From: a virus | Virus record (IMG/VR): IMGVR_UViG_3300033146_001182 | Span: 24,776 to 88,775 of that record | DNA: 64,000 nt | Direction: 5' to 3' (one strand) | Shown: piece after piece, positions 1 through 64,000 of the stretch | Layout of the letters: every line of letters begins with the position of its first letter | How positions within the stretch are numbered: the stretch's first letter is position 1 | Notes under the pieces: generated by a model | What the model was told of the DNA's origin: nothing | Databases searched by the model: none | The model's input: only the letters and a program-made list of their open reading frames with translations | Translations under genes and position numbers: made by a program

Positions 1-784
1 ACCATTTATATAAGGCTAGATAATCAATTACAGATACACCAGCAATATTAATACTCATTGCATTTGTATCCTTATCATCCCAACATCTTACTACATTAAT
101 AGGAGATAATTGATGCCAAATTGTGGTCTTTTCACCAAAGAGATTTTTTGAACGATTGATGAGATAAGGAAAGTCAAATCCACCTCTTCTGTTCATTTTG
201 TTATCAGCAACAATATTCCACCCTGTAACAACATCAGGAGAATGTTTTTGCCACCAAGAAAAGAACTTATCTAATAAATCTCGTTCATCTCTACATTGAT
301 AATATTCTATACCATATTTGTTATCACCTGTATATTCTTTAAGACCCCAAGTAACATTACATACTCCACCCATACCTCTTACATTTATCAATACAACAGG
401 AAATTTGGCTTCTTGTGCCTTTGGAAATCCTTCTTCTGAATGGACTTCAATATCAATAGAATAGATTTTTAATTTAGGAACTTCAATATCATCATCAGGA
501 ATGTGGTGATATTTTTCACATAGAAATTGAATATCAAAAGGAACTTCATTCTCAAACACTGTATTTTTATGAAGTTTTTGATAATCTTTGTAATCTTTTA
601 TCGCAGCAAATGTTCGTTTATTGACAGGAATACCATCAATAGTTTTAATATTAGATGATTTTGATTCATCTGCCTCATACACATATGGGACCCAATTCAC
701 GATATTAAATTCATCGTTACCTTTTGATTGTTCCCACAGATACATACGACTTCTTTTTGTGTCATAATAACAATTCTTATACAG
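1..784 (-). CDS. 43: Family B DNA polymerase (T4 gp43-like), N-terminal/exonuclease part, runs off window start
   Basis: Manual translation: LYKNCYYDTKRSRMYLWEQ...YSIDIEVHSEEGFP (ExoI DxE)...SPDVVTGWN...GFDFPYLINR (ExoII). Start probably CTG at 784, alternatively ATG at 745. Confidence 0.92.
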   Translation of the reverse strand, partial: MYKNCYYDTKRSRMYLWEQSKGNDEFNIVNWVPYVYEADESKSSNIKTIDGIPVNKRTFAAIKDYKDYQKLHKNTVFENEVPFDIQFLCEKYHHIPDDDIEVPKLKIYSIDIEVHSEEGFPKAQEAKFPVVLINVRGMGGVCNVTWGLKEYTGDNKYGIEYYQCRDERDLLDKFFSWWQKHSPDVVTGWNIVADNKMNRRGGFDFPYLINRSKNLFGEKTTIWHQLSPINVVRCWDDKDTNAMSINIAGVSVIDYLALYKW

Positions 785-829
785 ATTACACCTACCTTTT
801 GGATCAAATCCAGTGATATTTTTGTATCT

Positions 830-858
830 ATAATGACATATTCAAACTTATATGTAAA
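830..858 (-). promoter_or_regulatory. Sigma70-type promoter (TTTACA class) for DNA polymerase
   Basis: TTTACA-17 nt-CATTAT. Confidence 0.6.
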
Positions 859-870
859 TGTTAGAAAATA

Positions 871-1026
871 TTATTTTGGTGCTTCTTCTTCACTGTCTTT
901 GTTGGTTGGTTTTTTAGGTTTACCTTTTTTGGCAAATAATCCTGATACCTTTTTATCAGCAGCAGCAATTTTAGCATTATCATTTTCTTCTTTGAGATGT
1001 TTTTCTATAATTTCTTCAATATTCAT
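871..1026 (-). CDS. Small protein with internal-head-protein-like leader (51 aa, not in ORF track)
   Basis: MNIEEIIEKHLKEENDNAKIAAADKK...; GGAG RBS upstream. Confidence 0.7.
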   Translation of the reverse strand: MNIEEIIEKHLKEENDNAKIAAADKKVSGLFAKKGKPKKPTNKDSEEEAPK

Positions 1027-1037
1027 GTTGTTCTCCG

Positions 1038-2345
1038 TTATTTAAGTAAATAATTTACCATACCCTGTGAACCTGTAATATCATTCATTGATGCTTTAGA
1101 ACCAATAATTGTTAATGACATTGAATCACTCTTACTTATTTTAAATGATACAATACCTTTTTGCCAATCTTTAATATTTAAATTTGCTTGCCAAAAATCT
1201 TTTACACCTAAAACTGTTAATAATTCATCAATTGCTTGACGATCAGTATTAATCATATAAGATAATCTTCTGGAAAAAAATGATGTTAATGAATTTGGTA
1301 ACATTGATTTTATTCTACTTAAATTACCTTCTATTTTCCAATTACCATTCATGATCATATTAATTACTTTTTTTACTTCTGGTGTATCATTACCTTTTCT
1401 TATATTAACATATACTTCCATTGGATTCATTTTACCCAATCCCAATATTTCATCAAATCCGAATTTATATAGTATATCTTTACCTTGACGATTTGGATTC
1501 AAACTACCTTTTTCTGTGATATCAATAAGTTGTTTTAATATTTTACTTCTTACATTTTGTTTATTTTTTATCAAAACAGGTAATAAATTGGAGAAAAATG
1601 ATGCCTTTGCTCCAACTCCAAATTTAGAAGAAATTGCTATTACAGTTCCATCAGCTTTTTTTATAAACATTGAATCAACCCCAGAAAATGATGGGTCATC
1701 TGGAACTACAAATGATACTTTATCTTTAGATGATAATGCACCTGGTATTACCAATTCACCATTTAATGCAAGTAAACCAATAATTAATTCACCTAAATAT
1801 TTCCCTAATTCATTTATTTGATCATTTGTTATACTACCATCCCATTCAATATTCTTAAATGATGTTTGATTTAGATACTTAGATAAAATTGATTTAATAT
1901 TATCAGGTATTAATTTATTGCCACCTATAGAAGAATTAATAATTGAACTTAATTCTTCTACAGATGTGAATATTTTTGCTTCAAAGGTCTTATTTGCTAA
2001 GGTTACTGTTTCAGTTTTAGCTCCTCTGGTCATATTTGTAGCATTTATTCTTAATTTCTCAGTTGCACCTTTAGTTATTGGTTTTGAAATTGTATTAAAA
2101 GGAATTTTTACTATGGAAGTATTAAATTTAATATTTGATAATAAAGTATTTTTTATTTTTTGTAATGGTAAATCTAATACTGTAATTGTACTTCCAATAG
2201 GAATGATAGTATCAGTTTTGTTACCATCATTGTCATATACGATTGCATCTTTATTTAATGTAGTTTTAACTTCTTGATCTTTGAAATATTTCTTCCAAGA
2301 AGAAAAACCTGTCGTTGCTTCTGTTAGATATCGTTCCAATCTCAT
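1038..2345 (-). CDS. Putative virion-packaged protein, possible PD-(D/E)XK nuclease-like domain
   Basis: Leader MRLERYLTE; GELI...FSGVDSMF...AISSKFG pattern; TATAAATA upstream. Confidence 0.5.
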   Translation of the reverse strand: MRLERYLTEATTGFSSWKKYFKDQEVKTTLNKDAIVYDNDGNKTDTIIPIGSTITVLDLPLQKIKNTLLSNIKFNTSIVKIPFNTISKPITKGATEKLRINATNMTRGAKTETVTLANKTFEAKIFTSVEELSSIINSSIGGNKLIPDNIKSILSKYLNQTSFKNIEWDGSITNDQINELGKYLGELIIGLLALNGELVIPGALSSKDKVSFVVPDDPSFSGVDSMFIKKADGTVIAISSKFGVGAKASFFSNLLPVLIKNKQNVRSKILKQLIDITEKGSLNPNRQGKDILYKFGFDEILGLGKMNPMEVYVNIRKGNDTPEVKKVINMIMNGNWKIEGNLSRIKSMLPNSLTSFFSRRLSYMINTDRQAIDELLTVLGVKDFWQANLNIKDWQKGIVSFKISKSDSMSLTIIGSKASMNDITGSQGMVNYLLK

Positions 2346-2376
2346 AAAAAAATACTCCCTTGATTTCTCTCAGGAG

Positions 2377-2384
2377 TATTTATA
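2377..2384 (-). promoter_or_regulatory. T4-type late promoter TATAAATA overlapping hairpin 2350-2381
   Basis: Exact TATAAATA about 30 nt upstream of the 2345 start; inverted repeat AAATACTCC/GGAGTATTT. Confidence 0.6.
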
Positions 2385-2387
2385 TTA

Positions 2388-3602
2388 TTATCGACCAACA
2401 TCAGTCAAATATTTCTTTTTAGTTTCTTCACCTTCCAATTCATCATAAAAAAGAATGTCGTTAGTTACATTATCCTTTTCAATTAATTTTGTAATTCTTT
2501 TTGAAGCATACTTTTCTTTCCATAATTTAGACAATGTTTCTACACTGTTATCAAACTTTTTTTCACCATGATTATCAGATTCTTGTCTCAAATATTCATT
2601 GGTCTTTGTATATAATGGCGCCCAATAAACACCACGAGGTGCATTATTCTTAGGTGGTTTAATATTTAATTCTTTGAACACCTTACTCATTATTTTAGTT
2701 TTAGGATGAGAAGGTATTGAACATCCATCTCCATCATTTTTTGGTCTTACAAATGAAGCATAATCATCTGGATAATAATCTTTACAATAATTTTTAATTA
2801 ACTCATATGTCTCATTTGAGGGCTCCATTGCAATTTCACCTGTGGATGATTTACATTTTTTCCAATATTTAAGATTATTGTATTGTGAGAATCCACCATA
2901 TAAAGATGTTGTAGTTACACCCAATAATTTTTCATTATATGATTCATTCCAAGCATTTTCTATGACATCACTCAATACCATTAAACTAATTAATTTACCA
3001 CCCAAATAATTATAGCCTAATGGTTGAGTTGGAACAATACTTGAACCCATAGCAGTATGTTTTAACATCCCACCTTTCATTTTATTTTCCATTGTCCAAT
3101 TAATAGCTTTATCTCTACCACCAATTGATATAAAATCTGAACCAAGAGAAATAACACCTAAATACTTGTGATTTGTAACCTTATTACCAAATAAATCAAC
3201 ATTTTCTTCTTCATGGACAACATAAAATCTTAGATTTCTTCCTGGATTCTGATTCCATGCAGCAGAGGAAATATATAATCTTAAAATCCTCCAAATCAAT
3301 AGAGTTTCTTTGTCATTTGCCCAAATTACTTTAATGTTAAGATCTTTATAATCATCAATAGATTTTGGTTGCCAAATATTCTTTTTTATATGTTTAACTT
3401 TATTGTAATCAGAATCAGACCAATTAAGACTGTTTATTTCTAACCACTTTCTATACAATGTGTATTCTGGTATACTCATTGTTGATAGATATTCAAAGTT
3501 TTCTTTAATTGTTTTTTTTATTTCATCTTGTTTATTGATATTTTCTGTGACAGATTTTTCATCTTCACCTAAAAATGCAATATCAAATAAAGGGTTATTC
3601 AT
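2388..3602 (-). CDS. DUF4338 / Druantia DruA-like protein
   Basis: GRNLRFYV, LGYNYLGGKLISLM and TTTSLYG..SQYN motifs. Confidence 0.7.
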   Translation of the reverse strand: MNNPLFDIAFLGEDEKSVTENINKQDEIKKTIKENFEYLSTMSIPEYTLYRKWLEINSLNWSDSDYNKVKHIKKNIWQPKSIDDYKDLNIKVIWANDKETLLIWRILRLYISSAAWNQNPGRNLRFYVVHEEENVDLFGNKVTNHKYLGVISLGSDFISIGGRDKAINWTMENKMKGGMLKHTAMGSSIVPTQPLGYNYLGGKLISLMVLSDVIENAWNESYNEKLLGVTTTSLYGGFSQYNNLKYWKKCKSSTGEIAMEPSNETYELIKNYCKDYYPDDYASFVRPKNDGDGCSIPSHPKTKIMSKVFKELNIKPPKNNAPRGVYWAPLYTKTNEYLRQESDNHGEKKFDNSVETLSKLWKEKYASKRITKLIEKDNVTNDILFYDELEGEETKKKYLTDVGR

Positions 3603-3784
3603 ACATTATCCCACCTTGCCTGTTTATTGAATTCTTCTCTAGTTATTTCAATTACTTCTATAACTAGTTTGTTACCTTTTTCCATATAATCAGTAAAGGT
3701 AATAATTTCATTATATAACCCTTGATCTGTTTCTCTTAATATAATTGTATTTGTATTTGGGTCAGTTATTTTATATACTATCAT
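3599..3784 (-). CDS. Hypothetical protein
   Basis: ORF coupled by ATGA overlaps to neighbours. Confidence 0.6.
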   Translation of the reverse strand: MIVYKITDPNTNTIILRETDQGLYNEIITFTDYMEKGNKLVIEVIEITREEFNKQARWDNV

Positions 3785-4314
3785 ACAATATCAAAAAGAA
3801 CATTATGTGTTTCCCATAAAGTTTTCTTCATTTCTTGTTCTTTTTTGCCATTCATGGAATTTTTCAATCTATCATCATCAGATGTATCAACAAACAAATA
3901 AACAACAAAATCATAATGAGTATTATAGACAAGTGATTGTCCAATACCTTCTCTAATAGATTTACCAGATGAACCTTTTTTAATTTCAACAGCAATTTTA
4001 ATATCATCAAAATCAATTGTAAAATCAGGACGATGTTGAACTCCCATAAACATAAAATTATTTACGGTGGTATTTGGATCTTCTTCACTTGCCAATTTCA
4101 TTCGGGCTAATTTCTTTGCTGTTTCTGGTACATATCCTTTGAATTCTTCATATAATGAAATTACTTCTCGATGAAGTGGTGTCGCCATTCTATTTTGAAG
4201 TTCTGATTCAGTTTTTTGTTTATACTTTACTCTATCAAAAACCTCATCATTCTTTAGAGCATTCATAATACGATTCAAAATTTTAGACCTACGTTCACTT
4301 TTTTTAGTACACAT
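3781..4314 (-). CDS. PD-(D/E)XK nuclease-fold protein
   Basis: RPDFTI...IAVEIK...GIGQSLVY motif. Confidence 0.7.
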   Translation of the reverse strand: MCTKKSERRSKILNRIMNALKNDEVFDRVKYKQKTESELQNRMATPLHREVISLYEEFKGYVPETAKKLARMKLASEEDPNTTVNNFMFMGVQHRPDFTIDFDDIKIAVEIKKGSSGKSIREGIGQSLVYNTHYDFVVYLFVDTSDDDRLKNSMNGKKEQEMKKTLWETHNVLFDIV

Positions 4315-4354
4315 TTCAATTTCCTTTCATTTTTAAGTTGTTATAATTACTTTA

Positions 4355-5110
4355 TCATAATTCAATTACTTTGTCAGGTTCAAATCTTTTATTTTCAAGA
4401 TCATCAATAATATATCCCTGTGGATTACATACAATTCTAGTTTTACCTACATTATAATCAAAAGATGTATGAGTATGTCCATGTATCCAACAATCAGGTT
4501 GATAATCTTCAATTAAATATTCCCATTTGTTACCAAAACATGTATTTAATTCACTTGATTTATATTGTGTGTCAAGTGACTTATAATGTGGGTAATGATG
4601 GGTTATAACACATACTTTATCATAACTATTTTCTAATTCTTCTTTTAGAAAACTTTTAGATTGTTTACCCCATGTGATACCTTTATCATTACCTTCATTC
4701 ATGATATCAAAAATACGATAAAAATCATTAAGACATCTAATAACAGAAGGAGTTAATGGTCCATTAGAACCATCCCACCATCCAGTAGTTCCAATAAAAT
4801 GAATGTTTTCAAAATCAATAGTATCTTCCATTAAAATATGAATATTTGATTGAGATTTATTAAATTCAATTAATTCACGATCAAATCTATCTTTACGAAC
4901 CCCATAATATTCATGATTACCAGGAACAAAGATAATATCTTTATCAGCATCTTCTTGTATAGAAATAAGACTATTAAAAAGTGAAGAATTAACATTTATA
5001 TCACCAGCTAATACTAATAAATCAGCTTTTGTGTTAATCATTCTTTCATAATAGTCTTTATATGTATTACCAAACTCCAAATGGAGATCACTAATTATTT
5101 GAACTTTCAT
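4355..5110 (-). CDS. Calcineurin-like metallophosphoesterase
   Basis: SDLH, AGDI, GNHE, THH, HGHTH, NPQGY motifs. Confidence 0.92.
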   Translation of the reverse strand: MKVQIISDLHLEFGNTYKDYYERMINTKADLLVLAGDINVNSSLFNSLISIQEDADKDIIFVPGNHEYYGVRKDRFDRELIEFNKSQSNIHILMEDTIDFENIHFIGTTGWWDGSNGPLTPSVIRCLNDFYRIFDIMNEGNDKGITWGKQSKSFLKEELENSYDKVCVITHHYPHYKSLDTQYKSSELNTCFGNKWEYLIEDYQPDCWIHGHTHTSFDYNVGKTRIVCNPQGYIIDDLENKRFEPDKVIEL

Positions 5111-5414
5111 CTTGTCTTCCTTTTAACAACATAAAGTATAAATCTTTAATTGTTTTTAATGGAATATTATTTCCATCTTTATCTTGAACTCTACCTTCGG
5201 CATCATTACCAAATTCACATTCCCAACACCAATATTGAATCCACTCATCAGCATCATCCATTACAATTTCAAGTAATTCGATAATTCTGTCAATTAATTC
5301 ACCTGAATACACAATAAATCCTTCAACTTCTAGTATTTCTGAAAGTGCATCATCTTTTTTATAATATTTTATAATGGTGTCCATATGTTTTTCAAAATCA
5401 TTAAATGATAACAT
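5091..5414 (-). CDS. Hypothetical phage protein
   Basis: ORF with RBS, in operon. Confidence 0.65.
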   Translation of the reverse strand: MLSFNDFEKHMDTIIKYYKKDDALSEILEVEGFIVYSGELIDRIIELLEIVMDDADEWIQYWCWECEFGNDAEGRVQDKDGNNIPLKTIKDLYFMLLKGRQDESSNN

Positions 5415-5501
5415 TATTTTTCCTCTCTTTTATGTTCTTCAATTGCTCTTTTCCAACACATTTCACCAGAAAATACACTGGCATCAACCAATTCAATCAT
5501 T

Positions 5502-6041
5502 TTATATTTCCTTGAATTTTATGAGTGTTTGTTTCATAAGATTTATACTATCATGTTGTCTTAAAATACTTGGCGGTAGAGACAAGACTGTTGGAATCAC
5601 CACTTGATTTAATTTTGGTTTGATAACTGTGCCATGTAGTTCAGTGATACCATTAAAATTACCTGTCAAATACTCCAAAGGGATGTTACCAAAAGCAATC
5701 ATTTTTTTGGGTTTGACTATTTTTAAGTATTCATTGAACCAAATGTTACAAGTTGCCCTGTGTAATTGTGATGGTCTGTTATAACGCTTTGTTCTTTTGT
5801 TTATATCAGGAGAACATTGGACTACACTAATTTGTAGGAAATGTTCCTCCAACAATCCAAATCTCCCCGCCAATTTCCAAAACTCTTTCATAAAATCTGG
5901 TGTTTGTTTATATGGATATTCTGTTAACATAACATACTTTGTCATGCCACTCCATTTAGGACATATAACACCGTTTTTACTGATGTAACAAGTATTACAT
6001 TTTTTCAATCGTTTGTCAATCTCTTCTAACTCTTCAATCAT
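5502..6041 (-). CDS. Uracil-DNA glycosylase family 4-like protein with diverged catalytic motifs
   Basis: CxxC, VVQCSP..NRPS...C..W, IVKPKKMIAFG; GEAPG reads TEYPY and HP reads PP. Confidence 0.7.
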   Translation of the reverse strand: MIEELEEIDKRLKKCNTCYISKNGVICPKWSGMTKYVMLTEYPYKQTPDFMKEFWKLAGRFGLLEEHFLQISVVQCSPDINKRTKRYNRPSQLHRATCNIWFNEYLKIVKPKKMIAFGNIPLEYLTGNFNGITELHGTVIKPKLNQVVIPTVLSLPPSILRQHDSINLMKQTLIKFKEI

Positions 6042-6043
6042 TT

Positions 6044-6250
6044 TTAATCTCTATAACTATCAACATAGTATTTTTCACCGTAATGATGTTTACCGTTATA
6101 CAATTGAACTTTTCTACATAATGGGTTTGATAATCCCCCCATTGTACAGAAATGAAGATATGTTGTGGGAACATTTGATATTAATATTTCCCTTGTGATT
6201 GGTTTTATATGATTTTCACATGGATTATTATACATTTTTAATCCCACCAA
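6044..6250 (-). CDS. Hypothetical protein
   Basis: ORF in operon. Confidence 0.5.
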   Translation of the reverse strand: MVGLKMYNNPCENHIKPITREILISNVPTTYLHFCTMGGLSNPLCRKVQLYNGKHHYGEKYYVDSYRD

Positions 6251-6849
6251 GAATAAAGATATTTATTGATGATATCGGTTAAATATTTAAGATCTTGTTT
6301 TTTAAGATATTCAGAATGTTTTGACCATCGTAAGAATTCTTTACGCTCTTGTTCTTCAGTTTCTTCAGTTACATTAGGGCGATCAAATTTAGCTTCTTTG
6401 TAACCATCATTGTCAGAATCAATCCAATCAATACTCAATTCACCCCATTTTTTATCATGTGAACGAAAAGCCAATTCATGATAATCATCTTTTAAGATTC
6501 GATCTATAATCATCACGGCTTTATGAATTCTGTCGGCATCTTTTTCAGCATACAAATGAATGCCGTGATTACGAATAAATTTTTCCATCCGAGATAATTT
6601 TAGACGATTCATTTTTAACCAATAATGATAATCCCAATCACGATCATTCCAAATAATTTTGAAATAAACAATTAGATTTTCAATTCCATATTTAAGATCA
6701 TAAAATGGATAAGACCATTTCCGCATATGATATTTCATTGATAAATAATATGTCCTTATATAATCTTTAATCGAATAACATACCTTGACTAGAGTTTTCA
6801 TTATCAACCACCTCTTTTTCCAACAAAATTTGATATTGAGTAAATCCAA
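6238..6849 (-). CDS. Hypothetical phage protein (true start probably downstream)
   Basis: IWNDRDWD...WWD pattern typical of large-phage hypotheticals. Confidence 0.65.
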   Translation of the reverse strand: MDLLNIKFCWKKRWLIMKTLVKVCYSIKDYIRTYYLSMKYHMRKWSYPFYDLKYGIENLIVYFKIIWNDRDWDYHYWLKMNRLKLSRMEKFIRNHGIHLYAEKDADRIHKAVMIIDRILKDDYHELAFRSHDKKWGELSIDWIDSDNDGYKEAKFDRPNVTEETEEQERKEFLRWSKHSEYLKKQDLKYLTDIINKYLYSWWD

Positions 6850-6949
6850 TTACTCGCCAACCATCTTTTGATAGAACAAATAATTCCGTTTCTGTATCAT
6901 ATTTATTTTGTCGATTGTCCATAATTTTATATTCATATTTCTTCATATC

Positions 6950-8179
6950 TTACCTCATTTCTTTAATTTTACAACGGGTCATAACCGTTTGTTTTACATC
7001 ATTATATTCATTATGTTCTTTGATAGTTCCAGTTAACAGAAGTTGTTCCCCTTTATCAAACTCTCTGGCACTACTAGTTTTCCAAATTACGATGTTACCT
7101 TTACAAGTAACAAACTTGAGATAACTAACATAACCATAAGAAGAATTGAAACCCCATTCATTGAGGAAAGTTACTGGAATATCTTTTACTCGTTCTTTAA
7201 CTTCACCAAACCATTCCGATTTTTTTTCATCATTAACTTCACGATCTTTTTCTAATTTTTTCCGATAAGTTGAAATGAGTGAACACACCAAACCAAACTC
7301 TTTTTCTTCAATGTATTCACGATTAACACAAACGGCACAATTGAAGAGATATTCATTCAGTTTTGGGTCATTCATATCTAAAGATTTCACCCAATCAATT
7401 ACCTCTTTTGCGAACTCTTTATTTTTATCAGTAATATTTTTTGAAATTACATACAAATCAGGATGATAGTGGTTTAATTCATTATCAACAATGATTCTAC
7501 TAACTTGAGTTGCCGTGTCAATTTCACCACTATCACGAGCAACACTCCGACTAACCCAACCCAATTCATTAATAACAGCATCAGTAATTGCTAATACATC
7601 TTCAACTTTATATTCTGGTTTGAACTCAACACCAATACCACCAAATCCACCAATCATTTCTTCTATATATTCAATGTATTTGGCGGAATTGACAATATAA
7701 CTTGGGTCATTCTCACCTAAGAAATCTTTAATACAAGTAGAACCGACCTGACGATATTCATCAGTATCGGGATTATGAAGAGTATATGTATTTTTACGAA
7801 ATCTTTTAGTGTTACAATGTTCACAAACAGAAGGAATATCAACCAATTTTACACGGTCAATTTTTTCCTCATAATTTGGAAGAACCCGAACCTTATTACC
7901 TTTTTTCTCAACATCAACTCGTGAATGTTCAACAACAGCAGCCAAGTTCCAACCTTTAACAATTGGAAACTCACCACTATAAGTAACAGGAACGAAAACT
8001 ACATCCATTTCCTCAGTATGGTCATAAAATGGAACTTCAACCTTTTTAATAACAATTTCATTCTTAAAGACCAAAAGTTCAGGAGCTTCCAAACCAAGTT
8101 TTTCAGCTTTTTTGACAGCCCTTTGAAACTTTTTCTTCAATTTTTCAAGGTTTTGACGAGGAATTAAAATCTTTTCCAT
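6950..8179 (-). CDS. Conserved phage early protein with Zn-binding motif and C-terminal OB-like fold
   Basis: CEHC...VGSTCIKDFLG; C-terminal LTGTIKEHNEYNDVKQTVMTRC; own consensus promoter. Confidence 0.65.
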   Translation of the reverse strand: MEKILIPRQNLEKLKKKFQRAVKKAEKLGLEAPELLVFKNEIVIKKVEVPFYDHTEEMDVVFVPVTYSGEFPIVKGWNLAAVVEHSRVDVEKKGNKVRVLPNYEEKIDRVKLVDIPSVCEHCNTKRFRKNTYTLHNPDTDEYRQVGSTCIKDFLGENDPSYIVNSAKYIEYIEEMIGGFGGIGVEFKPEYKVEDVLAITDAVINELGWVSRSVARDSGEIDTATQVSRIIVDNELNHYHPDLYVISKNITDKNKEFAKEVIDWVKSLDMNDPKLNEYLFNCAVCVNREYIEEKEFGLVCSLISTYRKKLEKDREVNDEKKSEWFGEVKERVKDIPVTFLNEWGFNSSYGYVSYLKFVTCKGNIVIWKTSSAREFDKGEQLLLTGTIKEHNEYNDVKQTVMTRCKIKEMR

Positions 8180-8222
8180 GATAAATCTCCGAAAAAAAGG
8201 GTTATCACCAACTCACAAATCT

Positions 8223-8251
8223 ATTATAAAACAATTACCAAATAAAGTCAA
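8223..8251 (-). promoter_or_regulatory. Sigma70 promoter
   Basis: TTGACT-17-TATAAT. Confidence 0.75.
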
Positions 8252-8255
8252 TCTT

Positions 8256-8603
8256 TTATTCAGTTCTTTCATATTTTATCTTTAATGTTTCTTTTAATAG
8301 ATTTTCGTGGACTGATTCTCTAGTCGCACCATATTGAGTGAAAACTAAAATCCCATATATAAAGAATAATGTTGTTGGATATCTATCAATATTAAATTCT
8401 TTTTTGAACTTTTTATTTTTATCACCATCTATTTCATAATACTTTACTTTTTCGCCATTGTAAAGATTGAATTTTTTTTCCCATTTTTTATATCGTGGCT
8501 TCAATAACTTACAAGGTCCACACCATTTCGCATGAACTTTTACTATTGCAATTCTATCATTATCAATTGTTTTATATGTTGAATCTGTCAATACTTTTAC
8601 CAT
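8256..8603 (-). CDS. trxA: Thioredoxin
   Basis: WCGPC active site and YPT cis-Pro motif. Confidence 0.9.
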   Translation of the reverse strand: MVKVLTDSTYKTIDNDRIAIVKVHAKWCGPCKLLKPRYKKWEKKFNLYNGEKVKYYEIDGDKNKKFKKEFNIDRYPTTLFFIYGILVFTQYGATRESVHENLLKETLKIKYERTE

Positions 8604-9976
8604 TATTCCCCACTTTGAACATGTAATTCTCGTTCATCCCCTGAACTTTCAATATCACTCATCCACAAATCCATTTCAGATGAACAATACATTTTCATTG
8701 ATCTACCATCATAAAAGAACTTATCCATTTCTCCTACTCTACCTCCAAAACGATTTTTTACAATTTTCCAATGAACCTCATTTTTATAAATCATATGTTC
8801 ATCATCAGCACCCATAATCATCATAAAATCTGCTGTTGCAGGAACACCCATTGATTCAGCAATACTATTAAAATCAACATCACCAAATGACATAAAAGTT
8901 CCTGATCTATTCAACTGTGATACAGATACCATTGGAATATCAAATTCAAATCCCATTGCTCGTGTTTCTTCTGCAATTGATTTTACTGTTCCATATGAAT
9001 TATCACTACCTTTATTATCTTCTGCTGACATTAAGTTAAGATAATCAAAAAAGAAAATATCAATATCAATTCCTCTTAACTTTAATTCTCTTACCCAAGC
9101 TCTAAAATCTTTAACAGAGGCTTTACCTGTAGGAAAGGATTTAATATATAATTGTCCTCTACCTTCTGTTGCTTTAGTTTCTCTTAATTTTTGTGTTAAT
9201 TGTTGTTGTAATCTTTGATTGAAATAAAATCTATTAATATCCAATTTTGAATAGATACCATCAAATCGTTGAGCAAACATATCTTCACTCATTTCCAATG
9301 ATGCTAATGCTACATTTTTTCCATTTAATACTTGTCTGGCAATCATATTTGCCATAACATTGGACTTAAAACCATGAACTTTTGCAACGAACACACTTAA
9401 TGTTTTTGGTGGGAAACCTCCATTAATATATTCATCAAACACTGGAAAATATGTTGGTACTCGTTGGGTATCATCAGTAAACATTCTGTGTAATCTTGGA
9501 CCCAAATCACCGAAATAATTCAACCCTAAATCTACATCTAATGTTCTACATAATGCTTCTTCAACAAGATTTCTAATTTCATGTGTATTATCACCATCCT
9601 CAATAACATCAACAGATCGTCTGATTGCATCTTTAATGGCTTTATCACGCAGATACAAATCAGTTTGTTCCATCAACCAATCACGATGTTGTGTTATATT
9701 GATATCCATATTGTCAATTTCAGAAAGATAACTTCTCATATCTTCCCTAATATCAGCTGGAACATTATTAATCATTAAATCTTTAGATGGGATGGTTTTA
9801 TGTTGTTCAAAATATTGTTTTACGAATGTAAATATTTCTCTAACAACAGGGGAATCAAAGTAATCTTCTTCAAATACTCTAATTACAGTTACAATAAAAT
9901 CTTTATCTTCTAATAAGGCTTTTGCAACAACTTGTTCTAAATACTCAATGTTATCGGTTAATGTGGCTTCTGTCAA
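8603..9976 (-). CDS. 41: Replicative DnaB-like helicase (T4 gp41-like)
   Basis: GGFPPKTLSVFVAKVHGFKS (variant Walker A), SLEMSE, FDYLNLM, SQLNR, SIAESMGVPATAD, KNRFGG. Confidence 0.93.
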   Translation of the reverse strand: MTEATLTDNIEYLEQVVAKALLEDKDFIVTVIRVFEEDYFDSPVVREIFTFVKQYFEQHKTIPSKDLMINNVPADIREDMRSYLSEIDNMDINITQHRDWLMEQTDLYLRDKAIKDAIRRSVDVIEDGDNTHEIRNLVEEALCRTLDVDLGLNYFGDLGPRLHRMFTDDTQRVPTYFPVFDEYINGGFPPKTLSVFVAKVHGFKSNVMANMIARQVLNGKNVALASLEMSEDMFAQRFDGIYSKLDINRFYFNQRLQQQLTQKLRETKATEGRGQLYIKSFPTGKASVKDFRAWVRELKLRGIDIDIFFFDYLNLMSAEDNKGSDNSYGTVKSIAEETRAMGFEFDIPMVSVSQLNRSGTFMSFGDVDFNSIAESMGVPATADFMMIMGADDEHMIYKNEVHWKIVKNRFGGRVGEMDKFFYDGRSMKMYCSSEMDLWMSDIESSGDERELHVQSGE

Positions 9977-10006
9977 ATCTCATTTCTCCTAATTTATTAT
10001 TGAGAT

Positions 10007-10076
10007 AGAATACCAGATATTATATCAAATGTCAATATGGGTGAATGTTTACATATAAGGTATTTTGTGATAATAT
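10007..10076. promoter_or_regulatory. Back-to-back divergent promoters (helicase / uvsY-uvsW operon)
   Basis: Minus TTGACA-17-TATTCT (10035-10007); plus TTTACA-17-TAATAT (10048-10076). Confidence 0.65.
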
Positions 10077-10083
10077 TTCTGTT

Positions 10084-10341
10084 ATGAATAATAAACAAAA
10101 ATTAAAACAATTATTTGATGAATATTGTAAAACTAATAATCCTAAAACTCTTGATATGATTAAGATTTTATGTGATATACCTTTATCTATCAAGATTCCT
10201 ATTAAAATTGTAATGGAAACAGCAGTAAGAAAAATGAATACAGATGAAATGGACATACCAGAAGATCGTATAGAAAAAAATGATATTGAAGATATTAAAG
10301 ATATTCTTGGTATTGATTTAAAGGATTTATTCAAAATATGA
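10084..10341 (+). CDS. Hypothetical protein
   Basis: ATG at 10084 just after the promoter; ATGA-coupled to uvsY. Confidence 0.6.
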   Translation: MNNKQKLKQLFDEYCKTNNPKTLDMIKILCDIPLSIKIPIKIVMETAVRKMNTDEMDIPEDRIEKNDIEDIKDILGIDLKDLFKI

Positions 10342-10829
10342 GTGACGAAAAAGATTATTCGGAATTATTAAGAGGTTATAATACAGAAACAAAATCAGTC
10401 ATTGAAAAAATTAGAGATGAATTGAATGAAGATGTATTATTTGGAAAATTAGAAGAACAATATAATGTTTATGATATTTTGATGTTCAATGAATTCACTA
10501 TAAAAGAACGGTTAGAACGAAATGCCTTTCATTATAAAGATTTTCGACTAAAATATCTACAAGAAATGGCTAAATACGAACAGGTAAAAGAACATCTTGA
10601 AAAGAAAATTGGTGAAAAATATCAAATACTTAAAGAAGGTTCTGTTAAATTAACAAAAACTGAAATTGAGAAATATTATTTACCAAAAGATGAAGAATTA
10701 CTTAAATTAAAGTCATTGGTCAGAAAACAAGAAATCAGAGCAAATTACTTTCAAGCTGTTTGTGATGCCTTTGATAAACAAGGATGGGCAATGAAAAACT
10801 TTATAGAAAATCAAAAAGGTGGTTTCTGA
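10338..10829 (+). CDS. uvsY: Recombination mediator UvsY-like
   Basis: Helical protein ending TKTEIEKY..KDEELLK...CDAFDKQGWAMKN, resembling T4 UvsY; adjacent to uvsW. Confidence 0.8.
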   Translation: MSDEKDYSELLRGYNTETKSVIEKIRDELNEDVLFGKLEEQYNVYDILMFNEFTIKERLERNAFHYKDFRLKYLQEMAKYEQVKEHLEKKIGEKYQILKEGSVKLTKTEIEKYYLPKDEELLKLKSLVRKQEIRANYFQAVCDAFDKQGWAMKNFIENQKGGF

Positions 10830-10834
10830 TATAA

Positions 10835-12280
10835 ATGATTAACTTTGTATTACATGATTCTTTACATATTAAAATTGATACTGAAAATTGGGATTACTAT
10901 AGAGCAGTAAAAGATTACTTTAGTTATTATAAACCTAATTATAAGTTTATGCCAAGATATAAAGCAGGTCTATGGGATGGTAAAATATCATTGTTTAATG
11001 GTTATAATCAAACTATTCCATATGGATTGATGTTAGACTTATTGAAATATCATAAAAAAGAATGGTCAGATGTTCCATATTCTTTATCTGATGAAGTAAA
11101 ACAACTATTTAATGGGATACCACCTGTATATAAAAAAGATTTATTATTTGAACCATATGATTATCAAGATGATTGTATTTCTGCTTGTCTAAAAACATCA
11201 AAAGGTATCATTAGGTCTGCAACAGCATCAGGTAAAAGTATTATGATCTCATATGTATTAAGAACATTATGGGAATCAGGTCAAATTGAAAATGCTATTA
11301 TTATTGTGCCTTCAATTGGATTGGTTACTCAGTTTTATACAGATATGGAAGATTATGGTATTGATATGAAATTAATAGGTAGAGTTGGTGATGATTGGAG
11401 AGAATGGGAAAAACCAATTGTCATATCAACATGGCAATCATTACAAAATGTTCCTGAACAAATGAATAGAATGGATGTTGTTGTGGTTGATGAAGTTCAT
11501 GGTGCAAAAGCTGATGTTTTATCTGGATTATTACAACAAGCAACTAGAGCAAGATTTAGATATGGATTTACTGGAACAATGCCTAGTTCACCATTAGAAC
11601 AAAATCAAATTAAATCTTATTTAGGTCCTGTATTGAGAGAATATGGTAGTGTAGAATTAGCTAAACTTGGTTATGTTGCAAAATGTATTATTAATATGGT
11701 TTATATTAATTATGATGAAAAACCTAAAGGTAATTATAATGAAGTTAAAGATCAATGTTTTAATAATATTTTTAGATTAGGTATTATTAAAAATATTATT
11801 CTTAAAACAGATGATAACATATTATTATTAGTAGGAAAAGTAGAAGATGAAGGTGAAATGTTAAAAGAATTGTTGATTGATGATCCTTTGTTTGAAAAAT
11901 ATGAAATTGAATTTTTATCAGGTAAAGATGATGGAACTGAAAGAGAAAAATGGCGTAAATATATGGATACAAGTAATAATACTATTCTTATCGCTACTTA
12001 TGGTATTTTTCAACAAGGTATTAACATTAAGTCTTTATCTAATTTAATACTTGCATCACCATTCAAAAGTAAAGTTAGAGTTTTACAATCCATTGGTAGA
12101 ACATTAAGATTACATGCAGATAAAAAGAATGGTGCTGTTATATGGGATATTTGTGATAGAGTTAAATATCTTGATAAACATGCTGATACAAGAATGAAAC
12201 ATTATTCTATTGAAGGGTTTGAAGTAGTAGACCATGAATTAGTAGAAGGGAATATATACGAAAACACCCTATTTGACTAG
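10835..12280 (+). CDS. uvsW: SF2 DNA helicase UvsW
   Basis: WDGKI, ATASGKS, DEVH, GFTGT, QSIGRTLR. Confidence 0.95.
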   Translation: MINFVLHDSLHIKIDTENWDYYRAVKDYFSYYKPNYKFMPRYKAGLWDGKISLFNGYNQTIPYGLMLDLLKYHKKEWSDVPYSLSDEVKQLFNGIPPVYKKDLLFEPYDYQDDCISACLKTSKGIIRSATASGKSIMISYVLRTLWESGQIENAIIIVPSIGLVTQFYTDMEDYGIDMKLIGRVGDDWREWEKPIVISTWQSLQNVPEQMNRMDVVVVDEVHGAKADVLSGLLQQATRARFRYGFTGTMPSSPLEQNQIKSYLGPVLREYGSVELAKLGYVAKCIINMVYINYDEKPKGNYNEVKDQCFNNIFRLGIIKNIILKTDDNILLLVGKVEDEGEMLKELLIDDPLFEKYEIEFLSGKDDGTEREKWRKYMDTSNNTILIATYGIFQQGINIKSLSNLILASPFKSKVRVLQSIGRTLRLHADKKNGAVIWDICDRVKYLDKHADTRMKHYSIEGFEVVDHELVEGNIYENTLFD

Positions 12281-12287
12281 GGTGTTT
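12262..12287. terminator. Bidirectional terminator between convergent operons
   Basis: AAACACCCTA-tttgac-TAGGGTGTTT. Confidence 0.75.
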
Positions 12288-12296
12288 AGTAATTCA

Positions 12297-12584
12297 TTAA
12301 TTTTGACCAACATAAGGTCCTTTATGTAATTTCAAATATTTTTCTCGTCCAATAGCATCAACAACTTCAGCATCTTTGGATGATCTTAATTGTTTCAAAA
12401 CACCATTTGCAGTTTTCCTTGAAACAACCGTACTTCTTGGTGTGTCAAATGGGGAATAAATCCACTCGTATTGATTTTTTTGTCCTTTTATTTTATGTAA
12501 TACCTTTCCATCAGGTTGAACAAGTAACCATACATTAGCAGTAGATTCATTCAACATCACATCAATCCTTTCTAATATATCCAT
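12297..12584 (-). CDS. Putative internal head protein
   Basis: Leader MDILERIDVMLNE. Confidence 0.6.
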   Translation of the reverse strand: MDILERIDVMLNESTANVWLLVQPDGKVLHKIKGQKNQYEWIYSPFDTPRSTVVSRKTANGVLKQLRSSKDAEVVDAIGREKYLKLHKGPYVGQN

Positions 12585-12788
12585 TTAATGTTTCCATCCT
12601 CCCGCATTTTTAGCAAATTGAGCCATTTTTCTTACATGTGGATCATCACTATTAAGACCCTTTTGAATATCAGCATCAGTAATAGGTTCATCTTCATCTT
12701 TACCTAACCATTGATGAAATGCACCTTTTTTTAATTTTAATTTCATTTTTTCTAAAATATATTTTTCTACTACTTCATCAATACTCAT
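12585..12788 (-). CDS. Putative internal head protein
   Basis: Leader MSIDEVVEKYILE; KKGAFHQWLG...RKMAQFAKNA. Confidence 0.6.
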   Translation of the reverse strand: MSIDEVVEKYILEKMKLKLKKGAFHQWLGKDEDEPITDADIQKGLNSDDPHVRKMAQFAKNAGGWKH

Positions 12789-13087
12789 AATTTCAATCCT
12801 TTTAGTGGTTTTACCCAACCTTCACCACTCTTTTGATCTGAAAACCCTGTAAATTCTGTTTTTCCTGCTTCTGGAAAATAATTCGGATTGTTTGGCATTT
12901 CAACACTCGAATCTTTTTCAAGCCAATGATACGCTCCTTCGGGTGTTTTCCCTAAATATTTCGCCCATTTTGGGGCATCTTTTAGAATTGGTTTGCCTAC
13001 AGTAACCTTAACTTTTAATTTTCTACCTAATTTGTTTAATATTGTACCCTCACTAATATATTTTCCTACTACTTCATCAATATTCAT
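12785..13087 (-). CDS. Putative internal head protein
   Basis: Leader MNIDEVVGKYISE, near-identical at DNA level to the neighbour's leader. Confidence 0.6.
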   Translation of the reverse strand: MNIDEVVGKYISEGTILNKLGRKLKVKVTVGKPILKDAPKWAKYLGKTPEGAYHWLEKDSSVEMPNNPNYFPEAGKTEFTGFSDQKSGEGWVKPLKGLKL

Positions 13088-13095
13088 AGTATACC

Positions 13096-13410
13096 TCAAC
13101 TAATATACATGTTCAATTCAAAACGACCTTCATCACCATAAATCTGAACATGTAACATCTTTTTTTGTTCTTTGTTATTTTTATATAACTTCAAATCAAA
13201 TTTATTAGTTTTTCCATTTGTCGGTTTCTTTGGACCTCGTCCAATTTCATCAAACATTTGTGAACCAATATTTTCTTTATCGGATTCATCATCTAATGTA
13301 TATCCATTTTTCTTTACAAACTTCTCAATCTCTGATACAGCATCAGAATATGATTTGTGATAAATCTCATAATCTTTTTTACCTTCATTTAGATATTTTT
13401 CTAATTTCAT
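13096..13410 (-). CDS. Putative internal head protein
   Basis: Leader MKLEKYLNE; C-terminal LHVQIY...FELNMYI. Confidence 0.6.
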   Translation of the reverse strand: MKLEKYLNEGKKDYEIYHKSYSDAVSEIEKFVKKNGYTLDDESDKENIGSQMFDEIGRGPKKPTNGKTNKFDLKLYKNNKEQKKMLHVQIYGDEGRFELNMYIS

Positions 13411-13419
13411 GATGATCTC

Positions 13420-13806
13420 CTAATATTTATTCCTTAATAATTTCTTTTCCCAAGGTCCATATGTCTTGAATTCAGTAACTTTTCTACTCATTTCTTCATA
13501 TGTATAACAGTATACATTTTTTTTATCAATTTGTCCAATTTCATAATACATCTTTTTTGGAAGTTTAATTGGTATTGTTTCATCTATAACAATTTGATTA
13601 TCCTCCACCCAAGCATGAGTATAAACGATACCTTCTATATTTCCTTGTCCTGTTACCAATCCATGACACAATTTTAATCTTTTACTTTTGTGTGACATCA
13701 TATAATTCAATGCAACTTGAAAACAATCTCCACCTTGATTTGCATCAGGAATATCATCATGATAACCAAAGCCTTCAAATAATCTAAGAAATCTTGAATA
13801 TCTCAT
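13420..13806 (-). CDS. Transglutaminase/papain-like fold protein
   Basis: GDCFQVA...CHG...HAWVE...ID putative Cys-His-Asp triad; leader MRYSRFLRLFE. Confidence 0.55.
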   Translation of the reverse strand: MRYSRFLRLFEGFGYHDDIPDANQGGDCFQVALNYMMSHKSKRLKLCHGLVTGQGNIEGIVYTHAWVEDNQIVIDETIPIKLPKKMYYEIGQIDKKNVYCYTYEEMSRKVTEFKTYGPWEKKLLRNKY

Positions 13807-14507
13807 TACTTTTCCACCACAAAAGCTGTTTTCTTTCCATCTTTTTTCTTGGAAAACTCCATCCCCAAAGAATCAGCAATATCAATCAATGACAATGTGA
13901 GATCATCATTTGGTAAATATGTCAAGACAACCTCATCATCATAATTAGTTATATTAACATCAGCTTTAATACTTTTTAATTTTAACTGTTTATTTTTTGC
14001 CATCAATATTGACTTTGATAACATTTTACGATCATTTGATGATAATACTTCTTCATTGATGATTTCTGTATCTCCAATCCATGATGTAATTTTTTCAGTA
14101 ATATCCATAGTTTCCTCTTTATCATTACTTAATTTTTCTTCTTGATCAACTTCACCATCCTTAAAAGCGTCTTCTTTATCAGGGGATAATTCATGTCTTT
14201 TACCAGAAGTATGTTTCCATAATCTATCACCTAAAATACTTTTAAGACTATCTAATGTATCTGAATATGAATCATCAGAACCCATACCTATAGAATGTTC
14301 AAATTCATCGTAATTCCAATTTTCATCTTTATCAGCGGCAGGAACATACTTTATGGTTGAACCTGTCAATCTATTTGTTACCAATTCTGGAACATATTTA
14401 TCACCAAATACTGTTGTTCCTGTTGGCAAATCATCATCGGAAGCAGGTCCTGTTGAACCATCATCTGGATATCCACCTGTTACAGTAGTCTCAAATATAT
14501 TCTTCAT
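13806..14507 (-). CDS. Acidic hypothetical (putative virion) protein
   Basis: ORF in late operon; starts MKNIFE. Confidence 0.6.
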   Translation of the reverse strand: MKNIFETTVTGGYPDDGSTGPASDDDLPTGTTVFGDKYVPELVTNRLTGSTIKYVPAADKDENWNYDEFEHSIGMGSDDSYSDTLDSLKSILGDRLWKHTSGKRHELSPDKEDAFKDGEVDQEEKLSNDKEETMDITEKITSWIGDTEIINEEVLSSNDRKMLSKSILMAKNKQLKLKSIKADVNITNYDDEVVLTYLPNDDLTLSLIDIADSLGMEFSKKKDGKKTAFVVEK

Positions 14508-15238
14508 TAATAACTATACCATCCTTTTACTTTTTGTTTGATATTTTCTTTACTAATATCATTTGTATTTTCAAGATACTTTCCATTATTATTTATAAGT
14601 TCTTGAATAATATCTTGCCCATATAAGTTTTTTATTGGAGCAGAAAAGAAAGTATTTGTTTTTGAATATAATTTAGATACAACTTTATCAGTTAATTCAC
14701 CATCATTGTTGTTAACTTCTAAAAACCAATCAAATTCACTTTTGTAATAAGGTTTTAATCTATTAATTTTTTCCCATGTTTCAACAATAAAATCAACAGG
14801 AACATGTCTACCAATTCGTTTTTCTCTTTCTTCAGCACGAGCAATTGCTGCATCTAAATCAGTATTTACCCATAACATACCAGTATCATAACCATATGCC
14901 TCTAATATACCTTGTCTTGATTTGACATCACTTGTCTTTGACGATGTTCCATCAATCCATAAAGGTAATAAACTATTAATATATAATGTTAACTGATTGG
15001 CAGATATTCTTTTAATATCATCTTTGAAAAAATCCCATTGTCCTTTTGCACCTGCACCTAGAAACTCCACCCAAGTATCAGTGTTTACAACTCTTGGTTC
15101 AACACCACCACTTAATTTCTTTCTAACAAATGACTTACCAGCACCTGGAGTTCCTGCTAAAAATATCGCTTTTAATATACCCTTATCGTTAATACTTTCT
15201 GTTAACATATAATTTTCAAATTTCATCATGTTCCCCAT
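14507..15238 (-). CDS. P-loop kinase (AAA_33 / zeta-toxin-like)
   Basis: KAIFLAGTPGAGKS, VVNTD, WIDGT, AIARAEERE..GRHVP; leader MKFENYMLTE. Confidence 0.8.
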   Translation of the reverse strand: MGNMMKFENYMLTESINDKGILKAIFLAGTPGAGKSFVRKKLSGGVEPRVVNTDTWVEFLGAGAKGQWDFFKDDIKRISANQLTLYINSLLPLWIDGTSSKTSDVKSRQGILEAYGYDTGMLWVNTDLDAAIARAEEREKRIGRHVPVDFIVETWEKINRLKPYYKSEFDWFLEVNNNDGELTDKVVSKLYSKTNTFFSAPIKNLYGQDIIQELINNNGKYLENTNDISKENIKQKVKGWYSY

Positions 15239-15560
15239 TTAATTTGTTCGGATATCTTATATCACCCATTTGCCATCTTCCTAATGGTATGAACTTAATT
15301 ATTCCTTCTGAATTTCTTATAAAAATCCCCATTAGTGATATTTCTTCTATTACACCTTCAAATCCATCATATATTATTAATGTTCTTTTTGAAAATAAAT
15401 CAGAAAACCTTAACCTTACATATATTGCAATATTTTTAGTAATATTAACAATCATATTCATAATTATTAATAATATTATACCTTTAAGAAATATACTATA
15501 TAATTCTGGAGCAATTTCATTTAACAATTGCATTATTTGATCGGCTAATTGTGTTTCCAT
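15216..15560 (-). CDS. Small membrane protein with MscS-like beta domain
   Basis: TM helix followed by GFEGVIEEISLMGIFIRN..G.IKFIP. Confidence 0.55.
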   Translation of the reverse strand: METQLADQIMQLLNEIAPELYSIFLKGIILLIIMNMIVNITKNIAIYVRLRFSDLFSKRTLIIYDGFEGVIEEISLMGIFIRNSEGIIKFIPLGRWQMGDIRYPNKLNGEHDEI

Positions 15561-15980
15561 TTAATCAATCTCAATAATTTTTATTTGTTTTCCTTCAACA
15601 ACAACATGTTCTGTTCCTGTTTTTGGTATATGTTTACCTTTCGGCAAAAATGTTATTAATTTAATATTACCTTGTGGGTCAATTGTACTTACAAATCCTT
15701 GTTTAAGACTTCTTGACCAAAATAAAATCTCTTCACCAGTATGAACACCCAATTCAATAGCTTTTTCAATAGCTTCTTTGAATAATCTTTTCAAATCTTC
15801 AACCGATAATTTATTTCGTTGAATTATTCTCTCCAACCCATGTGCAGTATTAATAATCCATTTATTTTTCCAAAAATATAAAAACTTACTACCCATACTT
15901 AATACATTATCAAGAACACCTTCTGATATATGCTTCTGAGAAACCTTTTCAGTTAATATAAATTCAATAAATGATTTCAT
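15561..15980 (-). CDS. Putative internal head protein, possible RNase-like fold
   Basis: Leader MKSFIEFILTE; TAHGLERIIQR...LITFL. Confidence 0.5.
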   Translation of the reverse strand: MKSFIEFILTEKVSQKHISEGVLDNVLSMGSKFLYFWKNKWIINTAHGLERIIQRNKLSVEDLKRLFKEAIEKAIELGVHTGEEILFWSRSLKQGFVSTIDPQGNIKLITFLPKGKHIPKTGTEHVVVEGKQIKIIEID

Positions 15981-16273
15981 AAAATTAATCCTACATCACG
16001 TTTTGATAATTCAATCTTATACTTCTTTTTCATGAAATCTCGAAGTTCTTTTCGAATTTTATCAACTTCTTTCATGAATTTAATTTTTTGACCTGGAGCC
16101 ATACCTTTTGAATGCTTATCATAATAATTTTTAATCAACTTCGCACAAGATTTTGCTTGTTCTTTAGTTTTACAACTCTTTATAGATTTTTGAACTTTTT
16201 CTAAATCCTGTTCACGATTTTTATCTTCACCTTCGTTAATTTCAATATATTTTTCAACAATATCTTCAATCAT
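15977..16273 (-). CDS. Putative internal head protein
   Basis: Leader MIEDIVEKYIEINE. Confidence 0.55.
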   Translation of the reverse strand: MIEDIVEKYIEINEGEDKNREQDLEKVQKSIKSCKTKEQAKSCAKLIKNYYDKHSKGMAPGQKIKFMKEVDKIRKELRDFMKKKYKIELSKRDVGLIL

Positions 16274-16575
16274 TTGTTCTTCTCCTCGTGACGTTTTGTT
16301 TGTTTTTCATAACATAAAATAGCATCAGATAACCCATTATTATATGTTTTCATTTTTTGTGCATTACCTATCAATATATTTATGTTATATGCACTACCTA
16401 AATGACTGTTTGGGTCAAGTTCTACATAATTAGGTTTATTAGGAACAGTACAAGGATTATATACATATACTGTTTTTATGATCACCTTTGGTTCAGGTGG
16501 AATCGGTTTAGGACATCCACTAATTATTAAAGATATCATTAAGACGATTAACAGCATCAATACTCTTTTCATCAT
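16270..16575 (-). CDS. o-spanin (Rz1-like lipoprotein)
   Basis: Lipobox ISGC, Pro-rich mature region, overlaps upstream i-spanin. Confidence 0.8.
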   Translation of the reverse strand: MMKRVLMLLIVLMISLIISGCPKPIPPEPKVIIKTVYVYNPCTVPNKPNYVELDPNSHLGSAYNINILIGNAQKMKTYNNGLSDAILCYEKQTKRHEEKNK

Positions 16576-16945
16576 TCACCACCTTATTTGATGATGGAAC
16601 TACAGGAGTTTCATCATCATTATTATAACACACTTTATTATCATATAATTCTTGCCAATGTTCTACTTGTTTGTAAGCAGCTTCTAATTGTTCTTTTATT
16701 GCATTATTAGATTTCATCCATTCATCTGCTTGATTGTTACATGTACTAATTGCATCTAATAAATCACTTTCATTACTCTTACAAGTATTGAAATTATTTT
16801 CCATTAGAACTATTGATGCTTTAAGTTTTTCTATTTTTGCATCTTGTATTTTATTATTAGTATATAATGTTCCACATATTAACACTAATACAATAATTGC
16901 TAATATTGCTGGTTTCTTTATAAAATTTAATACCATCATCCACAT
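16520..16945 (-). CDS. i-spanin (Rz-like)
   Basis: N-terminal TM plus coiled coil, between holin and lipoprotein. Confidence 0.75.
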   Translation of the reverse strand: MWMMVLNFIKKPAILAIIVLVLICGTLYTNNKIQDAKIEKLKASIVLMENNFNTCKSNESDLLDAISTCNNQADEWMKSNNAIKEQLEAAYKQVEHWQELYDNKVCYNNDDETPVVPSSNKVVNDEKSIDAVNRLNDIFNN

Positions 16946-16966
16946 TTTTTATATTCCTATGATTCT

Positions 16967-17206
16967 TTATTTTGGTTTGGTTGAATTGAATAATACAGTC
17001 TTTTTAAGGATATTATAAGTTGCTGTAATATACAACATTTGTGTATGTGCTGCTGTGATATCTGTAGTTGTGAATGCCCATTTCCACATAGCAAGTCCAA
17101 ATGTCATCCAAAAAGCAACTCTACCAACAGACATATTTGTATATTCACCTTCTGGATTTCTTTCTGATATCAATGAAATAAAGAAGTTTGATTTTTTCTT
17201 TTCCAT
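16967..17206 (-). CDS. Putative holin
   Basis: Small hydrophobic protein (SVGRVAFW) upstream of spanins, under late promoters. Confidence 0.55.
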   Translation of the reverse strand: MEKKKSNFFISLISERNPEGEYTNMSVGRVAFWMTFGLAMWKWAFTTTDITAAHTQMLYITATYNILKKTVLFNSTKPK

Positions 17207-17223
17207 AATTCCCCCAATACACT

Positions 17224-17246
17224 TATTTATATTATAGGTATTTATA
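17224..17246 (-). promoter_or_regulatory. Two tandem T4-type late promoters
   Basis: TATAAATA at 17246-17239 and 17231-17224, heading the lysis/internal-protein operon. Confidence 0.7.
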
Positions 17247-17247
17247 T

Positions 17248-17282
17248 AAAAAAATAGGGTGATACCCGAAAGGCATCACCCC
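17248..17282 (-). terminator. Rho-independent terminator closing the Ubl cassette
   Basis: GGGTGATGCC-TTCG-GGTATCACCC-like hairpin followed by a T tract. Confidence 0.85.
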
Positions 17283-17309
17283 AATTTCATAGGAGGAAAT
17301 TAATTTTTA

Positions 17310-18419
17310 CTAATGAATAATTCTTATATTAACAGGTTCTTCTTCAACAATTTCTTCCTCTGTCAAATCACAGATTGAATCATCGTTGTCATCGGTATCA
17401 ATTTTAATATCAATACCATATGATACTTGGTGATAACCTGTTTGTCCACCAGTACCACTTTCTTCATCTTCGGTTGTCCAATTTTCAACTTCATTTTTTG
17501 TTGTATCTTCAATGGACTCCCATTCTTCCTCTTCCCATTCCTCATCAGTCATGACCATAGTTTGTTCTTCTTCCATTTGTTGAAGAAGATGAAGTTCTTG
17601 GTCAGCAGTTCCATCTTCAATCAATTCAGTAATATCATCATCTGAATAATATTTACTTAATGATGTACGAAGTTCTTTTTCCATTTTAGGAGTGTAATAC
17701 AAACCTGTTACTGGATGAAGATGTCGTGTTACAACATCTTTTGAAATTGAAGAATCAATATCACTAAAATGATTAACATAAACAGGACGATTGGAATTGA
17801 TTTTAGAAGTAAACTCTTTTTCAAAAGCATCTTCATCAAGAACTTTCTTATGTTTTACTGAAAAAGTCAAATCTTCAGCAAGAATATAAGAACCACAAAG
17901 GGTCTTCATTCTTACTTGTCCTTTAATTGGTGAAGAAGGGTTAGTTGAAACTACAATTGAAACATCATGGTTTTGATTAATATAAGCATCATCAGTTCCA
18001 CTAAAAAATGCTCCCATTGTATGGTGTGAATGGATAACACCAATGATTTTACGACCATCACTCCAACCATATTCAACATTATAAACATTAACTCCTGTTA
18101 CTTCTTGACTATCAGGAATAATAATATCAGTTACCAGAACATGTTTTTGTTCATGATTAACTTCACCTTCCAGATAAGCCAACCATTCCAAAGTTGGGTA
18201 ATAATCTTGAAGTTTTTTGATTTTCTCATCAGCCAAAACTTCAAATTCAACCTTATATTTAGGAACGGTCATATGACCACATGTTTTGATGATTTTAATA
18301 CCAGCATCCCAACAAGTATTTGCTGCGGCAATTTGTTTGGCAAATGCCCCACCCTTATTATGTTTTTTAATAAGTGCGTCCATTTCCTCATTGGTCATTG
18401 GTTTCAAATGATTTTTCAT
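17310..18419 (-). CDS. JAB/MPN+ metalloprotease (deubiquitinase-like) with acidic C-terminal tail
   Basis: EWLAYL (catalytic E) ... GVIHSHHTMGAFFSGTD = HxH-x7-S-x2-D. Confidence 0.9.
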   Translation of the reverse strand: MKNHLKPMTNEEMDALIKKHNKGGAFAKQIAAANTCWDAGIKIIKTCGHMTVPKYKVEFEVLADEKIKKLQDYYPTLEWLAYLEGEVNHEQKHVLVTDIIIPDSQEVTGVNVYNVEYGWSDGRKIIGVIHSHHTMGAFFSGTDDAYINQNHDVSIVVSTNPSSPIKGQVRMKTLCGSYILAEDLTFSVKHKKVLDEDAFEKEFTSKINSNRPVYVNHFSDIDSSISKDVVTRHLHPVTGLYYTPKMEKELRTSLSKYYSDDDITELIEDGTADQELHLLQQMEEEQTMVMTDEEWEEEEWESIEDTTKNEVENWTTEDEESGTGGQTGYHQVSYGIDIKIDTDDNDDSICDLTEEEIVEEEPVNIRIIH

Positions 18420-18441
18420 ATTAAATCCTTATAGTTTATTT

Positions 18442-18486
18442 GTTATCAGATGGGGCTAGTATAACCTAACCCCATGATTCTGTCAA
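18442..18486 (-). promoter_or_regulatory. Sigma70 promoter plus ATCTGATAAC leader for JAB gene
   Basis: TTGACA-17-TATACT-6 nt-ATCTGATAAC. Confidence 0.85.
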
Positions 18487-18488
18487 GA

Positions 18489-19082
18489 TTAAACAGAATA
18501 GAAATCTTTCAAATGACAACCCATTTCACCACCTGAATATTTCATTACTTTTCCAACAACCAGTGCGGCAGCCATAATGGCAGGAACAGCCCAAGATGGG
18601 GTAACACGATAACCATCTTGTGTATCACCAACATCCCAAGAAGCAACACGGTCATTGATAGACATACGTTCACCATCATAACCTGATTTTACATACTTAG
18701 CACCATTCTCATCTGCCATTCGTTGATTTTCAAGTTGTGATTTATGGTTATCAGTACAATCAATAACCCAATCAACATTTTTTGGATAAGTATGGTCTTT
18801 CAGTGGAAATGGAAATGCCTTCACTTTTGTATCAGGACGAAGTTGTTTAATAACAGTTTTGACAATATCAGCTTTATTTTTACCGATAAAATCAGCTGTT
18901 ACATCCAACCGATTAAGATTAGATTCTTCCAAAGTATCAGGGTCAAAAACATACAGTTCTTTGATACCAGACATTGCCAAAAGTTTAGCAACATGAAAAC
19001 CAATTCCGCCAGCACCAACTACTAATACTTTCAAATCAGTATTAATTCCTTCAATCAATTCTTGCCGATTGTAAATGGACAT
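18489..19082 (-). CDS. ThiF/E1-like adenylyltransferase
   Basis: VVGAGGIG, DPDTLEESNLNR, GKNKAD, VIDCTDN. Confidence 0.93.
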   Translation of the reverse strand: MSIYNRQELIEGINTDLKVLVVGAGGIGFHVAKLLAMSGIKELYVFDPDTLEESNLNRLDVTADFIGKNKADIVKTVIKQLRPDTKVKAFPFPLKDHTYPKNVDWVIDCTDNHKSQLENQRMADENGAKYVKSGYDGERMSINDRVASWDVGDTQDGYRVTPSWAVPAIMAAALVVGKVMKYSGGEMGCHLKDFYSV

Positions 19083-19103
19083 AATTTTTTCCTTTCAAAT
19101 AAT

Positions 19104-19149
19104 CGTTATCAGATAGATATATAATACGAAATTAAGTTTGATTTGTCAA
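19104..19149 (-). promoter_or_regulatory. Sigma70 promoter plus ATCTGATAACG leader for E1 gene
   Basis: TTGACA-17-TATTAT-6 nt-ATCTGATAACG. Confidence 0.85.
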
Positions 19150-19191
19150 GAAAAGATTGGGCGAAATAAATCACCCAATCTTTCCTCATTA

Positions 19192-20052
19192 TCAGGTTGA
19201 CCAGACAGAACCAACATTATCTGATACATCTTGTGTGATACCAGACCGTTCATCTGCCCTTGAGACAGAATACTGGACATCTTCACCACGATTAAGAAGA
19301 TGTTGTTGGAGGGTTGAAAGTCTAGGCAATCCTGTTGGTGTGGTAGTTCCTGGTGATGCTGAATTGACATTTTCCAAAACAACCAAGGCTTCACGACCAA
19401 TTGCCAAAATATCATCAGGTGAAGACCAAGTTTGTGGATGTCGCCAATCACCCCAACAATCAGAAGAACGACCCATTGCGTGATAATGTGAAAACTTATC
19501 TAATCCAATGGTTTTACGGACGATAACTTCATTTACACGGTCATCTTCTGTTTTAATTTCAATAGTAACAGGTGAAATAAGACGTTTGGAGTATTTTGGT
19601 TCAATTGGACGACCATCAACATATTTTGGCCAGTATACACCTTGATACAACCAAACCATACGACCATTACCATTTGAAACAACAGACAAACCAGCTTTTG
19701 CGTGTTCACGAGTAATATTTGGCATAATATTACTTGAGTTCAATCGTTCCTGTAATTCACGTTCTTTTTCTTCATAATCCATACGGTTTTGTTCAACCAT
19801 ATAAGACATTTCTGACATTTTTTCATTCAGAACTGATTTGATTTGTTGAAGTTTTTCGGTAAGTTTAGCAGAATATTCTGCCCGAATATCGTCTTCTGGT
19901 AGAGAAAATTCCTCAGTAATTTCAAGTTTCACCACCCGTCCACCGATACGAACAGTCATTCCCTCAGATTTTACGTCATCAATTGAAACACTATCAAGAG
20001 TGTTATCAATAGAATCTTTAATATCTTCAACAACAGATGTATCCCAAGCCAT
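19192..20052 (-). CDS. Putative E2 (UBC-fold) conjugating enzyme with N-terminal coiled coil
   Basis: FSHYHAMGRSSDCWGDW resembles E2 HPN/HPH...C; downstream helix then LENVNSASP resembles E2 N..SP; its only Cys; lies between Ubl and E1. Confidence 0.65.
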   Translation of the reverse strand: MAWDTSVVEDIKDSIDNTLDSVSIDDVKSEGMTVRIGGRVVKLEITEEFSLPEDDIRAEYSAKLTEKLQQIKSVLNEKMSEMSYMVEQNRMDYEEKERELQERLNSSNIMPNITREHAKAGLSVVSNGNGRMVWLYQGVYWPKYVDGRPIEPKYSKRLISPVTIEIKTEDDRVNEVIVRKTIGLDKFSHYHAMGRSSDCWGDWRHPQTWSSPDDILAIGREALVVLENVNSASPGTTTPTGLPRLSTLQQHLLNRGEDVQYSVSRADERSGITQDVSDNVGSVWST

Positions 20053-20071
20053 AATGTTTTCCTTTCTTTTT

Positions 20072-20117
20072 CGTTATCAGATGAATATATAATACTATTC
20101 TTTTCAGGTGGTGTCAA
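20072..20117 (-). promoter_or_regulatory. Sigma70 promoter plus ATCTGATAACG leader for E2-like gene
   Basis: TTGACA-17-TATTAT-6 nt-ATCTGATAACG. Confidence 0.85.
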
Positions 20118-20121
20118 GAGG

Positions 20122-20163
20122 AAAAAATACAGGATTGAGGTTTTAATTCAATCCTGTATTTTT
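20122..20163 (-). terminator. Terminator after Ubl gene
   Basis: AAAAATACAGGATTGA...TCAATCCTGTATTTTT inverted repeat. Confidence 0.8.
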
Positions 20164-20182
20164 AATTGAAGTTACGTTATTT

Positions 20183-20395
20183 CTAACCAGCCACTTCATA
20201 AGGCTTAATTTCCAGTGCCATGCCACTTTCCATATTAGCTGGAGCAGTAGCAGGGTCAATTTCCGAACCATTCAGAATAACACGGAATTTCCCAAGTCCA
20301 GCATCTTTTGCGGCACTAATTACGGTATCTTTGAAGGAAGTTCCCTCAGTGATGGTAGAAGTAGAACCATTGATAGTCAGAGTTGCGTTTGCCAT
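20183..20395 (-). CDS. Ubiquitin-like beta-grasp protein (70 aa, C-terminal ...YEVAG)
   Basis: Beta-beta-alpha-beta pattern, FRVILNGSEI, LEIKP then free C-terminal Gly; upstream of E2/E1/JAB. Confidence 0.8.
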   Translation of the reverse strand: MANATLTINGSTSTITEGTSFKDTVISAAKDAGLGKFRVILNGSEIDPATAPANMESGMALEIKPYEVAG

Positions 20396-20443
20396 AATAT
20401 TTCTCCTATTTAAGTTGTGGGATATTTCCCGTTGATGATTAGT

Positions 20444-20539
20444 ATAATAACCAATCTAAAATCATTTGTCAATACTTTTTTATTTTTTATTTTTCCCGAA
20501 GACAAGTAAGATAATAACAAAATCATCTTACTCTGTCAA
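20444..20539 (-). promoter_or_regulatory. Two tandem sigma70 promoters for the Ubl gene
   Basis: TTGACA-17-TATTAT at 20539-20511 and 20472-20444; A-rich UP-like tract before the proximal one. Confidence 0.85.
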
Positions 20540-20545
20540 CGATTT

Positions 20546-21001
20546 TTATTCAACATTCCATGATTTATTTTCTTCAATTTTGTTAAGATCCCCTAATGGA
20601 AGACCACAACTTTTTCTAAGAAAATTCCAACCATAGATACGACCATTTGTATCAAAATCTGGTTTTTCAATCAATTTAATGTCATCAGTTGACCACATAT
20701 TTTGATTTTTTTGTACCATTTCAATCCATTGAACATATTGAGTATGATAATCGTAATATCTATCAATATCAGCTTGTGTTGGATTGATAGTAAGGTCTTC
20801 ATTTAGAATGATTTTTAATTGTTCATCAACATATTCTTGTGCTTTAACAACATCATAAACATTTTTTAATAATTTAACATCTTCTTCTGTTAGTTGAACT
20901 GGTTGATTTTGTTGAACTTTTTCTTGTTCATTAATTTTTTTAATTTCGTCAGATAATAACCACCGTTCTATTTTACCACTTAGATTTTTGAAAAATCCCA
21001 T
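20546..21001 (-). CDS. Hypothetical protein
   Basis: ORF with RBS. Confidence 0.65.
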   Translation of the reverse strand: MGFFKNLSGKIERWLLSDEIKKINEQEKVQQNQPVQLTEEDVKLLKNVYDVVKAQEYVDEQLKIILNEDLTINPTQADIDRYYDYHTQYVQWIEMVQKNQNMWSTDDIKLIEKPDFDTNGRIYGWNFLRKSCGLPLGDLNKIEENKSWNVE

Positions 21002-21016
21002 AACTAACCCTTTCCG

Positions 21017-21754
21017 TTATTCTTCTAATTTAGATAATAGGTAATACTTTTCACTACTGTCATTATTTTCAAATAATACCATACCAGCACCTTGTGCGTC
21101 AACCCAAGTAAACTTTGCAGTAAAATTATTTAGGTTTTCATTGATACATTGTAATACAGCATTAAAGTTCTTAAAATCAAAACAAATATCAATATCATCA
21201 TGATCAATTTCACCCAATTCAAAATTGATTCCATTGGCAAACCGATTGGTTCTATCAGTTGTTTCCACACTAAACTTTTTATCTTTTACTGTAAAATAAA
21301 CTTTTTCAAACTTACCAGCAACTTTACGGATTTTATCAAAATATTCACCAACTTCTGGTGTCAATTCAAGTTCATAAAATGCAGGAATATTTGGTTCTTG
21401 TCCAGTGAATGTAGTGACAAATGAAGACATACAAAAATGAAGATTTGTTCTATGCCTACCATCCTTCAATGTTAATTTATCATCTGTTACTATAGCATTT
21501 ACTGTTTCACTATCAATGAGATTAAGATACGGTTTAACCTTCATATTAGGTTCATCAAAATTAAGTTCAATTTCACCTTGAATTTCATTGATGGCTTCGT
21601 TTTTTAAGTCAAGATAAACAACAACTGTATTATTGGCACTCCTCATTTTTGTTGTAATTTTCTCATTATCAGCTTTTAACTGAACAGATGGAATTACATA
21701 ATTAAGAGTTGCTTTCTTAATAACTTCCTGTAATTGTTCTACATTTATAATCAT
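21017..21754 (-). CDS. 45: Sliding clamp (gp45/PCNA-like)
   Basis: 245 aa two-domain clamp pattern, ends YYLLSKLEE; near clamp loader genes. Confidence 0.75.
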   Translation of the reverse strand: MIINVEQLQEVIKKATLNYVIPSVQLKADNEKITTKMRSANNTVVVYLDLKNEAINEIQGEIELNFDEPNMKVKPYLNLIDSETVNAIVTDDKLTLKDGRHRTNLHFCMSSFVTTFTGQEPNIPAFYELELTPEVGEYFDKIRKVAGKFEKVYFTVKDKKFSVETTDRTNRFANGINFELGEIDHDDIDICFDFKNFNAVLQCINENLNNFTAKFTWVDAQGAGMVLFENNDSSEKYYLLSKLEE

Positions 21755-21789
21755 TTATACTAATTCTCCTTAGATTTTTTTATAAGAGA

Positions 21790-21818
21790 ATTGTATCATA
21801 TCATTACATATATGTAAA
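21790..21818 (-). promoter_or_regulatory. TTTACA-class promoter
   Basis: TTTACA-17-TACAAT. Confidence 0.7.
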
Positions 21819-22097
21819 TCAACTATTTTTTGTAGTCCAAACTTTTTCAGATTTTCGTTTTTTTAATTCACCAAGATAGGAATGAAGAAGGAATTGTTGT
21901 TTTACTGTAGGTTTGAACTTCTTCAACATTAAACCAGCACAAAAAGCATTAATAATTGTCCAAGTATTGAATTCAAAATCAATTACACAAGCAATATTCA
22001 TGGCAAATATAATAGCACATAAAAAACTCCATAGTTCTTCTTTGTAAATCAATTTTGTAATACCTTTAATTTCTTCATCTAAGTTCAACTTGTCCAT
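21819..22097 (-). CDS. Small membrane protein
   Basis: Two hydrophobic segments. Confidence 0.6.
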   Translation of the reverse strand: MDKLNLDEEIKGITKLIYKEELWSFLCAIIFAMNIACVIDFEFNTWTIINAFCAGLMLKKFKPTVKQQFLLHSYLGELKKRKSEKVWTTKNS

Positions 22098-22600
22098 AAT
22101 TCCACCTTTCTGTTTGGGTTCAATGTAATTAACTTACCTTTTAAGCCACTTGTTTTAACTGATTTAATATTATTTTCACCATATACAACTAAACAACTTG
22201 GTGCATTTGCCGTATTAGTAATCTTACCAGAAATATGATGAAACTTCAACCTTCCTTTGAAAAAAAATATCGCATCTGCCTTATTCCATATTTGTTCATG
22301 AAATCCAATAGTTTCAGTTCTAGCAAATATTAAACCAATACCATTACCGTGTTTATGTAATTTTTCCATCCATTTGAAAGTTTCTCTCCCATAAGGTGGA
22401 TTACACCATACTCTACCATACCATTCTTGTCGTAAACCATTATCTAATGTTGAATAATGATTTTTTGCTGTATCCCAAGGTCTTACATCAGGAAGTGGTG
22501 AACATGGGTCTAAATCAAACTCACCTAATGATTCAATAATATATGGTGGAGTTAACCATTCTTCTTTATTGTGTGTATTTGTATTAAAATCTTTAGACAT
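22085..22600 (-). CDS. Phage DNA N6-adenine methyltransferase
   Basis: EWLTP, FDLDPC, VWCNPPY, FFKGRLKF. Confidence 0.9.
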   Translation of the reverse strand: MSKDFNTNTHNKEEWLTPPYIIESLGEFDLDPCSPLPDVRPWDTAKNHYSTLDNGLRQEWYGRVWCNPPYGRETFKWMEKLHKHGNGIGLIFARTETIGFHEQIWNKADAIFFFKGRLKFHHISGKITNTANAPSCLVVYGENNIKSVKTSGLKGKLITLNPNRKVELWTS

Positions 22601-22978
22601 TTATTTCTCCGTTAAGGATAATGCTGCTTCTCGTTTAGAAATACCATACATTTCAACTAACTCATTGATTAGTTTTTCTTTATCTTTTGCTACTTTTGTT
22701 TTTTTAGTGAACTTTAAGTATCTTTTACCTTTTGGGATGATGTTTACATAATACTTGAAAATTAATTCATCTGGCAAGGAAAATTGATATTTATTTATTT
22801 CATTAACATATTTTATAATATTAGGATCTTCACTAAGAAACAATGATAATACAAAAGCTGAAAACTCTTTTGGTTCATATTCACAAGGTTGTTTTAGTGT
22901 TATAGCATTAAGAACTTCTGTTAGGTGATTTTTCTTTTTTGGATTTTTTGTTTTTGTTTTTGCCATTTCTTCCCTCAT
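22601..22978 (-). CDS. 62: Clamp loader small subunit (gp62-like)
   Basis: F.LSLFLSED..IIKYVNEINKY...IPKGKRY...YGISKREA. Confidence 0.8.
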   Translation of the reverse strand: MREEMAKTKTKNPKKKNHLTEVLNAITLKQPCEYEPKEFSAFVLSLFLSEDPNIIKYVNEINKYQFSLPDELIFKYYVNIIPKGKRYLKFTKKTKVAKDKEKLINELVEMYGISKREAALSLTEK

Positions 22979-23072
22979 GTTTATGATTTTTCATACAATC
23001 ATTCATAGAATCCTGTAGATTTTTAATAATATCAGGATTTAATTTTGCTGGTTTTTTCTTATTTTTACCCAT

Positions 23073-23372
23073 TTATTCTATCTCCATAATGTTTTCAAAT
23101 ATATGCCAAATTAAAGAATTACTATTCATTGACACTGTTCCAATAAATCTTAATGTATGTTCATAATTCATAGGATTACCAGTTCCAAATACTCTAATTC
23201 GTCTTGGAACTAAAGGATTCTCATCATTCAATTTTACCCACATATATAATGAATCAATCATTTCTCCATATGTTGGTGGTTGAGACATTACACTAAGGAT
23301 TTCTGCATCTTTCGGTAGGTTAATTATTTGAAAATCAGTTACTTCCAGTTTATATTTATATATTTTTTCCAT
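23073..23372 (-). CDS. Conserved small phage protein
   Basis: IYKY.L...LPKDAEILSV...VFGTG...FIGTV...WHIFE pattern. Confidence 0.7.
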   Translation of the reverse strand: MEKIYKYKLEVTDFQIINLPKDAEILSVMSQPPTYGEMIDSLYMWVKLNDENPLVPRRIRVFGTGNPMNYEHTLRFIGTVSMNSNSLIWHIFENIMEIE

Positions 23373-24286
23373 TATACTACACCTTTCATTATCATATTAA
23401 AATACATTGTCATAAAATTAATTTCTCTATTTCCAACAATATTATCTCTATAATCATGTTCACCCAATAGTAAGATTGCCTCACCATCTTTTTTGAATAC
23501 TGAATCTTCTGCCATAAGAGTTGTATAGATATGTGAATATAATCCAGCATAATCAATTTGATGTGATTTAAGAATTGTTCTTACTGCTTCAGGATCACCA
23601 TTTTTCATGGCTTCTAAAATCTCACCATAAGTCTCATCATATGCAGTAATTTTAATATTATTAACCAATTCTCCATTAATAACATTCTCTTTTAATACTA
23701 CCAATGTCTTTCTAATATCAGGTTTTTGTTTCCAGATTGACTTAACTAAATCAATTACAACTTTTTTGTCATATTTAACACCCTCTTTATCAAGAATATA
23801 CCAACATTTCTTGACAACATCAATTGCAGGTGGATTAGATAGTTCAATAACTCTACATCTTGACATTAATTCTGGAATAATTTTATGTACATAGTTACAA
23901 CAAAAAATAAATCTTGTTACACTTTGAACTGATTCCATTAAATCACGAAGCATTGCCTGTGCATTGGTAGATAGATAATCAGCCTCATTAAGATAAACAA
24001 TTTTAATTCCACCAAAACCAGCACTTGTGGCAAAGGATTTAACTTTATCTCTGATTGCATCAATACCTGTTTCATCTGAACAGTTCAATTTCAAAATATC
24101 AGGATTTTTTGTGTGTTTCAAAATGTCAACAAATGTTCCTTTACCAGTACCAGAAGGACCGTATAGGATAATATTTGGTAATTCTTCTAATGCTGCTTGT
24201 AATTTTGGTTTAACTTCATCATCAAGAATCATTTCATCAAAAGTTTTAGGACTATACTTAAACTCATATAAGTCATTCAAATTCAT
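23372..24286 (-). CDS. 44: Clamp loader AAA+ subunit (gp44/RFC-like)
   Basis: KYSPKT, GPSGTGKGT, NCSDETGIDAIR, NEADYL, SRC. Confidence 0.93.
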   Translation of the reverse strand: MNLNDLYEFKYSPKTFDEMILDDEVKPKLQAALEELPNIILYGPSGTGKGTFVDILKHTKNPDILKLNCSDETGIDAIRDKVKSFATSAGFGGIKIVYLNEADYLSTNAQAMLRDLMESVQSVTRFIFCCNYVHKIIPELMSRCRVIELSNPPAIDVVKKCWYILDKEGVKYDKKVVIDLVKSIWKQKPDIRKTLVVLKENVINGELVNNIKITAYDETYGEILEAMKNGDPEAVRTILKSHQIDYAGLYSHIYTTLMAEDSVFKKDGEAILLLGEHDYRDNIVGNREINFMTMYFNMIMKGVV

Positions 24287-24301
24287 ATATTATTTCTCCA
24301 A

Positions 24302-24589
24302 TTATTTTACTGCTCGTTTCAAATTATCTGATGGTTTGAAAGTAGGAACTTGTTTAGATGGAATATGTACAATAGTTCCTGTTTTCGGATTTCTTCCTTT
24401 TCGGGGATTTCGTTGTTTTACAATAAAATTACCAAATCCTACAATTGTAACCTTTCCTTCTTTTCTCATACCATATTCAATACCTTCAAAGGTTTTTTCA
24501 ACAATAATACGAACATCTTTTTTATACATCCCCAATTCTTGGGCAACATATTCAATTAATTCTGCTTTGTTCATTATGTTATTCTCCAC
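24302..24589 (-). CDS. hup: HU/IHF family DNA-binding protein
   Basis: MNKAELI...GFGNF...RKGRNPKTG...PTFKPS. Confidence 0.95.
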   Translation of the reverse strand: MENNIMNKAELIEYVAQELGMYKKDVRIIVEKTFEGIEYGMRKEGKVTIVGFGNFIVKQRNPRKGRNPKTGTIVHIPSKQVPTFKPSDNLKRAVK

Positions 24590-24603
24590 TTGTTTTTCTA
24601 ATG

Positions 24604-24632
24604 ACTATATCAGAAAATAACATTTATGTAAA
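24604..24632 (-). promoter_or_regulatory. TTTACA-class promoter
   Basis: TTTACA-17-TATAGT. Confidence 0.7.
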
Positions 24633-24733
24633 CTTATTCTTCTGGTATTTTTTCTTTATGTTTAACCTTTCTGGTATATTTTGAATTATCTTTATGTAAT
24701 TTGGATGGGGGTGCGGTAGGTTTACGGATAATA

Positions 24734-25012
24734 TCAACAATCTTTTTTTCTTTTTTCATGAGAATATTCCTTATATTTTTCTAATTCTTTATTAAGATAT
24801 TTTTCTAATATGTTGAGATTTTTTTCATCATCTTTGAAATGTTCATATACTTTAATTATATTTAATTTATTTGAATGAAATAAACTTTTAATGGTATGTT
24901 TAGCTGTTTGTTTATCCATTCCTAATTTAATCAAATCATTTTCAAAATCAAGTGGAAATAAACATCTATCAACCCATGAATAAAATCTTAATGTCTCTGT
25001 TAATGTATGCAT
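24734..25012 (-). CDS. Hypothetical protein
   Basis: GGAGG RBS before MHTLTE. Confidence 0.6.
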   Translation of the reverse strand: MHTLTETLRFYSWVDRCLFPLDFENDLIKLGMDKQTAKHTIKSLFHSNKLNIIKVYEHFKDDEKNLNILEKYLNKELEKYKEYSHEKRKKDC

Positions 25013-25064
25013 AATTTCCTCCATTTCTATAAATAATATAATATATTTTATTATTTTAGTCAAT

Positions 25065-25101
25065 AAAAAAGGGAAGAGCATATATATTCCTCTTCCCTTT
25101 T
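25065..25101. terminator. Rho-independent terminator
   Basis: AAAAGGGAAGAG...CTCTTCCCTTTT with T tracts on both strands. Confidence 0.8.
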
Positions 25102-25320
25102 CTCATTTTACATTCTTTTAGTTATTCTTCTTAATATAATATTTAGTCTAATATTTAGTAATCTCTTATTACTAATAATTTATAGGTAAGAATTTTTTAA
25201 CCTTGAAAATCTCCTAACCTTAGTTTACGAACAAGGGTTCTTATGTATTTTGTTTTTGGCCAAAACAGGAAAACTTCTTAACTATCAGCGCTAATATTTA
25301 AGTCGTTCACCTCTTAATGA
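25065..25320 (-). ncRNA. Candidate non-coding transcript (or transcription-primed origin)
   Basis: About 250 nt with no credible ORF between a consensus promoter and a terminator. Confidence 0.4.
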
Positions 25321-25354
25321 CATACACTATACCATTATATATAGTGTATGTCAA
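25317..25354. promoter_or_regulatory. Palindromic promoter (14 bp inverted repeat)
   Basis: TGACATACACTATA-8-TATAGTGTATGTCA; minus TTGACA-17-TATAGT, plus ATGACA-17-TATAGT. Confidence 0.75.
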
Positions 25355-25356
25355 CT

Positions 25357-25623
25357 TTATTTCGGTCTTGTTTTTACAACATCCGAAAATTCATCTTTAT
25401 TTAGATACCAAAATGGTTTTGTTCCATCTTTGTATTGCATTTCCCCAAAATCACCTGGATGGGTAGCAATATGAGCCACCAATCTGATAATATTTGTCAT
25501 ATTAGAATTATCCCAATGATCATCTTTTCTGGCTCTAAGGAATAATACCAGTGGAAAACAAATCATACCTAAAATGAACATTGCTAAACCAAACAATATA
25601 AAACATATATAGATACTAATCAT
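25357..25623 (-). CDS. Small membrane protein
   Basis: N-terminal hydrophobic helix. Confidence 0.6.
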   Translation of the reverse strand: MISIYICFILFGLAMFILGMICFPLVLFLRARKDDHWDNSNMTNIIRLVAHIATHPGDFGEMQYKDGTKPFWYLNKDEFSDVVKTRPK

Positions 25624-25751
25624 CGTCTCCCCCTTCTACCTTGTCCTTGTCCTCTACCTTGTCCTTGTCTTTGTCCACTGTTACAATTACCAGCACCTCT
25701 ACCAGTTTTTGCACCCTGTCCTTGAGGACCTGTTCCATCTTTTCTTGGCAT
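25620..25751 (-). CDS. DUF5320-like Gly/Arg-rich peptide (43 aa, not in ORF track)
   Basis: MPRKDGTGPQGQGAKTGRGAGNCNSGQRQGQGRGQGQGRRGRR; AGGAGGTG RBS. Confidence 0.8.
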   Translation of the reverse strand: MPRKDGTGPQGQGAKTGRGAGNCNSGQRQGQGRGQGQGRRGRR

Positions 25752-25904
25752 AATCATTCACCTCCTTTAAGGATTGCCTTCTCAATCTTAATGCGTTTAA
25801 TCTCATCATCTTTCATGTAAAATGCCATTTTGTTTGATGTTTTTAACAATGGATATTCTTTGCCATCAACAATAATAAATAATCCATCTTTTGTGTAATT
25901 TTTG

Positions 25905-26120
25905 TTAGATTTCATCATCATCTACCCAAATATAATATCCTTCACTTCTTTTATCCAAATCAAACTTTTTATTTTTATATTTAACATAATGTTTATTTGT
26001 TTTGGAATTGAAAGTTGGTTTTCTTTCAATTTTATCAATAACATCATGATAATATGGTCTTACACAAACCGAAATATTAACTTTATCCATAACATACCTC
26101 CTTTTGAGAGATAGTATCAC
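25905..26120 (-). CDS. Hypothetical protein (likely start MDKVNI)
   Basis: AGGAGG RBS; TTTACA-17-TACTAT promoter at 26139-26111. Confidence 0.6.
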   Translation of the reverse strand: MILSLKRRYVMDKVNISVCVRPYYHDVIDKIERKPTFNSKTNKHYVKYKNKKFDLDKRSEGYYIWVDDDEI

Positions 26121-26144
26121 ATTAAGATTTATATGTAAACAAAC

Positions 26145-26519
26145 TCAATAATCAACATATGTTGCATTACCAGATTCAACTAATCTATCGTTGACACAAA
26201 CCCAAACTTCACCATAATTTACTAATACATCGGCAACATATCTACCATATTTTCCATGATTTTTATATGTTTTTAATCTTACTTCCCCACCTGCAAAAAT
26301 TATGTTTTCTAAAAATTGTTTTGCATTATAACCTTTTCGTTTTTCATCTAAATCTTTTGTTCTAGTTTCAGGACAATTAATTCTCGCAAATCTAACATGT
26401 TCATTATGAATCCATGTATCAAATCCCAAATCAATATCACAAACAATTGTATCACCATCAATAACACGAACTACCTTACATTTATACAAATAATCAATCT
26501 GCGTCTGCTGGTTTAACAT
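26145..26519 (-). CDS. Thermonuclease (SNase-like)
   Basis: VRVIDGDT, VRFARINCPET, GKYGRYVA, NDRLVESGNA. Confidence 0.9.
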   Translation of the reverse strand: MLNQQTQIDYLYKCKVVRVIDGDTIVCDIDLGFDTWIHNEHVRFARINCPETRTKDLDEKRKGYNAKQFLENIIFAGGEVRLKTYKNHGKYGRYVADVLVNYGEVWVCVNDRLVESGNATYVDY

Positions 26520-26754
26520 CTTCACCTCTCGCTTTTGCTTCTTTATAGGCTTTCCAATATTGTGATGTTTCACCTGTCCAATCACACATATCAGTTTTAT
26601 TATTATATTTTAATTCAAATGACCCAAATGACACCTTTTTTGTCATAGGTTTACCACATTCAGGACATAATTCTGTTGGTTGTTCACCATATTTAAGATT
26701 TACATCTTCTTTAATTATTTTACAATCATGACAAATAATATCACACCACGGCAT
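26494..26754 (-). CDS. FmdB-family zinc ribbon protein
   Basis: MP...CHDC...CPECG...FELK. Confidence 0.75.
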   Translation of the reverse strand: MPWCDIICHDCKIIKEDVNLKYGEQPTELCPECGKPMTKKVSFGSFELKYNNKTDMCDWTGETSQYWKAYKEAKARGEDVKPADAD

Positions 26755-26989
26755 ATACTTGTTCTCCTTTTAATCTACAATTTTGGCATATAAATTCACC
26801 ATTCTCAGAATCAAGAATAAAATCAGTATTTTCTTCAATATACTTTATTTGTTCATCTGCTGTTAAATGTGATTTATATATAAACACTGATGATTCTTGT
26901 CCACAATCATTACATTTAATTACAGCAAAATCCCACTCTTCTTTATATTTATGTTGATTTGGTGTATCCAGATGCATACCATCCCCCAC
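26741..26989 (-). CDS. Small Zn-finger protein
   Basis: CNDC...CQNC. Confidence 0.55.
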   Translation of the reverse strand: MGDGMHLDTPNQHKYKEEWDFAVIKCNDCGQESSVFIYKSHLTADEQIKYIEENTDFILDSENGEFICQNCRLKGEQVYAVV

Positions 26990-27137
26990 CTTTCAACTCA
27001 AATGATGACCTACTAGGTATCTTTATCATCATTCTTCCACATTCTTCACATGTTAATTGTTTCAATTTTGAATCTTCCATTTTTAATAGTCGTTCCTTTA
27101 CACCACATGCAGGACAACAAAATTCATAAAGAGGCAT
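26949..27137 (-). CDS. FmdB-family zinc ribbon protein
   Basis: MPLYEFCCPACG...CEECG...FELKGGGWYASGY. Confidence 0.9.
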   Translation of the reverse strand: MPLYEFCCPACGVKERLLKMEDSKLKQLTCEECGRMMIKIPSRSSFELKGGGWYASGYTKST

Positions 27138-27965
27138 TTAATCTATCTCCTGTAAATACTTATCTATTTGTTTCAATAAATTTCTAATATTCCCATCATT
27201 ATTATGATATATAATTTTTGCTTTATTATTATTAAAATTGTATATACCATCTGTTCTATATTGACCTACATTTTCACCCCAAGATAATACAGGAACATTT
27301 TGTAAATTAGCTATAACTGTCCAATGGGAACATGGAGTTATCACTGCCTTTGCATTAGTAATAGCTGTAATTGTCTTCTGATACCCTGTTTGTATGTAAT
27401 CTATATCTTGTAAAATCTCATTACTTTCAGGTAAATGACATTTCATATCACCAACAACAGCAAACTTACATGAACTATTAAGATAATCAAATATTAATAA
27501 AGCATCATCCTCTGTCATTGAAATATCAGGTATGAATACAACATATCCTCTTCTCTTTGAAATCGGAACTTTTATTGGTTCAAATACTTTATGATAAATT
27601 GAAATTGGTGATATATATTTTACATATGGTAATGATTGTTGATCTATATTCTTTTTGATACAATTCATCTGTAATGCTATCGTATCTTTATACTTTCTAA
27701 CGATACCCATAAAATCATGTTGATCTACATCTTTATGACTGTATCCTGATTGGTGAATCTCCTGACGAGTTAATTGTTTATAGACGGGCTTATATCTTCT
27801 ATTTGATACTTGAGGATACAAAAACTTCCTATTGAAATGAGATGAATAAAATACATGTTTAGTATCAGTATTTAATTCAATCCAACGCATATATGGTCGG
27901 AAGGTCAATATTTCTTGTTCAAATGATCCTATAAAAGGACCTAATGCCAATACATTTTTACTCAC
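27138..27965 (-). CDS. Glycosyltransferase-like (GT-B/GT9-like) protein
   Basis: C-terminal AITNAKAVITPCSHWTVIANLQNVPVLSWG resembles the GT9 nucleotide-binding end. Confidence 0.45.
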   Translation of the reverse strand: MSKNVLALGPFIGSFEQEILTFRPYMRWIELNTDTKHVFYSSHFNRKFLYPQVSNRRYKPVYKQLTRQEIHQSGYSHKDVDQHDFMGIVRKYKDTIALQMNCIKKNIDQQSLPYVKYISPISIYHKVFEPIKVPISKRRGYVVFIPDISMTEDDALLIFDYLNSSCKFAVVGDMKCHLPESNEILQDIDYIQTGYQKTITAITNAKAVITPCSHWTVIANLQNVPVLSWGENVGQYRTDGIYNFNNNKAKIIYHNNDGNIRNLLKQIDKYLQEID

Positions 27966-27978
27966 AGATTATTTCCTA

Positions 27979-28446
27979 TTATACAAGTATTAAATTTCCT
28001 GACCATTTATTAAAAGGTTCAGGATTTTCTTTATAATGTTTCTCTCCAACTATCATTACTTCGGTATTATATAATACATCTTCTAATGCAACTGAAAAAA
28101 CAAACGCCTTTTCTAATGGATTTAATACTGTAGTATCCAACAATACTTTATTATTTCTCTTAAAGAATGTTATCAATCTATCATCTACTGTATTTGATAT
28201 ATAATATTTTTTATTTGTATTCCTTAAAATACTGTTATAAAATCTTATGTTATTATCTATTACAAATCTATTAGTAAGATTAAATGTTTTCAATACATAT
28301 TCTACTTTTTCTACTGTAGGTTCTTTGAAATCTAATTTTATTATATGTATTCTTGGGATTGATGTAATTAATTCATTCGCCATATTTGACTCTGTAATAC
28401 ATACATAATCAATTCCCATTTTAGTAATTTTCATTTTTTCCTCCAT
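27979..28446 (-). CDS. Hypothetical protein
   Basis: ORF in operon. Confidence 0.6.
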   Translation of the reverse strand: MEEKMKITKMGIDYVCITESNMANELITSIPRIHIIKLDFKEPTVEKVEYVLKTFNLTNRFVIDNNIRFYNSILRNTNKKYYISNTVDDRLITFFKRNNKVLLDTTVLNPLEKAFVFSVALEDVLYNTEVMIVGEKHYKENPEPFNKWSGNLILV

Positions 28447-28468
28447 AACAAAACATCATATTATAGTA

Positions 28469-29500
28469 TTATTTATACTTTTTATAATGATTTTTTATCG
28501 TTATGGATGCCTTAAAGTGTTTTAACGAATTATCTACTATATAATCATATATATTAAGTTGTTTATTATTTACTTTTAATTCATTCAAATCTTTAATATT
28601 CTCTCTAGGCATAAAAAAATACTTTAATGTTTTGGCATACTTTGATTCTTCTATAATTTTTATGTAATTTTCACACCCTGATTTATCATATGATGGATTA
28701 TCCAATGCAATTATTATCTTCCTAGAAAAACATAGTATTTTTTCTAGGAAATCATCTGATATAGAAGCACCTAAACATGTTGTGCCTTGGTTGTTTTCTA
28801 CCATAAAAGCATCAATTAACCCTTCGGTGATTATAATATATTTTTCAGGATCAAAATACTCTTTATTTAATATAATACTTTCTTTTTGGACTACTGGATT
28901 AAGATATTTTGGTTCAATATAATCATTCATTGACCTACCTTGGAAATATACCATTATACCATTCTCATATACTGGTATAATAAATCTATTTTTATATTTT
29001 CCTGAATGACATACCATAATATTTCTTCTTAATGGTATTTGTCTATCAATATAAAATTTTTTCAAAGACTGGTGATATCTTCCCTGAATTTTTCCATCTG
29101 GTTTTTGGTCTAATGTTAAACAATCAGATAAATCAAGATCTAATACACCTTGTTCATCTTCTTCATCTTTATATTCTTTCTTCTTGTCAAGTCGTTCTTT
29201 TAATTTATCTTTATCATATTTTGTTTCATTAAGTGCTTTATTTGCCTCTTTCCATGAAACACCCATAACATGAGAATATAATGATTGTATGTTACCTGAT
29301 GGAGCAGGACAACCACCATTATAACAAGTATATATCCATTCATCATATTTTGGATAATAATCAACATGACATCTTCTTTTATTAGGATTTTTTTTAGAAT
29401 CACCGCAGACAGGACAACGTAATATATAACCATCACCACTACGTTTTACTTTATTACAATTTGAATATAAAAATTCTTCTATTAAGTATCGTTCTGACAT
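28469..29500 (-). CDS. 61: DNA primase (gp61-like)
   Basis: RCPVCGDS zinc finger, FQGR, KYLN, TEGLIDA, TOPRIM LDN, KDLNE. Confidence 0.93.
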   Translation of the reverse strand: MSERYLIEEFLYSNCNKVKRSGDGYILRCPVCGDSKKNPNKRRCHVDYYPKYDEWIYTCYNGGCPAPSGNIQSLYSHVMGVSWKEANKALNETKYDKDKLKERLDKKKEYKDEEDEQGVLDLDLSDCLTLDQKPDGKIQGRYHQSLKKFYIDRQIPLRRNIMVCHSGKYKNRFIIPVYENGIMVYFQGRSMNDYIEPKYLNPVVQKESIILNKEYFDPEKYIIITEGLIDAFMVENNQGTTCLGASISDDFLEKILCFSRKIIIALDNPSYDKSGCENYIKIIEESKYAKTLKYFFMPRENIKDLNELKVNNKQLNIYDYIVDNSLKHFKASITIKNHYKKYK

Positions 29501-29796
29501 AATTTATCTGAGTAATAAGCTAAAATATCCCCATGACATGGATTTGGTTTACAAAAACATACCAATATTTTATCATTCAATTCCTTTAATTTTTGTCTAT
29601 ATTCTTCATCAGTTTCTATACGTTCAACAACATAACTTCGGAATAATTCTAAGGTAGAACCTCTTTTTTTACCATTCAATTTAATAGGATTACCCCAATA
29701 TCCATCAAATCCTCTACCAGCCCGACCAATATAAACATATTTAGGATTATCTTCCCATCCAATTGGAGCATTTCTTATGTTTATAACTTCTGCCAT
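29482..29796 (-). CDS. DUF4326 protein
   Basis: VYIGR...WGNP...LVCFCKPNPCHGDIL. Confidence 0.88.
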   Translation of the reverse strand: MAEVINIRNAPIGWEDNPKYVYIGRAGRGFDGYWGNPIKLNGKKRGSTLELFRSYVVERIETDEEYRQKLKELNDKILVCFCKPNPCHGDILAYYSDKLCQNDT

Positions 29797-30014
29797 TATT
29801 CAAGATATCCTTCTTCTGTTATATCTGTATCAATTATAGTAACATCATCGTAATCAAATGTAAATAACAAGTGGGGAACATTATCATTTGCTTTGTTCAT
29901 TTCATTTTCCCATTCTTTTGCCATTTTTGTTGCATCAGATAAAGATAAAGCCACGAAACTTCGTAGCCATATCTGTTGATTCTTTATTTTATTTTTGAAT
30001 TGATATATTTTCAT
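29796..30014 (-). CDS. Hypothetical protein
   Basis: Coupled ORF. Confidence 0.55.
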   Translation of the reverse strand: MKIYQFKNKIKNQQIWLRSFVALSLSDATKMAKEWENEMNKANDNVPHLLFTFDYDDVTIIDTDITEEGYLE

Positions 30015-30202
30015 CTTTTAATAAATTCTACACAATCAAACTCTATTGATGTATATAACCTTGACTTCTTTACATCAACAGGACTGAACTTGTCATTTTC
30101 ACATTCTCTTATATTATTATGAACTATACAATAAACACAATCTTTACATAAATTAGTTGTGTTTAATTTACAATTATCTAATTGGATAAATTCTTGTATC
30201 AT
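30011..30202 (-). CDS. Small Cys-rich protein
   Basis: CKDCVYC motif. Confidence 0.55.
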   Translation of the reverse strand: MIQEFIQLDNCKLNTTNLCKDCVYCIVHNNIRECENDKFSPVDVKKSRLYTSIEFDCVEFIKR

Positions 30203-30452
30203 TCTTTAATTCATCCTTAATTCTTTTTGGAAATAAATCATAAAACTGTTGAATATCTTCATCTTCCACTACGCCAAACCAATCTCTCATAAACAAAACT
30301 ACCTCCGTGGGGGATACGTCTTCTTCCATTAACCCATCATAAATTTTAATAATTGCTCTTTTTAATGATTGTGACACAGCTTGTCGGGAAATATTTAGTT
30401 CTCGTGCAATTTCAGAACCCGTCTTGGCTTGAACATATTCAACATTTTTCAT
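30174..30452 (-). CDS. Sigma70 region-4-like HTH protein
   Basis: TGSEIARELNISRQAVSQSLKRAIIKI; own TTGACA-17-TATATT promoter (30511-30483). Confidence 0.8.
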   Translation of the reverse strand: MKNVEYVQAKTGSEIARELNISRQAVSQSLKRAIIKIYDGLMEEDVSPTEVVLFMRDWFGVVEDEDIQQFYDLFPKRIKDELKNDTRIYPIR

Positions 30453-30519
30453 ACATTTCTCCTTTGGTTAGATGTTTTTGTTAATATATCACAATATAAT
30501 TTCATTGTCAAATCTTTTT

Positions 30520-33150
30520 TTAACATTCAGAATAATCACACTCAGAACATTTTATACATCCTTCAATAAAAATCATCTTCTCATTACAAATTGGACATTT
30601 CTTACCATTTTCCATTGTATCTATATATTCCATCAATAGTTTCTTTAATCTATATACTAATGATGAAATAGGCAATTCTAAAATATCCAATGTCTTAACA
30701 ATTTTTTCAATTTGAACATTATGTCTCAATAATAAACTTATAGTACGAGCAATTTTATTAACATTATTTTGTCCTGTACATTTTTTGGCATTATCTTCAA
30801 TATGTTCTAAAGCAATACCTTCAACCTCTGCCAACTCATTAAGTGCTTCAATAGTTCCAAATGTAGTAATTTCTGGTTCACGATGATTAGTAGAAACAAA
30901 TAACGCAAATGGACGAGTCATTTGTTTATCCTTATACGACATAGATACATACCATTTTTTACCCTCAGATGCAATTTTACGACCTTTCATTGGGTATTCT
31001 GATGGTAGATCTACTTGATGTGGAATAACCTCACCCTTTTCATGTTCCTTCCATTCATTGAAAAACTCTTTTTGTTCTTTCTTGGCAGTTTTCTTAATAT
31101 CTTTCTTTTCCTTATTTGTTTCTAATACTGCCATCATTGTGCCTTCACGATATGTCGTTACGCCACGACCACCTTCACGCCACAATTTACGATATAATTG
31201 ATCAAAATCTTCTACAGGATAATCAGCAGGTAGATTGATAGTTTTACTAATACTATTATCCACATACTTACTCAACAAAATAAATGTATCTAAATGTTCT
31301 TGAGCACTCAAATCATTAGCACATGAAAATACTCCTCTCTCTTTATAATCATAATATACCTCTTCGGATAAATTATCAATGATTACTTTATAAGCATAAT
31401 CATAAACTTGTATTTTTTCTGTAAGTCCACGATTTTTATCAATCATGATCTTTCCACACTTAGAAACTAATACCTGATCGTCACCTCTCATTTGAAACTT
31501 GAAATCATCTGTCTCATACCATTCACCACGTTCCCATTCTGGATAATCCATAGTTTTAAGTATTCCTTTAGAACGATGATTAGCAATAACCCAACGGAAA
31601 TAATCAGTTTCATATACTGGTTCAATACCACCTGAAATACATCCAGCATAAATTGAAAGATTACCTGTCGGAGCAACTGTTAAGATTTGTGAGTTTCTTA
31701 ATCCATTTTTCTTAATCATTTCTAATGTTTCTTGTGTCAAAATACCAGAGTTTTTAATAAAACCTTGATTGAGACACTTTTCTTCATCATATAACATGAA
31801 TGAACCTTTTTGAGCTGCCAATAAAGATGATTGTTGATATGCAATATTAGCGAAAATACTCATCAATCGTTCAGTAAACTTTAATGCTTCTGGTGAACCA
31901 TATTTCATCCCCATCATCATTAATGTTGAACCATATCCAAAAATACCAGCACCAATTTTACGTCTTAATTTTGCGGCTGTCTCAAGTTCATCAAATGGAT
32001 AACCTGAAATATCAATAAGATTATCAAGTCCAATTACCAATAATTTAACATCATCAATAAATCTATCCCAATCAAACCCTTTATTATAGAGTTCACTTTC
32101 ATTTTCAAGATTATTAAAAACTTCAATATTAACATACATACAAAGATTCAATGATCCTAAATTACAAATATCACCTAAATGTTTGTAAAGAATACCATCT
32201 TTCTCAAATACCCCAGCATCAGCAAGCATAGAAATTTCACCACAAGGATTAGTTCCTGTTACTTTTTGGTAATGAATAACATTATTATAACGATTAGCAT
32301 TATCAATAAAATAAATACCAGGTTCATTTCGTTTGTGCATTGTTTCAATCAAGAAATCCCAAATCTCTTGAGCGGGTTTTGTATCATATACTACTTTAGG
32401 ATAACCTTTTGATTCCCATTCTTCAAAATCACCATTCCATTCATCATCATATTTTTCAAAATGGATATCAGGAAACCAAAAATCCCAATCTCCACCAGCT
32501 TCCAATGTTTCCATGAACACATCTGGTACAATAACAGACATATTAAACTTTGTTAACATATTAGGAACTGATTTTGCTTTAATGTAATTTATAATCTCAG
32601 GATGGTAGATACTCAACATTGCCATTTGAGCACCTTTACGAATTTTCTTTTTGGTCTTCATCTTTTTACGTTGTTTAACATCTTCTGATGAACCACGAGT
32701 AATAATCTCGGCAGATTTATCATAGATTTCCATAAATGCTACAACACCAGGAGTTCCAACACCAACACCTTTAATCAATGTACCTTTAGGACGGATATGA
32801 TTAAAATTATAACCAATACCACCCTCTGTCTTTAAGATTTCAGCAGCATTATGTAAGTCTGTGAAAATATTTTTAATTGAATCAACTGGCTTTGTAGCAC
32901 GTTGAGCGCCATAACAGTTAAAAGAATGAACATTTTTAATTCCTGTACCTGTATTAGCAGTAACCCGACCACCAAAAAACAATCTTCTACTCAATAATGA
33001 CTTAAACGCTTTAACTTTAATTTCTGTTGGTTCATCTTGGTATATTGTACCACTTAACCTTTCTTGGGTATGTTCGATAGTTTCATTATTATTCTCATAA
33101 TTATCCTCCCATACCATTTTTTGAAAATCATTTACAAAAAAATCTACCAT
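30520..33150 (-). CDS. nrdJ: Class II (adenosylcobalamin-dependent) ribonucleotide reductase
   Basis: FNCY, GGIGYNF..IRPKG, NPCGE, CNLGSLNL, APTG, ISKTIN, C-terminal CPIC...GCIKCSECDYSEC; no beta subunit adjacent. Confidence 0.9.
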   Translation of the reverse strand: MVDFFVNDFQKMVWEDNYENNNETIEHTQERLSGTIYQDEPTEIKVKAFKSLLSRRLFFGGRVTANTGTGIKNVHSFNCYGAQRATKPVDSIKNIFTDLHNAAEILKTEGGIGYNFNHIRPKGTLIKGVGVGTPGVVAFMEIYDKSAEIITRGSSEDVKQRKKMKTKKKIRKGAQMAMLSIYHPEIINYIKAKSVPNMLTKFNMSVIVPDVFMETLEAGGDWDFWFPDIHFEKYDDEWNGDFEEWESKGYPKVVYDTKPAQEIWDFLIETMHKRNEPGIYFIDNANRYNNVIHYQKVTGTNPCGEISMLADAGVFEKDGILYKHLGDICNLGSLNLCMYVNIEVFNNLENESELYNKGFDWDRFIDDVKLLVIGLDNLIDISGYPFDELETAAKLRRKIGAGIFGYGSTLMMMGMKYGSPEALKFTERLMSIFANIAYQQSSLLAAQKGSFMLYDEEKCLNQGFIKNSGILTQETLEMIKKNGLRNSQILTVAPTGNLSIYAGCISGGIEPVYETDYFRWVIANHRSKGILKTMDYPEWERGEWYETDDFKFQMRGDDQVLVSKCGKIMIDKNRGLTEKIQVYDYAYKVIIDNLSEEVYYDYKERGVFSCANDLSAQEHLDTFILLSKYVDNSISKTINLPADYPVEDFDQLYRKLWREGGRGVTTYREGTMMAVLETNKEKKDIKKTAKKEQKEFFNEWKEHEKGEVIPHQVDLPSEYPMKGRKIASEGKKWYVSMSYKDKQMTRPFALFVSTNHREPEITTFGTIEALNELAEVEGIALEHIEDNAKKCTGQNNVNKIARTISLLLRHNVQIEKIVKTLDILELPISSLVYRLKKLLMEYIDTMENGKKCPICNEKMIFIEGCIKCSECDYSEC

Positions 33151-33166
33151 TTACTTTTCCTCCGAA

Positions 33167-33706
33167 TTATCTTGTTCCTGTTGAATTATATGCACCTTCA
33201 CCACGTTCAGTTTTATCAAGTTCATTTACTTCAACAAAATTAGCTTTTAATACTGGACAAATCACTCCTTGAGCAATTCTTTCTCCACATTCAATTTCAA
33301 TTACTTCATTTGATATATTTTGACAAATTACTCCAACAACACCACGATATCCACTATCAACTGTTCCTGGGGAATTCGCAACAACAAATCCTCTTTTCAA
33401 TGGTGAACCTGATCTTGTTCGTACTTGTAATTCTGTTCCTTCTGGTACGGCAACTTTAATGCCACATGGGATAACAATAGTTTCTCCGATTCTAATTTGA
33501 TAACCACCTCTATCATTCGTTTCAGCCCTCAAATCAAACCCTGAATCACCTTGTTTTTCATAGGTAAGTTTCTTATTTTCTTCTCCACCACAATAATTCT
33601 CTGTATATACAATTTCTACAGGTATTTGTTCATTTTCATTATTAAATAAATCCCATATTTGACCTGCAATATCAGAAAACATATTAACATAACTTTCTTT
33701 ATTCAT
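33167..33706 (-). CDS. dut: Trimeric dUTPase
   Basis: SGFDL, RSG, NSPGTVDSGYRG, RIAQ, RGEGAYNSTG. Confidence 0.95.
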   Translation of the reverse strand: MNKESYVNMFSDIAGQIWDLFNNENEQIPVEIVYTENYCGGEENKKLTYEKQGDSGFDLRAETNDRGGYQIRIGETIVIPCGIKVAVPEGTELQVRTRSGSPLKRGFVVANSPGTVDSGYRGVVGVICQNISNEVIEIECGERIAQGVICPVLKANFVEVNELDKTERGEGAYNSTGTR

Positions 33707-33803
33707 AACACTTTACTCCTTTTAATAACATATTTGGTATAGATAATACAAAAATAAAGGGTGCTATTACACACCCTTTATTTCTTTTTGTGGGTAATTC
33801 TAT

Positions 33804-34046
33804 TTATCCAAAATATACATTACTCACAAAATTCTCGTAATCTGGTTGCCAGACTACATCTACAGTGTCACCAATCATTTGTTCAATACTTGCTGTGGTA
33901 TCCCACTTTTGTTGAGCATTGAATGCTTCTTGGAATGTTTCAAAGAGTTGTGGAAGTGATTGATTCCATTCTTTGTGAACGACTTTATAGACACCTTCAT
34001 AGTTTTTCATTTTTTTTCCTTTTACGTTAGGGGTTAAAAGATACAT
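33804..34046 (-). CDS. Hypothetical protein
   Basis: ORF downstream of TTTACA-17-TAATAT promoter (34077-34049). Confidence 0.55.
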   Translation of the reverse strand: MYLLTPNVKGKKMKNYEGVYKVVHKEWNQSLPQLFETFQEAFNAQQKWDTTASIEQMIGDTVDVVWQPDYENFVSNVYFG

Positions 34047-34077
34047 ACATATTAACCTATTAAGATTGATATGTAAA

Positions 34078-34974
34078 CTAGTATAATTCTAAAAGTTTAT
34101 TTTCCACATTTGTAAAATTTTCCATATACTCTGGCCATTTATATTTGTTAATAAACTTATAAATGTTATCTGGTGAAGGATAAACATAATTATCATATTC
34201 ACGATTAATTCTTCGTTTAATTTCTTCTGGTATACGACCCAAATCCATTAAATTACGATTAAACTCATATCGTTCTCGTAAATTATTTTCATCCAACCAT
34301 TTATCCAAACCAGTGGCAATAACTTTTTCATATGCCTTCTCACCAAATCCTGGTTTCTTCTTTCCATCAGGAAAATCTAAAGGTGTTTTAATATTGTAAA
34401 TATTGTCTTTAGTTTGACCCCGTAATGTTTGTTCAACTATAAACAATTCAGGATTAGGATGTTCTACTTCTGTTTTTTTCAAAGGATTATAAATTTTCAC
34501 TCTTGGTGAACATAATTGTAAAAAATCCTTATCTGTTGAAATGATATAAAAATCTTGTGGTTTTGTCAAGGCTAATACACCAATAATGTCATCACCCTCA
34601 GCATCTTCAACTTTGATTACCTTAAAAGGAAGGTTTTCTTTTAATTCTAACATAAAAGAATCATAAACATCAAAATACTCATCCCAATCTAAATCAATCT
34701 TTTCTCTACTAGATTTACGATTAGCTTTATATTTTGTCCAATATAATTTTCGCCATGAACGTCTTGAGTCCATAGCGAGAATTATTTCACCGACTTCACC
34801 TTGTTTATGTTTGAATAGAGATTTATAGATAGAATCAAATATTCTATATTTCATAATCTCGTAGTTTTTTTCTATAACATGTGTTTTATCTTTTGGGTCC
34901 ATTATCAAGATATCAGGACCGAAAAGATTTCTGATTGCTAGGTTATTAGCATCAAAACAAATTGTTTTTTTCAT
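34078..34974 (-). CDS. rnh: RNase H / 5'-3' flap exonuclease (T4 rnh-like)
   Basis: FDANN, SWRK...YKANR, EGDDIIG, STDKDFLQL, GQTKDNI. Confidence 0.92.
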   Translation of the reverse strand: MKKTICFDANNLAIRNLFGPDILIMDPKDKTHVIEKNYEIMKYRIFDSIYKSLFKHKQGEVGEIILAMDSRRSWRKLYWTKYKANRKSSREKIDLDWDEYFDVYDSFMLELKENLPFKVIKVEDAEGDDIIGVLALTKPQDFYIISTDKDFLQLCSPRVKIYNPLKKTEVEHPNPELFIVEQTLRGQTKDNIYNIKTPLDFPDGKKKPGFGEKAYEKVIATGLDKWLDENNLRERYEFNRNLMDLGRIPEEIKRRINREYDNYVYPSPDNIYKFINKYKWPEYMENFTNVENKLLELY

Positions 34975-35004
34975 GTAAATTCTCCAAAATTAGATTTATG
35001 GAAA

Positions 35005-35033
35005 ATTATACAATATACTACCCTATATGTAAA
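35005..35033 (-). promoter_or_regulatory. TTTACA-class promoter
   Basis: TTTACA-17-TATAAT. Confidence 0.8.
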
Positions 35034-35035
35034 CT

Positions 35036-35380
35036 CTATTTAACTCGTCTAATATATTTTTTACCATCATCATCAGTATGTCTAATGAAAAATGGTCTGT
35101 TATATTTTGTTTTTGACATATACTGTTGTGCATTTGAACCTGACTTAAAACGTAAACGTCTCCGTCCATCTTGCATATTCTGATAGAACTCACCTTGATC
35201 TACATCAAAACAAGGAAACTCATCTTTGCCCTGTTTGATTACATCATCCGCACGAACATCAGCAACATCTGTTTCAAATCCTGATTGTGAGTTATCTCCA
35301 CCATCAGCAACATCACTTGATCCCATTGTCACATTTTCAGGGGTATGTGTATCACCTGACCCTGTTAAAAATTCACCCAT
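35036..35380 (-). CDS. Hypothetical protein
   Basis: ORF in operon. Confidence 0.6.
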   Translation of the reverse strand: MGEFLTGSGDTHTPENVTMGSSDVADGGDNSQSGFETDVADVRADDVIKQGKDEFPCFDVDQGEFYQNMQDGRRRLRFKSGSNAQQYMSKTKYNRPFFIRHTDDDGKKYIRRVK

Positions 35381-35924
35381 TATTTCTTTCCTCCTTTTCT
35401 CTTATGCAATAATCTATTATTTTGTCTAACCGTTCTTCCGTGATAGGCATAGATGTTTTATATCTAACCTCTTTTACTTTTCTAAATATTCTTTTACATA
35501 AATCTCTATCAAAATCTGATTGTATTTCTTCACCTTCTTTAATACCAACCGTTCTTTTTGCAGCTTTACCTAACGATTTCAATGTTTTATCTAATACAGT
35601 ATTTCTTTCTTTCTTACCAATACGTTTCGTTGTCTTTTTTCCTGTATCAACATTTTTAGTAGTAACCGACCCTGTAATTTCAATACGAGCAGAAGGTCCG
35701 TCCTCAAATACCTTTTTAATCCGTTTATATTTAATTCTTGTAGTGGAATCCATTTCCATATACGTCTTAAATAGTTGTGATTTGAACCCACCACCTTTTT
35801 CCAATTTTGTTATGAATTCATCAAATCTTTTATTGTCAGTTAAAAGGTCTTCCCTCATAGCTTCCAATAAAAAAATCATAACAATATCAGCATATTCTTC
35901 TGGATCAACAAGTATTTGACTCAT
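35373..35924 (-). CDS. Hypothetical protein
   Basis: ORF in operon; N-terminus weakly resembles the 35921-36187 protein. Confidence 0.6.
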   Translation of the reverse strand: MSQILVDPEEYADIVMIFLLEAMREDLLTDNKRFDEFITKLEKGGGFKSQLFKTYMEMDSTTRIKYKRIKKVFEDGPSARIEITGSVTTKNVDTGKKTTKRIGKKERNTVLDKTLKSLGKAAKRTVGIKEGEEIQSDFDRDLCKRIFRKVKEVRYKTSMPITEERLDKIIDYCIREKEERNNG

Positions 35925-36187
35925 ATAATCAGTCTCACAGTATCATGTTTTTTTAATTGTTTATTCATTCTCTTAAATGATAATTTAGTTTTTGCTGGTT
36001 CTCTATAATAAACTGTTCTAAGATCACCCAAAGGTCTTTTTGCTATATGTCTAAGAAAATCATCAAACTCTTCTGTATATATAACCTCTTTATCTTCCAA
36101 TAATAATGCTTTATTTTCCTGTGTAATTTTAATCAAATACAACATTATTGTTTCGTGAAATTCGTCTCTTGTTAAATTAAGATTCAT
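35921..36187 (-). CDS. Hypothetical protein
   Basis: ATGA-coupled ORF. Confidence 0.6.
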   Translation of the reverse strand: MNLNLTRDEFHETIMLYLIKITQENKALLLEDKEVIYTEEFDDFLRHIAKRPLGDLRTVYYREPAKTKLSFKRMNKQLKKHDTVRLII

Positions 36188-36711
36188 AAACTTTTAATAT
36201 CCTCTGGTGAGATTGTATTCAAAAACTCTTCCATATCAAATAAATGACATATAGGTAATTCATATTGATTACCCCATGACATAGTAATTGATGGTATATG
36301 TTGTAATTTTTGTTTTAATACACCTTTTAGTTCAGAAATACCAATAAGTGCATTATATTGTTTTTTCTTATATATTAACATAGGCAACTTATCTGCCCTA
36401 TTTGCATCATTTACACATTGTTCCCAAAATAGTCTTATCTCGTCATTCTTTACACCTTTTAAGTGTTTATGAAAATTACTATTTGGATAACCATTCTTTG
36501 CTTCTATACTAAACTTATCTGTTAAAAATGCACCTTCTGGTCTAAATGCCATAATATCACCAGAAAGTTCTTTATTTTCTTCTGATATAGTAGCAATTGC
36601 TCCACTCCCAGGCATTCTCCACCAAACATAAGGTTTTTCTTTACCTGTCAACCATTTTGTAAGTGTTTTGGCAATTTCTCGTTCCCAATTACTTCCTTTC
36701 CCTGACTTCAT
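36184..36711 (-). CDS. Holliday junction resolvase (Hjc-like)
   Basis: KGSNWEREIAK, RMPGSGA, GDI, SIEAK, FWEQCVNDA. Confidence 0.85.
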   Translation of the reverse strand: MKSGKGSNWEREIAKTLTKWLTGKEKPYVWWRMPGSGAIATISEENKELSGDIMAFRPEGAFLTDKFSIEAKNGYPNSNFHKHLKGVKNDEIRLFWEQCVNDANRADKLPMLIYKKKQYNALIGISELKGVLKQKLQHIPSITMSWGNQYELPICHLFDMEEFLNTISPEDIKSL

Positions 36712-36845
36712 TATCATCATCCACAATAAACAAATTCTTTTCTTCTTCAAAAAAGTCTACTGATTTATTTTTTTCCTTCACGGATTTAGTTTCCCATTCA
36801 TATGTTCCTTGATATGTTCCTTGATTATTGGTTGTCCACCACATA

Positions 36846-37376
36846 TCACCGTTCAATTACACCTTCCACTGATTCCAAAATTATGATGGCATTTTCTTCA
36901 TCAAAACTTTCACCAGATTCATATAAAATATCATTTGCAATATCTTGTATTGTATAATTCTTATTAAAATGATCCTTAAATCCTTGAATGTTAACAGGAA
37001 TATATTTATCCTTTTCCTTTAATCCTCTTATACCTGTATTTAGAAGTTTATATGCCCAATCAAAAAGAATATCTTTAACTTTTTTAGTCATCTGTTTAAT
37101 ATTAACAGAATAACCTTTATTGTCATATCGTCTAACTCTAATCCACCCTTTATTTACAACATCTTTTATGATCTCTTCACGAGCTTTACCTTCAATACCA
37201 AGTGGTTCATTATACTTATCATAAATCTCTTTAATTTTATCTTCTGTATATCCAAACTTTTTGGGATTACTAATGATTAATTGAATATGATTAGTTCCTA
37301 CCTCAACAACTTCACCATATGGAGAAATCCAATATGCCTGTGAATTAGCTTCTTGTAGATATGTTTGATATTTCAT
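36846..37376 (-). CDS. Putative internal head protein
   Basis: Leader MKYQTYLQE; YWISPYG...H...GWIRVR; TATAAATA at 37466-37459. Confidence 0.6.
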   Translation of the reverse strand: MKYQTYLQEANSQAYWISPYGEVVEVGTNHIQLIISNPKKFGYTEDKIKEIYDKYNEPLGIEGKAREEIIKDVVNKGWIRVRRYDNKGYSVNIKQMTKKVKDILFDWAYKLLNTGIRGLKEKDKYIPVNIQGFKDHFNKNYTIQDIANDILYESGESFDEENAIIILESVEGVIER

Positions 37377-37443
37377 CTGTTCTCCTTATAGTAATAGGGT
37401 TTAACTAATATAATACATTATTAATATTGAAATGTAAATAAAA

Positions 37444-37481
37444 AATAAGGTTCATCAGTATTTATACCAATGAACCTTATT
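37444..37481 (-). terminator. Terminator after gp32 containing a late promoter
   Basis: AATAAGGTTCATT-GGTATAAATACT-GATGAACCTTATTTTTT. Confidence 0.75.
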
Positions 37482-37506
37482 AATTTATCTATCTAAAAGA
37501 AGACTA

Positions 37507-38478
37507 TTACAAGTCTTGAAGTTCAGCCAACAAAGCATCAGTATTATCTTCACTTTCCTCAGTTTGTAATACTGTTTGAGTTGGTTCATTTGTTGCATCC
37601 TCAGATGGTTGTACAACAGTAGTATTTTCCTGAACTGGTTCGGATTGTTGAGTTGTTGGTGCTGGTGTTGACCCACCAGAACGCCATACTTTTTCAAATT
37701 GATGTCCAACATCATCCCACATCATTTCAGTTTTAAGAAGTTTTTCATGTTCATCAACAGACAATTTCAAACTCTTAATATATTCATCAAGATTATATCG
37801 TTCAGACATGATTTTTTCAATCTCTTCTTCGGTATCAGCCAATGGTGATGAACGTCTTGAAAACATTGTATCCCCATAATCTGGCCATACTTTACCATTT
37901 TTATCTTGTGGTTTAGCTTTAATTTTAAGAATGAAATCATATCCATCTTCTGGATCAAAAATTGCCATACCGTAACCTTGTTCGGTATCAGTAATCTCAT
38001 TTTTGATTTTTGATTCTACTGTGGCAGGAAACTCATACAATCTAACTTTACCAGTTACTTTGTATTTGTCATCTTTAATTTCGGCATCACGAGGATCTTC
38101 AACAATATAAACATTTGAAACATAGCGTTCTTTACGTTTATATTCACCAGCCTTACGTTTGTCTGATTCATTACCTTGATACAACATTTTGGTTGCTTCA
38201 CACCAAGGACAGAATTTATCCATACCATGAGTTTTTTCACACAAGAAATACTTAAAAGTTTCTCCTGATTTGAAACCATGATACATATACTTTTTATAGA
38301 AACCATTTTCAATATCAGGCAACAAACGAACTTTATATTCTTTTGCCTTATCTACTGTTCCCATTTTAGGGTTTTTCCATTTATTATAAAAACCCCCAAC
38401 TTCTTGTTCCTGTTCTGCTTCTTTGGTCTTTTCATTCGCAAACATCTCATACGAATCTTTCTTTAGCCATTTTGACAT
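37507..38478 (-). CDS. 32: Single-stranded DNA-binding protein (gp32-like)
   Basis: VRLLP, HGF...C...CPWC, YVSNVYIVEDP, GKVRLYEF, IFDPEDGYDF, acidic tail; TTTACA-17-TATAAT promoter at 38584-38556. Confidence 0.92.
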   Translation of the reverse strand: MSKWLKKDSYEMFANEKTKEAEQEQEVGGFYNKWKNPKMGTVDKAKEYKVRLLPDIENGFYKKYMYHGFKSGETFKYFLCEKTHGMDKFCPWCEATKMLYQGNESDKRKAGEYKRKERYVSNVYIVEDPRDAEIKDDKYKVTGKVRLYEFPATVESKIKNEITDTEQGYGMAIFDPEDGYDFILKIKAKPQDKNGKVWPDYGDTMFSRRSSPLADTEEEIEKIMSERYNLDEYIKSLKLSVDEHEKLLKTEMMWDDVGHQFEKVWRSGGSTPAPTTQQSEPVQENTTVVQPSEDATNEPTQTVLQTEESEDNTDALLAELQDL

Positions 38479-38601
38479 AATTTACTTCTCCCTTTACTGT
38501 TATTTGATTTTATTACTGTGATCAAACTCTCTACTGAATTCACTGTAATACTGTTATTATACTGTATTTTATCTTAAATGTAAATCTATGTTATATATTT
38601 T

Positions 38602-38979
38602 TTAGTGTAATATTTCCCATTGAAATTGTAAATCCAACTCTGGTAATGAACTAATTTTATCACTTTTAACTATATTAGAATATGTTGATTCATGTCCTTC
38701 TCCATCACTTGCAGTCACAGCAAACCAATGTTCTTCATCATCAGGTAAATTGGCAATCTCAAAATTAAGAACATTCCCTGCAACAACGCTATTTTTGAAT
38801 GGTGGAGTGGGTTGATTATCCCAATATAAAGTATATGACACCACACTAGAAGTAGGACTAGGGTCCCAACTTAATTTAACATCTTTGGCATTTACTGCCG
38901 TAACCATTAAAATAACTAATAGAAACGGCAGTAATCTTTTCACCCAACTCTTGATCTTGAACCTTAAATTGTTGACCAA
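38602..38979 (-). CDS. Exported fibronectin type III domain protein
   Basis: Signal peptide ending VNA; LSWDPSP...YTLYW...FAVTASD..GHESTYSN. Confidence 0.8.
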   Translation of the reverse strand: MVNNLRFKIKSWVKRLLPFLLVILMVTAVNAKDVKLSWDPSPTSSVVSYTLYWDNQPTPPFKNSVVAGNVLNFEIANLPDDEEHWFAVTASDGEGHESTYSNIVKSDKISSLPELDLQFQWEILH

Positions 38980-39233
38980 GTAATTGTAAAATCGAGAGCG
39001 GGTGCGGTAAAATTTTCCTCTAAAATAAAAAAACGACCCGATTCAATATCCAAATTATCATCTTTATAATAAGTCAATTCTAATTTATGTAATCCACCAT
39101 ACAACTCATCTGTCAAATAATTGAAATCTGGTTGATCAATATCAGTCATTACCTTTACATCATTATCATAAAGGTTAAACTTGATGTCTGTTAAATCATC
39201 TGAAGTATTAATTAAAACTCGTATTCCTTGCAT
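38964..39233 (-). CDS. Hypothetical beta-rich protein
   Basis: ORF with GGAG RBS. Confidence 0.6.
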   Translation of the reverse strand: MQGIRVLINTSDDLTDIKFNLYDNDVKVMTDIDQPDFNYLTDELYGGLHKLELTYYKDDNLDIESGRFFILEENFTAPALDFTITWSTI

Positions 39234-39242
39234 TATTTTCTC

Positions 39243-39857
39243 CTATTTTTGAAGATCTAATTTTGTCTTAATAACATTTAATTGACCTTCAAGTATAATA
39301 TTTCTCTTACTTATAGCTTCATTAAACTCTTGTTGTTTTTCTATTATATTATCCATTTTCATATCACGTTTTTCTTGGTTCTTTGTATACGTTTCAAGAA
39401 AATGATCAAACTTTGCTTGTTGTTCAACTTTATCCAATTGATAAACATTCAAATGATTATTATATTCTGCTTGTGAAACTTTTTGTATTTGTAATGTTCC
39501 AACAACACCACCAAAAAAGATACCTATAACTACTGCGGTTGTGATGATTCTATATAATACAGATCTATTACTTTCATATTTATTTTCAAATCTATCTTCA
39601 AGATCGTTAACTAAAGTTGTTATTTCATGTTTATGAATTTGTAATATTTCTTTATTATTATCTATTTTTTCAGATAATCTTTGACATCTTTGTTTCATTT
39701 CGTCTTTATAGGCATCTAATCCACATCCTAAAAGACAAGTATTCATACTCGCAGCAACAGTTCTAATATCCTCTTTCATTTGATCTTGAGATTTTTCAAG
39801 AACTTTTAATCTTCTATTAATACCATTTATTATTTCAGTCTTATCATCTGTTGACAT
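39243..39857 (-). CDS. Coiled-coil membrane protein (late)
   Basis: Coiled coils flanking one TM helix; TATAAATA at 39931-39924. Confidence 0.6.
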   Translation of the reverse strand: MSTDDKTEIINGINRRLKVLEKSQDQMKEDIRTVAASMNTCLLGCGLDAYKDEMKQRCQRLSEKIDNNKEILQIHKHEITTLVNDLEDRFENKYESNRSVLYRIITTAVVIGIFFGGVVGTLQIQKVSQAEYNNHLNVYQLDKVEQQAKFDHFLETYTKNQEKRDMKMDNIIEKQQEFNEAISKRNIILEGQLNVIKTKLDLQK

Positions 39858-40060
39858 TTCAATACAAACCTCATATTTTATTTTTCATTTCTAAACAAAT
39901 TTGCATCAAAACATCTATACTTGTATTTATATTTTATTCTGTTATAAGAACTTTAGACCCCTTCTTTTTTCGTTCTTCAAGTTCTTTTAATGTTTCACCC
40001 CCACCATAAATCATTTGTTCTTTAGTGGTTTCCTCTTGTTTGGGCTTATCAAGGTAAGGT

Positions 40061-40693
40061 TTATCCGATTGATTCTTCATCTAATTCTTTCTCCTTTTGT
40101 GACATATAATCCATAAATGGTGAAAGATTCTCACATAATTCTCTATATCTTTGTGTAATATAAGGAATCATAGTCCTTTCATCATCAGACAAAACAACAT
40201 ACCTCTTATAAATACAATATGTTAATGTTAATGCATCTATTTCATTTCGGTTGTATTTATATATAATTATTTTAATTTCACCATCTCGGAATTTACAGAA
40301 GTTTTGAAGTTGTCCATATCCTTCTCTTCTTGGTTTATCTTTTAAGTATGAACTAATATTATGAAATGTTTGGTCGATTTCTCCTTTGGACGTTTCCATC
40401 TTCCTTTTTTTAATCTTATCTCGTTGAATATATAAATCAATAATCTTTTGATCACAGAAATGTTTATATGTAAATGTTTTCCATAAAGAAAATCCACAAT
40501 TCATATATTCATCTATATCAATATTGGAATAAGATGTATTAAAATGAACCATCATCTTATACAACCATTCTGCATTTTTCTTATTCATCTTCACAAGGAA
40601 AGAATCCCAATCCTTTGGTATTCTATATCCTCTATTATTAGCATTTGCTTGTGCTCGTCTAAACGCACAATATACATCAAATTCACTTACCAC
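40061..40693 (-). CDS. Hypothetical protein
   Basis: ORF with AGGAG RBS. Confidence 0.65.
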   Translation of the reverse strand: MVSEFDVYCAFRRAQANANNRGYRIPKDWDSFLVKMNKKNAEWLYKMMVHFNTSYSNIDIDEYMNCGFSLWKTFTYKHFCDQKIIDLYIQRDKIKKRKMETSKGEIDQTFHNISSYLKDKPRREGYGQLQNFCKFRDGEIKIIIYKYNRNEIDALTLTYCIYKRYVVLSDDERTMIPYITQRYRELCENLSPFMDYMSQKEKELDEESIG

Positions 40694-40745
40694 AATTTAT
40701 CTCCTTTTCGTTATCAATACAGTTTAATGTAAATGAATTAGTATG

Positions 40746-41384
40746 TCAATATGAACCACCATCAATATCTCCACCAACTTCCATAAAATATGTGGAATCA
40801 TGATCTAATAAATCAGCATCTAATCCAGAACCAGAACCATCTACAGTTTTTATTTTGGTTAATATATCATTAGCAGTATATGTAGATGAATCCAATTTAC
40901 TATCCAATTCAGTTTGTAAATTGTCAATATTTGAAATTATATGATTATGACTATCATCATTAATTGAAACAGAAATAGAAACATTGTCAGAACCATCAAA
41001 AGAAGTAGATCCTGTTGCATCACCTGTTAATGATATTGTTCTGGCTATTTGTAACTTTGAGGCAGAAACAGCATTTTCTGTTGCGCCAAGTTTGCCATTA
41101 ATTATATTCATTGTTGCATCTGAAATTTTAACACCAGATGTACCAACAGTTAATGTTGTTCCATCAGGATCAACTGACATTACACCACTGTTTAAATTTA
41201 ATCCATCACCAGCAGTAATGACTGTTCCGCCAGATAATTCAACAATACTTGCTGTTCCATCATCTTTTTTAATAAACAATTTTCCATCATAAGTATTAAT
41301 TGCTAATTCACCTAATTCCAAATCAGCAGTTGTTGGAACTTTACCAGATGTTGATGTACTTTTATTTTTAATTATATGGGCCAT
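40746..41384 (-). CDS. Tail fibre/baseplate-associated structural protein
   Basis: GELAINTYDGKLF, ASKLQIARTISLTGDATGS.SFDGS, DGSGSGLDADLLD, IDGGSY tail-fibre motifs. Confidence 0.8.
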   Translation of the reverse strand: MAHIIKNKSTSTSGKVPTTADLELGELAINTYDGKLFIKKDDGTASIVELSGGTVITAGDGLNLNSGVMSVDPDGTTLTVGTSGVKISDATMNIINGKLGATENAVSASKLQIARTISLTGDATGSTSFDGSDNVSISVSINDDSHNHIISNIDNLQTELDSKLDSSTYTANDILTKIKTVDGSGSGLDADLLDHDSTYFMEVGGDIDGGSY

Positions 41385-41430
41385 TAATATAATCCTTTTC
41401 CACAAAATTTAATTACATATTTATTTATGG

Positions 41431-41464
41431 AAAAATCCAAGACAATTTTCATCATCTTGGATTT
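41431..41464 (-). terminator. Terminator hairpin
   Basis: AAATCCAAGA...TCTTGGATTT with T tract. Confidence 0.6.
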
Positions 41465-41490
41465 ATATTTTTTTACTTTTTATTAAATTA

Positions 41491-42000
41491 TTATAATTCT
41501 TTTAATAACTTATCAATACCATGTTTTCTAGTGAAAAATTGTGAATATTCCCCTATAGTTGGATGATATGGTTTATATTTCAATTTCATATGTGCTTCTT
41601 TTGGTGTTCTATCAGCTTTCTTATGATTGCATGGTTTACAAGAACAAACACAATTCTTCCAAGTTGATTTTCCACCTTGAGCACGAGGAATAACATGATC
41701 AACAGTACAATCTTTTAATTCTGGTATATATTCCCCACAATAAAGACATACTTGTTTATCTCTAATTATAATATTTTTCTTGGAAAATGGAACTTCCTTC
41801 TTAAAGATTGATTTAACAAACCTCACCACTCTTACAATCAATGGAACAACTACTTCAACTGTTCTATCTTGATTACGAACTATCTTGGTGGTTTCTTTAA
41901 GTGTTTCTGCCTTACCTTCTAGCAGTAAACAAACAGCATTTTTCCAAGAAGTGATACTTAAAAATGTATAATCTGCATTAAGAACGATTACATTTTGCAT
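41491..42000 (-). CDS. HNH endonuclease
   Basis: VIVLNADY, RD..CLYCG, TVDHVIPRAQGG.STWKNCVCSCKPCNHKK. Confidence 0.92.
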   Translation of the reverse strand: MQNVIVLNADYTFLSITSWKNAVCLLLEGKAETLKETTKIVRNQDRTVEVVVPLIVRVVRFVKSIFKKEVPFSKKNIIIRDKQVCLYCGEYIPELKDCTVDHVIPRAQGGKSTWKNCVCSCKPCNHKKADRTPKEAHMKLKYKPYHPTIGEYSQFFTRKHGIDKLLKEL

Positions 42001-42011
42001 TGTCTTATCCT

Positions 42012-42278
42012 TTACATTTTGAATGGATTTTCCTGACCCTTCATCATTACTTTTTGAACTTTATCAGAATCCTTCAAATCTTTAATATATCTACGATAGT
42101 TTTCAATAGCTTCAGCTTTAGTAACTTTATATGATGGAGAACCATCTTCATTTTCTACCATGATTTCATCTTTATCTGTATAACAAAATACACATTTACA
42201 TGCATTTGTTACTTCATCCACCACCACACTCATATCTGGGTGGAAGTATTTCTCACATTTGACACAACGAGGACACAT
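42012..42278 (-). CDS. Small Zn-binding protein
   Basis: CVKC...CVFC. Confidence 0.6.
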   Translation of the reverse strand: MCPRCVKCEKYFHPDMSVVVDEVTNACKCVFCYTDKDEIMVENEDGSPSYKVTKAEAIENYRRYIKDLKDSDKVQKVMMKGQENPFKM

Positions 42279-42319
42279 CTTTATCTCCCTTTACACTTAT
42301 ATTTTTATGTTAATTTCTT

Positions 42320-42580
42320 TTATTCGTTTATATATATTAGTTCTTTTACCTTATGAGAAATAACTACATCATCTTCAACAATTTTTGTATTTTCTTTAAA
42401 ATATTTTAATTGTTCATCAATTTCATTATAAACAGATTGTTGAAATTCCTCACTAGCATAATCTAATATACCACCAACTAAATTACATAATTGATTATTT
42501 AATTCACCTAATTCAGAACCTTCATATTCAGCATATTCCCTTAACTCCTCAACTTTAGAATATAATTCATCAAAATTCAT
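42320..42580 (-). CDS. Hypothetical protein
   Basis: AGGAG RBS. Confidence 0.6.
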   Translation of the reverse strand: MNFDELYSKVEELREYAEYEGSELGELNNQLCNLVGGILDYASEEFQQSVYNEIDEQLKYFKENTKIVEDDVVISHKVKELIYINE

Positions 42581-42592
42581 TATTTTCTCCTA

Positions 42593-42889
42593 TTACTCAT
42601 CTATCTCAATTAAATGTTTTTCTACTAATTGGCCAATTTGTTGAATATTTGACGATACTGTATTACAATAAGAATCTAAACCATGTGAATTTTTGGTGTC
42701 CATTTCTTGTTTACATGCCAAAACTTCCATCTTCAATAAACCTGTCAAAGCAGTTTCAATTGACAAATATACATCAGATACCTTATCATTGTCAACATCC
42801 TTAACGGTTAATGATACAGTTGGTTTAATACTCTCATAGTTACCAGTATTTATAGTTAATGTCCTAGAGACACTTATATCAACTTTCAT
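42593..42889 (-). CDS. Hypothetical phage protein
   Basis: RTLTINTGNYESIK motif. Confidence 0.6.
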   Translation of the reverse strand: MKVDISVSRTLTINTGNYESIKPTVSLTVKDVDNDKVSDVYLSIETALTGLLKMEVLACKQEMDTKNSHGLDSYCNTVSSNIQQIGQLVEKHLIEIDE

Positions 42890-43253
42890 TTCCTTTCTCC
42901 TTATAATTCTTAATCGCCTCGTGAATAGCAGATGCAGCAAGATTAGAACAGTGCATCTTTTCAGGTGGCAATCCTTCTAATGCTTCAGCTACAGCCTCAT
43001 CAGTTAATTTTAAGGCTTCTTCTATTGTTTTTCCTATTACCATTTCAGTTGCCATTGAAGATGTAGCAATTGCTGCACCACAACCAAATGTCTTAAAACG
43101 AATATCTTTAATAATATTATCTTCTACAATTAATTGCATCTGCATAATATCACCACAAGTAGCATTTCCTACTTCACCAATGGCATTTGCACCTTCCAAA
43201 TCCCCTGAATTACGAGGATTAGCAAAATGATCCATTACTTTTTCACTATACAT
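42879..43253 (-). CDS. nifU: Fe-S cluster scaffold NifU/IscU
   Basis: MYSEKVMDHF.NPRN, CGD, FKTFGCGAAIA, LPPEKMHCSNLA. Confidence 0.96.
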   Translation of the reverse strand: MYSEKVMDHFANPRNSGDLEGANAIGEVGNATCGDIMQMQLIVEDNIIKDIRFKTFGCGAAIATSSMATEMVIGKTIEEALKLTDEAVAEALEGLPPEKMHCSNLAASAIHEAIKNYKEKGNES

Positions 43254-43299
43254 TATTTACTACTCCCTTAAATGGTTTTTTATGATAAATATATAAACC

Positions 43300-43802
43300 T
43301 CAGTAATCAATGAAAGGACCAAATGAAATTAATTTATCCAAATGATCCCACATTTTTTTCTCTGTTTCGTGATATTTATCTATCAATATCATTTCTTTTT
43401 GTAATGTCTCTTTGAAATACTTATATTCTTTCTCATACATTACAAACTTTTCTTGACTATCATGAGTTGTCATTGTAATGTTGTTAAACGTGCCCGATGG
43501 TCTTTTGCCAATTCAGGATAAGTGTTTTTTTGACGTTCTTTTCTGTTCCGTCCACGTTTATCAGTTACTAAATATGTAATATCAGCAACTTCACGACCAA
43601 ACTTATCATAAACATCTTCATAAACGATTTGGGTATCTTCAATCGTATCATGTAACCAAGAAACAGTTAACACAACTTCATCAAAAATACCAAAAACCAT
43701 TAAAGTGTTATATACATCATTTAAGTGTTTAGTATAAGGATACTTCCCATACATATCACCTTCATGAACGGTTTCAGCAAACTTTTTAGCTTCTAATAAC
43801 AT
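43300..43802 (-). pseudogene. Small alarmone hydrolase-like HD protein, frameshifted
   Basis: H...PY..HL, LHDTIEDT, VTD; the expected VKLADR motif is missing and the C-terminus (NNITM...YEKEYKYFKETL...MWDHL) continues in another frame to 43300. Confidence 0.7.
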
Positions 43803-43844
43803 ATAAACACCTCACTATCTGAAACCATTATAACATATCATTAC

Positions 43845-44081
43845 CTAAAGAACAAGTGATGATTTATCTTTCTGTAATTCTTTGACTGCTTCTGTCTCAG
43901 CAATATCAGTTCCACAATTCATACAAATGAAATTACTTCCTGCTGGAGCAATCCCTTCTTGTCCATTCTGACTCATTACTGCTGATACTTTAATAAATGT
44001 TAAAATTTCAGTAAAAGCAGCACTTCCACATTTTGAACATACTACAACTTCTGGTTCTAAATTTTGATGTGCATCTTCCAT
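43845..44081 (-). CDS. Small Zn-ribbon protein
   Basis: CSKC...CMNC. Confidence 0.65.
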   Translation of the reverse strand: MEDAHQNLEPEVVVCSKCGSAAFTEILTFIKVSAVMSQNGQEGIAPAGSNFICMNCGTDIAETEAVKELQKDKSSLVL

Positions 44082-44812
44082 TATTCAATCTCCTCTTCTA
44101 TATTATCTACTTCATCATAATCCAATCTTGTATGATAAATGCCATCCAATTCTCTAATCAATCTTTGTTGAACCCTTCTTAAAGTTCCAACTTTCATTTC
44201 ATCTAATTGTTTATCTTCTCTTAATCTATCAATGGTATCTCTTACTACCTTTGCTTTTGATTCAGGAGTTGTTAATTTATCTGAAATTGAACGTGCTGTC
44301 GCTTCAACCGAATCAACAATCATTAAAATTGATGAATATTCCCCACTTGGTTTTGGACATTTATATCTAAAAGCATCTGGATTATTTTTATCTGTTTTAT
44401 TATACAACGATTTTAATATTGTGTCACCATGATGTTCAGAAATAATTTCCATAACCTCACGAGGCATATCTGTTTCTGTCATCAATATCATTACACTATC
44501 TGCCACATGTCTAGTAATTAACTGATATGAAATATATGGATCTAAATCATCATGAAGATTTCCATCACTTCCTTGATTTTCAGTAAAGAAATTAGGATTA
44601 AACATCTTCCCTATATCATGATACATTGCACATACTTTCATCAAAGTTGTATCCAATCCTAAATCCGATGCGACTGCTTCTGACAAATCAGCAACATTTT
44701 GTGAATGTCTGTATGTTCCTGGAGCAGTTGATTTCAATTTATCTAATAAAGGATAATCTGTATCCAAATACCTCTTTAATGATTCAGTATCAGGAAATGT
44801 TTCATTGTCCAT
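44081..44812 (-). CDS. Standalone HDIG phosphohydrolase (PgpH / 7TM-HD C-terminal domain-like)
   Basis: PLL..L...APGTYRHS..VA.LSE, YHDIGK..NP.FFTENQ, EHHGDT, FRY..PKP, DSVEATARS. Confidence 0.88.
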   Translation of the reverse strand: MDNETFPDTESLKRYLDTDYPLLDKLKSTAPGTYRHSQNVADLSEAVASDLGLDTTLMKVCAMYHDIGKMFNPNFFTENQGSDGNLHDDLDPYISYQLITRHVADSVMILMTETDMPREVMEIISEHHGDTILKSLYNKTDKNNPDAFRYKCPKPSGEYSSILMIVDSVEATARSISDKLTTPESKAKVVRDTIDRLREDKQLDEMKVGTLRRVQQRLIRELDGIYHTRLDYDEVDNIEEEIE

Positions 44813-45257
44813 TTTTTAATTTCTCCCTTAACTTCATCAACCGTGAACAAAACTCTGTTGATGTTAGTATCGTTTCATTCTTCCGTCTTCTGCCTATAGA
44901 ATGTGTTAATATCCCATCCCCTGTGGCTAATAATGCTCTTCTAAAACCATCACTCTGACGACACATTTCTTCATAGGCTCTATCTAAAAGATTTTGGTAT
45001 ACCTCACTATCTCTTTTGATAGCAATACCACGCCAATACAATGTTTGATTTCTTCTCCAATTCTTTTTACTACCCCTTTGTTTAGCAGCAAAACCTACAA
45101 GTTTACATACTTCTTCTTGTATATCTGGATTAGAAAACTTTAATGATTGAAGAAACCCTTCCATTGAATTGATTTCAACCCCATCTAATATAAACCTATG
45201 TCCAGCAAAATTGGATAACTTATTTGATGGGTAATTTGATTTAGAGTGTATATCCAT
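44802..45257 (-). CDS. T4 gp30.3-like (NADAR-related) protein
   Basis: LSNFA...F.LDGV...SMEGFLQSLK, LYWRG, FRRALLAT...LTHSIG. Confidence 0.8.
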   Translation of the reverse strand: MDIHSKSNYPSNKLSNFAGHRFILDGVEINSMEGFLQSLKFSNPDIQEEVCKLVGFAAKQRGSKKNWRRNQTLYWRGIAIKRDSEVYQNLLDRAYEEMCRQSDGFRRALLATGDGILTHSIGRRRKNETILTSTEFCSRLMKLREKLKNGQ

Positions 45258-45266
45258 ATTTTATAT

Positions 45267-46001
45267 TTATCTCTTAATAACATCCTCTAAAAAATCAAAT
45301 ATATATGTATTATTATATCTAAAGGCAAAATCATCATGACCTAATAATTTACATCCAGAATTATATACAGATTTATATATAACCTCTTTATTAGGTGGCG
45401 GGTAACACCACATTGATCGTATAGAATCAGCTGGTCGCCATTCCACATCTGGATCAGCAAATAACCACGTTTCAAATTGAGCACTTTCAATCATATGCCA
45501 ATCATTAATACGACTCATAAATACAGATTTATCCATAATAAATGGACAATGAGAACAAAAATTTACATAACAATTATACTTTTTTCTTGCATATTCCATT
45601 GTATCCCATAAACATTTTGAAAACCCACTCCCACCTAAAGGACCTCGATCACGAACATTAACACCATAAGCATATGGATAATAAAATTCATTTATAGTCA
45701 TGTCATCCAGAAAATAAAAATCATCATGCATATATAACCAATAATCAGGCAATACATCAAGATTATTATGAATAGTATAAAATAAATGTTTATCTGTATA
45801 TCCTTCAACTGGTTCAATAGGGACCCATGTCAACCCATCAATTTCAGGATTAGTTATTGATAAAACATAATATTCTGTTACCCAAGGAACAAATTTCTTT
45901 ACACTTAAAAAACTTAATTCAAGTTCTTTATTATGAAAATCACTAGGATGCCACATCCAATAGGCAGGAATGGTTTTTAATGATAAAAACTTTTCGTTCA
46001 T
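45267..46001 (-). CDS. Stealth-like sugar-phosphotransferase
   Basis: ELELSFLSVKKFVPWV and WLYMHDDFYF match Stealth CR2; SHCPF matches CR3. Confidence 0.6.
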   Translation of the reverse strand: MNEKFLSLKTIPAYWMWHPSDFHNKELELSFLSVKKFVPWVTEYYVLSITNPEIDGLTWVPIEPVEGYTDKHLFYTIHNNLDVLPDYWLYMHDDFYFLDDMTINEFYYPYAYGVNVRDRGPLGGSGFSKCLWDTMEYARKKYNCYVNFCSHCPFIMDKSVFMSRINDWHMIESAQFETWLFADPDVEWRPADSIRSMWCYPPPNKEVIYKSVYNSGCKLLGHDDFAFRYNNTYIFDFLEDVIKR

Positions 46002-46194
46002 TACTCTTTATAGAAAACGTGATAAAAATCTTGTTCTACTTGAATGTTAATAACTTTATCAGCATCAACACCCAATGTCTCAAGTTTTTGATTAATCTCA
46101 CCAATAATTACAATTGGTTTTTTTGATTGTTGGTTTGGTCCGAAAACAGCAACACCAAAAGCATTAATTTTACTCATATATACCTCTCATTTTT

Positions 46195-46377
46195 TTATTT
46201 TTTATTCCAATGCCTTTTTATGGCTTGAAAATATGGTCTGAAATCTTCAACAAAACTATCATATATTGTAAATGGAATTATAAAAATAAACCAAGATAAA
46301 ATAACCCCAGGTAATATTGATATAAGAAAAACAGAATGTAATTTGGGATGTTTAGTTACAAAATTATCAAACATCAT
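46195..46377 (-). CDS. Small membrane protein
   Basis: Single TM helix. Confidence 0.5.
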   Translation of the reverse strand: MMFDNFVTKHPKLHSVFLISILPGVILSWFIFIIPFTIYDSFVEDFRPYFQAIKRHWNKK

Positions 46378-46560
46378 TTTCCATTAACCAATAAATCTTC
46401 AATAATATCAATCTCCATCTCACGATTGTTTTGTTCATATTCCTTTTCGGTCAAGAAAAATGATCGAATAAAATAATAACCTAAGTCAAAAATAATCCCA
46501 AAAAATAGATAAACTGTCATAAAATATTGTTTCATTGTTTTTCCCTTCATTGTTTGAATT

Positions 46561-46702
46561 ATTCGGGTATTAGACGATAAAAGTTTATAACGTGCTCTAC
46601 CAACTGAGCTATCTCCTAAGACTTTTGGTCCCAGAGAGTGGGAGTCGAACCCACGACAACGGCTTTATCAGAGCGAAGTAACTATTATCTACGACACCGA
46701 AT
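46561..46702 (-). ncRNA. Circularly permuted tRNA-like RNA, YrlA/Y RNA-like
   Basis: Order: terminal stem, anticodon-like loop CTGATAA, T arm GTGGGTTCGACTCCCAC, acceptor-like stem closed by a loop, D arm GCTCAGTTGGTAGAGC, terminal stem with bulged C. Confidence 0.8.
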
Positions 46703-46716
46703 ATTTAATTGAACCT

Positions 46717-46745
46717 ATAATACTACATTAATATTGATATGTCAA
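46717..46745 (-). promoter_or_regulatory. Sigma70 promoter for the Y-like RNA
   Basis: TTGACA-17-TATTAT. Confidence 0.8.
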
Positions 46746-47453
46746 GTTAGTACCACAATTACTACAATATGATGATGAAGATTTATTAATATTACCACAT
46801 ACATCACATTTAATTTTTCGTTTAACAGTCAATGGTTTCTCAACTTCAACTCCATTCACATCACCTTTAAGTTGTAATACAATAGAATGTACCGTTGATT
46901 CTAATGTTCCAATATCACCATAAACAAACTTCTGTGTACTTTCTGATCCTTTTGTGGTGATTCCATTGTCATTAGACCGTAAAGAAGTAGTATTATAAAC
47001 CGATGGATCACATGTATAAAATCCATCCAAATCACCATAATACTTATTAACCCAAGGATTATCAGTATAAGTAATATGAGGACATACTGTTGGTTGACAA
47101 TATTTTACTTCTTCAAATTGATATGTAACTCTGATTATCCCATCATCAATCTTATCGCCTCTATGATTTGATATTTGTGAAGTTTTTTCAATAAACTTAA
47201 ATCTAGGTCCTTTTGATAAATCTCCATCAATTACATATCGTTCAAGATCTATTGATTGATTTGGTGACAACAATAAAGCAGAAATAACCGTTTCACCGTC
47301 AATTTCAACTTGAATTTGTGCCTTTTGTGTACTAAGATTTTTGAGTAGAATTGAATATTCTTCTCCGAATGGCAAGAAAACAGTATCACCCTGTTCCCTC
47401 ATGATCTTCCCTTTGCACTTTACGCTTGTTACTAATTTTTGATTATACATCAT
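46728..47453 (-). CDS. Conserved phage protein with C-terminal zinc ribbon
   Basis: LPFGEEYSILLKN, RFKFIEKT..I..HRG, CDVCG...CSNCG. Confidence 0.7.
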   Translation of the reverse strand: MMYNQKLVTSVKCKGKIMREQGDTVFLPFGEEYSILLKNLSTQKAQIQVEIDGETVISALLLSPNQSIDLERYVIDGDLSKGPRFKFIEKTSQISNHRGDKIDDGIIRVTYQFEEVKYCQPTVCPHITYTDNPWVNKYYGDLDGFYTCDPSVYNTTSLRSNDNGITTKGSESTQKFVYGDIGTLESTVHSIVLQLKGDVNGVEVEKPLTVKRKIKCDVCGNINKSSSSYCSNCGTNLTYQY

Positions 47454-47470
47454 AGTTCCTTTCTCCTTAT

Positions 47471-47524
47471 ATCCGTACTGACTAAACGGATGAGTATTTT
47501 TCTTAAAGTCAGTTTGAGTAAAAA
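47471..47524 (-). promoter_or_regulatory. Two-hairpin kissing-loop/pseudoknot in 5' UTR
   Basis: ACTGACT in hairpin 1 is complementary to loop AGTCAGT of hairpin ATCCGT/ACGGAT, immediately before the AAGGAG RBS. Confidence 0.6.
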
Positions 47525-47528
47525 CTAC

Positions 47529-48089
47529 TTAATATCCTTCATAAATAATATCCCATTTCAATGGTTCATTATTAAGAATATGATTATATGCTACAGCCAT
47601 ATTAACATGTCGTTTTTCTTTTAATATAAATGTCATTGGTTTTCCTTTATCAGAACCCTTTGTCAATTTACTAAAAATCTGTTTATTTGCCATAGTAAAA
47701 TTATTCTTACCAGAAGAACTATTAAATTTCATTGCAACAGTTCCATTTTGTTTCAATTCAACAAAACTATTACCATCTTTGTATAAAATAGCTTCTTGAT
47801 TATATTTTTTACATAATTGTAGGGCTTCTTCTTTTTTAATATTTGGAACAAGAAATGATTTCTCTTTACCAATAAAACCATCTTCATATTCCCATTGTGA
47901 TTCAAATTCAATTAAACCATAACCCATTGATCTAATTTCATTATGTAATTTAATATGATTTCTCTTATCTTGTTTTGGGTCATCACCTTGATAAGCAGAA
48001 ATAACAGCAAAAACAGAATCTTTGTTTTCTACATGTTGCCATATTCTACTTAATGAACTTTCTACTAAATATTCTCTAATTTTAGACAT
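47529..48089 (-). CDS. Putative internal head protein (DUF3293-like), paralog A
   Basis: MSKIREYLVESSLSRIWQH; AVISAY...KYNQEAIL. Confidence 0.6.
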   Translation of the reverse strand: MSKIREYLVESSLSRIWQHVENKDSVFAVISAYQGDDPKQDKRNHIKLHNEIRSMGYGLIEFESQWEYEDGFIGKEKSFLVPNIKKEEALQLCKKYNQEAILYKDGNSFVELKQNGTVAMKFNSSSGKNNFTMANKQIFSKLTKGSDKGKPMTFILKEKRHVNMAVAYNHILNNEPLKWDIIYEGY

Positions 48090-48723
48090 TATCCAATTCC
48101 TTACTATAATAAGATGCCATGATTGCATTTGAACCAGAACTAAATCCAAGACCATCAATGGTGGTGGTCATTTCAAATATCATTGGTCTTCCATTTACAT
48201 ATGATGTGTAAAATGGAGAATCATACCCTATTTTACCTTTATTAAATACCATTGTTTGTCCTATTTTTATATCATTATTAGGACATTTATTTGTACCAAT
48301 TAAATATGCTTTATCTTCACCTTTAATTGAACCTTTTGGTATATATAAAATTGAATCTTGATCATATTTTTTACCCAATTTTATTAATACATTCTTCAAT
48401 TTTCCAGTTTGTTTACTATCAATTACAAAAAATGAAATCTCTTTAACAGGTACGCCACCTTCGGGATATGTACCAACCATTTTTATTGATCCTGAAAATC
48501 CTTCTTTAATAAGGTCTGCCATTAAAGCCTTACTTCTTTTATTATTTTCAGATTTACTAATTTTAACAGGTTGTTTATCGGAAAAACTTGGTTCGGCATT
48601 TTCCATATAACCACAATTAGTATATTGTCTAAATGCAGTTATAACACCACAATCATATTTTTCATTATGTCGCCAAATTCTACTTAATGAACTTTCAGTT
48701 AAGTAATTTCTAATTTTAGACAT
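48082..48723 (-). CDS. Putative internal head protein (DUF3293-like), paralog B
   Basis: MSKIRNYLTESSLSRIWRH; VITAFR...KYDQDSIL. Confidence 0.6.
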   Translation of the reverse strand: MSKIRNYLTESSLSRIWRHNEKYDCGVITAFRQYTNCGYMENAEPSFSDKQPVKISKSENNKRSKALMADLIKEGFSGSIKMVGTYPEGGVPVKEISFFVIDSKQTGKLKNVLIKLGKKYDQDSILYIPKGSIKGEDKAYLIGTNKCPNNDIKIGQTMVFNKGKIGYDSPFYTSYVNGRPMIFEMTTTIDGLGFSSGSNAIMASYYSKELDNV

Positions 48724-48868
48724 TATTATCTTCTTTCCAAATACTATGACATCTTGGACAAAGATTGATTTGAACAGGGAAATCAATTTCCCTGTTCCAC
48801 CCATAAAATTTTACTTTAATAGGATTACTTGTTTTTCCACTACACATTTGACAAATAACTTTTTTCAT
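48716..48868 (-). CDS. Small Zn-finger protein (50 aa, not in ORF track)
   Basis: MKKVICQMC...LCPRCH. Confidence 0.55.
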   Translation of the reverse strand: MKKVICQMCSGKTSNPIKVKFYGWNREIDFPVQINLCPRCHSIWKEDNNV

Positions 48869-48870
48869 AA

Positions 48871-49482
48871 TTATAACCTTTTAGAAATATCAACCCTGTT
48901 AAACCACCCACGAGCATATTTCTCCTGTGTTGGAGATTTTTTCATATACTCAATATAATGATTACCTTGTAAAACATTTATTATTTTAATCAATAAATCT
49001 ATTGTATCATTTTCCATATAGGTTTGTAAACATTTATGTGTATTTTTTCCATACATACCATCTTCAACTTGATCTGGATATAACTGTTGGTTTCTATTTA
49101 ACACATTTAATGCAATTTGTAAAAATTTAACTGCTCTACCAACACCCATATTTACAGATGTATCAAACATTTCTAATGCCAATCCATATGGCATTTCATC
49201 CCCACGGTATGGATCAAAATATGATAATTTATAAAAAGTTTTAACTCTAATATTTAATTCAATTGTTTTTTCATTTACCTCATTTAAGTTATCAGGAAAT
49301 CCAACACTACTTGTACATTTATCAGGATTTTTCATTTCATCAATAATTACCCAACCTGTCCAAGATGGATTATATTTTTTTGATATACCTTTATATGTCT
49401 CACCACCAACATCATCTGGATCAAATGTATATCCACCTTCATGTTTCATAGTATGATGATAGGCATCTAAAAAATAACTCAT
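48871..49482 (-). CDS. Endolysin, glycoside hydrolase family 108 with peptidoglycan-binding domain
   Basis: HEGGY..DPDDVGGETYKGI, FDTSVNMG, LQ.ALN, DG.YG, RGWFNR. Confidence 0.92.
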   Translation of the reverse strand: MSYFLDAYHHTMKHEGGYTFDPDDVGGETYKGISKKYNPSWTGWVIIDEMKNPDKCTSSVGFPDNLNEVNEKTIELNIRVKTFYKLSYFDPYRGDEMPYGLALEMFDTSVNMGVGRAVKFLQIALNVLNRNQQLYPDQVEDGMYGKNTHKCLQTYMENDTIDLLIKIINVLQGNHYIEYMKKSPTQEKYARGWFNRVDISKRL

Positions 49483-49494
49483 ATAATACCTCTA

Positions 49495-49788
49495 TTATTC
49501 CTTTTCTTTAATATGACATCCAGTACATGTAACAGGTGCATTTCCACCAGCAGTTTTATGACAAGTTTTACACACTTTATGTCCAAAGTCTTTAGTTACT
49601 CCACCATAAGTATTTAACAAATCATGACATTGTTCACATTTATTAGATAAAGAGGCATGAATCTTATGATTAAATGTTACTGTTCCTCTTCCTACATATG
49701 TACGAGTAAAATCCACATCATCAGTAGCATAACCAATTGTTGAAATAACCATTACCAACACCATTAAAATTACCATCATTTTTTTCAT
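49495..49788 (-). CDS. Periplasmic triheme cytochrome c7 (PpcA family)
   Basis: Signal peptide; GTVTFNHKIH; three CxxCH (CEQCH, CKTCH, CTGCH) plus three distal His. Confidence 0.9.
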   Translation of the reverse strand: MKKMMVILMVLVMVISTIGYATDDVDFTRTYVGRGTVTFNHKIHASLSNKCEQCHDLLNTYGGVTKDFGHKVCKTCHKTAGGNAPVTCTGCHIKEKE

Positions 49789-49884
49789 AATATTTCTCCT
49801 TTGTTTAATTTGATACCTATATTTAACATCAAATTAAATCATATGTAAACCAAAACAACCCGACATCTACCTACATTGATACCG

Positions 49885-50079
49885 TTATTTCAATAATACA
49901 CCCAAAACCTTCTTAATTAACTTCTTAAACCCTTCCCAATCGTTATTATTAAGAAACTTCTCCATTTTATTAATATCTTCCTCAGATGCCTTTTTATAAA
50001 ATTTGGTCATCTCTTCAAATCCAATATTCCCTGAATATGATGCTTCTTCAATTTTCTCAACATAATCATTAAACTTCAT
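49885..50079 (-). CDS. Putative internal head protein
   Basis: Leader MKFNDYVEKIEE. Confidence 0.6.
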   Translation of the reverse strand: MKFNDYVEKIEEASYSGNIGFEEMTKFYKKASEEDINKMEKFLNNNDWEGFKKLIKKVLGVLLK

Positions 50080-50088
50080 TGTTATCTC

Positions 50089-50925
50089 CTATACATTAGC
50101 TAATATATATTTCATTTTTCCCCAAGTAGGAATATTCTGCATTCCTTTTGGTAATAATTTCTCTCTATGTAACCTACTAACAAATGATTTTATAAATGTA
50201 TTAAATTCTTCTTCATTTCTAAAATTATTAAAATTAGAAACAAAACTTGCTTTCGTCTTAAAAAATGTTTCCCAATTTAATTTATCAAACTCTCGTTTTC
50301 CTAATTCTCTTCTAATAACTTTCATGGCATGTATTTGAGAATTAACCTCAAATTCAGTATGGTTAACATCATTATGTTTACCTTTAATTGAACCAAACTC
50401 TCCTCGTTCAGCTGCCATTGCAAATTTATTTTCCATATGATTATTATGAAGACTATCATCTATCCAATGAGTTAATTCATGAATGATTGTTCCTTTGAAC
50501 GCTGGAATGGAAAACTCAGATAAAAATCTATCAAATTGTTTACCTAAAAATCCTTTAAGATTATCAACATCACCCTTATTTTTTAATACAAGATCTAATG
50601 CACCAGAATGAATTGATATTTGAATAATTTTATTTTTAATGTCATAATAACTTCCTGTTGGGTACGAACCTATTCTAATTTTAACAGGATTTATTTTATG
50701 AGCTTGTTTACTATTTCTATTTTTCAATTGACTTGAATCAGTCTTAAAAAATGTCACTCCACCATTGAATGGTTGTTTAGTTTTAATAAAATTAAATATT
50801 CCATTAAAATCTTTATTTTTTACATAATTAAATAATTCATCTACTTTAGAATTTTTATATAAAAAATCTACATCTTTATCTAATGCAAATGTTTTCTCTG
50901 TCAAATAATTCAACAACCTACTCAT
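50089..50925 (-). CDS. Putative virion-packaged zincin-like metallopeptidase
   Basis: IIHELTHWID (HExxH) plus downstream EVNS; leader MSRLLNYLTE. Confidence 0.6.
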   Translation of the reverse strand: MSRLLNYLTEKTFALDKDVDFLYKNSKVDELFNYVKNKDFNGIFNFIKTKQPFNGGVTFFKTDSSQLKNRNSKQAHKINPVKIRIGSYPTGSYYDIKNKIIQISIHSGALDLVLKNKGDVDNLKGFLGKQFDRFLSEFSIPAFKGTIIHELTHWIDDSLHNNHMENKFAMAAERGEFGSIKGKHNDVNHTEFEVNSQIHAMKVIRRELGKREFDKLNWETFFKTKASFVSNFNNFRNEEEFNTFIKSFVSRLHREKLLPKGMQNIPTWGKMKYILANV

Positions 50926-51467
50926 TTTGATTCTCCATGTGGAATATGATAAAAGTATTTATCTAAAGTTGATTGTTGAATTATTCTAACACCTAACTTA
51001 AAATTAAAAAAATTCTTAACAGTAAAAGATGAAACATCGTAAGTTAATTTATTTCTATATTTATATATATTTAATAATGATTTTATATACTTAGATTGTC
51101 TTATTCCTCTTATAAAAAATAATGATCTACTTTCTGTTACAACATTATTGTTACTAAATTTTTTATTAAGAAAATATTCCAAATCAATCATCATATCATA
51201 AAAAATTACATCAACATCAATGTATATACCACCTAATTCATATAAAATAAGTAATCGTAAATAATCACATTTTATGGCAGTTTCTTGCCATTTTTCAAAT
51301 TCAATAACTTTTAACGAATAAAACTTATCATAATAATTATAGTGTTTAAGAAAATAATTACATTCATCCGTATCAAATAATTTGTAATTTAATTTATCTG
51401 TTATATGTTTATTTCTTATAATATAATCATCAAATTTATTTGTATTATAATTTATTTGGAATATCAT
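50922..51467 (-). CDS. Glycosyltransferase (GT32/DXD family)
   Basis: CDYLRLLILYELGGIYIDVD. Confidence 0.88.
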   Translation of the reverse strand: MIFQINYNTNKFDDYIIRNKHITDKLNYKLFDTDECNYFLKHYNYYDKFYSLKVIEFEKWQETAIKCDYLRLLILYELGGIYIDVDVIFYDMMIDLEYFLNKKFSNNNVVTESRSLFFIRGIRQSKYIKSLLNIYKYRNKLTYDVSSFTVKNFFNFKLGVRIIQQSTLDKYFYHIPHGESK

Positions 51468-52003
51468 TTTAATGACTCTATTGCAATTCGTTCTTCCCCA
51501 TAAAAATTAATAAATCCTTTATTTTTTAATAATGTTTTATACAACACATATTCTTTATTATATGGAAAACAAAATGAAATAGGTTTGATATTATTAGAGT
51601 TAAATGACTTAATCATAAGATCAATATCTTCTGATAATTTTTTATGAATATTAACTATTTTTTCGTTTTTCAATCTTAAATGATTAAATCCATGTCCACC
51701 TATTTCACATCCATGATTCTTTAATAAATGTATTTGAGTCCATTTCATATAATTAGTTTTATCACCGTTATTAAAAAACTTTTTATGTGCATCTGAACAA
51801 GAAGGAAATGAAGAACTTTGTATTTCATTTTCACCACAAACAATACCAGAACTAATAAAAAATATCATTGGTTTATTAAATTGTAAAAAATGTTCATAAA
51901 ATACAAATTGAGAATATAATCCATCATCAAATGTAATTATATCAAAATCAGATAAATCCAATTTTAACATCCAATTTCTTATTTCATGTATCATTAATAT
52001 CAT
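51464..52003 (-). CDS. Polysaccharide deacetylase (CE4/NodB-like)
   Basis: ITFDDG, EIGGHGFNH, FCFPY. Confidence 0.88.
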   Translation of the reverse strand: MILMIHEIRNWMLKLDLSDFDIITFDDGLYSQFVFYEHFLQFNKPMIFFISSGIVCGENEIQSSSFPSCSDAHKKFFNNGDKTNYMKWTQIHLLKNHGCEIGGHGFNHLRLKNEKIVNIHKKLSEDIDLMIKSFNSNNIKPISFCFPYNKEYVLYKTLLKNKGFINFYGEERIAIESLK

Positions 52004-52641
52004 TATAATCTCTTATATACCAATCTACATAATTCACCATACTTATATCCAAAAATATTTCCAATATATCCATTGAAATTTCTAATGCCATTGATACTAC
52101 AAGGATGAGTGTCATCAGATTTTATTTCAGTTTTATACCAATTGCACCATTCTAATTTTTGATCAATATAATCAGTAATGTCAATACAAACATTATAATC
52201 AGAAACATTAAATCCCCATTGAGATGAAGCTGGAACAGCAAATTGATATAATTCCTTTACCGAACTATTACTCATTGGACGACAAGCAACTTTAGTAGCA
52301 TTTGCAACTATTACATGATCCTGATGTATATCAGTCTCAGAATTAGAAAATACCACATCTGGACGGAAACTTTGAATTTCATCTAAAATAATAGAATTAA
52401 TTTTAACAAAATCTTGTTTGTCTAATGATAAATCAAAATAACTACAAATATCACAATCAACGCCCAACTCAGACATTATCTTAAAATATGTTGATATTCT
52501 ATCTTTTTGATCATCACTTTCATATCTACCGTGACATAATGTTAACACTTTAACTTCATGTTCTCTGGAAAACTTAAATATTGAACCACCAAATCCAAAC
52601 ATTTCATCATCCATATGAGCACAAACAACTAATATCTTCAT
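52003..52641 (-). CDS. PIG-L/LmbE family N-deacetylase
   Basis: AHMDDE, RPDVVF, DIHQDH. Confidence 0.9.
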   Translation of the reverse strand: MKILVVCAHMDDEMFGFGGSIFKFSREHEVKVLTLCHGRYESDDQKDRISTYFKIMSELGVDCDICSYFDLSLDKQDFVKINSIILDEIQSFRPDVVFSNSETDIHQDHVIVANATKVACRPMSNSSVKELYQFAVPASSQWGFNVSDYNVCIDITDYIDQKLEWCNWYKTEIKSDDTHPCSINGIRNFNGYIGNIFGYKYGELCRLVYKRL

Positions 52642-53546
52642 ATCATAGACCTCACAATATCCGTTAAATCATATCTACATTTGTAATATTTTTGTATCTT
52701 TGTTGTATCTGGTTTTCTTTCATATATCTCACCAAACTGATCAGAAAACTTATCATTATAATTAATGTGTCTAACAAATGATAGTGAATCAACAATCCTA
52801 ATTACATTTTCTGCCAGATCATTGATTGTATAACAGTTCAACATATTTCCTATATTATATACTTCTCCATTATGTTTGTCATCCACCATCAATATTTTTA
52901 ACATCTCAATTGCATCTCTAATGTCACAAAAAGTCCGATATTGATAACCATCACCATATATTATAATATCTTCATCATTTTTTGCATAGTTAACAAATTT
53001 AGGTAATACCATACCAGAATTAATACTTTGTCCTTTACCTGTTATATTAAAAAATCTTACTATAACATGAGGGAAATTATAAGATTTTAACAAAAACTCT
53101 GACATCAATTTAGAACAAGCATATCCCCACCTCAACTTATCTGGTGAACCAATCTTTAATACATCCGTTTCTTTTGCCAATTTCGTATCACCATATACCT
53201 CAGAAGAACTTGAATATATAACCTTAACTCCATATTCATCAAATAACGGAAACAAAATATTATTAATAAACAATGAATTCTGTAATGATAATTTTGGATT
53301 TTTATCAATATATTCAACACCAACAGATGAAGCAAAATGAAAAACAATATCAGTTTCAGCCAAAATTAATTTGATACATCTTAACTCCAATTCACTCGGA
53401 CAAGATAAATCTATATCAAAATAATCAACACCTGAAATGTGATTTGATATTACTGAATCAATAACAACAATATTATGATGAAGTGATAAATCTAAAGCCA
53501 AAGACTTACCAATAAATCCACAACCACCTGTAATCAATATATTCAT
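52638..53546 (-). CDS. NAD-dependent nucleotide-sugar epimerase/dehydratase/decarboxylase
   Basis: ITGGCGFIG, SSSEVYG, RWGYACSK (YxxxK), RFFN. Confidence 0.92.
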   Translation of the reverse strand: MNILITGGCGFIGKSLALDLSLHHNIVVIDSVISNHISGVDYFDIDLSCPSELELRCIKLILAETDIVFHFASSVGVEYIDKNPKLSLQNSLFINNILFPLFDEYGVKVIYSSSSEVYGDTKLAKETDVLKIGSPDKLRWGYACSKLMSEFLLKSYNFPHVIVRFFNITGKGQSINSGMVLPKFVNYAKNDEDIIIYGDGYQYRTFCDIRDAIEMLKILMVDDKHNGEVYNIGNMLNCYTINDLAENVIRIVDSLSFVRHINYNDKFSDQFGEIYERKPDTTKIQKYYKCRYDLTDIVRSMI

Positions 53547-54172
53547 TTGTACTCCTTAAAAGCATCAAATGTATCAAGACAATGATAATTAGACCATTTA
53601 CCATCATTATTCATTATATGATAATTAGGTAATCCACTTAATACAACTAATCCATGAGCTGCTTTAGCTGGTGTCATGTTCATATGATAACCAACTATAT
53701 TATCTTTATCATTCTCAGTATCTTTATACACATCTCTTCCATCCCACGATAATCTTCTAAGATAATTATATTCATCCTCATCATCAAGTAAAATACAACC
53801 ACCTTTATCTATATTAAGAATCTTTTGTGAATGAAAACTACAACATACTCTAGTTCCTTCATGATACATACCACGATAAAACATTACGGCACTATCAATA
53901 ATATTTGTTTCACCTAATATATAACATTGATACCATTCTCTATGTTTTAATTTAGGTCTATGTCCTGATAATATAATTTGTTGTGGAACTGACATATATG
54001 TTTGGTTAGGGATTTCTATAACTGTATTCTTTTCAATAAGACCAAATCTATTTTTATACTCCAAACATAAAAATATAGCATTAGTACAAGAATCAGTTAA
54101 TACACAATAAGGTGCGCCTGTATATTTACATAATTCTTGTTCAAACCTTTTCAATAATTCATTACTATTCAT
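53543..54172 (-). CDS. DegT/DnrJ/StrS PLP aminotransferase (short form)
   Basis: FEQEL, DSCTNAI, IDSA, SFHSQKILNIDKGG (PLP Lys), GYHMNM. Confidence 0.85.
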   Translation of the reverse strand: MNSNELLKRFEQELCKYTGAPYCVLTDSCTNAIFLCLEYKNRFGLIEKNTVIEIPNQTYMSVPQQIILSGHRPKLKHREWYQCYILGETNIIDSAVMFYRGMYHEGTRVCCSFHSQKILNIDKGGCILLDDEDEYNYLRRLSWDGRDVYKDTENDKDNIVGYHMNMTPAKAAHGLVVLSGLPNYHIMNNDGKWSNYHCLDTFDAFKEYK

Positions 54173-54995
54173 TTTGTTTAAGTTCCCATTTTTTATATAA
54201 TAATTTTTCTTTAACTCTATTATAATTAGTTTTGTCATAAACTAAATGTTCGTGCCAAAAATATACATTCTTTAATTGTTCATTAGTAAAATGTTTAATT
54301 GATGTATAACCTTCTCCTATTTGATATTTTTGTATACCAACAACATCAATCAATTTGTTACTGTATATTTTATCCATAATATATTCTTCAAGAAAATATT
54401 CACCTGTTTTATTTTTTATCTTCTCCCATTCAAAATCAATTTCACCTTCAATAATTTTCATCGTTTCAATAAAAAGTAATTCATAAAAATTATCTAATCT
54501 TTTTGATATAATAAATCCAGTATCAAAACAAGCATCTGAATTCATTACTATCCTATCAAACAAAGAATGTTCATCATATTGACCACAAATAACACTATCA
54601 GAAAATACCATTTCTTTCGGTAATGGTTTAATTAAATTCATATCCAAATCAATTTTAATTAAAATATCTTCTTTTAATATATTCTCATATAACATACCAA
54701 CAAAGGGTATATTAATAAAACCAGAAGTAAAAGTTTCTGTAATGGAATGATACTTTTCTGTATATATAACCCCTAATTCCTTAAACTTTTCTTTAGTTTC
54801 TTCCGTAATGGTATTATGTGTTGGACAATAAGAATAAATTGGAATATCTTTCAGCCAACCACCATTCTTTCTCCAATTCTCAAAACATAATATGGCTTCT
54901 TGTTCAAATAATCTCTTTCCACCATAAACAATTCCATTATCATCATTAAGATTATTATTATCACCTTCAATCGCTGTTATAAGTGCTATCTTCAT
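54165..54995 (-). CDS. Glycosyltransferase (GT-A, GT8-like)
   Basis: IKIDLDM (DxD), FDTGFI. Confidence 0.6.
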   Translation of the reverse strand: MKIALITAIEGDNNNLNDDNGIVYGGKRLFEQEAILCFENWRKNGGWLKDIPIYSYCPTHNTITEETKEKFKELGVIYTEKYHSITETFTSGFINIPFVGMLYENILKEDILIKIDLDMNLIKPLPKEMVFSDSVICGQYDEHSLFDRIVMNSDACFDTGFIISKRLDNFYELLFIETMKIIEGEIDFEWEKIKNKTGEYFLEEYIMDKIYSNKLIDVVGIQKYQIGEGYTSIKHFTNEQLKNVYFWHEHLVYDKTNYNRVKEKLLYKKWELKQNE

Positions 54996-55003
54996 ATTAC
55001 CTC

Positions 55004-56083
55004 TTAATAATAAATATATTCATCTTCACGATTCAAATCTAATGTACTGCAATGTATACCACCACCAAATATTTCACCATGATTTAATTCTATTTCTATA
55101 ACATTAAAACCATTTTTACTTAAAATCTCCTTTACACCCAATGCACGATTATTAACAACAACCGTGTTTTCATCTATAGATAATACATTTATATCCATAC
55201 CTCTTGATGATGCCAATCTTACATCAATATCTGTCATACCTTTTATATCAATATTTTTTGTGAGATCATCTGGAAACAACAAATCCCAATTCTTAAATTT
55301 ATTAGGAATATACTCTTTTATATTAGGATATTTTGGGTCAACTAAAAATTTACCTTCACATAAACAACATAATACGCCATCTATATGATTGTCAGCTAAT
55401 CCATACATAGGATGAAATGTTGAATCTGGATATAATGACTCAATCCACTTATATCCAAGATATTGATTATATGAAGAAATATTAACAATAACATCTCTAC
55501 CAATTCGTAAAAATTGAGCACCATCTATTGCCATATCATATAAACTTGAATCAAAATTATCATAATCTCTTGTAACAGTCCAATCTTCCAAATCCATTCT
55601 ATCTTCTACTAAAGATGTATGAGGAGCTTTTATCCATTGTCCACCTTTACCATTATTATAAAATTTATTATAGATATTATATAATGAAATATTTTCAAAA
55701 TATCTATTCCTAACAAATACTGGTGTTTCAATTATTTTATTTTGATATACAATACTAACATCCCTAACATTTGATGCACTTGACAATACAGAATCAAATG
55801 TTGGAGTTTTGAACTTAATAATTTTTTTAATGGTATCTGGTCGGTATACATTAATACCATATTGTCTTAATGTATCAGATAAATCATCCAATTCCTTATT
55901 TCTTTGTTCTATCAAATCTAATCTTACATTATATGATTTAATTGGTTCGTCATATACTGTTTGTTTTAATGATTCTTTATAAAATGTTCTAAATGTTATA
56001 TCTGATATTCTTATTGTAAGTTCTAATTCTCTTCCTACTATAACATCTTTTAATTTACCAAAACTTGTATTTGAATTTATCAT
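55004..56083 (-). CDS. Amidinotransferase (glycine / inosamine-phosphate StrB1 family)
   Basis: FGKLKDVIVG, VRD, DGAQFLRIGRD, HIDG, INVLSID, FGGGIHCSTLDL (Cys-His-Asp triad). Confidence 0.9.
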   Translation of the reverse strand: MINSNTSFGKLKDVIVGRELELTIRISDITFRTFYKESLKQTVYDEPIKSYNVRLDLIEQRNKELDDLSDTLRQYGINVYRPDTIKKIIKFKTPTFDSVLSSASNVRDVSIVYQNKIIETPVFVRNRYFENISLYNIYNKFYNNGKGGQWIKAPHTSLVEDRMDLEDWTVTRDYDNFDSSLYDMAIDGAQFLRIGRDVIVNISSYNQYLGYKWIESLYPDSTFHPMYGLADNHIDGVLCCLCEGKFLVDPKYPNIKEYIPNKFKNWDLLFPDDLTKNIDIKGMTDIDVRLASSRGMDINVLSIDENTVVVNNRALGVKEILSKNGFNVIEIELNHGEIFGGGIHCSTLDLNREDEYIYY

Positions 56084-56997
56084 CTTATCTCACAATTATT
56101 CTTTTTTGTTAAATCTAATATTGTATGTTCACATAAAGAACAACACTTATATTTCAATTGTAGTATATCTTTATAGTTGCCATCCCATTTACCACCAACA
56201 TCTTCAAGATATAAATAACAAGGATATACTTCACCAAATTGATTTATATGAACCAATTTATCATTTATAGACATACAATCAATTTTAACATTCTTTTTTG
56301 TTTTATACTTATATTCAGCCAATTTTAATATTTCATTATACTTTTTATTATCATAAGGCTTTAACATATCAATTCTGGATTTATCTCTATATGTATCTTT
56401 ATCACGAGTATAATAAGTTTTTGTTAGATTTATATTACTAAACTCACTCATTATACCATTCATCTCATCAGAATGTAAATCATCATAATTATAATCAAAC
56501 ATTATATGTTGAAAATAATCATTCTTTTTTCCTGATCTACGAAATGCTCTTGCATTATTCAATATATTCTGTAAATTAGTGCCCTTACGATATGTCTCAT
56601 GTAATTCTTGTGTTGAACCACATATAGTAAAATATACCATATCTTGTTCTGTAAGTATCTCACCTAAATTGTACCACCATTCTTCATTATGAGTATCACC
56701 ATTAGTACAAATCTCTATTATTATATTACTATCAACAAAATATCTGCATAAATTAAAAAAATCATAATATAATGTTGGTTCTGAAACTGTACCAACCAAT
56801 CTGATATATTTCAATTTAGGATATATTTTCAATTGGTCAACAATCTCATTAACTGATCTTTGATGTTTCTTAATAAGATGTTCATTTTTTACATAATTAT
56901 TCGCACATAATGGACAACTTGCATTGCAATATCCTGTTAAATCCAATTCAACATCTATAACTTCTTCATTAACTAAATTAAAATTAGAATCTAACAT
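56080..56997 (-). CDS. Radical SAM protein with C-terminal SPASM/twitch-like domain (paralog 1)
   Basis: CNASCPLC; SEPT; C...GEVYPC...C..C. Confidence 0.9.
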   Translation of the reverse strand: MLDSNFNLVNEEVIDVELDLTGYCNASCPLCANNYVKNEHLIKKHQRSVNEIVDQLKIYPKLKYIRLVGTVSEPTLYYDFFNLCRYFVDSNIIIEICTNGDTHNEEWWYNLGEILTEQDMVYFTICGSTQELHETYRKGTNLQNILNNARAFRRSGKKNDYFQHIMFDYNYDDLHSDEMNGIMSEFSNINLTKTYYTRDKDTYRDKSRIDMLKPYDNKKYNEILKLAEYKYKTKKNVKIDCMSINDKLVHINQFGEVYPCYLYLEDVGGKWDGNYKDILQLKYKCCSLCEHTILDLTKKNNCEIR

Positions 56998-58445
56998 ACA
57001 AAATCCAACCCTAAAGCATCAATTATTCTTTGTGTTTTAATTTCACATAAAAAACAATCTGGATATTCAAAATTAAATACTTTGGTATAATCAAATGTAT
57101 CATTAAATGCCATATTCTTATGTTCCATTGATGTATAACAAGGGTAAGTTTGTCCTGATGCACTTATAAATATTTTTTTATCATTAAAAAACTTACAATT
57201 AATTTTATATTTATTACCATCATGTGGTGTTACTGCTCGATCAAATATCATATTAATTGTATCATCTCGTTTTTTAACAGGTTTTATATCAGTAGAAATA
57301 ACTTTATCATTTAACCTTCTCCTACCTTCTGTTTGAACATAATAACTATTTGTAAACTTATTCATTATATTTTTTGTGTCAATAGAATTGGAATCATTTT
57401 CATTATAATTAAATACTATATATTGACACTTATCTATTGGGTTAACTTCACGAAGTGATTTTGCATGACTTAATATTCTATCTAATTTACTATTAACTCT
57501 GTATTTTTCATGTAATTCTTGTGTTGAACCACATATAGTAAAATGAACAACATCATAAGACTTCAATAGTATACCAAGTTGTTTCCACCATTCATTAGTA
57601 TGAAGATCACCATTTGTATATAATTCTATTCTTATATCTCTACTATTAAGATACTCAATGAAACCTAAAAAATCATTGTATAAAGTTGGTTCTGATATCG
57701 CTCCTGCCAACATACATAAATTAAAATTAGGAAACAAATCTAATTGTGAAATTATCTCAGATAAATCTCTACCTTTGTTATATTTACTATCAATTGAATG
57801 TTGTGCATGTAAATAATTTCTAGTACATAATGGACAATTAAGATTACAGGAAGTAGTTAAATCAATTTCAAACTCTTCATAAAAATCATGTTGTACTATC
57901 ATGTCATTCGTTCCAATCCATTAAAATTTTTCAATAGATTATGTGACATTCTCTCACATTCATAACAAAAATCATATTTGTATTTCAATATATCTGTATA
58001 ATCTAAATCCCATTTTTCATCAATATACATTCTATATAAAAAACATGGGGCAATATCTCCATTATTATCAATTGAAATAAAATGTTCTTCGTAAGATTTA
58101 CAATCAATGATTTTATTATTTCTATGTATTTTAGATATTTTTTGAATTTTATTATATAACTCTTTTAGTTCATATCTTTGACTAATTTCCTCATCAACAT
58201 CCATTACATCAAATCTTTCTCTATACGGCAAACTTTCTATATTACATTCATATGAAAACAATGATCTTATATAATCCATATTCTTAAAATCATCTTTATT
58301 ATACTCAAACATTATATGTTGTAGATAATCATTATTATATTTTGAGCCTTTCTTGAAGGATTGGTGGTGTTCTAATACTCTATCTAATTTACTATTAACT
58401 CTATATTTTTCATGTAATTCTTGTGTTGAACCACATATAGTAAAA
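56597..58445. repeat. 36 bp exact repeat in three radical SAM paralogs (56597-56632, 57508-57543, 58410-58445)
   Basis: TCATGTAATTCTTGTGTTGAACCACATATAGTAAAA three times, encoding FTICGSTQELHE. Confidence 0.9.
56991..57902 (-). CDS. Radical SAM protein (paralog 2)
   Basis: CNLNCPLC; SEPT; C...GQTYPC...CFLCE. Confidence 0.9.
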   Translation of the reverse strand: MIVQHDFYEEFEIDLTTSCNLNCPLCTRNYLHAQHSIDSKYNKGRDLSEIISQLDLFPNFNLCMLAGAISEPTLYNDFLGFIEYLNSRDIRIELYTNGDLHTNEWWKQLGILLKSYDVVHFTICGSTQELHEKYRVNSKLDRILSHAKSLREVNPIDKCQYIVFNYNENDSNSIDTKNIMNKFTNSYYVQTEGRRRLNDKVISTDIKPVKKRDDTINMIFDRAVTPHDGNKYKINCKFFNDKKIFISASGQTYPCYTSMEHKNMAFNDTFDYTKVFNFEYPDCFLCEIKTQRIIDALGLDFVC

Positions 58446-58795
58446 AACACTTTTGTTATTGAAGATGACATTTTACCTAATTCATACCAATAATTACTAT
58501 CATGTGTATCAGCATTTGTATACAATTCAATTTCAATATTTCTATTATTAAGATATGCAATCAATACAAATAAATCTTCATATAATGTGGGTTCTGATAA
58601 TATACCTGCCAAACAACAATTCTTTATATTTGGATATTCTTCTAATTGAGATATAATATCTTTTACTGGTCTTGTATTTCCATCAATTAATCTTTGAGTT
58701 TCTACTTGATTTCTGGCACAAAGTGGACAAGAAAGATTACAATTTGTTGTCAATTCCAATTCTATCTCATTAACCCATTCTTTATTCTTTTTCAT
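57899..58795 (-). CDS. Radical SAM protein (paralog 3)
   Basis: CNLSCPLC; SEPT; C...GDIAPC...CYECE. Confidence 0.9.
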   Translation of the reverse strand: MKKNKEWVNEIELELTTNCNLSCPLCARNQVETQRLIDGNTRPVKDIISQLEEYPNIKNCCLAGILSEPTLYEDLFVLIAYLNNRNIEIELYTNADTHDSNYWYELGKMSSSITKVFFTICGSTQELHEKYRVNSKLDRVLEHHQSFKKGSKYNNDYLQHIMFEYNKDDFKNMDYIRSLFSYECNIESLPYRERFDVMDVDEEISQRYELKELYNKIQKISKIHRNNKIIDCKSYEEHFISIDNNGDIAPCFLYRMYIDEKWDLDYTDILKYKYDFCYECERMSHNLLKNFNGLERMT

Positions 58796-58802
58796 TTATA
58801 CC

Positions 58803-59411
58803 TCAAATAAACTTAATTTTATTCCAATCTTTATCAACTAATAATCTATATTTTGATTCTTTAGTTAAATATCTACCATACTCTTTTAATAACAATCTTT
58901 TATTATTTTTATTTAATGTTGGTATATTATCATAATTACCGATTGATGATGGTATAATATTCCATTTCATATAAGGATATTTTTTGACTATATCATCAAA
59001 TCTTTCAATATTATCATCTGTTAATACCAGTGAATGATAGACATTATCATAATCATAGAATACTATATCGCCATATAAATCTTCACTACAATGATACAAA
59101 ACATAATCAAAATATCTCAATAATTCTGGATACTTAACTATGAATAACCCATTAGTATTAAGATTTAGATTACATTCCTTATTTACCAACCTATCAATTA
59201 TATCACATATGGTATCTTTTGACAACAATCCAACTTCCCCACCTGATAATGTTACATTATACTTATCAGGAATCAATGATATCTTGTTTAATACATCTTC
59301 TTTGGTCAACTCAGCCTTATTATGGGTCTGTTCACTACAATAAGGACAATTCCAATTACATTCATGTGTTACCATCAATTCGATCTCATTTGGAATATTA
59401 AGTATCGGCAT
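58803..59411 (-). CDS. Short radical SAM protein
   Basis: CNWNCPYC, SGGE, NTNG. Confidence 0.88.
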   Translation of the reverse strand: MPILNIPNEIELMVTHECNWNCPYCSEQTHNKAELTKEDVLNKISLIPDKYNVTLSGGEVGLLSKDTICDIIDRLVNKECNLNLNTNGLFIVKYPELLRYFDYVLYHCSEDLYGDIVFYDYDNVYHSLVLTDDNIERFDDIVKKYPYMKWNIIPSSIGNYDNIPTLNKNNKRLLLKEYGRYLTKESKYRLLVDKDWNKIKFI

Positions 59412-60411
59412 AAAAATCCATCCTATAATACATTGGATTCTTTATCTTTTCACCTTCAATTGGTTCAACTTCCATATCATATTCAATCCCATCACATATA
59501 TAAAAATACTTACATTTTAGACATTCTTTCTTCTTATAATATAAATATAATCTATTCTTTTTTGCAGTCTCATACATTACTTTATGTTTATTTTCTTTAT
59601 ATACTTCTGGTTCTATATTATATTCATATAAAGTCATGTTCCAATCATAAATGTCATATATATGTTGATAATAATCACATACATGATCTTCATATAACAC
59701 CATAAAACAATATGGAATATATCTAACATTTATATATTGTATATCTAATATGTCAATAGTATTTTTTATATGTTCAGATATTAACTTATAATCAATTTTA
59801 TTAAACTCTTTATTATCATCCCAATAATTCAAAGGTATGAAATTAACTTCTAATGGACTTATTTGTTCTAATAATTTTACATATTTACTATCAAGATACA
59901 TATAATTATCATTATTTACAGTACAATTAACTCTAATAATCAATCCAAGTTCTTTTGCATTATCAATAGCTTTCATTATTCTTTCGTATGCACCATCAAA
60001 TCCAACCAATTTATCATGTGATTCTTTATTATAACCATGAAGACTAAATAATATCTCCTTCAGTCCATACCGTACAGATTTTTCCATAAATTGTTTATCT
60101 GAAAACTTATACCCATTTGATAATGTACTAATATGAAATCCATTACAATAATCTAATATATCAAACCAATTTGGATGTATAGAAGATTCCCCGCCACTTA
60201 AATCTATTTCACTAATACCACATTTACGAAGATAATCAATCCTATTTTTTATATCTTCCAATGAATCAATTTTATCTAGGTTATTCTTATAATAACAAAA
60301 CCCACATCTATAATTACAGTATGATCCTGTATCTAATCTCGCACGATTACATAACTTTGAATTATAATCAATATCAAGATTTACTGATAAATTATTAAAC
60401 TTTGTTCTCAT
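59398..60411 (-). CDS. Radical SAM protein, HxsC-like architecture
   Basis: CNYRCGFC, SGGE, FSLHG, RYIPYC, CLKCKYFYICDG. Confidence 0.88.
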   Translation of the reverse strand: MRTKFNNLSVNLDIDYNSKLCNRARLDTGSYCNYRCGFCYYKNNLDKIDSLEDIKNRIDYLRKCGISEIDLSGGESSIHPNWFDILDYCNGFHISTLSNGYKFSDKQFMEKSVRYGLKEILFSLHGYNKESHDKLVGFDGAYERIMKAIDNAKELGLIIRVNCTVNNDNYMYLDSKYVKLLEQISPLEVNFIPLNYWDDNKEFNKIDYKLISEHIKNTIDILDIQYINVRYIPYCFMVLYEDHVCDYYQHIYDIYDWNMTLYEYNIEPEVYKENKHKVMYETAKKNRLYLYYKKKECLKCKYFYICDGIEYDMEVEPIEGEKIKNPMYYRMDFYADT

Positions 60412-61327
60412 AACCTACTCTCACCTTTTCCACCCATATTTCACATATACATTCTTTGAAAATACAAGGATAAGGTCCGTTCTTTATATATTCAGAAAAT
60501 GTTTCTCTGTCATACACATTACATCTTGGCTTCTTTGTATATCTATCTGTTATACATCGGTAAACATCACCATTTGGTTCAACATATATCTGCCTCATAC
60601 CTGCATAACAATAAAAAAATCTAAAATTATCATCTTTTAACATCTTCAAATCTAATGTGTTATAATAATGTCTTATTTCACCATTTTTATATTTGACATA
60701 TATACTTTCAGTATCTTTATTTTTGTTATCTATTATATCAAGAATACTATCATACTTGTCATTATACACCATATCAACATAAGTATATACAACTTTGTCA
60801 GAAATTGATAATTTGTTAATATATTTAATAATATCAATAATTTCCAATTCATTCATTGGTTCTAATATAAAATCAACAGCATGTAACAATCCATTATCAT
60901 TCAACCATATAACTTTATCACGATATTCCTCAAATGATTTGTTCTGATGGTGTTGATAACTACAAGTAAATGTAACATTATTTGACATATCTTTAAATTT
61001 TTTGAACCAATCCAATGGCTTTGAAGTGTTTGTTTGAATATTAAATGATACATTATTATATGTGATTGTTAAATATTTAATAATATCATAAAAATTTGGA
61101 ATTATTGTTGATTCTCCACCATCAATAAAAAATATTATATCTTTGTTGTTTACTGATAAAATTATATTTTCAAATAAAGATAACATCTCATTATAACTCG
61201 GATATGATACATTTTTATGCCAATCACAATAATCACATGAAAAATTACATTTATAAGACAAAGAAACAATTACATTAAATATATTCTTTGGTCGATCACT
61301 ATATACATGAATTATATTCTTATCCAA
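60395..61327 (-). CDS. Radical SAM protein with twitch/SPASM domain
   Basis: CNFSCDYC, GGE, CYAG...GDVYRC...CIFKECIC. Confidence 0.88.
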   Translation of the reverse strand: MDKNIIHVYSDRPKNIFNVIVSLSYKCNFSCDYCDWHKNVSYPSYNEMLSLFENIILSVNNKDIIFFIDGGESTIIPNFYDIIKYLTITYNNVSFNIQTNTSKPLDWFKKFKDMSNNVTFTCSYQHHQNKSFEEYRDKVIWLNDNGLLHAVDFILEPMNELEIIDIIKYINKLSISDKVVYTYVDMVYNDKYDSILDIIDNKNKDTESIYVKYKNGEIRHYYNTLDLKMLKDDNFRFFYCYAGMRQIYVEPNGDVYRCITDRYTKKPRCNVYDRETFSEYIKNGPYPCIFKECICEIWVEKVRVGYENKV

Positions 61328-62195
61328 TCTTATCCCCTATTATATCAATTATATCATCATCTTTTGTTAAAAATAAACTTTGGAAATCATTATCAATATC
61401 ATATCTACGCCAATATAAACCTATATCATCATAATCAATATTGTAATATATAACATTTTTATTGTAATATTTACACTCAACTATAAATCTAGGAGAACAA
61501 TCAAATTTAATACTAACTGGCGTGTATATATAAGTATCAAATAGCTCAAATAAATTATCAACAGGTGGATATTTATATATAACATCTTCTGTATCTATCA
61601 TTGGAATATCAGTTATACATATTATTTTACCATCAACATAATTAACTATTTCATCTATATTTTTTATCTCTCTACAATTTTTTGTTCCATATAATAAAAT
61701 ATTATTTTCTGTTGTCTCTATTGATTTTAATCTATCTAAATATATTTTCTTCTTATAATTTATTGTATTTTTTCCTTCTTTATATATTCTATAATCATGT
61801 AATATATAATGATTGTCTCTACTACTATAAGCATTATCTAATGGACATGAAAACATAAATATATTTTTTGCACGCACAACTAAATTAACAGAATCATAAT
61901 ATCCGTCAACTATTAATACATTTGAACATATAATTATATTTGGATTTTTATGGAAGATTGTATTGGATAATAATATTTCCAATTCTTCTTCGGTGATATT
62001 ATATTTACTATTAATAATATCAGATAATGTATGTCTTTGAATATTATCTGATATAATAAGACAAATATTATAATATTCTTTTAATAACAAATAATAATCA
62101 ATTATTTCATAGATGTGACCACTTATACCGTGATTTACAGGACAGGACATTATACATAATTGATACTTTTCATCAATTCTCAATACACCAGACAT
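61320..62195 (-). CDS. Glycosyltransferase-like (GT-B fragment) protein
   Basis: GISGH; YIYTP...DCSPRFIVECKYYNKNVI resembles the GT-B C-terminal motif. Confidence 0.4.
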   Translation of the reverse strand: MSGVLRIDEKYQLCIMSCPVNHGISGHIYEIIDYYLLLKEYYNICLIISDNIQRHTLSDIINSKYNITEEELEILLSNTIFHKNPNIIICSNVLIVDGYYDSVNLVVRAKNIFMFSCPLDNAYSSRDNHYILHDYRIYKEGKNTINYKKKIYLDRLKSIETTENNILLYGTKNCREIKNIDEIVNYVDGKIICITDIPMIDTEDVIYKYPPVDNLFELFDTYIYTPVSIKFDCSPRFIVECKYYNKNVIYYNIDYDDIGLYWRRYDIDNDFQSLFLTKDDDIIDIIGDKIG

Positions 62196-62209
62196 ATTTA
62201 CCTTTTGAT

Positions 62210-62281
62210 TGGTAGTGGTAGATGGAATCGAACCATCCCAATGACCTTATGAAAGTCTTTGTCATAACCATATATACCACC
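62210..62281 (-). tRNA. tRNA with CAT anticodon (Met/Ile2), D-arm defective
   Basis: GGTGGTA/TACCACT acceptor, ACCA end, T arm GATGGTTCGATTCCATC, loop TTCATAA; 5' strand of D stem absent. Confidence 0.65.
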
Positions 62282-62285
62282 ATAA

Positions 62286-62373
62286 TGGAGGAGAACAGGG
62301 TAATCGAAACCCATACTCTGTTGAGTACAATCTGCTTAGCAGGCAGTTCCAGAACCTTTCTGGTTTATTCTCC
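62286..62373 (-). tRNA. tRNA-Ser(GCT)
   Basis: GGAGAAT acceptor, CTGC-CTGCTAA-GCAG, long variable arm, CCA end. Confidence 0.88.
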
Positions 62374-62378
62374 ATTAA

Positions 62379-62398
62379 AGGGTAGGTTTCCCTACCCT
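62379..62398 (-). terminator. Hairpin after PEP-CTERM gene
   Basis: AGGGTAGG-GAAA-CCTACCCT followed by short T run. Confidence 0.65.
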
Positions 62399-62403
62399 CA
62401 TTT

Positions 62404-63099
62404 TTACTTCTTAAACTTTCTAACTACACCCAAACCAACTAGTCCTATTCCCATTAAGACCAATGATGCTGGTTCTGGTACTGGAGCAGGTGCTGAACCA
62501 ACCAATTGTGACTGACGAAAATCTTTCAATCCAGTATCACAAACTGATTGACCAACAATGTTCATTACAGCTACATCATAAAAATCATAAGTAGCAAATA
62601 CTCCTGATGTTTTGGCATTTAATGAAGACAAATACAATTGATTTGCATTACCATATACAGAATTAATCTCACCTTCTAAGAACCAAAAAGCATTTTGAAG
62701 TGAATGAATACCGTAATTATTATGTAGATATGATGAACTTAGACTTCCAATATCATTTCCTCTCAAAAACTCAGACATCAACCAACGAGTAGAATCAGAA
62801 ATTGGATCTCCATTTGGACCCCCACCAGAAACACCACCATTATAAGCAGCATTACTAACATCAGCAACAAAAACTTCTTCATTAAGGTAAATATTTTCAT
62901 TAAGTTCCAAACAGAAAGTTGAAAATACTGTTCCTTGTGTGTCATTTACCCAAGTATAATTTCCTTGATTAGTCAAACCATAAGAAACACCTGTGAAATG
63001 TACGGTATCACCTTGGGAAACAGGTAATGCGTAAACAGAACCTACAGACAATACCATCAATACTACAATTGTTACCATTAAACTCAATACATTTTTCAT
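62404..63099 (-). CDS. PEP-CTERM (exosortase-sorted) surface protein
   Basis: Signal peptide ending VYA; TFCLELNE; C-terminal VPEPASLVLMGIGLVGLGVVRKFKK. Confidence 0.92.
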   Translation of the reverse strand: MKNVLSLMVTIVVLMVLSVGSVYALPVSQGDTVHFTGVSYGLTNQGNYTWVNDTQGTVFSTFCLELNENIYLNEEVFVADVSNAAYNGGVSGGGPNGDPISDSTRWLMSEFLRGNDIGSLSSSYLHNNYGIHSLQNAFWFLEGEINSVYGNANQLYLSSLNAKTSGVFATYDFYDVAVMNIVGQSVCDTGLKDFRQSQLVGSAPAPVPEPASLVLMGIGLVGLGVVRKFKK

Positions 63100-63146
63100 T
63101 TTTTTCTCCCTTTTAAGTATTATTTTTATACTTCTCATTTAAGGGA

Positions 63147-63410
63147 TTAATATGTTCGGAGGCTCATATAAACTATTGTCATAACAATTCCAATAACAAA
63201 CAAAACCGCCCCTTGATCTCGTCTTTCACTACTAGTAAAACCATATATACCATAAATAATACCAATCAATGGAACAATTACGGTTAATATAGTGAAAACA
63301 ACCATTGCAGTTGTTGACCATTTGGGTGCATCACGTTTAACTTTACTCCCACAACCCAAACAAATTACAGCAGCATCAGACACTTCTTTGCCACAATTAC
63401 TACAAAACAT
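63147..63410 (-). CDS. Zinc-ribbon membrane protein
   Basis: MFCSNCG...CLGCG plus TM helices. Confidence 0.8.
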   Translation of the reverse strand: MFCSNCGKEVSDAAVICLGCGSKVKRDAPKWSTTAMVVFTILTVIVPLIGIIYGIYGFTSSERRDQGAVLFVIGIVMTIVYMSLRTY

Positions 63411-63589
63411 ATTTTAATCCTTTTACATATATATTTATATTTATGTGCCCTATGCCAATGTTTTTCTTATTTGTTAAGAGTGGAACAATGACTACTTAAA
63501 TTATATAAGTTTAATGACGGCACATGTTTCAATAATTATAAACCAACTCTATGTGTAACCTATACCTCAGCATAGGCTTTTACAACTGA

Positions 63590-63727
63590 TTAACGACCTT
63601 GACCACGATAGGCTTTTTTGCCATTCTTACGATGTCGTTTCTTATTATATTTAGAATTTTTACTTTTACCAATTGATGTAATCATTTTTCGTTCTTTACT
63701 GATTTCATTTCCAGTTTTCTTAGCCAT
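63590..63727 (-). CDS. Small basic protein ending KKAYRGQGR (45 aa, not in ORF track)
   Basis: MAKKTGNEISKERKMITSIGKSKNSKYNKKRHRKNGKKAYRGQGR; AAGGA RBS. Confidence 0.8.
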   Translation of the reverse strand: MAKKTGNEISKERKMITSIGKSKNSKYNKKRHRKNGKKAYRGQGR

Positions 63728-63773
63728 TATAATTCCTTTCTAGTTAAATGTCAATATTGACTTGTGATTTTTT

Positions 63774-63850
63774 TGGTAGGACGAGAGGGATTCGAACCCT
63801 CACTGTCAAGATTTTAAGTCTTGTGCCTCTGCCAATTGCGCTACCGTCCC
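63774..63850 (-). tRNA. tRNA-Leu(TAA), short variable loop
   Basis: GGGACGG acceptor, CAAGA-CTTAAAA-TCTTG, GAGGGTTCGAATCCCTC, ACCA; TTTACA-17-TATTAT promoter at 63898-63870. Confidence 0.9.
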
Positions 63851-63915
63851 ACATCATTTTATTTTCTGAATAATAACACAATATTTATTATATGTAAACA
63901 TTGTATTATGAAAAT

Positions 63916-63991
63916 TGGTCCTCCTGGGGGGAGTTGAACCCGACCGTAGAGCGATTATAAGTCGCCTATTCTACCATTGAATTACAGGAGG
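63916..63991 (-). tRNA. tRNA-Ile(TAT)
   Basis: CCTCCTG/CAGGAGG acceptor, GGCGA-CTTATAA-TCGCT, ACCA; imperfect T stem. Confidence 0.8.
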
Positions 63992-64000
63992 ATATTTATT

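Follow-up and report, generated by a model that had tools for sequence, protein, structure and literature searches.

A ten-base box at the predicted transcript starts of three ubiquitin-like conjugation genes in a distantly T4-like phage: a possible selected element spread between promoter cassettes

This study focuses on a Ubl-E2-E1-JAB cassette of an uncultured phage, in which the promoters of the E2-like, E1 and JAB genes carry the identical decamer ATCTGATAAC, here called the box, at the predicted transcript start. The window comprises 64,000 nucleotides (positions 24,776 to 88,775) of IMG/VR record IMGVR_UViG_3300033146_001182. With somewhat less than even confidence, and from sequence comparison, the box is read here as a selected cis element that has been spread by recombination between promoter-early stem-loops (PeSLs). 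The box is kept at the E2 promoter of the closest relative, L001, and its copy at E1 appears to come from the E2 promoter next to it.

The contig of 88,775 bp covers about 35% of the phage genome, and the contigs of its relatives extend over 160–240 kb. The phage is distantly T4-like, with a clamp loader about 33% identical to those of named T4-like phages and with T4-like replication genes on either side of the cassette. The gene order is shared with L001 (nine genes compared), the Ubl-E2-E1-JAB synteny is kept in many relatives, and this conserved order speaks, on the comparisons made here, far more strongly for a single system than the shared box does. A comparable set of Ubl, E1, E2 and JAB genes lies together in the bacterial Bil-type operons, as described in bioRxiv 10.1101/2023.09.26.559546, where a JAB peptidase, a UBC-like E2 and a ThiF-type E1 likewise accompany a β-grasp Ubl with a C-terminal Gly. 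The phage cassette differs from these operons in sitting in a lytic-type phage, in being divided into single-gene transcription units and in having an E2 with a long N-terminal helix and without a Pfam or PADLOC match. For this E2-like protein, Foldseek likewise gave no match at E ≤ 1e-3; in a wide VIA search, among the 50 matches listed, all four that span residues 105/109 to 252/273 are UBC E2 proteins, and the VIA Z scores are 6.2 for UbcH10 (118 aligned), 5.8 for Pex4p, 5.7 for UbcH7 and 5.5 for E2S. Across 19 sequences, residues H189, Y190, H191 and C199 do not vary. The AF2 model of the Ubl (pLDDT 85) has ThiS, SUMO and ubiquitin as its top Foldseek rows (best E 4.9e-3, prob 1.00, TM 0.59), and its C-terminal AG is invariant, with one to four further residues after it in relatives.

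The promoters and stem-loops collected in Table 1 show that the Ubl, E2-like, E1 and JAB genes form separate units, predicted to be transcribed early and organized as PeSLs. A preliminary description of this DNA had already held that the cassette is not a simple operon, and this view is borne out by four promoter-bounded units with strong stem-loops behind Ubl and E2 and another across the −10 of JAB. That description was made without the PeSL architecture, in which adjacent cassettes exchange sequence. The JAB stem is also supported by covariation: 94.4% of 54 cells are paired and three of nine pairs have compensatory changes, with slid controls at 41–56%. The near relatives L001, L002, L003 and L016 have a TTGACA promoter per gene here too.

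Table 1. Features of the Ubl-E2-E1-JAB cassette in the window, in the direction of transcription (first base of the window, position 1; +1 positions predicted)
Feature	Coordinates	Strand	Details
Ubl promoter P1, TTGACA-17-TATTAT	20511..20539	-	TG before −10; 11/12 consensus
Ubl promoter P2, TTGACA-17-TATTAT	20444..20472	-	leader begins ATCAACG
Small 5' hairpin GGGAAATATCCC, Ubl leader	20419..20430	-	−5.2 kcal/mol, z −1.2
Ubl gene	20183..20395	-	70 aa; C-terminus PYEVAG
Ubl terminator hairpin, then T run	20123..20163	-	−18.7 kcal/mol, z −8.9; 0/200 shuffles as stable
E2 promoter, TTGACA-17-TATTAT	20089..20117	-	−35 20117-20112, −10 20094-20089; discriminator ATATTC
Start-site box at E2, ATCTGATAAC + GA	20071..20082	-	10-mer 20082-20073, predicted +1 to +12; ATG 20052
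E2-like gene	19192..20052	-	286 aa; long N-terminal helix and UBC-like domain; AF2 pLDDT 75
E2 terminator hairpin, then TTTTC	19150..19185	-	−21.9 kcal/mol, z −6.9
E1 promoter, TTGACA-17-TATTAT	19121..19149	-	−35 19149-19144, −10 19126-19121; discriminator ATATCT
Start-site box at E1, ATCTGATAAC + GA	19103..19114	-	10-mer 19114-19105; ATG 19082
E1 gene, ThiF family	18489..19082	-	197 aa; Pfam PF00899 E 1.2e-27; PADLOC E1-E2 models E 1.5e-18
JAB promoter, TTGACA-17-TATACT	18458..18486	-	−35 18486-18481, −10 18463-18458; discriminator AGCCCC
Stem-loop enclosing JAB −10 (PeSL class 'overlapping the −10')	18451..18474	-	−18.7 kcal/mol, z −4.9
Start-site box at JAB, ATCTGATAAC	18442..18451	-	ATG 18419
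JAB gene	17310..18419	-	369 aa; Pfam PF14464 Prok-JAB E 1.4e-8
Intrinsic terminator after JAB	17255..17283	-	13 pairs, loop 3, T run

PeSLs of T4-type phages, which have also been treated by Comeau et al. (2014; PMC4122927), are described in the text of Arbiol et al. (2010; PMC2839356) as a consensus σ70 promoter together with a stem-loop, and as sites of homologous exchange for which short patches of homology suffice. As in that account, the promoters found here are strong σ70 promoters lying between an upstream stop and a downstream Shine–Dalgarno sequence and start, a stable stem-loop with GGGG...CCCC stems either precedes the −35 or spans the −10, and the arrangement is repeated before successive accessory genes, with sequence common to adjacent cassettes; agreement extends to promoter strength, joined stem-loop and repeated intergenic placement alike. 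Recombination, gene shuffling or mini-circles are further traits of PeSLs, to which the tract common to the E2 and E1 promoters may relate indirectly. The present case differs from PeSLs in that the phage is only distantly T4-like and in that the common block follows the −10 and coincides with the predicted transcript start. A start-site block is not described as a part of PeSLs in the passages of PMC2839356 and PMC4122927 compared here, and the figures or supplements of these papers may show conservation beyond the −10.

Signals for expression are more numerous at the Ubl unit than at the enzyme genes and comprise two tandem promoters, one of them with an extended −10, a GGAG Shine–Dalgarno sequence, a 5' hairpin and its own terminator. 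The two promoters, the terminator and the partial match to the box at the start of the P2 leader, all claimed in the preliminary description, were located, and the P2 arrangement is also present in L001. A stem-loop spans the spacer and −10 of P1 (fold of 20495-20535, −12.3 kcal/mol, z −3.8), and a small hairpin occupies the same leader position, with differing stems, in all six relatives folded singly, each hairpin being individually weak. It is plausible from these signals that Ubl is made in excess of the enzymes.

The geometry first proposed for the three enzyme genes, in which TTGACA, a 17-nt spacer and the −10 are followed 6 nt later by the identical decamer, was verified by coordinates at all three sites, the +1 being predicted from promoter geometry only, and the spacers are indeed unrelated, with identities of 4/17 (E2 and E1) and 3/17 (E2 and JAB) counted by hand from the alignment. 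The pattern TTGACA-N16-18-TAYNNT has 15 matches against 4.19 expected, a number reached in none of 100 shuffles, and the five promoters of the cassette are the top five consensus sites in 17000-21100, each at 11/12 and with a 17-nt spacer. Exact ATCTGATAAC occurs three times on the minus strand of the contig and never on the plus strand, so that a scan of the available third of the genome yields no further members beyond the E2, E1 and JAB sites; three exact copies in the same register, with none elsewhere in 88.8 kb, count for selection. Sites in the window that differ from it by one base are no commoner than chance would give (12 against 8.93 expected, with at least 12 in 13 of 100 shuffles). 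When positions 7–16 after the −10 were compared among 22 credible promoters picked by hand (231 pairs), nine pairs were identical at 10/10, three of them from the E2/E1/JAB trio and six from a second leader family, and the remaining pairs reached at most 8. Three-way identity over ten columns has P ~9e-11, or ~1e-7 when 1540 triples are allowed for.

At E2, the sequence ATCTGATAACGA is identical at 12/12 positions between the window and L001, as are the −35 and −10 hexamers, with 11/17 identities in the spacer and 4/6 in the discriminator; dS between the two is ~1, and third-codon identity in nine genes is 0.49–0.70. We estimate P for 10/10 identity of the box at ~0.004–0.02 from this single pairwise comparison, and the box looks constrained at E2. 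At E1 and JAB it is missing in both L001 and L039, and in L002, L003, L006 and L016 it is missing at all three enzyme genes. The JAB leader reads ATCTTAAACA in L039, ATATTAAACA in L001 and ATAGTCAGTT in L016 at the position of the box, and the JAB box differs from the leader of the closest relatives at four of ten positions. The E1 tract from −13 to +13, counted by hand, matches the E2 promoter of the window at 23/26 and that of L001 at 24/26, against 13/26 for the orthologous E1 promoter of L001; the E1 copy of the box is, on this comparison of predicted promoters, a paralogous tract copying the E2 promoter. Since the closest relatives do not have the box at E1 and JAB, it adds little to the evidence for one functional system, to which it had been thought to lend independent support, and the motif is weak evidence for that unity whether it is selected or a by-product of exchange.

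Searches beyond the cassette gave few further copies. In whole records, the exact box is found once in G001 and not in G002 or G003. A scan of viral contigs for a promoter followed by the box returned the L001 contig as its sole match, and the same scan of genome contigs returned 27 scattered single matches from unrelated taxa, about the chance level and none with the cassette; two small groups among them look like one orthologous promoter each, because their promoter sequences are nearly identical. A contig of 2,910 nt from run X2 spans the E1 and JAB boxes with 44 differences over 17300-19157; changes at 19115 and 19102 flank the E1 box and none of the differences listed falls in either box, although at 2.4% divergence a run of ten bases would be expected to stay unchanged in any case. 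For all genes, dS approaches saturation (0.74–2.4), and a recent exchange of single genes can therefore not be judged by this measure.

The main rival, which we consider rather unlikely, is that recombination or gene conversion among adjacent PeSL cassettes left the boxes identical as a side effect, without a separate function. That the three copies lie next to one another is what local gene conversion alone would give, and it counts against selection. Adjacent cassettes have TTGACA, TATTAT and nearby bases in common, which would provide the short homology that PeSL exchange needs, the tract identical between E2 and E1 (22/24, from −10 to +12) takes in bases without expected function, E2 and E1 are bordered by the copies in direct orientation, a pattern of the kind left by cassette exchange, and the box is absent at E1 and JAB in L001 and L039. 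Neutral copying accounts less well for the E2 box, kept at 12/12 at dS ~1 while its flanks diverged, for the JAB patch, which is exactly 10–11 nt long with unrelated flanks on both sides, and for the existence of another box, invariant throughout, at dispersed genes of unrelated kinds in three phage records.

This second start-site box, TTTGTGAGTTGGTGATAACCCTTT, is found on unrelated genes in this phage and in two related phage fragments, and is invariant over 24 nt in all seven aligned copies; its leader has no supported structure. The heptamer TGATAAC is common to ATCTGATAAC and TTTGTGAGTTGGTGATAACCCTTT, at distances from the −10 that differ between the two families. A promoter followed by TGATAAC occurs seven times in G000, twice in G001 and six times in G004, against 0, 0 and 1 for reversed-pattern controls, and not at all in the more distant relatives G002 (235.8 kb, 98% complete) and G003. 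We infer a habit of the sub-clade, in which early promoters would carry invariant start-site boxes with this common heptamer. The preliminary description had regarded a motif placed behind most early promoters genome-wide, regardless of gene function, as contrary to its reading; the exact decamer is enzyme-specific in the contig, but its core TGATAAC also stands behind four promoters of unrelated genes. A wider proposal, to which we give a low probability, is that in an uncultured T4-like sub-clade the early promoters fall into classes, each marked by an invariant transcript-start box (ATCTGATAAC, TTTGTGAGTTGGTGATAACCCTTT) that a phage or host factor would read on DNA or 5' RNA, and that one class was recruited to switch the three enzymes apart from the Ubl substrate. 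The early promoters of T4 offer a parallel, since 'additional regions of consensus' supplement their −35, TGn, −10 and UP elements and their response may differ even when the core elements are identical, according to the text of Hinton (2010; PMC2988021). The extra regions of T4 are general, whereas the two different boxes found here each belong to a subset of promoters within one sub-clade.

It is less probable still that no factor is involved and that the box is an initial transcribed sequence setting start choice or escape of the host RNA polymerase, which would equalize the three promoters. Promoter escape limits near-consensus promoters of such strength, the three core promoters are all at 11/12 with 17-nt spacers, the first base of the box is an A that falls on the predicted +1, behind a Y at −1, and ATCT is found in the same register in the E1 promoters of L001 and L002 and in the JAB promoter of L039. 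Effects on escape, however, do not need an exact decamer, other strong promoters in the contig begin quite differently, and the distance from TGATAAC to the −10 is not constant between the two families. That the box is a palindromic operator for the HTH protein of 30174-30452 (92 aa), as first suggested, is very improbable. This protein has a σ70 region 4-like HTH (Pfam PF04545, E 1e-5) and its own TTGACA promoter at 30511, but its homologues (56–73% identity, in G001, G002 and G003) occur also in G002 and G003, which have neither the box nor promoter-linked TGATAAC, and the supposed palindromic core ATCWGAT is a trivial dyad of 3 + 3 bases (ATC-N-GAT) that occurs 28 + 28 times in the contig. 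An origin by chance, or a role as structured RNA (a riboswitch or leader hairpin, for instance), has nothing but the AT-rich composition in its favour and is for practical purposes refuted by P ~1e-7, by folds of the three leaders at 0, −1.7 and −1.7 kcal/mol that are no better than shuffles (z ≥ 0), and by Rfam, which at E ≤ 1 gave no match save an unrelated weak sRNA row.

Strong promoters may have operators overlapping the transcription start, a regulon then being marked by the identical site on several promoters. The box resembles such operators in being a short identical sequence from +1 to +10 on several promoters, and differs from them in having no convincing dyad or repeat and in being kept, in the closest relative, at one of the three genes. 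To our knowledge, none of the Fur, IHF, DnaA, cre, −10-like pause or anti-SD sequences, compared by eye, fits all three copies. An ORF comparison of G000, G001, G002 and G004 gave no candidate for a factor restricted to box-bearing records; G000 and G004 have 6 of 146 crude ORFs in common, and fourteen ORFs recur in G001 and are missing from G002, among them a DNA methyltransferase at 22085-22600.

For the preferred reading, a selected element spread by PeSL recombination, the following course may be proposed. The box would be ancestral on the E2 promoter and in this lineage short-patch recombination among adjacent cassettes would have carried copies of it to the E1 and JAB promoters nearby, as a result of which the three enzyme genes would now have an identical initial transcribed sequence, while the Ubl gene would retain its own stronger signals. 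A factor specific to the sub-clade may recognize the box, either on DNA as an operator overlapping +1 or in the first ten bases of an unstructured mRNA, and expression of the three enzyme genes would then be switched or adjusted jointly, for example at early shut-off.

If the box is only a footprint of recombination, it provides a neat small case of concerted evolution between neighbouring cassettes. If it is functional, it would add a start-site layer to PeSL cassettes, which have so far been described as a promoter and a stem-loop, and it would offer a simple way into the timing and balance of ubiquitin-like conjugation in a lytic phage, with the enzymes controlled jointly and the substrate apart.

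The 10-mer box ATCTGATAAC, noted in the preliminary description as an identical leader on the E2-like, E1 and JAB genes of the ubiquitin-like conjugation cassette, each with its own promoter, occurs exactly three times in the whole contig, at these three promoters and nowhere else, and its one-mismatch variants appear at chance level. Alignment bore out that the spacers of the three promoters are unrelated, and the tandem pair described upstream of the Ubl gene was recovered, as the five best consensus promoter matches of the region are the five cassette promoters, including this pair. The chance probability of the three-way identity is ~1e-7 for a hand-picked set of 22 credible promoters, mostly intergenic with a start codon shortly downstream, which were drawn from pattern matches (one source scan gave 99, most of which were discarded). 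Within this set, 10/10 identity at positions 7–16 after the −10 was found in nine of the 231 promoter pairs, three from the E2-like/E1/JAB trio and six from a second box family. The shared box is real and far above chance.

Features of the cassette promoters and of the second box (window coordinates)
Feature	Position	Strand	Description
E2-like gene	19192-20052	-	own TTGACA-17 nt-TATTAT promoter, six variable bases, then ATCTGATAAC
ThiF E1 gene	18489-19082	-	own TTGACA-17 nt-TATTAT promoter, six variable bases, then ATCTGATAAC
JAB gene	17310-18419	-	own TTGACA-17 nt-TATACT promoter, six variable bases, then ATCTGATAAC
JAB-promoter stem-loop	18451-18474	-	encloses the -10; -18.7 kcal/mol, z -4.9
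Second box TTTGTGAGTTGGTGATAACCCTTT	8196-8219	-	after a sigma-70 promoter

The viral record (88,775 bp, single, classed as linear, 29% G+C), of which the window is bases 24776-88775, is ~35% complete, and genome-wide counts for this phage cover about one third of the genome. It is read as a piece of a large, distant T4-like phage, since its replication genes are T4-like (sliding clamp, clamp loader, gp32-type SSB, primase, DnaB-type helicase, ribonucleotide reductase and family B polymerase), its clamp loader shares only ~33% identity with those of named T4-like phages and cyanomyoviruses, and contigs with cassette relatives reach 240 kb. As described in print (PMC2839356; PMC4122927), the promoter-early stem-loops (PeSLs) of T4-type phages are strong sigma-70-like promoters with stem-loops, often GGGG...CCCC, placed upstream, between the promoter boxes or across the −10; such a cassette fills the space between the stop codon of the preceding gene and the SD and start of the next, and the cassettes recombine among themselves. 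The layout of the cassette matches this description and is, to that extent, of a known kind. The JAB-promoter stem-loop fits the class overlapping the −10; in six relatives 94.4% of 54 cells are paired (41–56% in slid controls), with compensatory changes at three of the nine pairs. A hairpin also lies across the spacer and −10 of the Ubl P1 promoter (−12.3 kcal/mol, z −3.8), and strong hairpins with T runs lie on the 3′ sides of the Ubl (−18.7 kcal/mol, z −8.9) and E2-like (−21.9 kcal/mol, z −6.9) genes. The Ubl leader has a small hairpin close to its 5′ end (20419-20430, minus strand), followed by CAC; hairpins with other stem sequences occupy the same place in all six relatives' leaders folded, each fold being weak alone, and may stabilize the Ubl mRNA. 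A structured RNA was rejected for the box leaders, which fold at 0, −1.7 and −1.7 kcal/mol, no more stably than shuffled sequences, and which matched no Rfam family.

Among the cassette proteins, the identities of E1 (PF00899, E 1.2e-27) and JAB (PF14464, E 1.4e-8) are secure. The 70-residue Ubl protein is modelled as a beta-grasp fold (pLDDT 85) with structural matches to ThiS, SUMO and ubiquitin (probability ~1), and ends in an invariant AG, with 1–4 residues beyond it in relatives. The E2-like protein matched no sequence family in Pfam or PADLOC; its model (pLDDT 75) places a long N-terminal helix of ~108 residues ahead of a UBC-like domain, for which all four matches among the 50 listed in a wide structural search were UBC E2s, with modest Z scores of 5.5–6.2. 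Residues H189-Y190-H191 and C199 are invariant, and the label E2-like is reasonable, although not proven, for this 286-aa protein. The sole nucleotide match between the cassette and named phages is a stretch of 53 nt in the JAB gene (17985-18037), which shares 90.6% identity with a hypothetical gene in the crAss-like Bacteroides phages DAC15 and DAC17.

L001, L002, L003 and L016, all near relatives, likewise have one promoter per gene, and L006 does so in part. Of the 13 more distant loci with both genes placed, 11 (L010-L012, L020, L023, L026, L032, L034, L036, L038 and L040) have E2 and E1 within 20 nt of each other or overlapping, the arrangement of an ordinary operon, whereas the window's clade has gaps of 108–826 nt that hold promoters and terminators; the layout of single-gene units is therefore the derived state. 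Beside a gene order conserved in many relatives, the box adds little as the independent sign of one functional system that it had been taken for.

The closest relative, the L001 group (L001, L007, L014 and L015), is 90% identical to the window in E1, 69% in E2 and 60% in JAB, with dS ~1. At the E2 promoter both hexamers and all 12 bases of ATCTGATAACGA are kept, whereas the spacer retains 11/17 and the discriminator 4/6; ten unchanged bases have P ~0.004–0.02 with neutral identity set at 0.58–0.67, and this single pairwise comparison is evidence of constraint on the box at E2. The L001-group leaders are ATCTCTCATAGG at E1 and ATATTAAACAC at JAB, a fragment closer to the window in the E1 tail (L039) has ATCTTAAACAC at JAB, and in more distant relatives all three genes lack the box. 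By parsimony, the box was probably original at E2 and copied afterwards to E1 and JAB. The window E1 segment from −13 to +13 shares 23/26 positions with the window E2 promoter and 24/26 with that of L001, but 13/26 with the orthologous E1 promoter; copying would thus have left a visible tract at E1, and at JAB a patch of 10–11 nt with unrelated flanks on both sides. That the identity is simply a neutral footprint of such recombination, despite the bases kept at E2, seems to us unlikely, though a serious alternative.

A second, longer box, TTTGTGAGTTGGTGATAACCCTTT, follows the −10 of three contig promoters (genome positions 5580, 6890 and 33026, the last at window 8251), with a decayed fourth copy at genome position 7371; the proteins encoded behind these promoters are unrelated. 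The phage fragment G004 has it at five promoters and a near-variant at a sixth, and the phage record G001 has one copy. All 24 nt are the same in 7/7 aligned copies from three phage records (loci including L069-L072), with no supported RNA structure, and as a leader element bound by protein this box is the stronger candidate of the two. TGATAAC is common to both box families and to one further promoter (window 40749). The latter (40716-40749, minus strand; TTGACA-17-TAAACT) has the leader TGATAACGAAAAGGAG, of which 12 nt, TGATAACGAAAA, recur in the E2 leader, and lies ahead of a 210-aa ORF with a GTG start. A promoter followed by TGATAAC within 3–16 nt occurs seven times in this contig (G000), twice in G001 and six times in G004 (0, 0 and 1 in reversed-pattern controls), but never in G002 (235.8 kb, 98% complete) or G003, whole records with zero copies of ATCTGATAAC. 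Start-site boxes are thus a habit of one sub-clade, which favours a sub-clade-specific reader over a general property of RNA polymerase. A DNA methyltransferase gene (phrog_111; 22085-22600, minus strand) is one of 14 ORFs present in box-bearing G001 and not found in near-complete, box-free G002.

Scans for further members of the proposed regulon returned none in the contig or in viral and prokaryotic sequence collections. The suggestion that the box is a palindromic operator of the HTH protein encoded at 30174-30452 is very improbable, as this protein, for all its sigma region 4-like motif, has homologues in box-free G002 and G003, and the dyad comprises only 3+3 bases of a sequence common in the contig. 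Factor-independent tuning through the initial transcribed sequence is doubtful. We tentatively prefer the reading that ATCTGATAAC is under selection as a cis element where the transcript begins, that it passed between neighbouring PeSL cassettes through short-patch recombination and that a putative factor probably reads it, either as DNA or as 5′ RNA.
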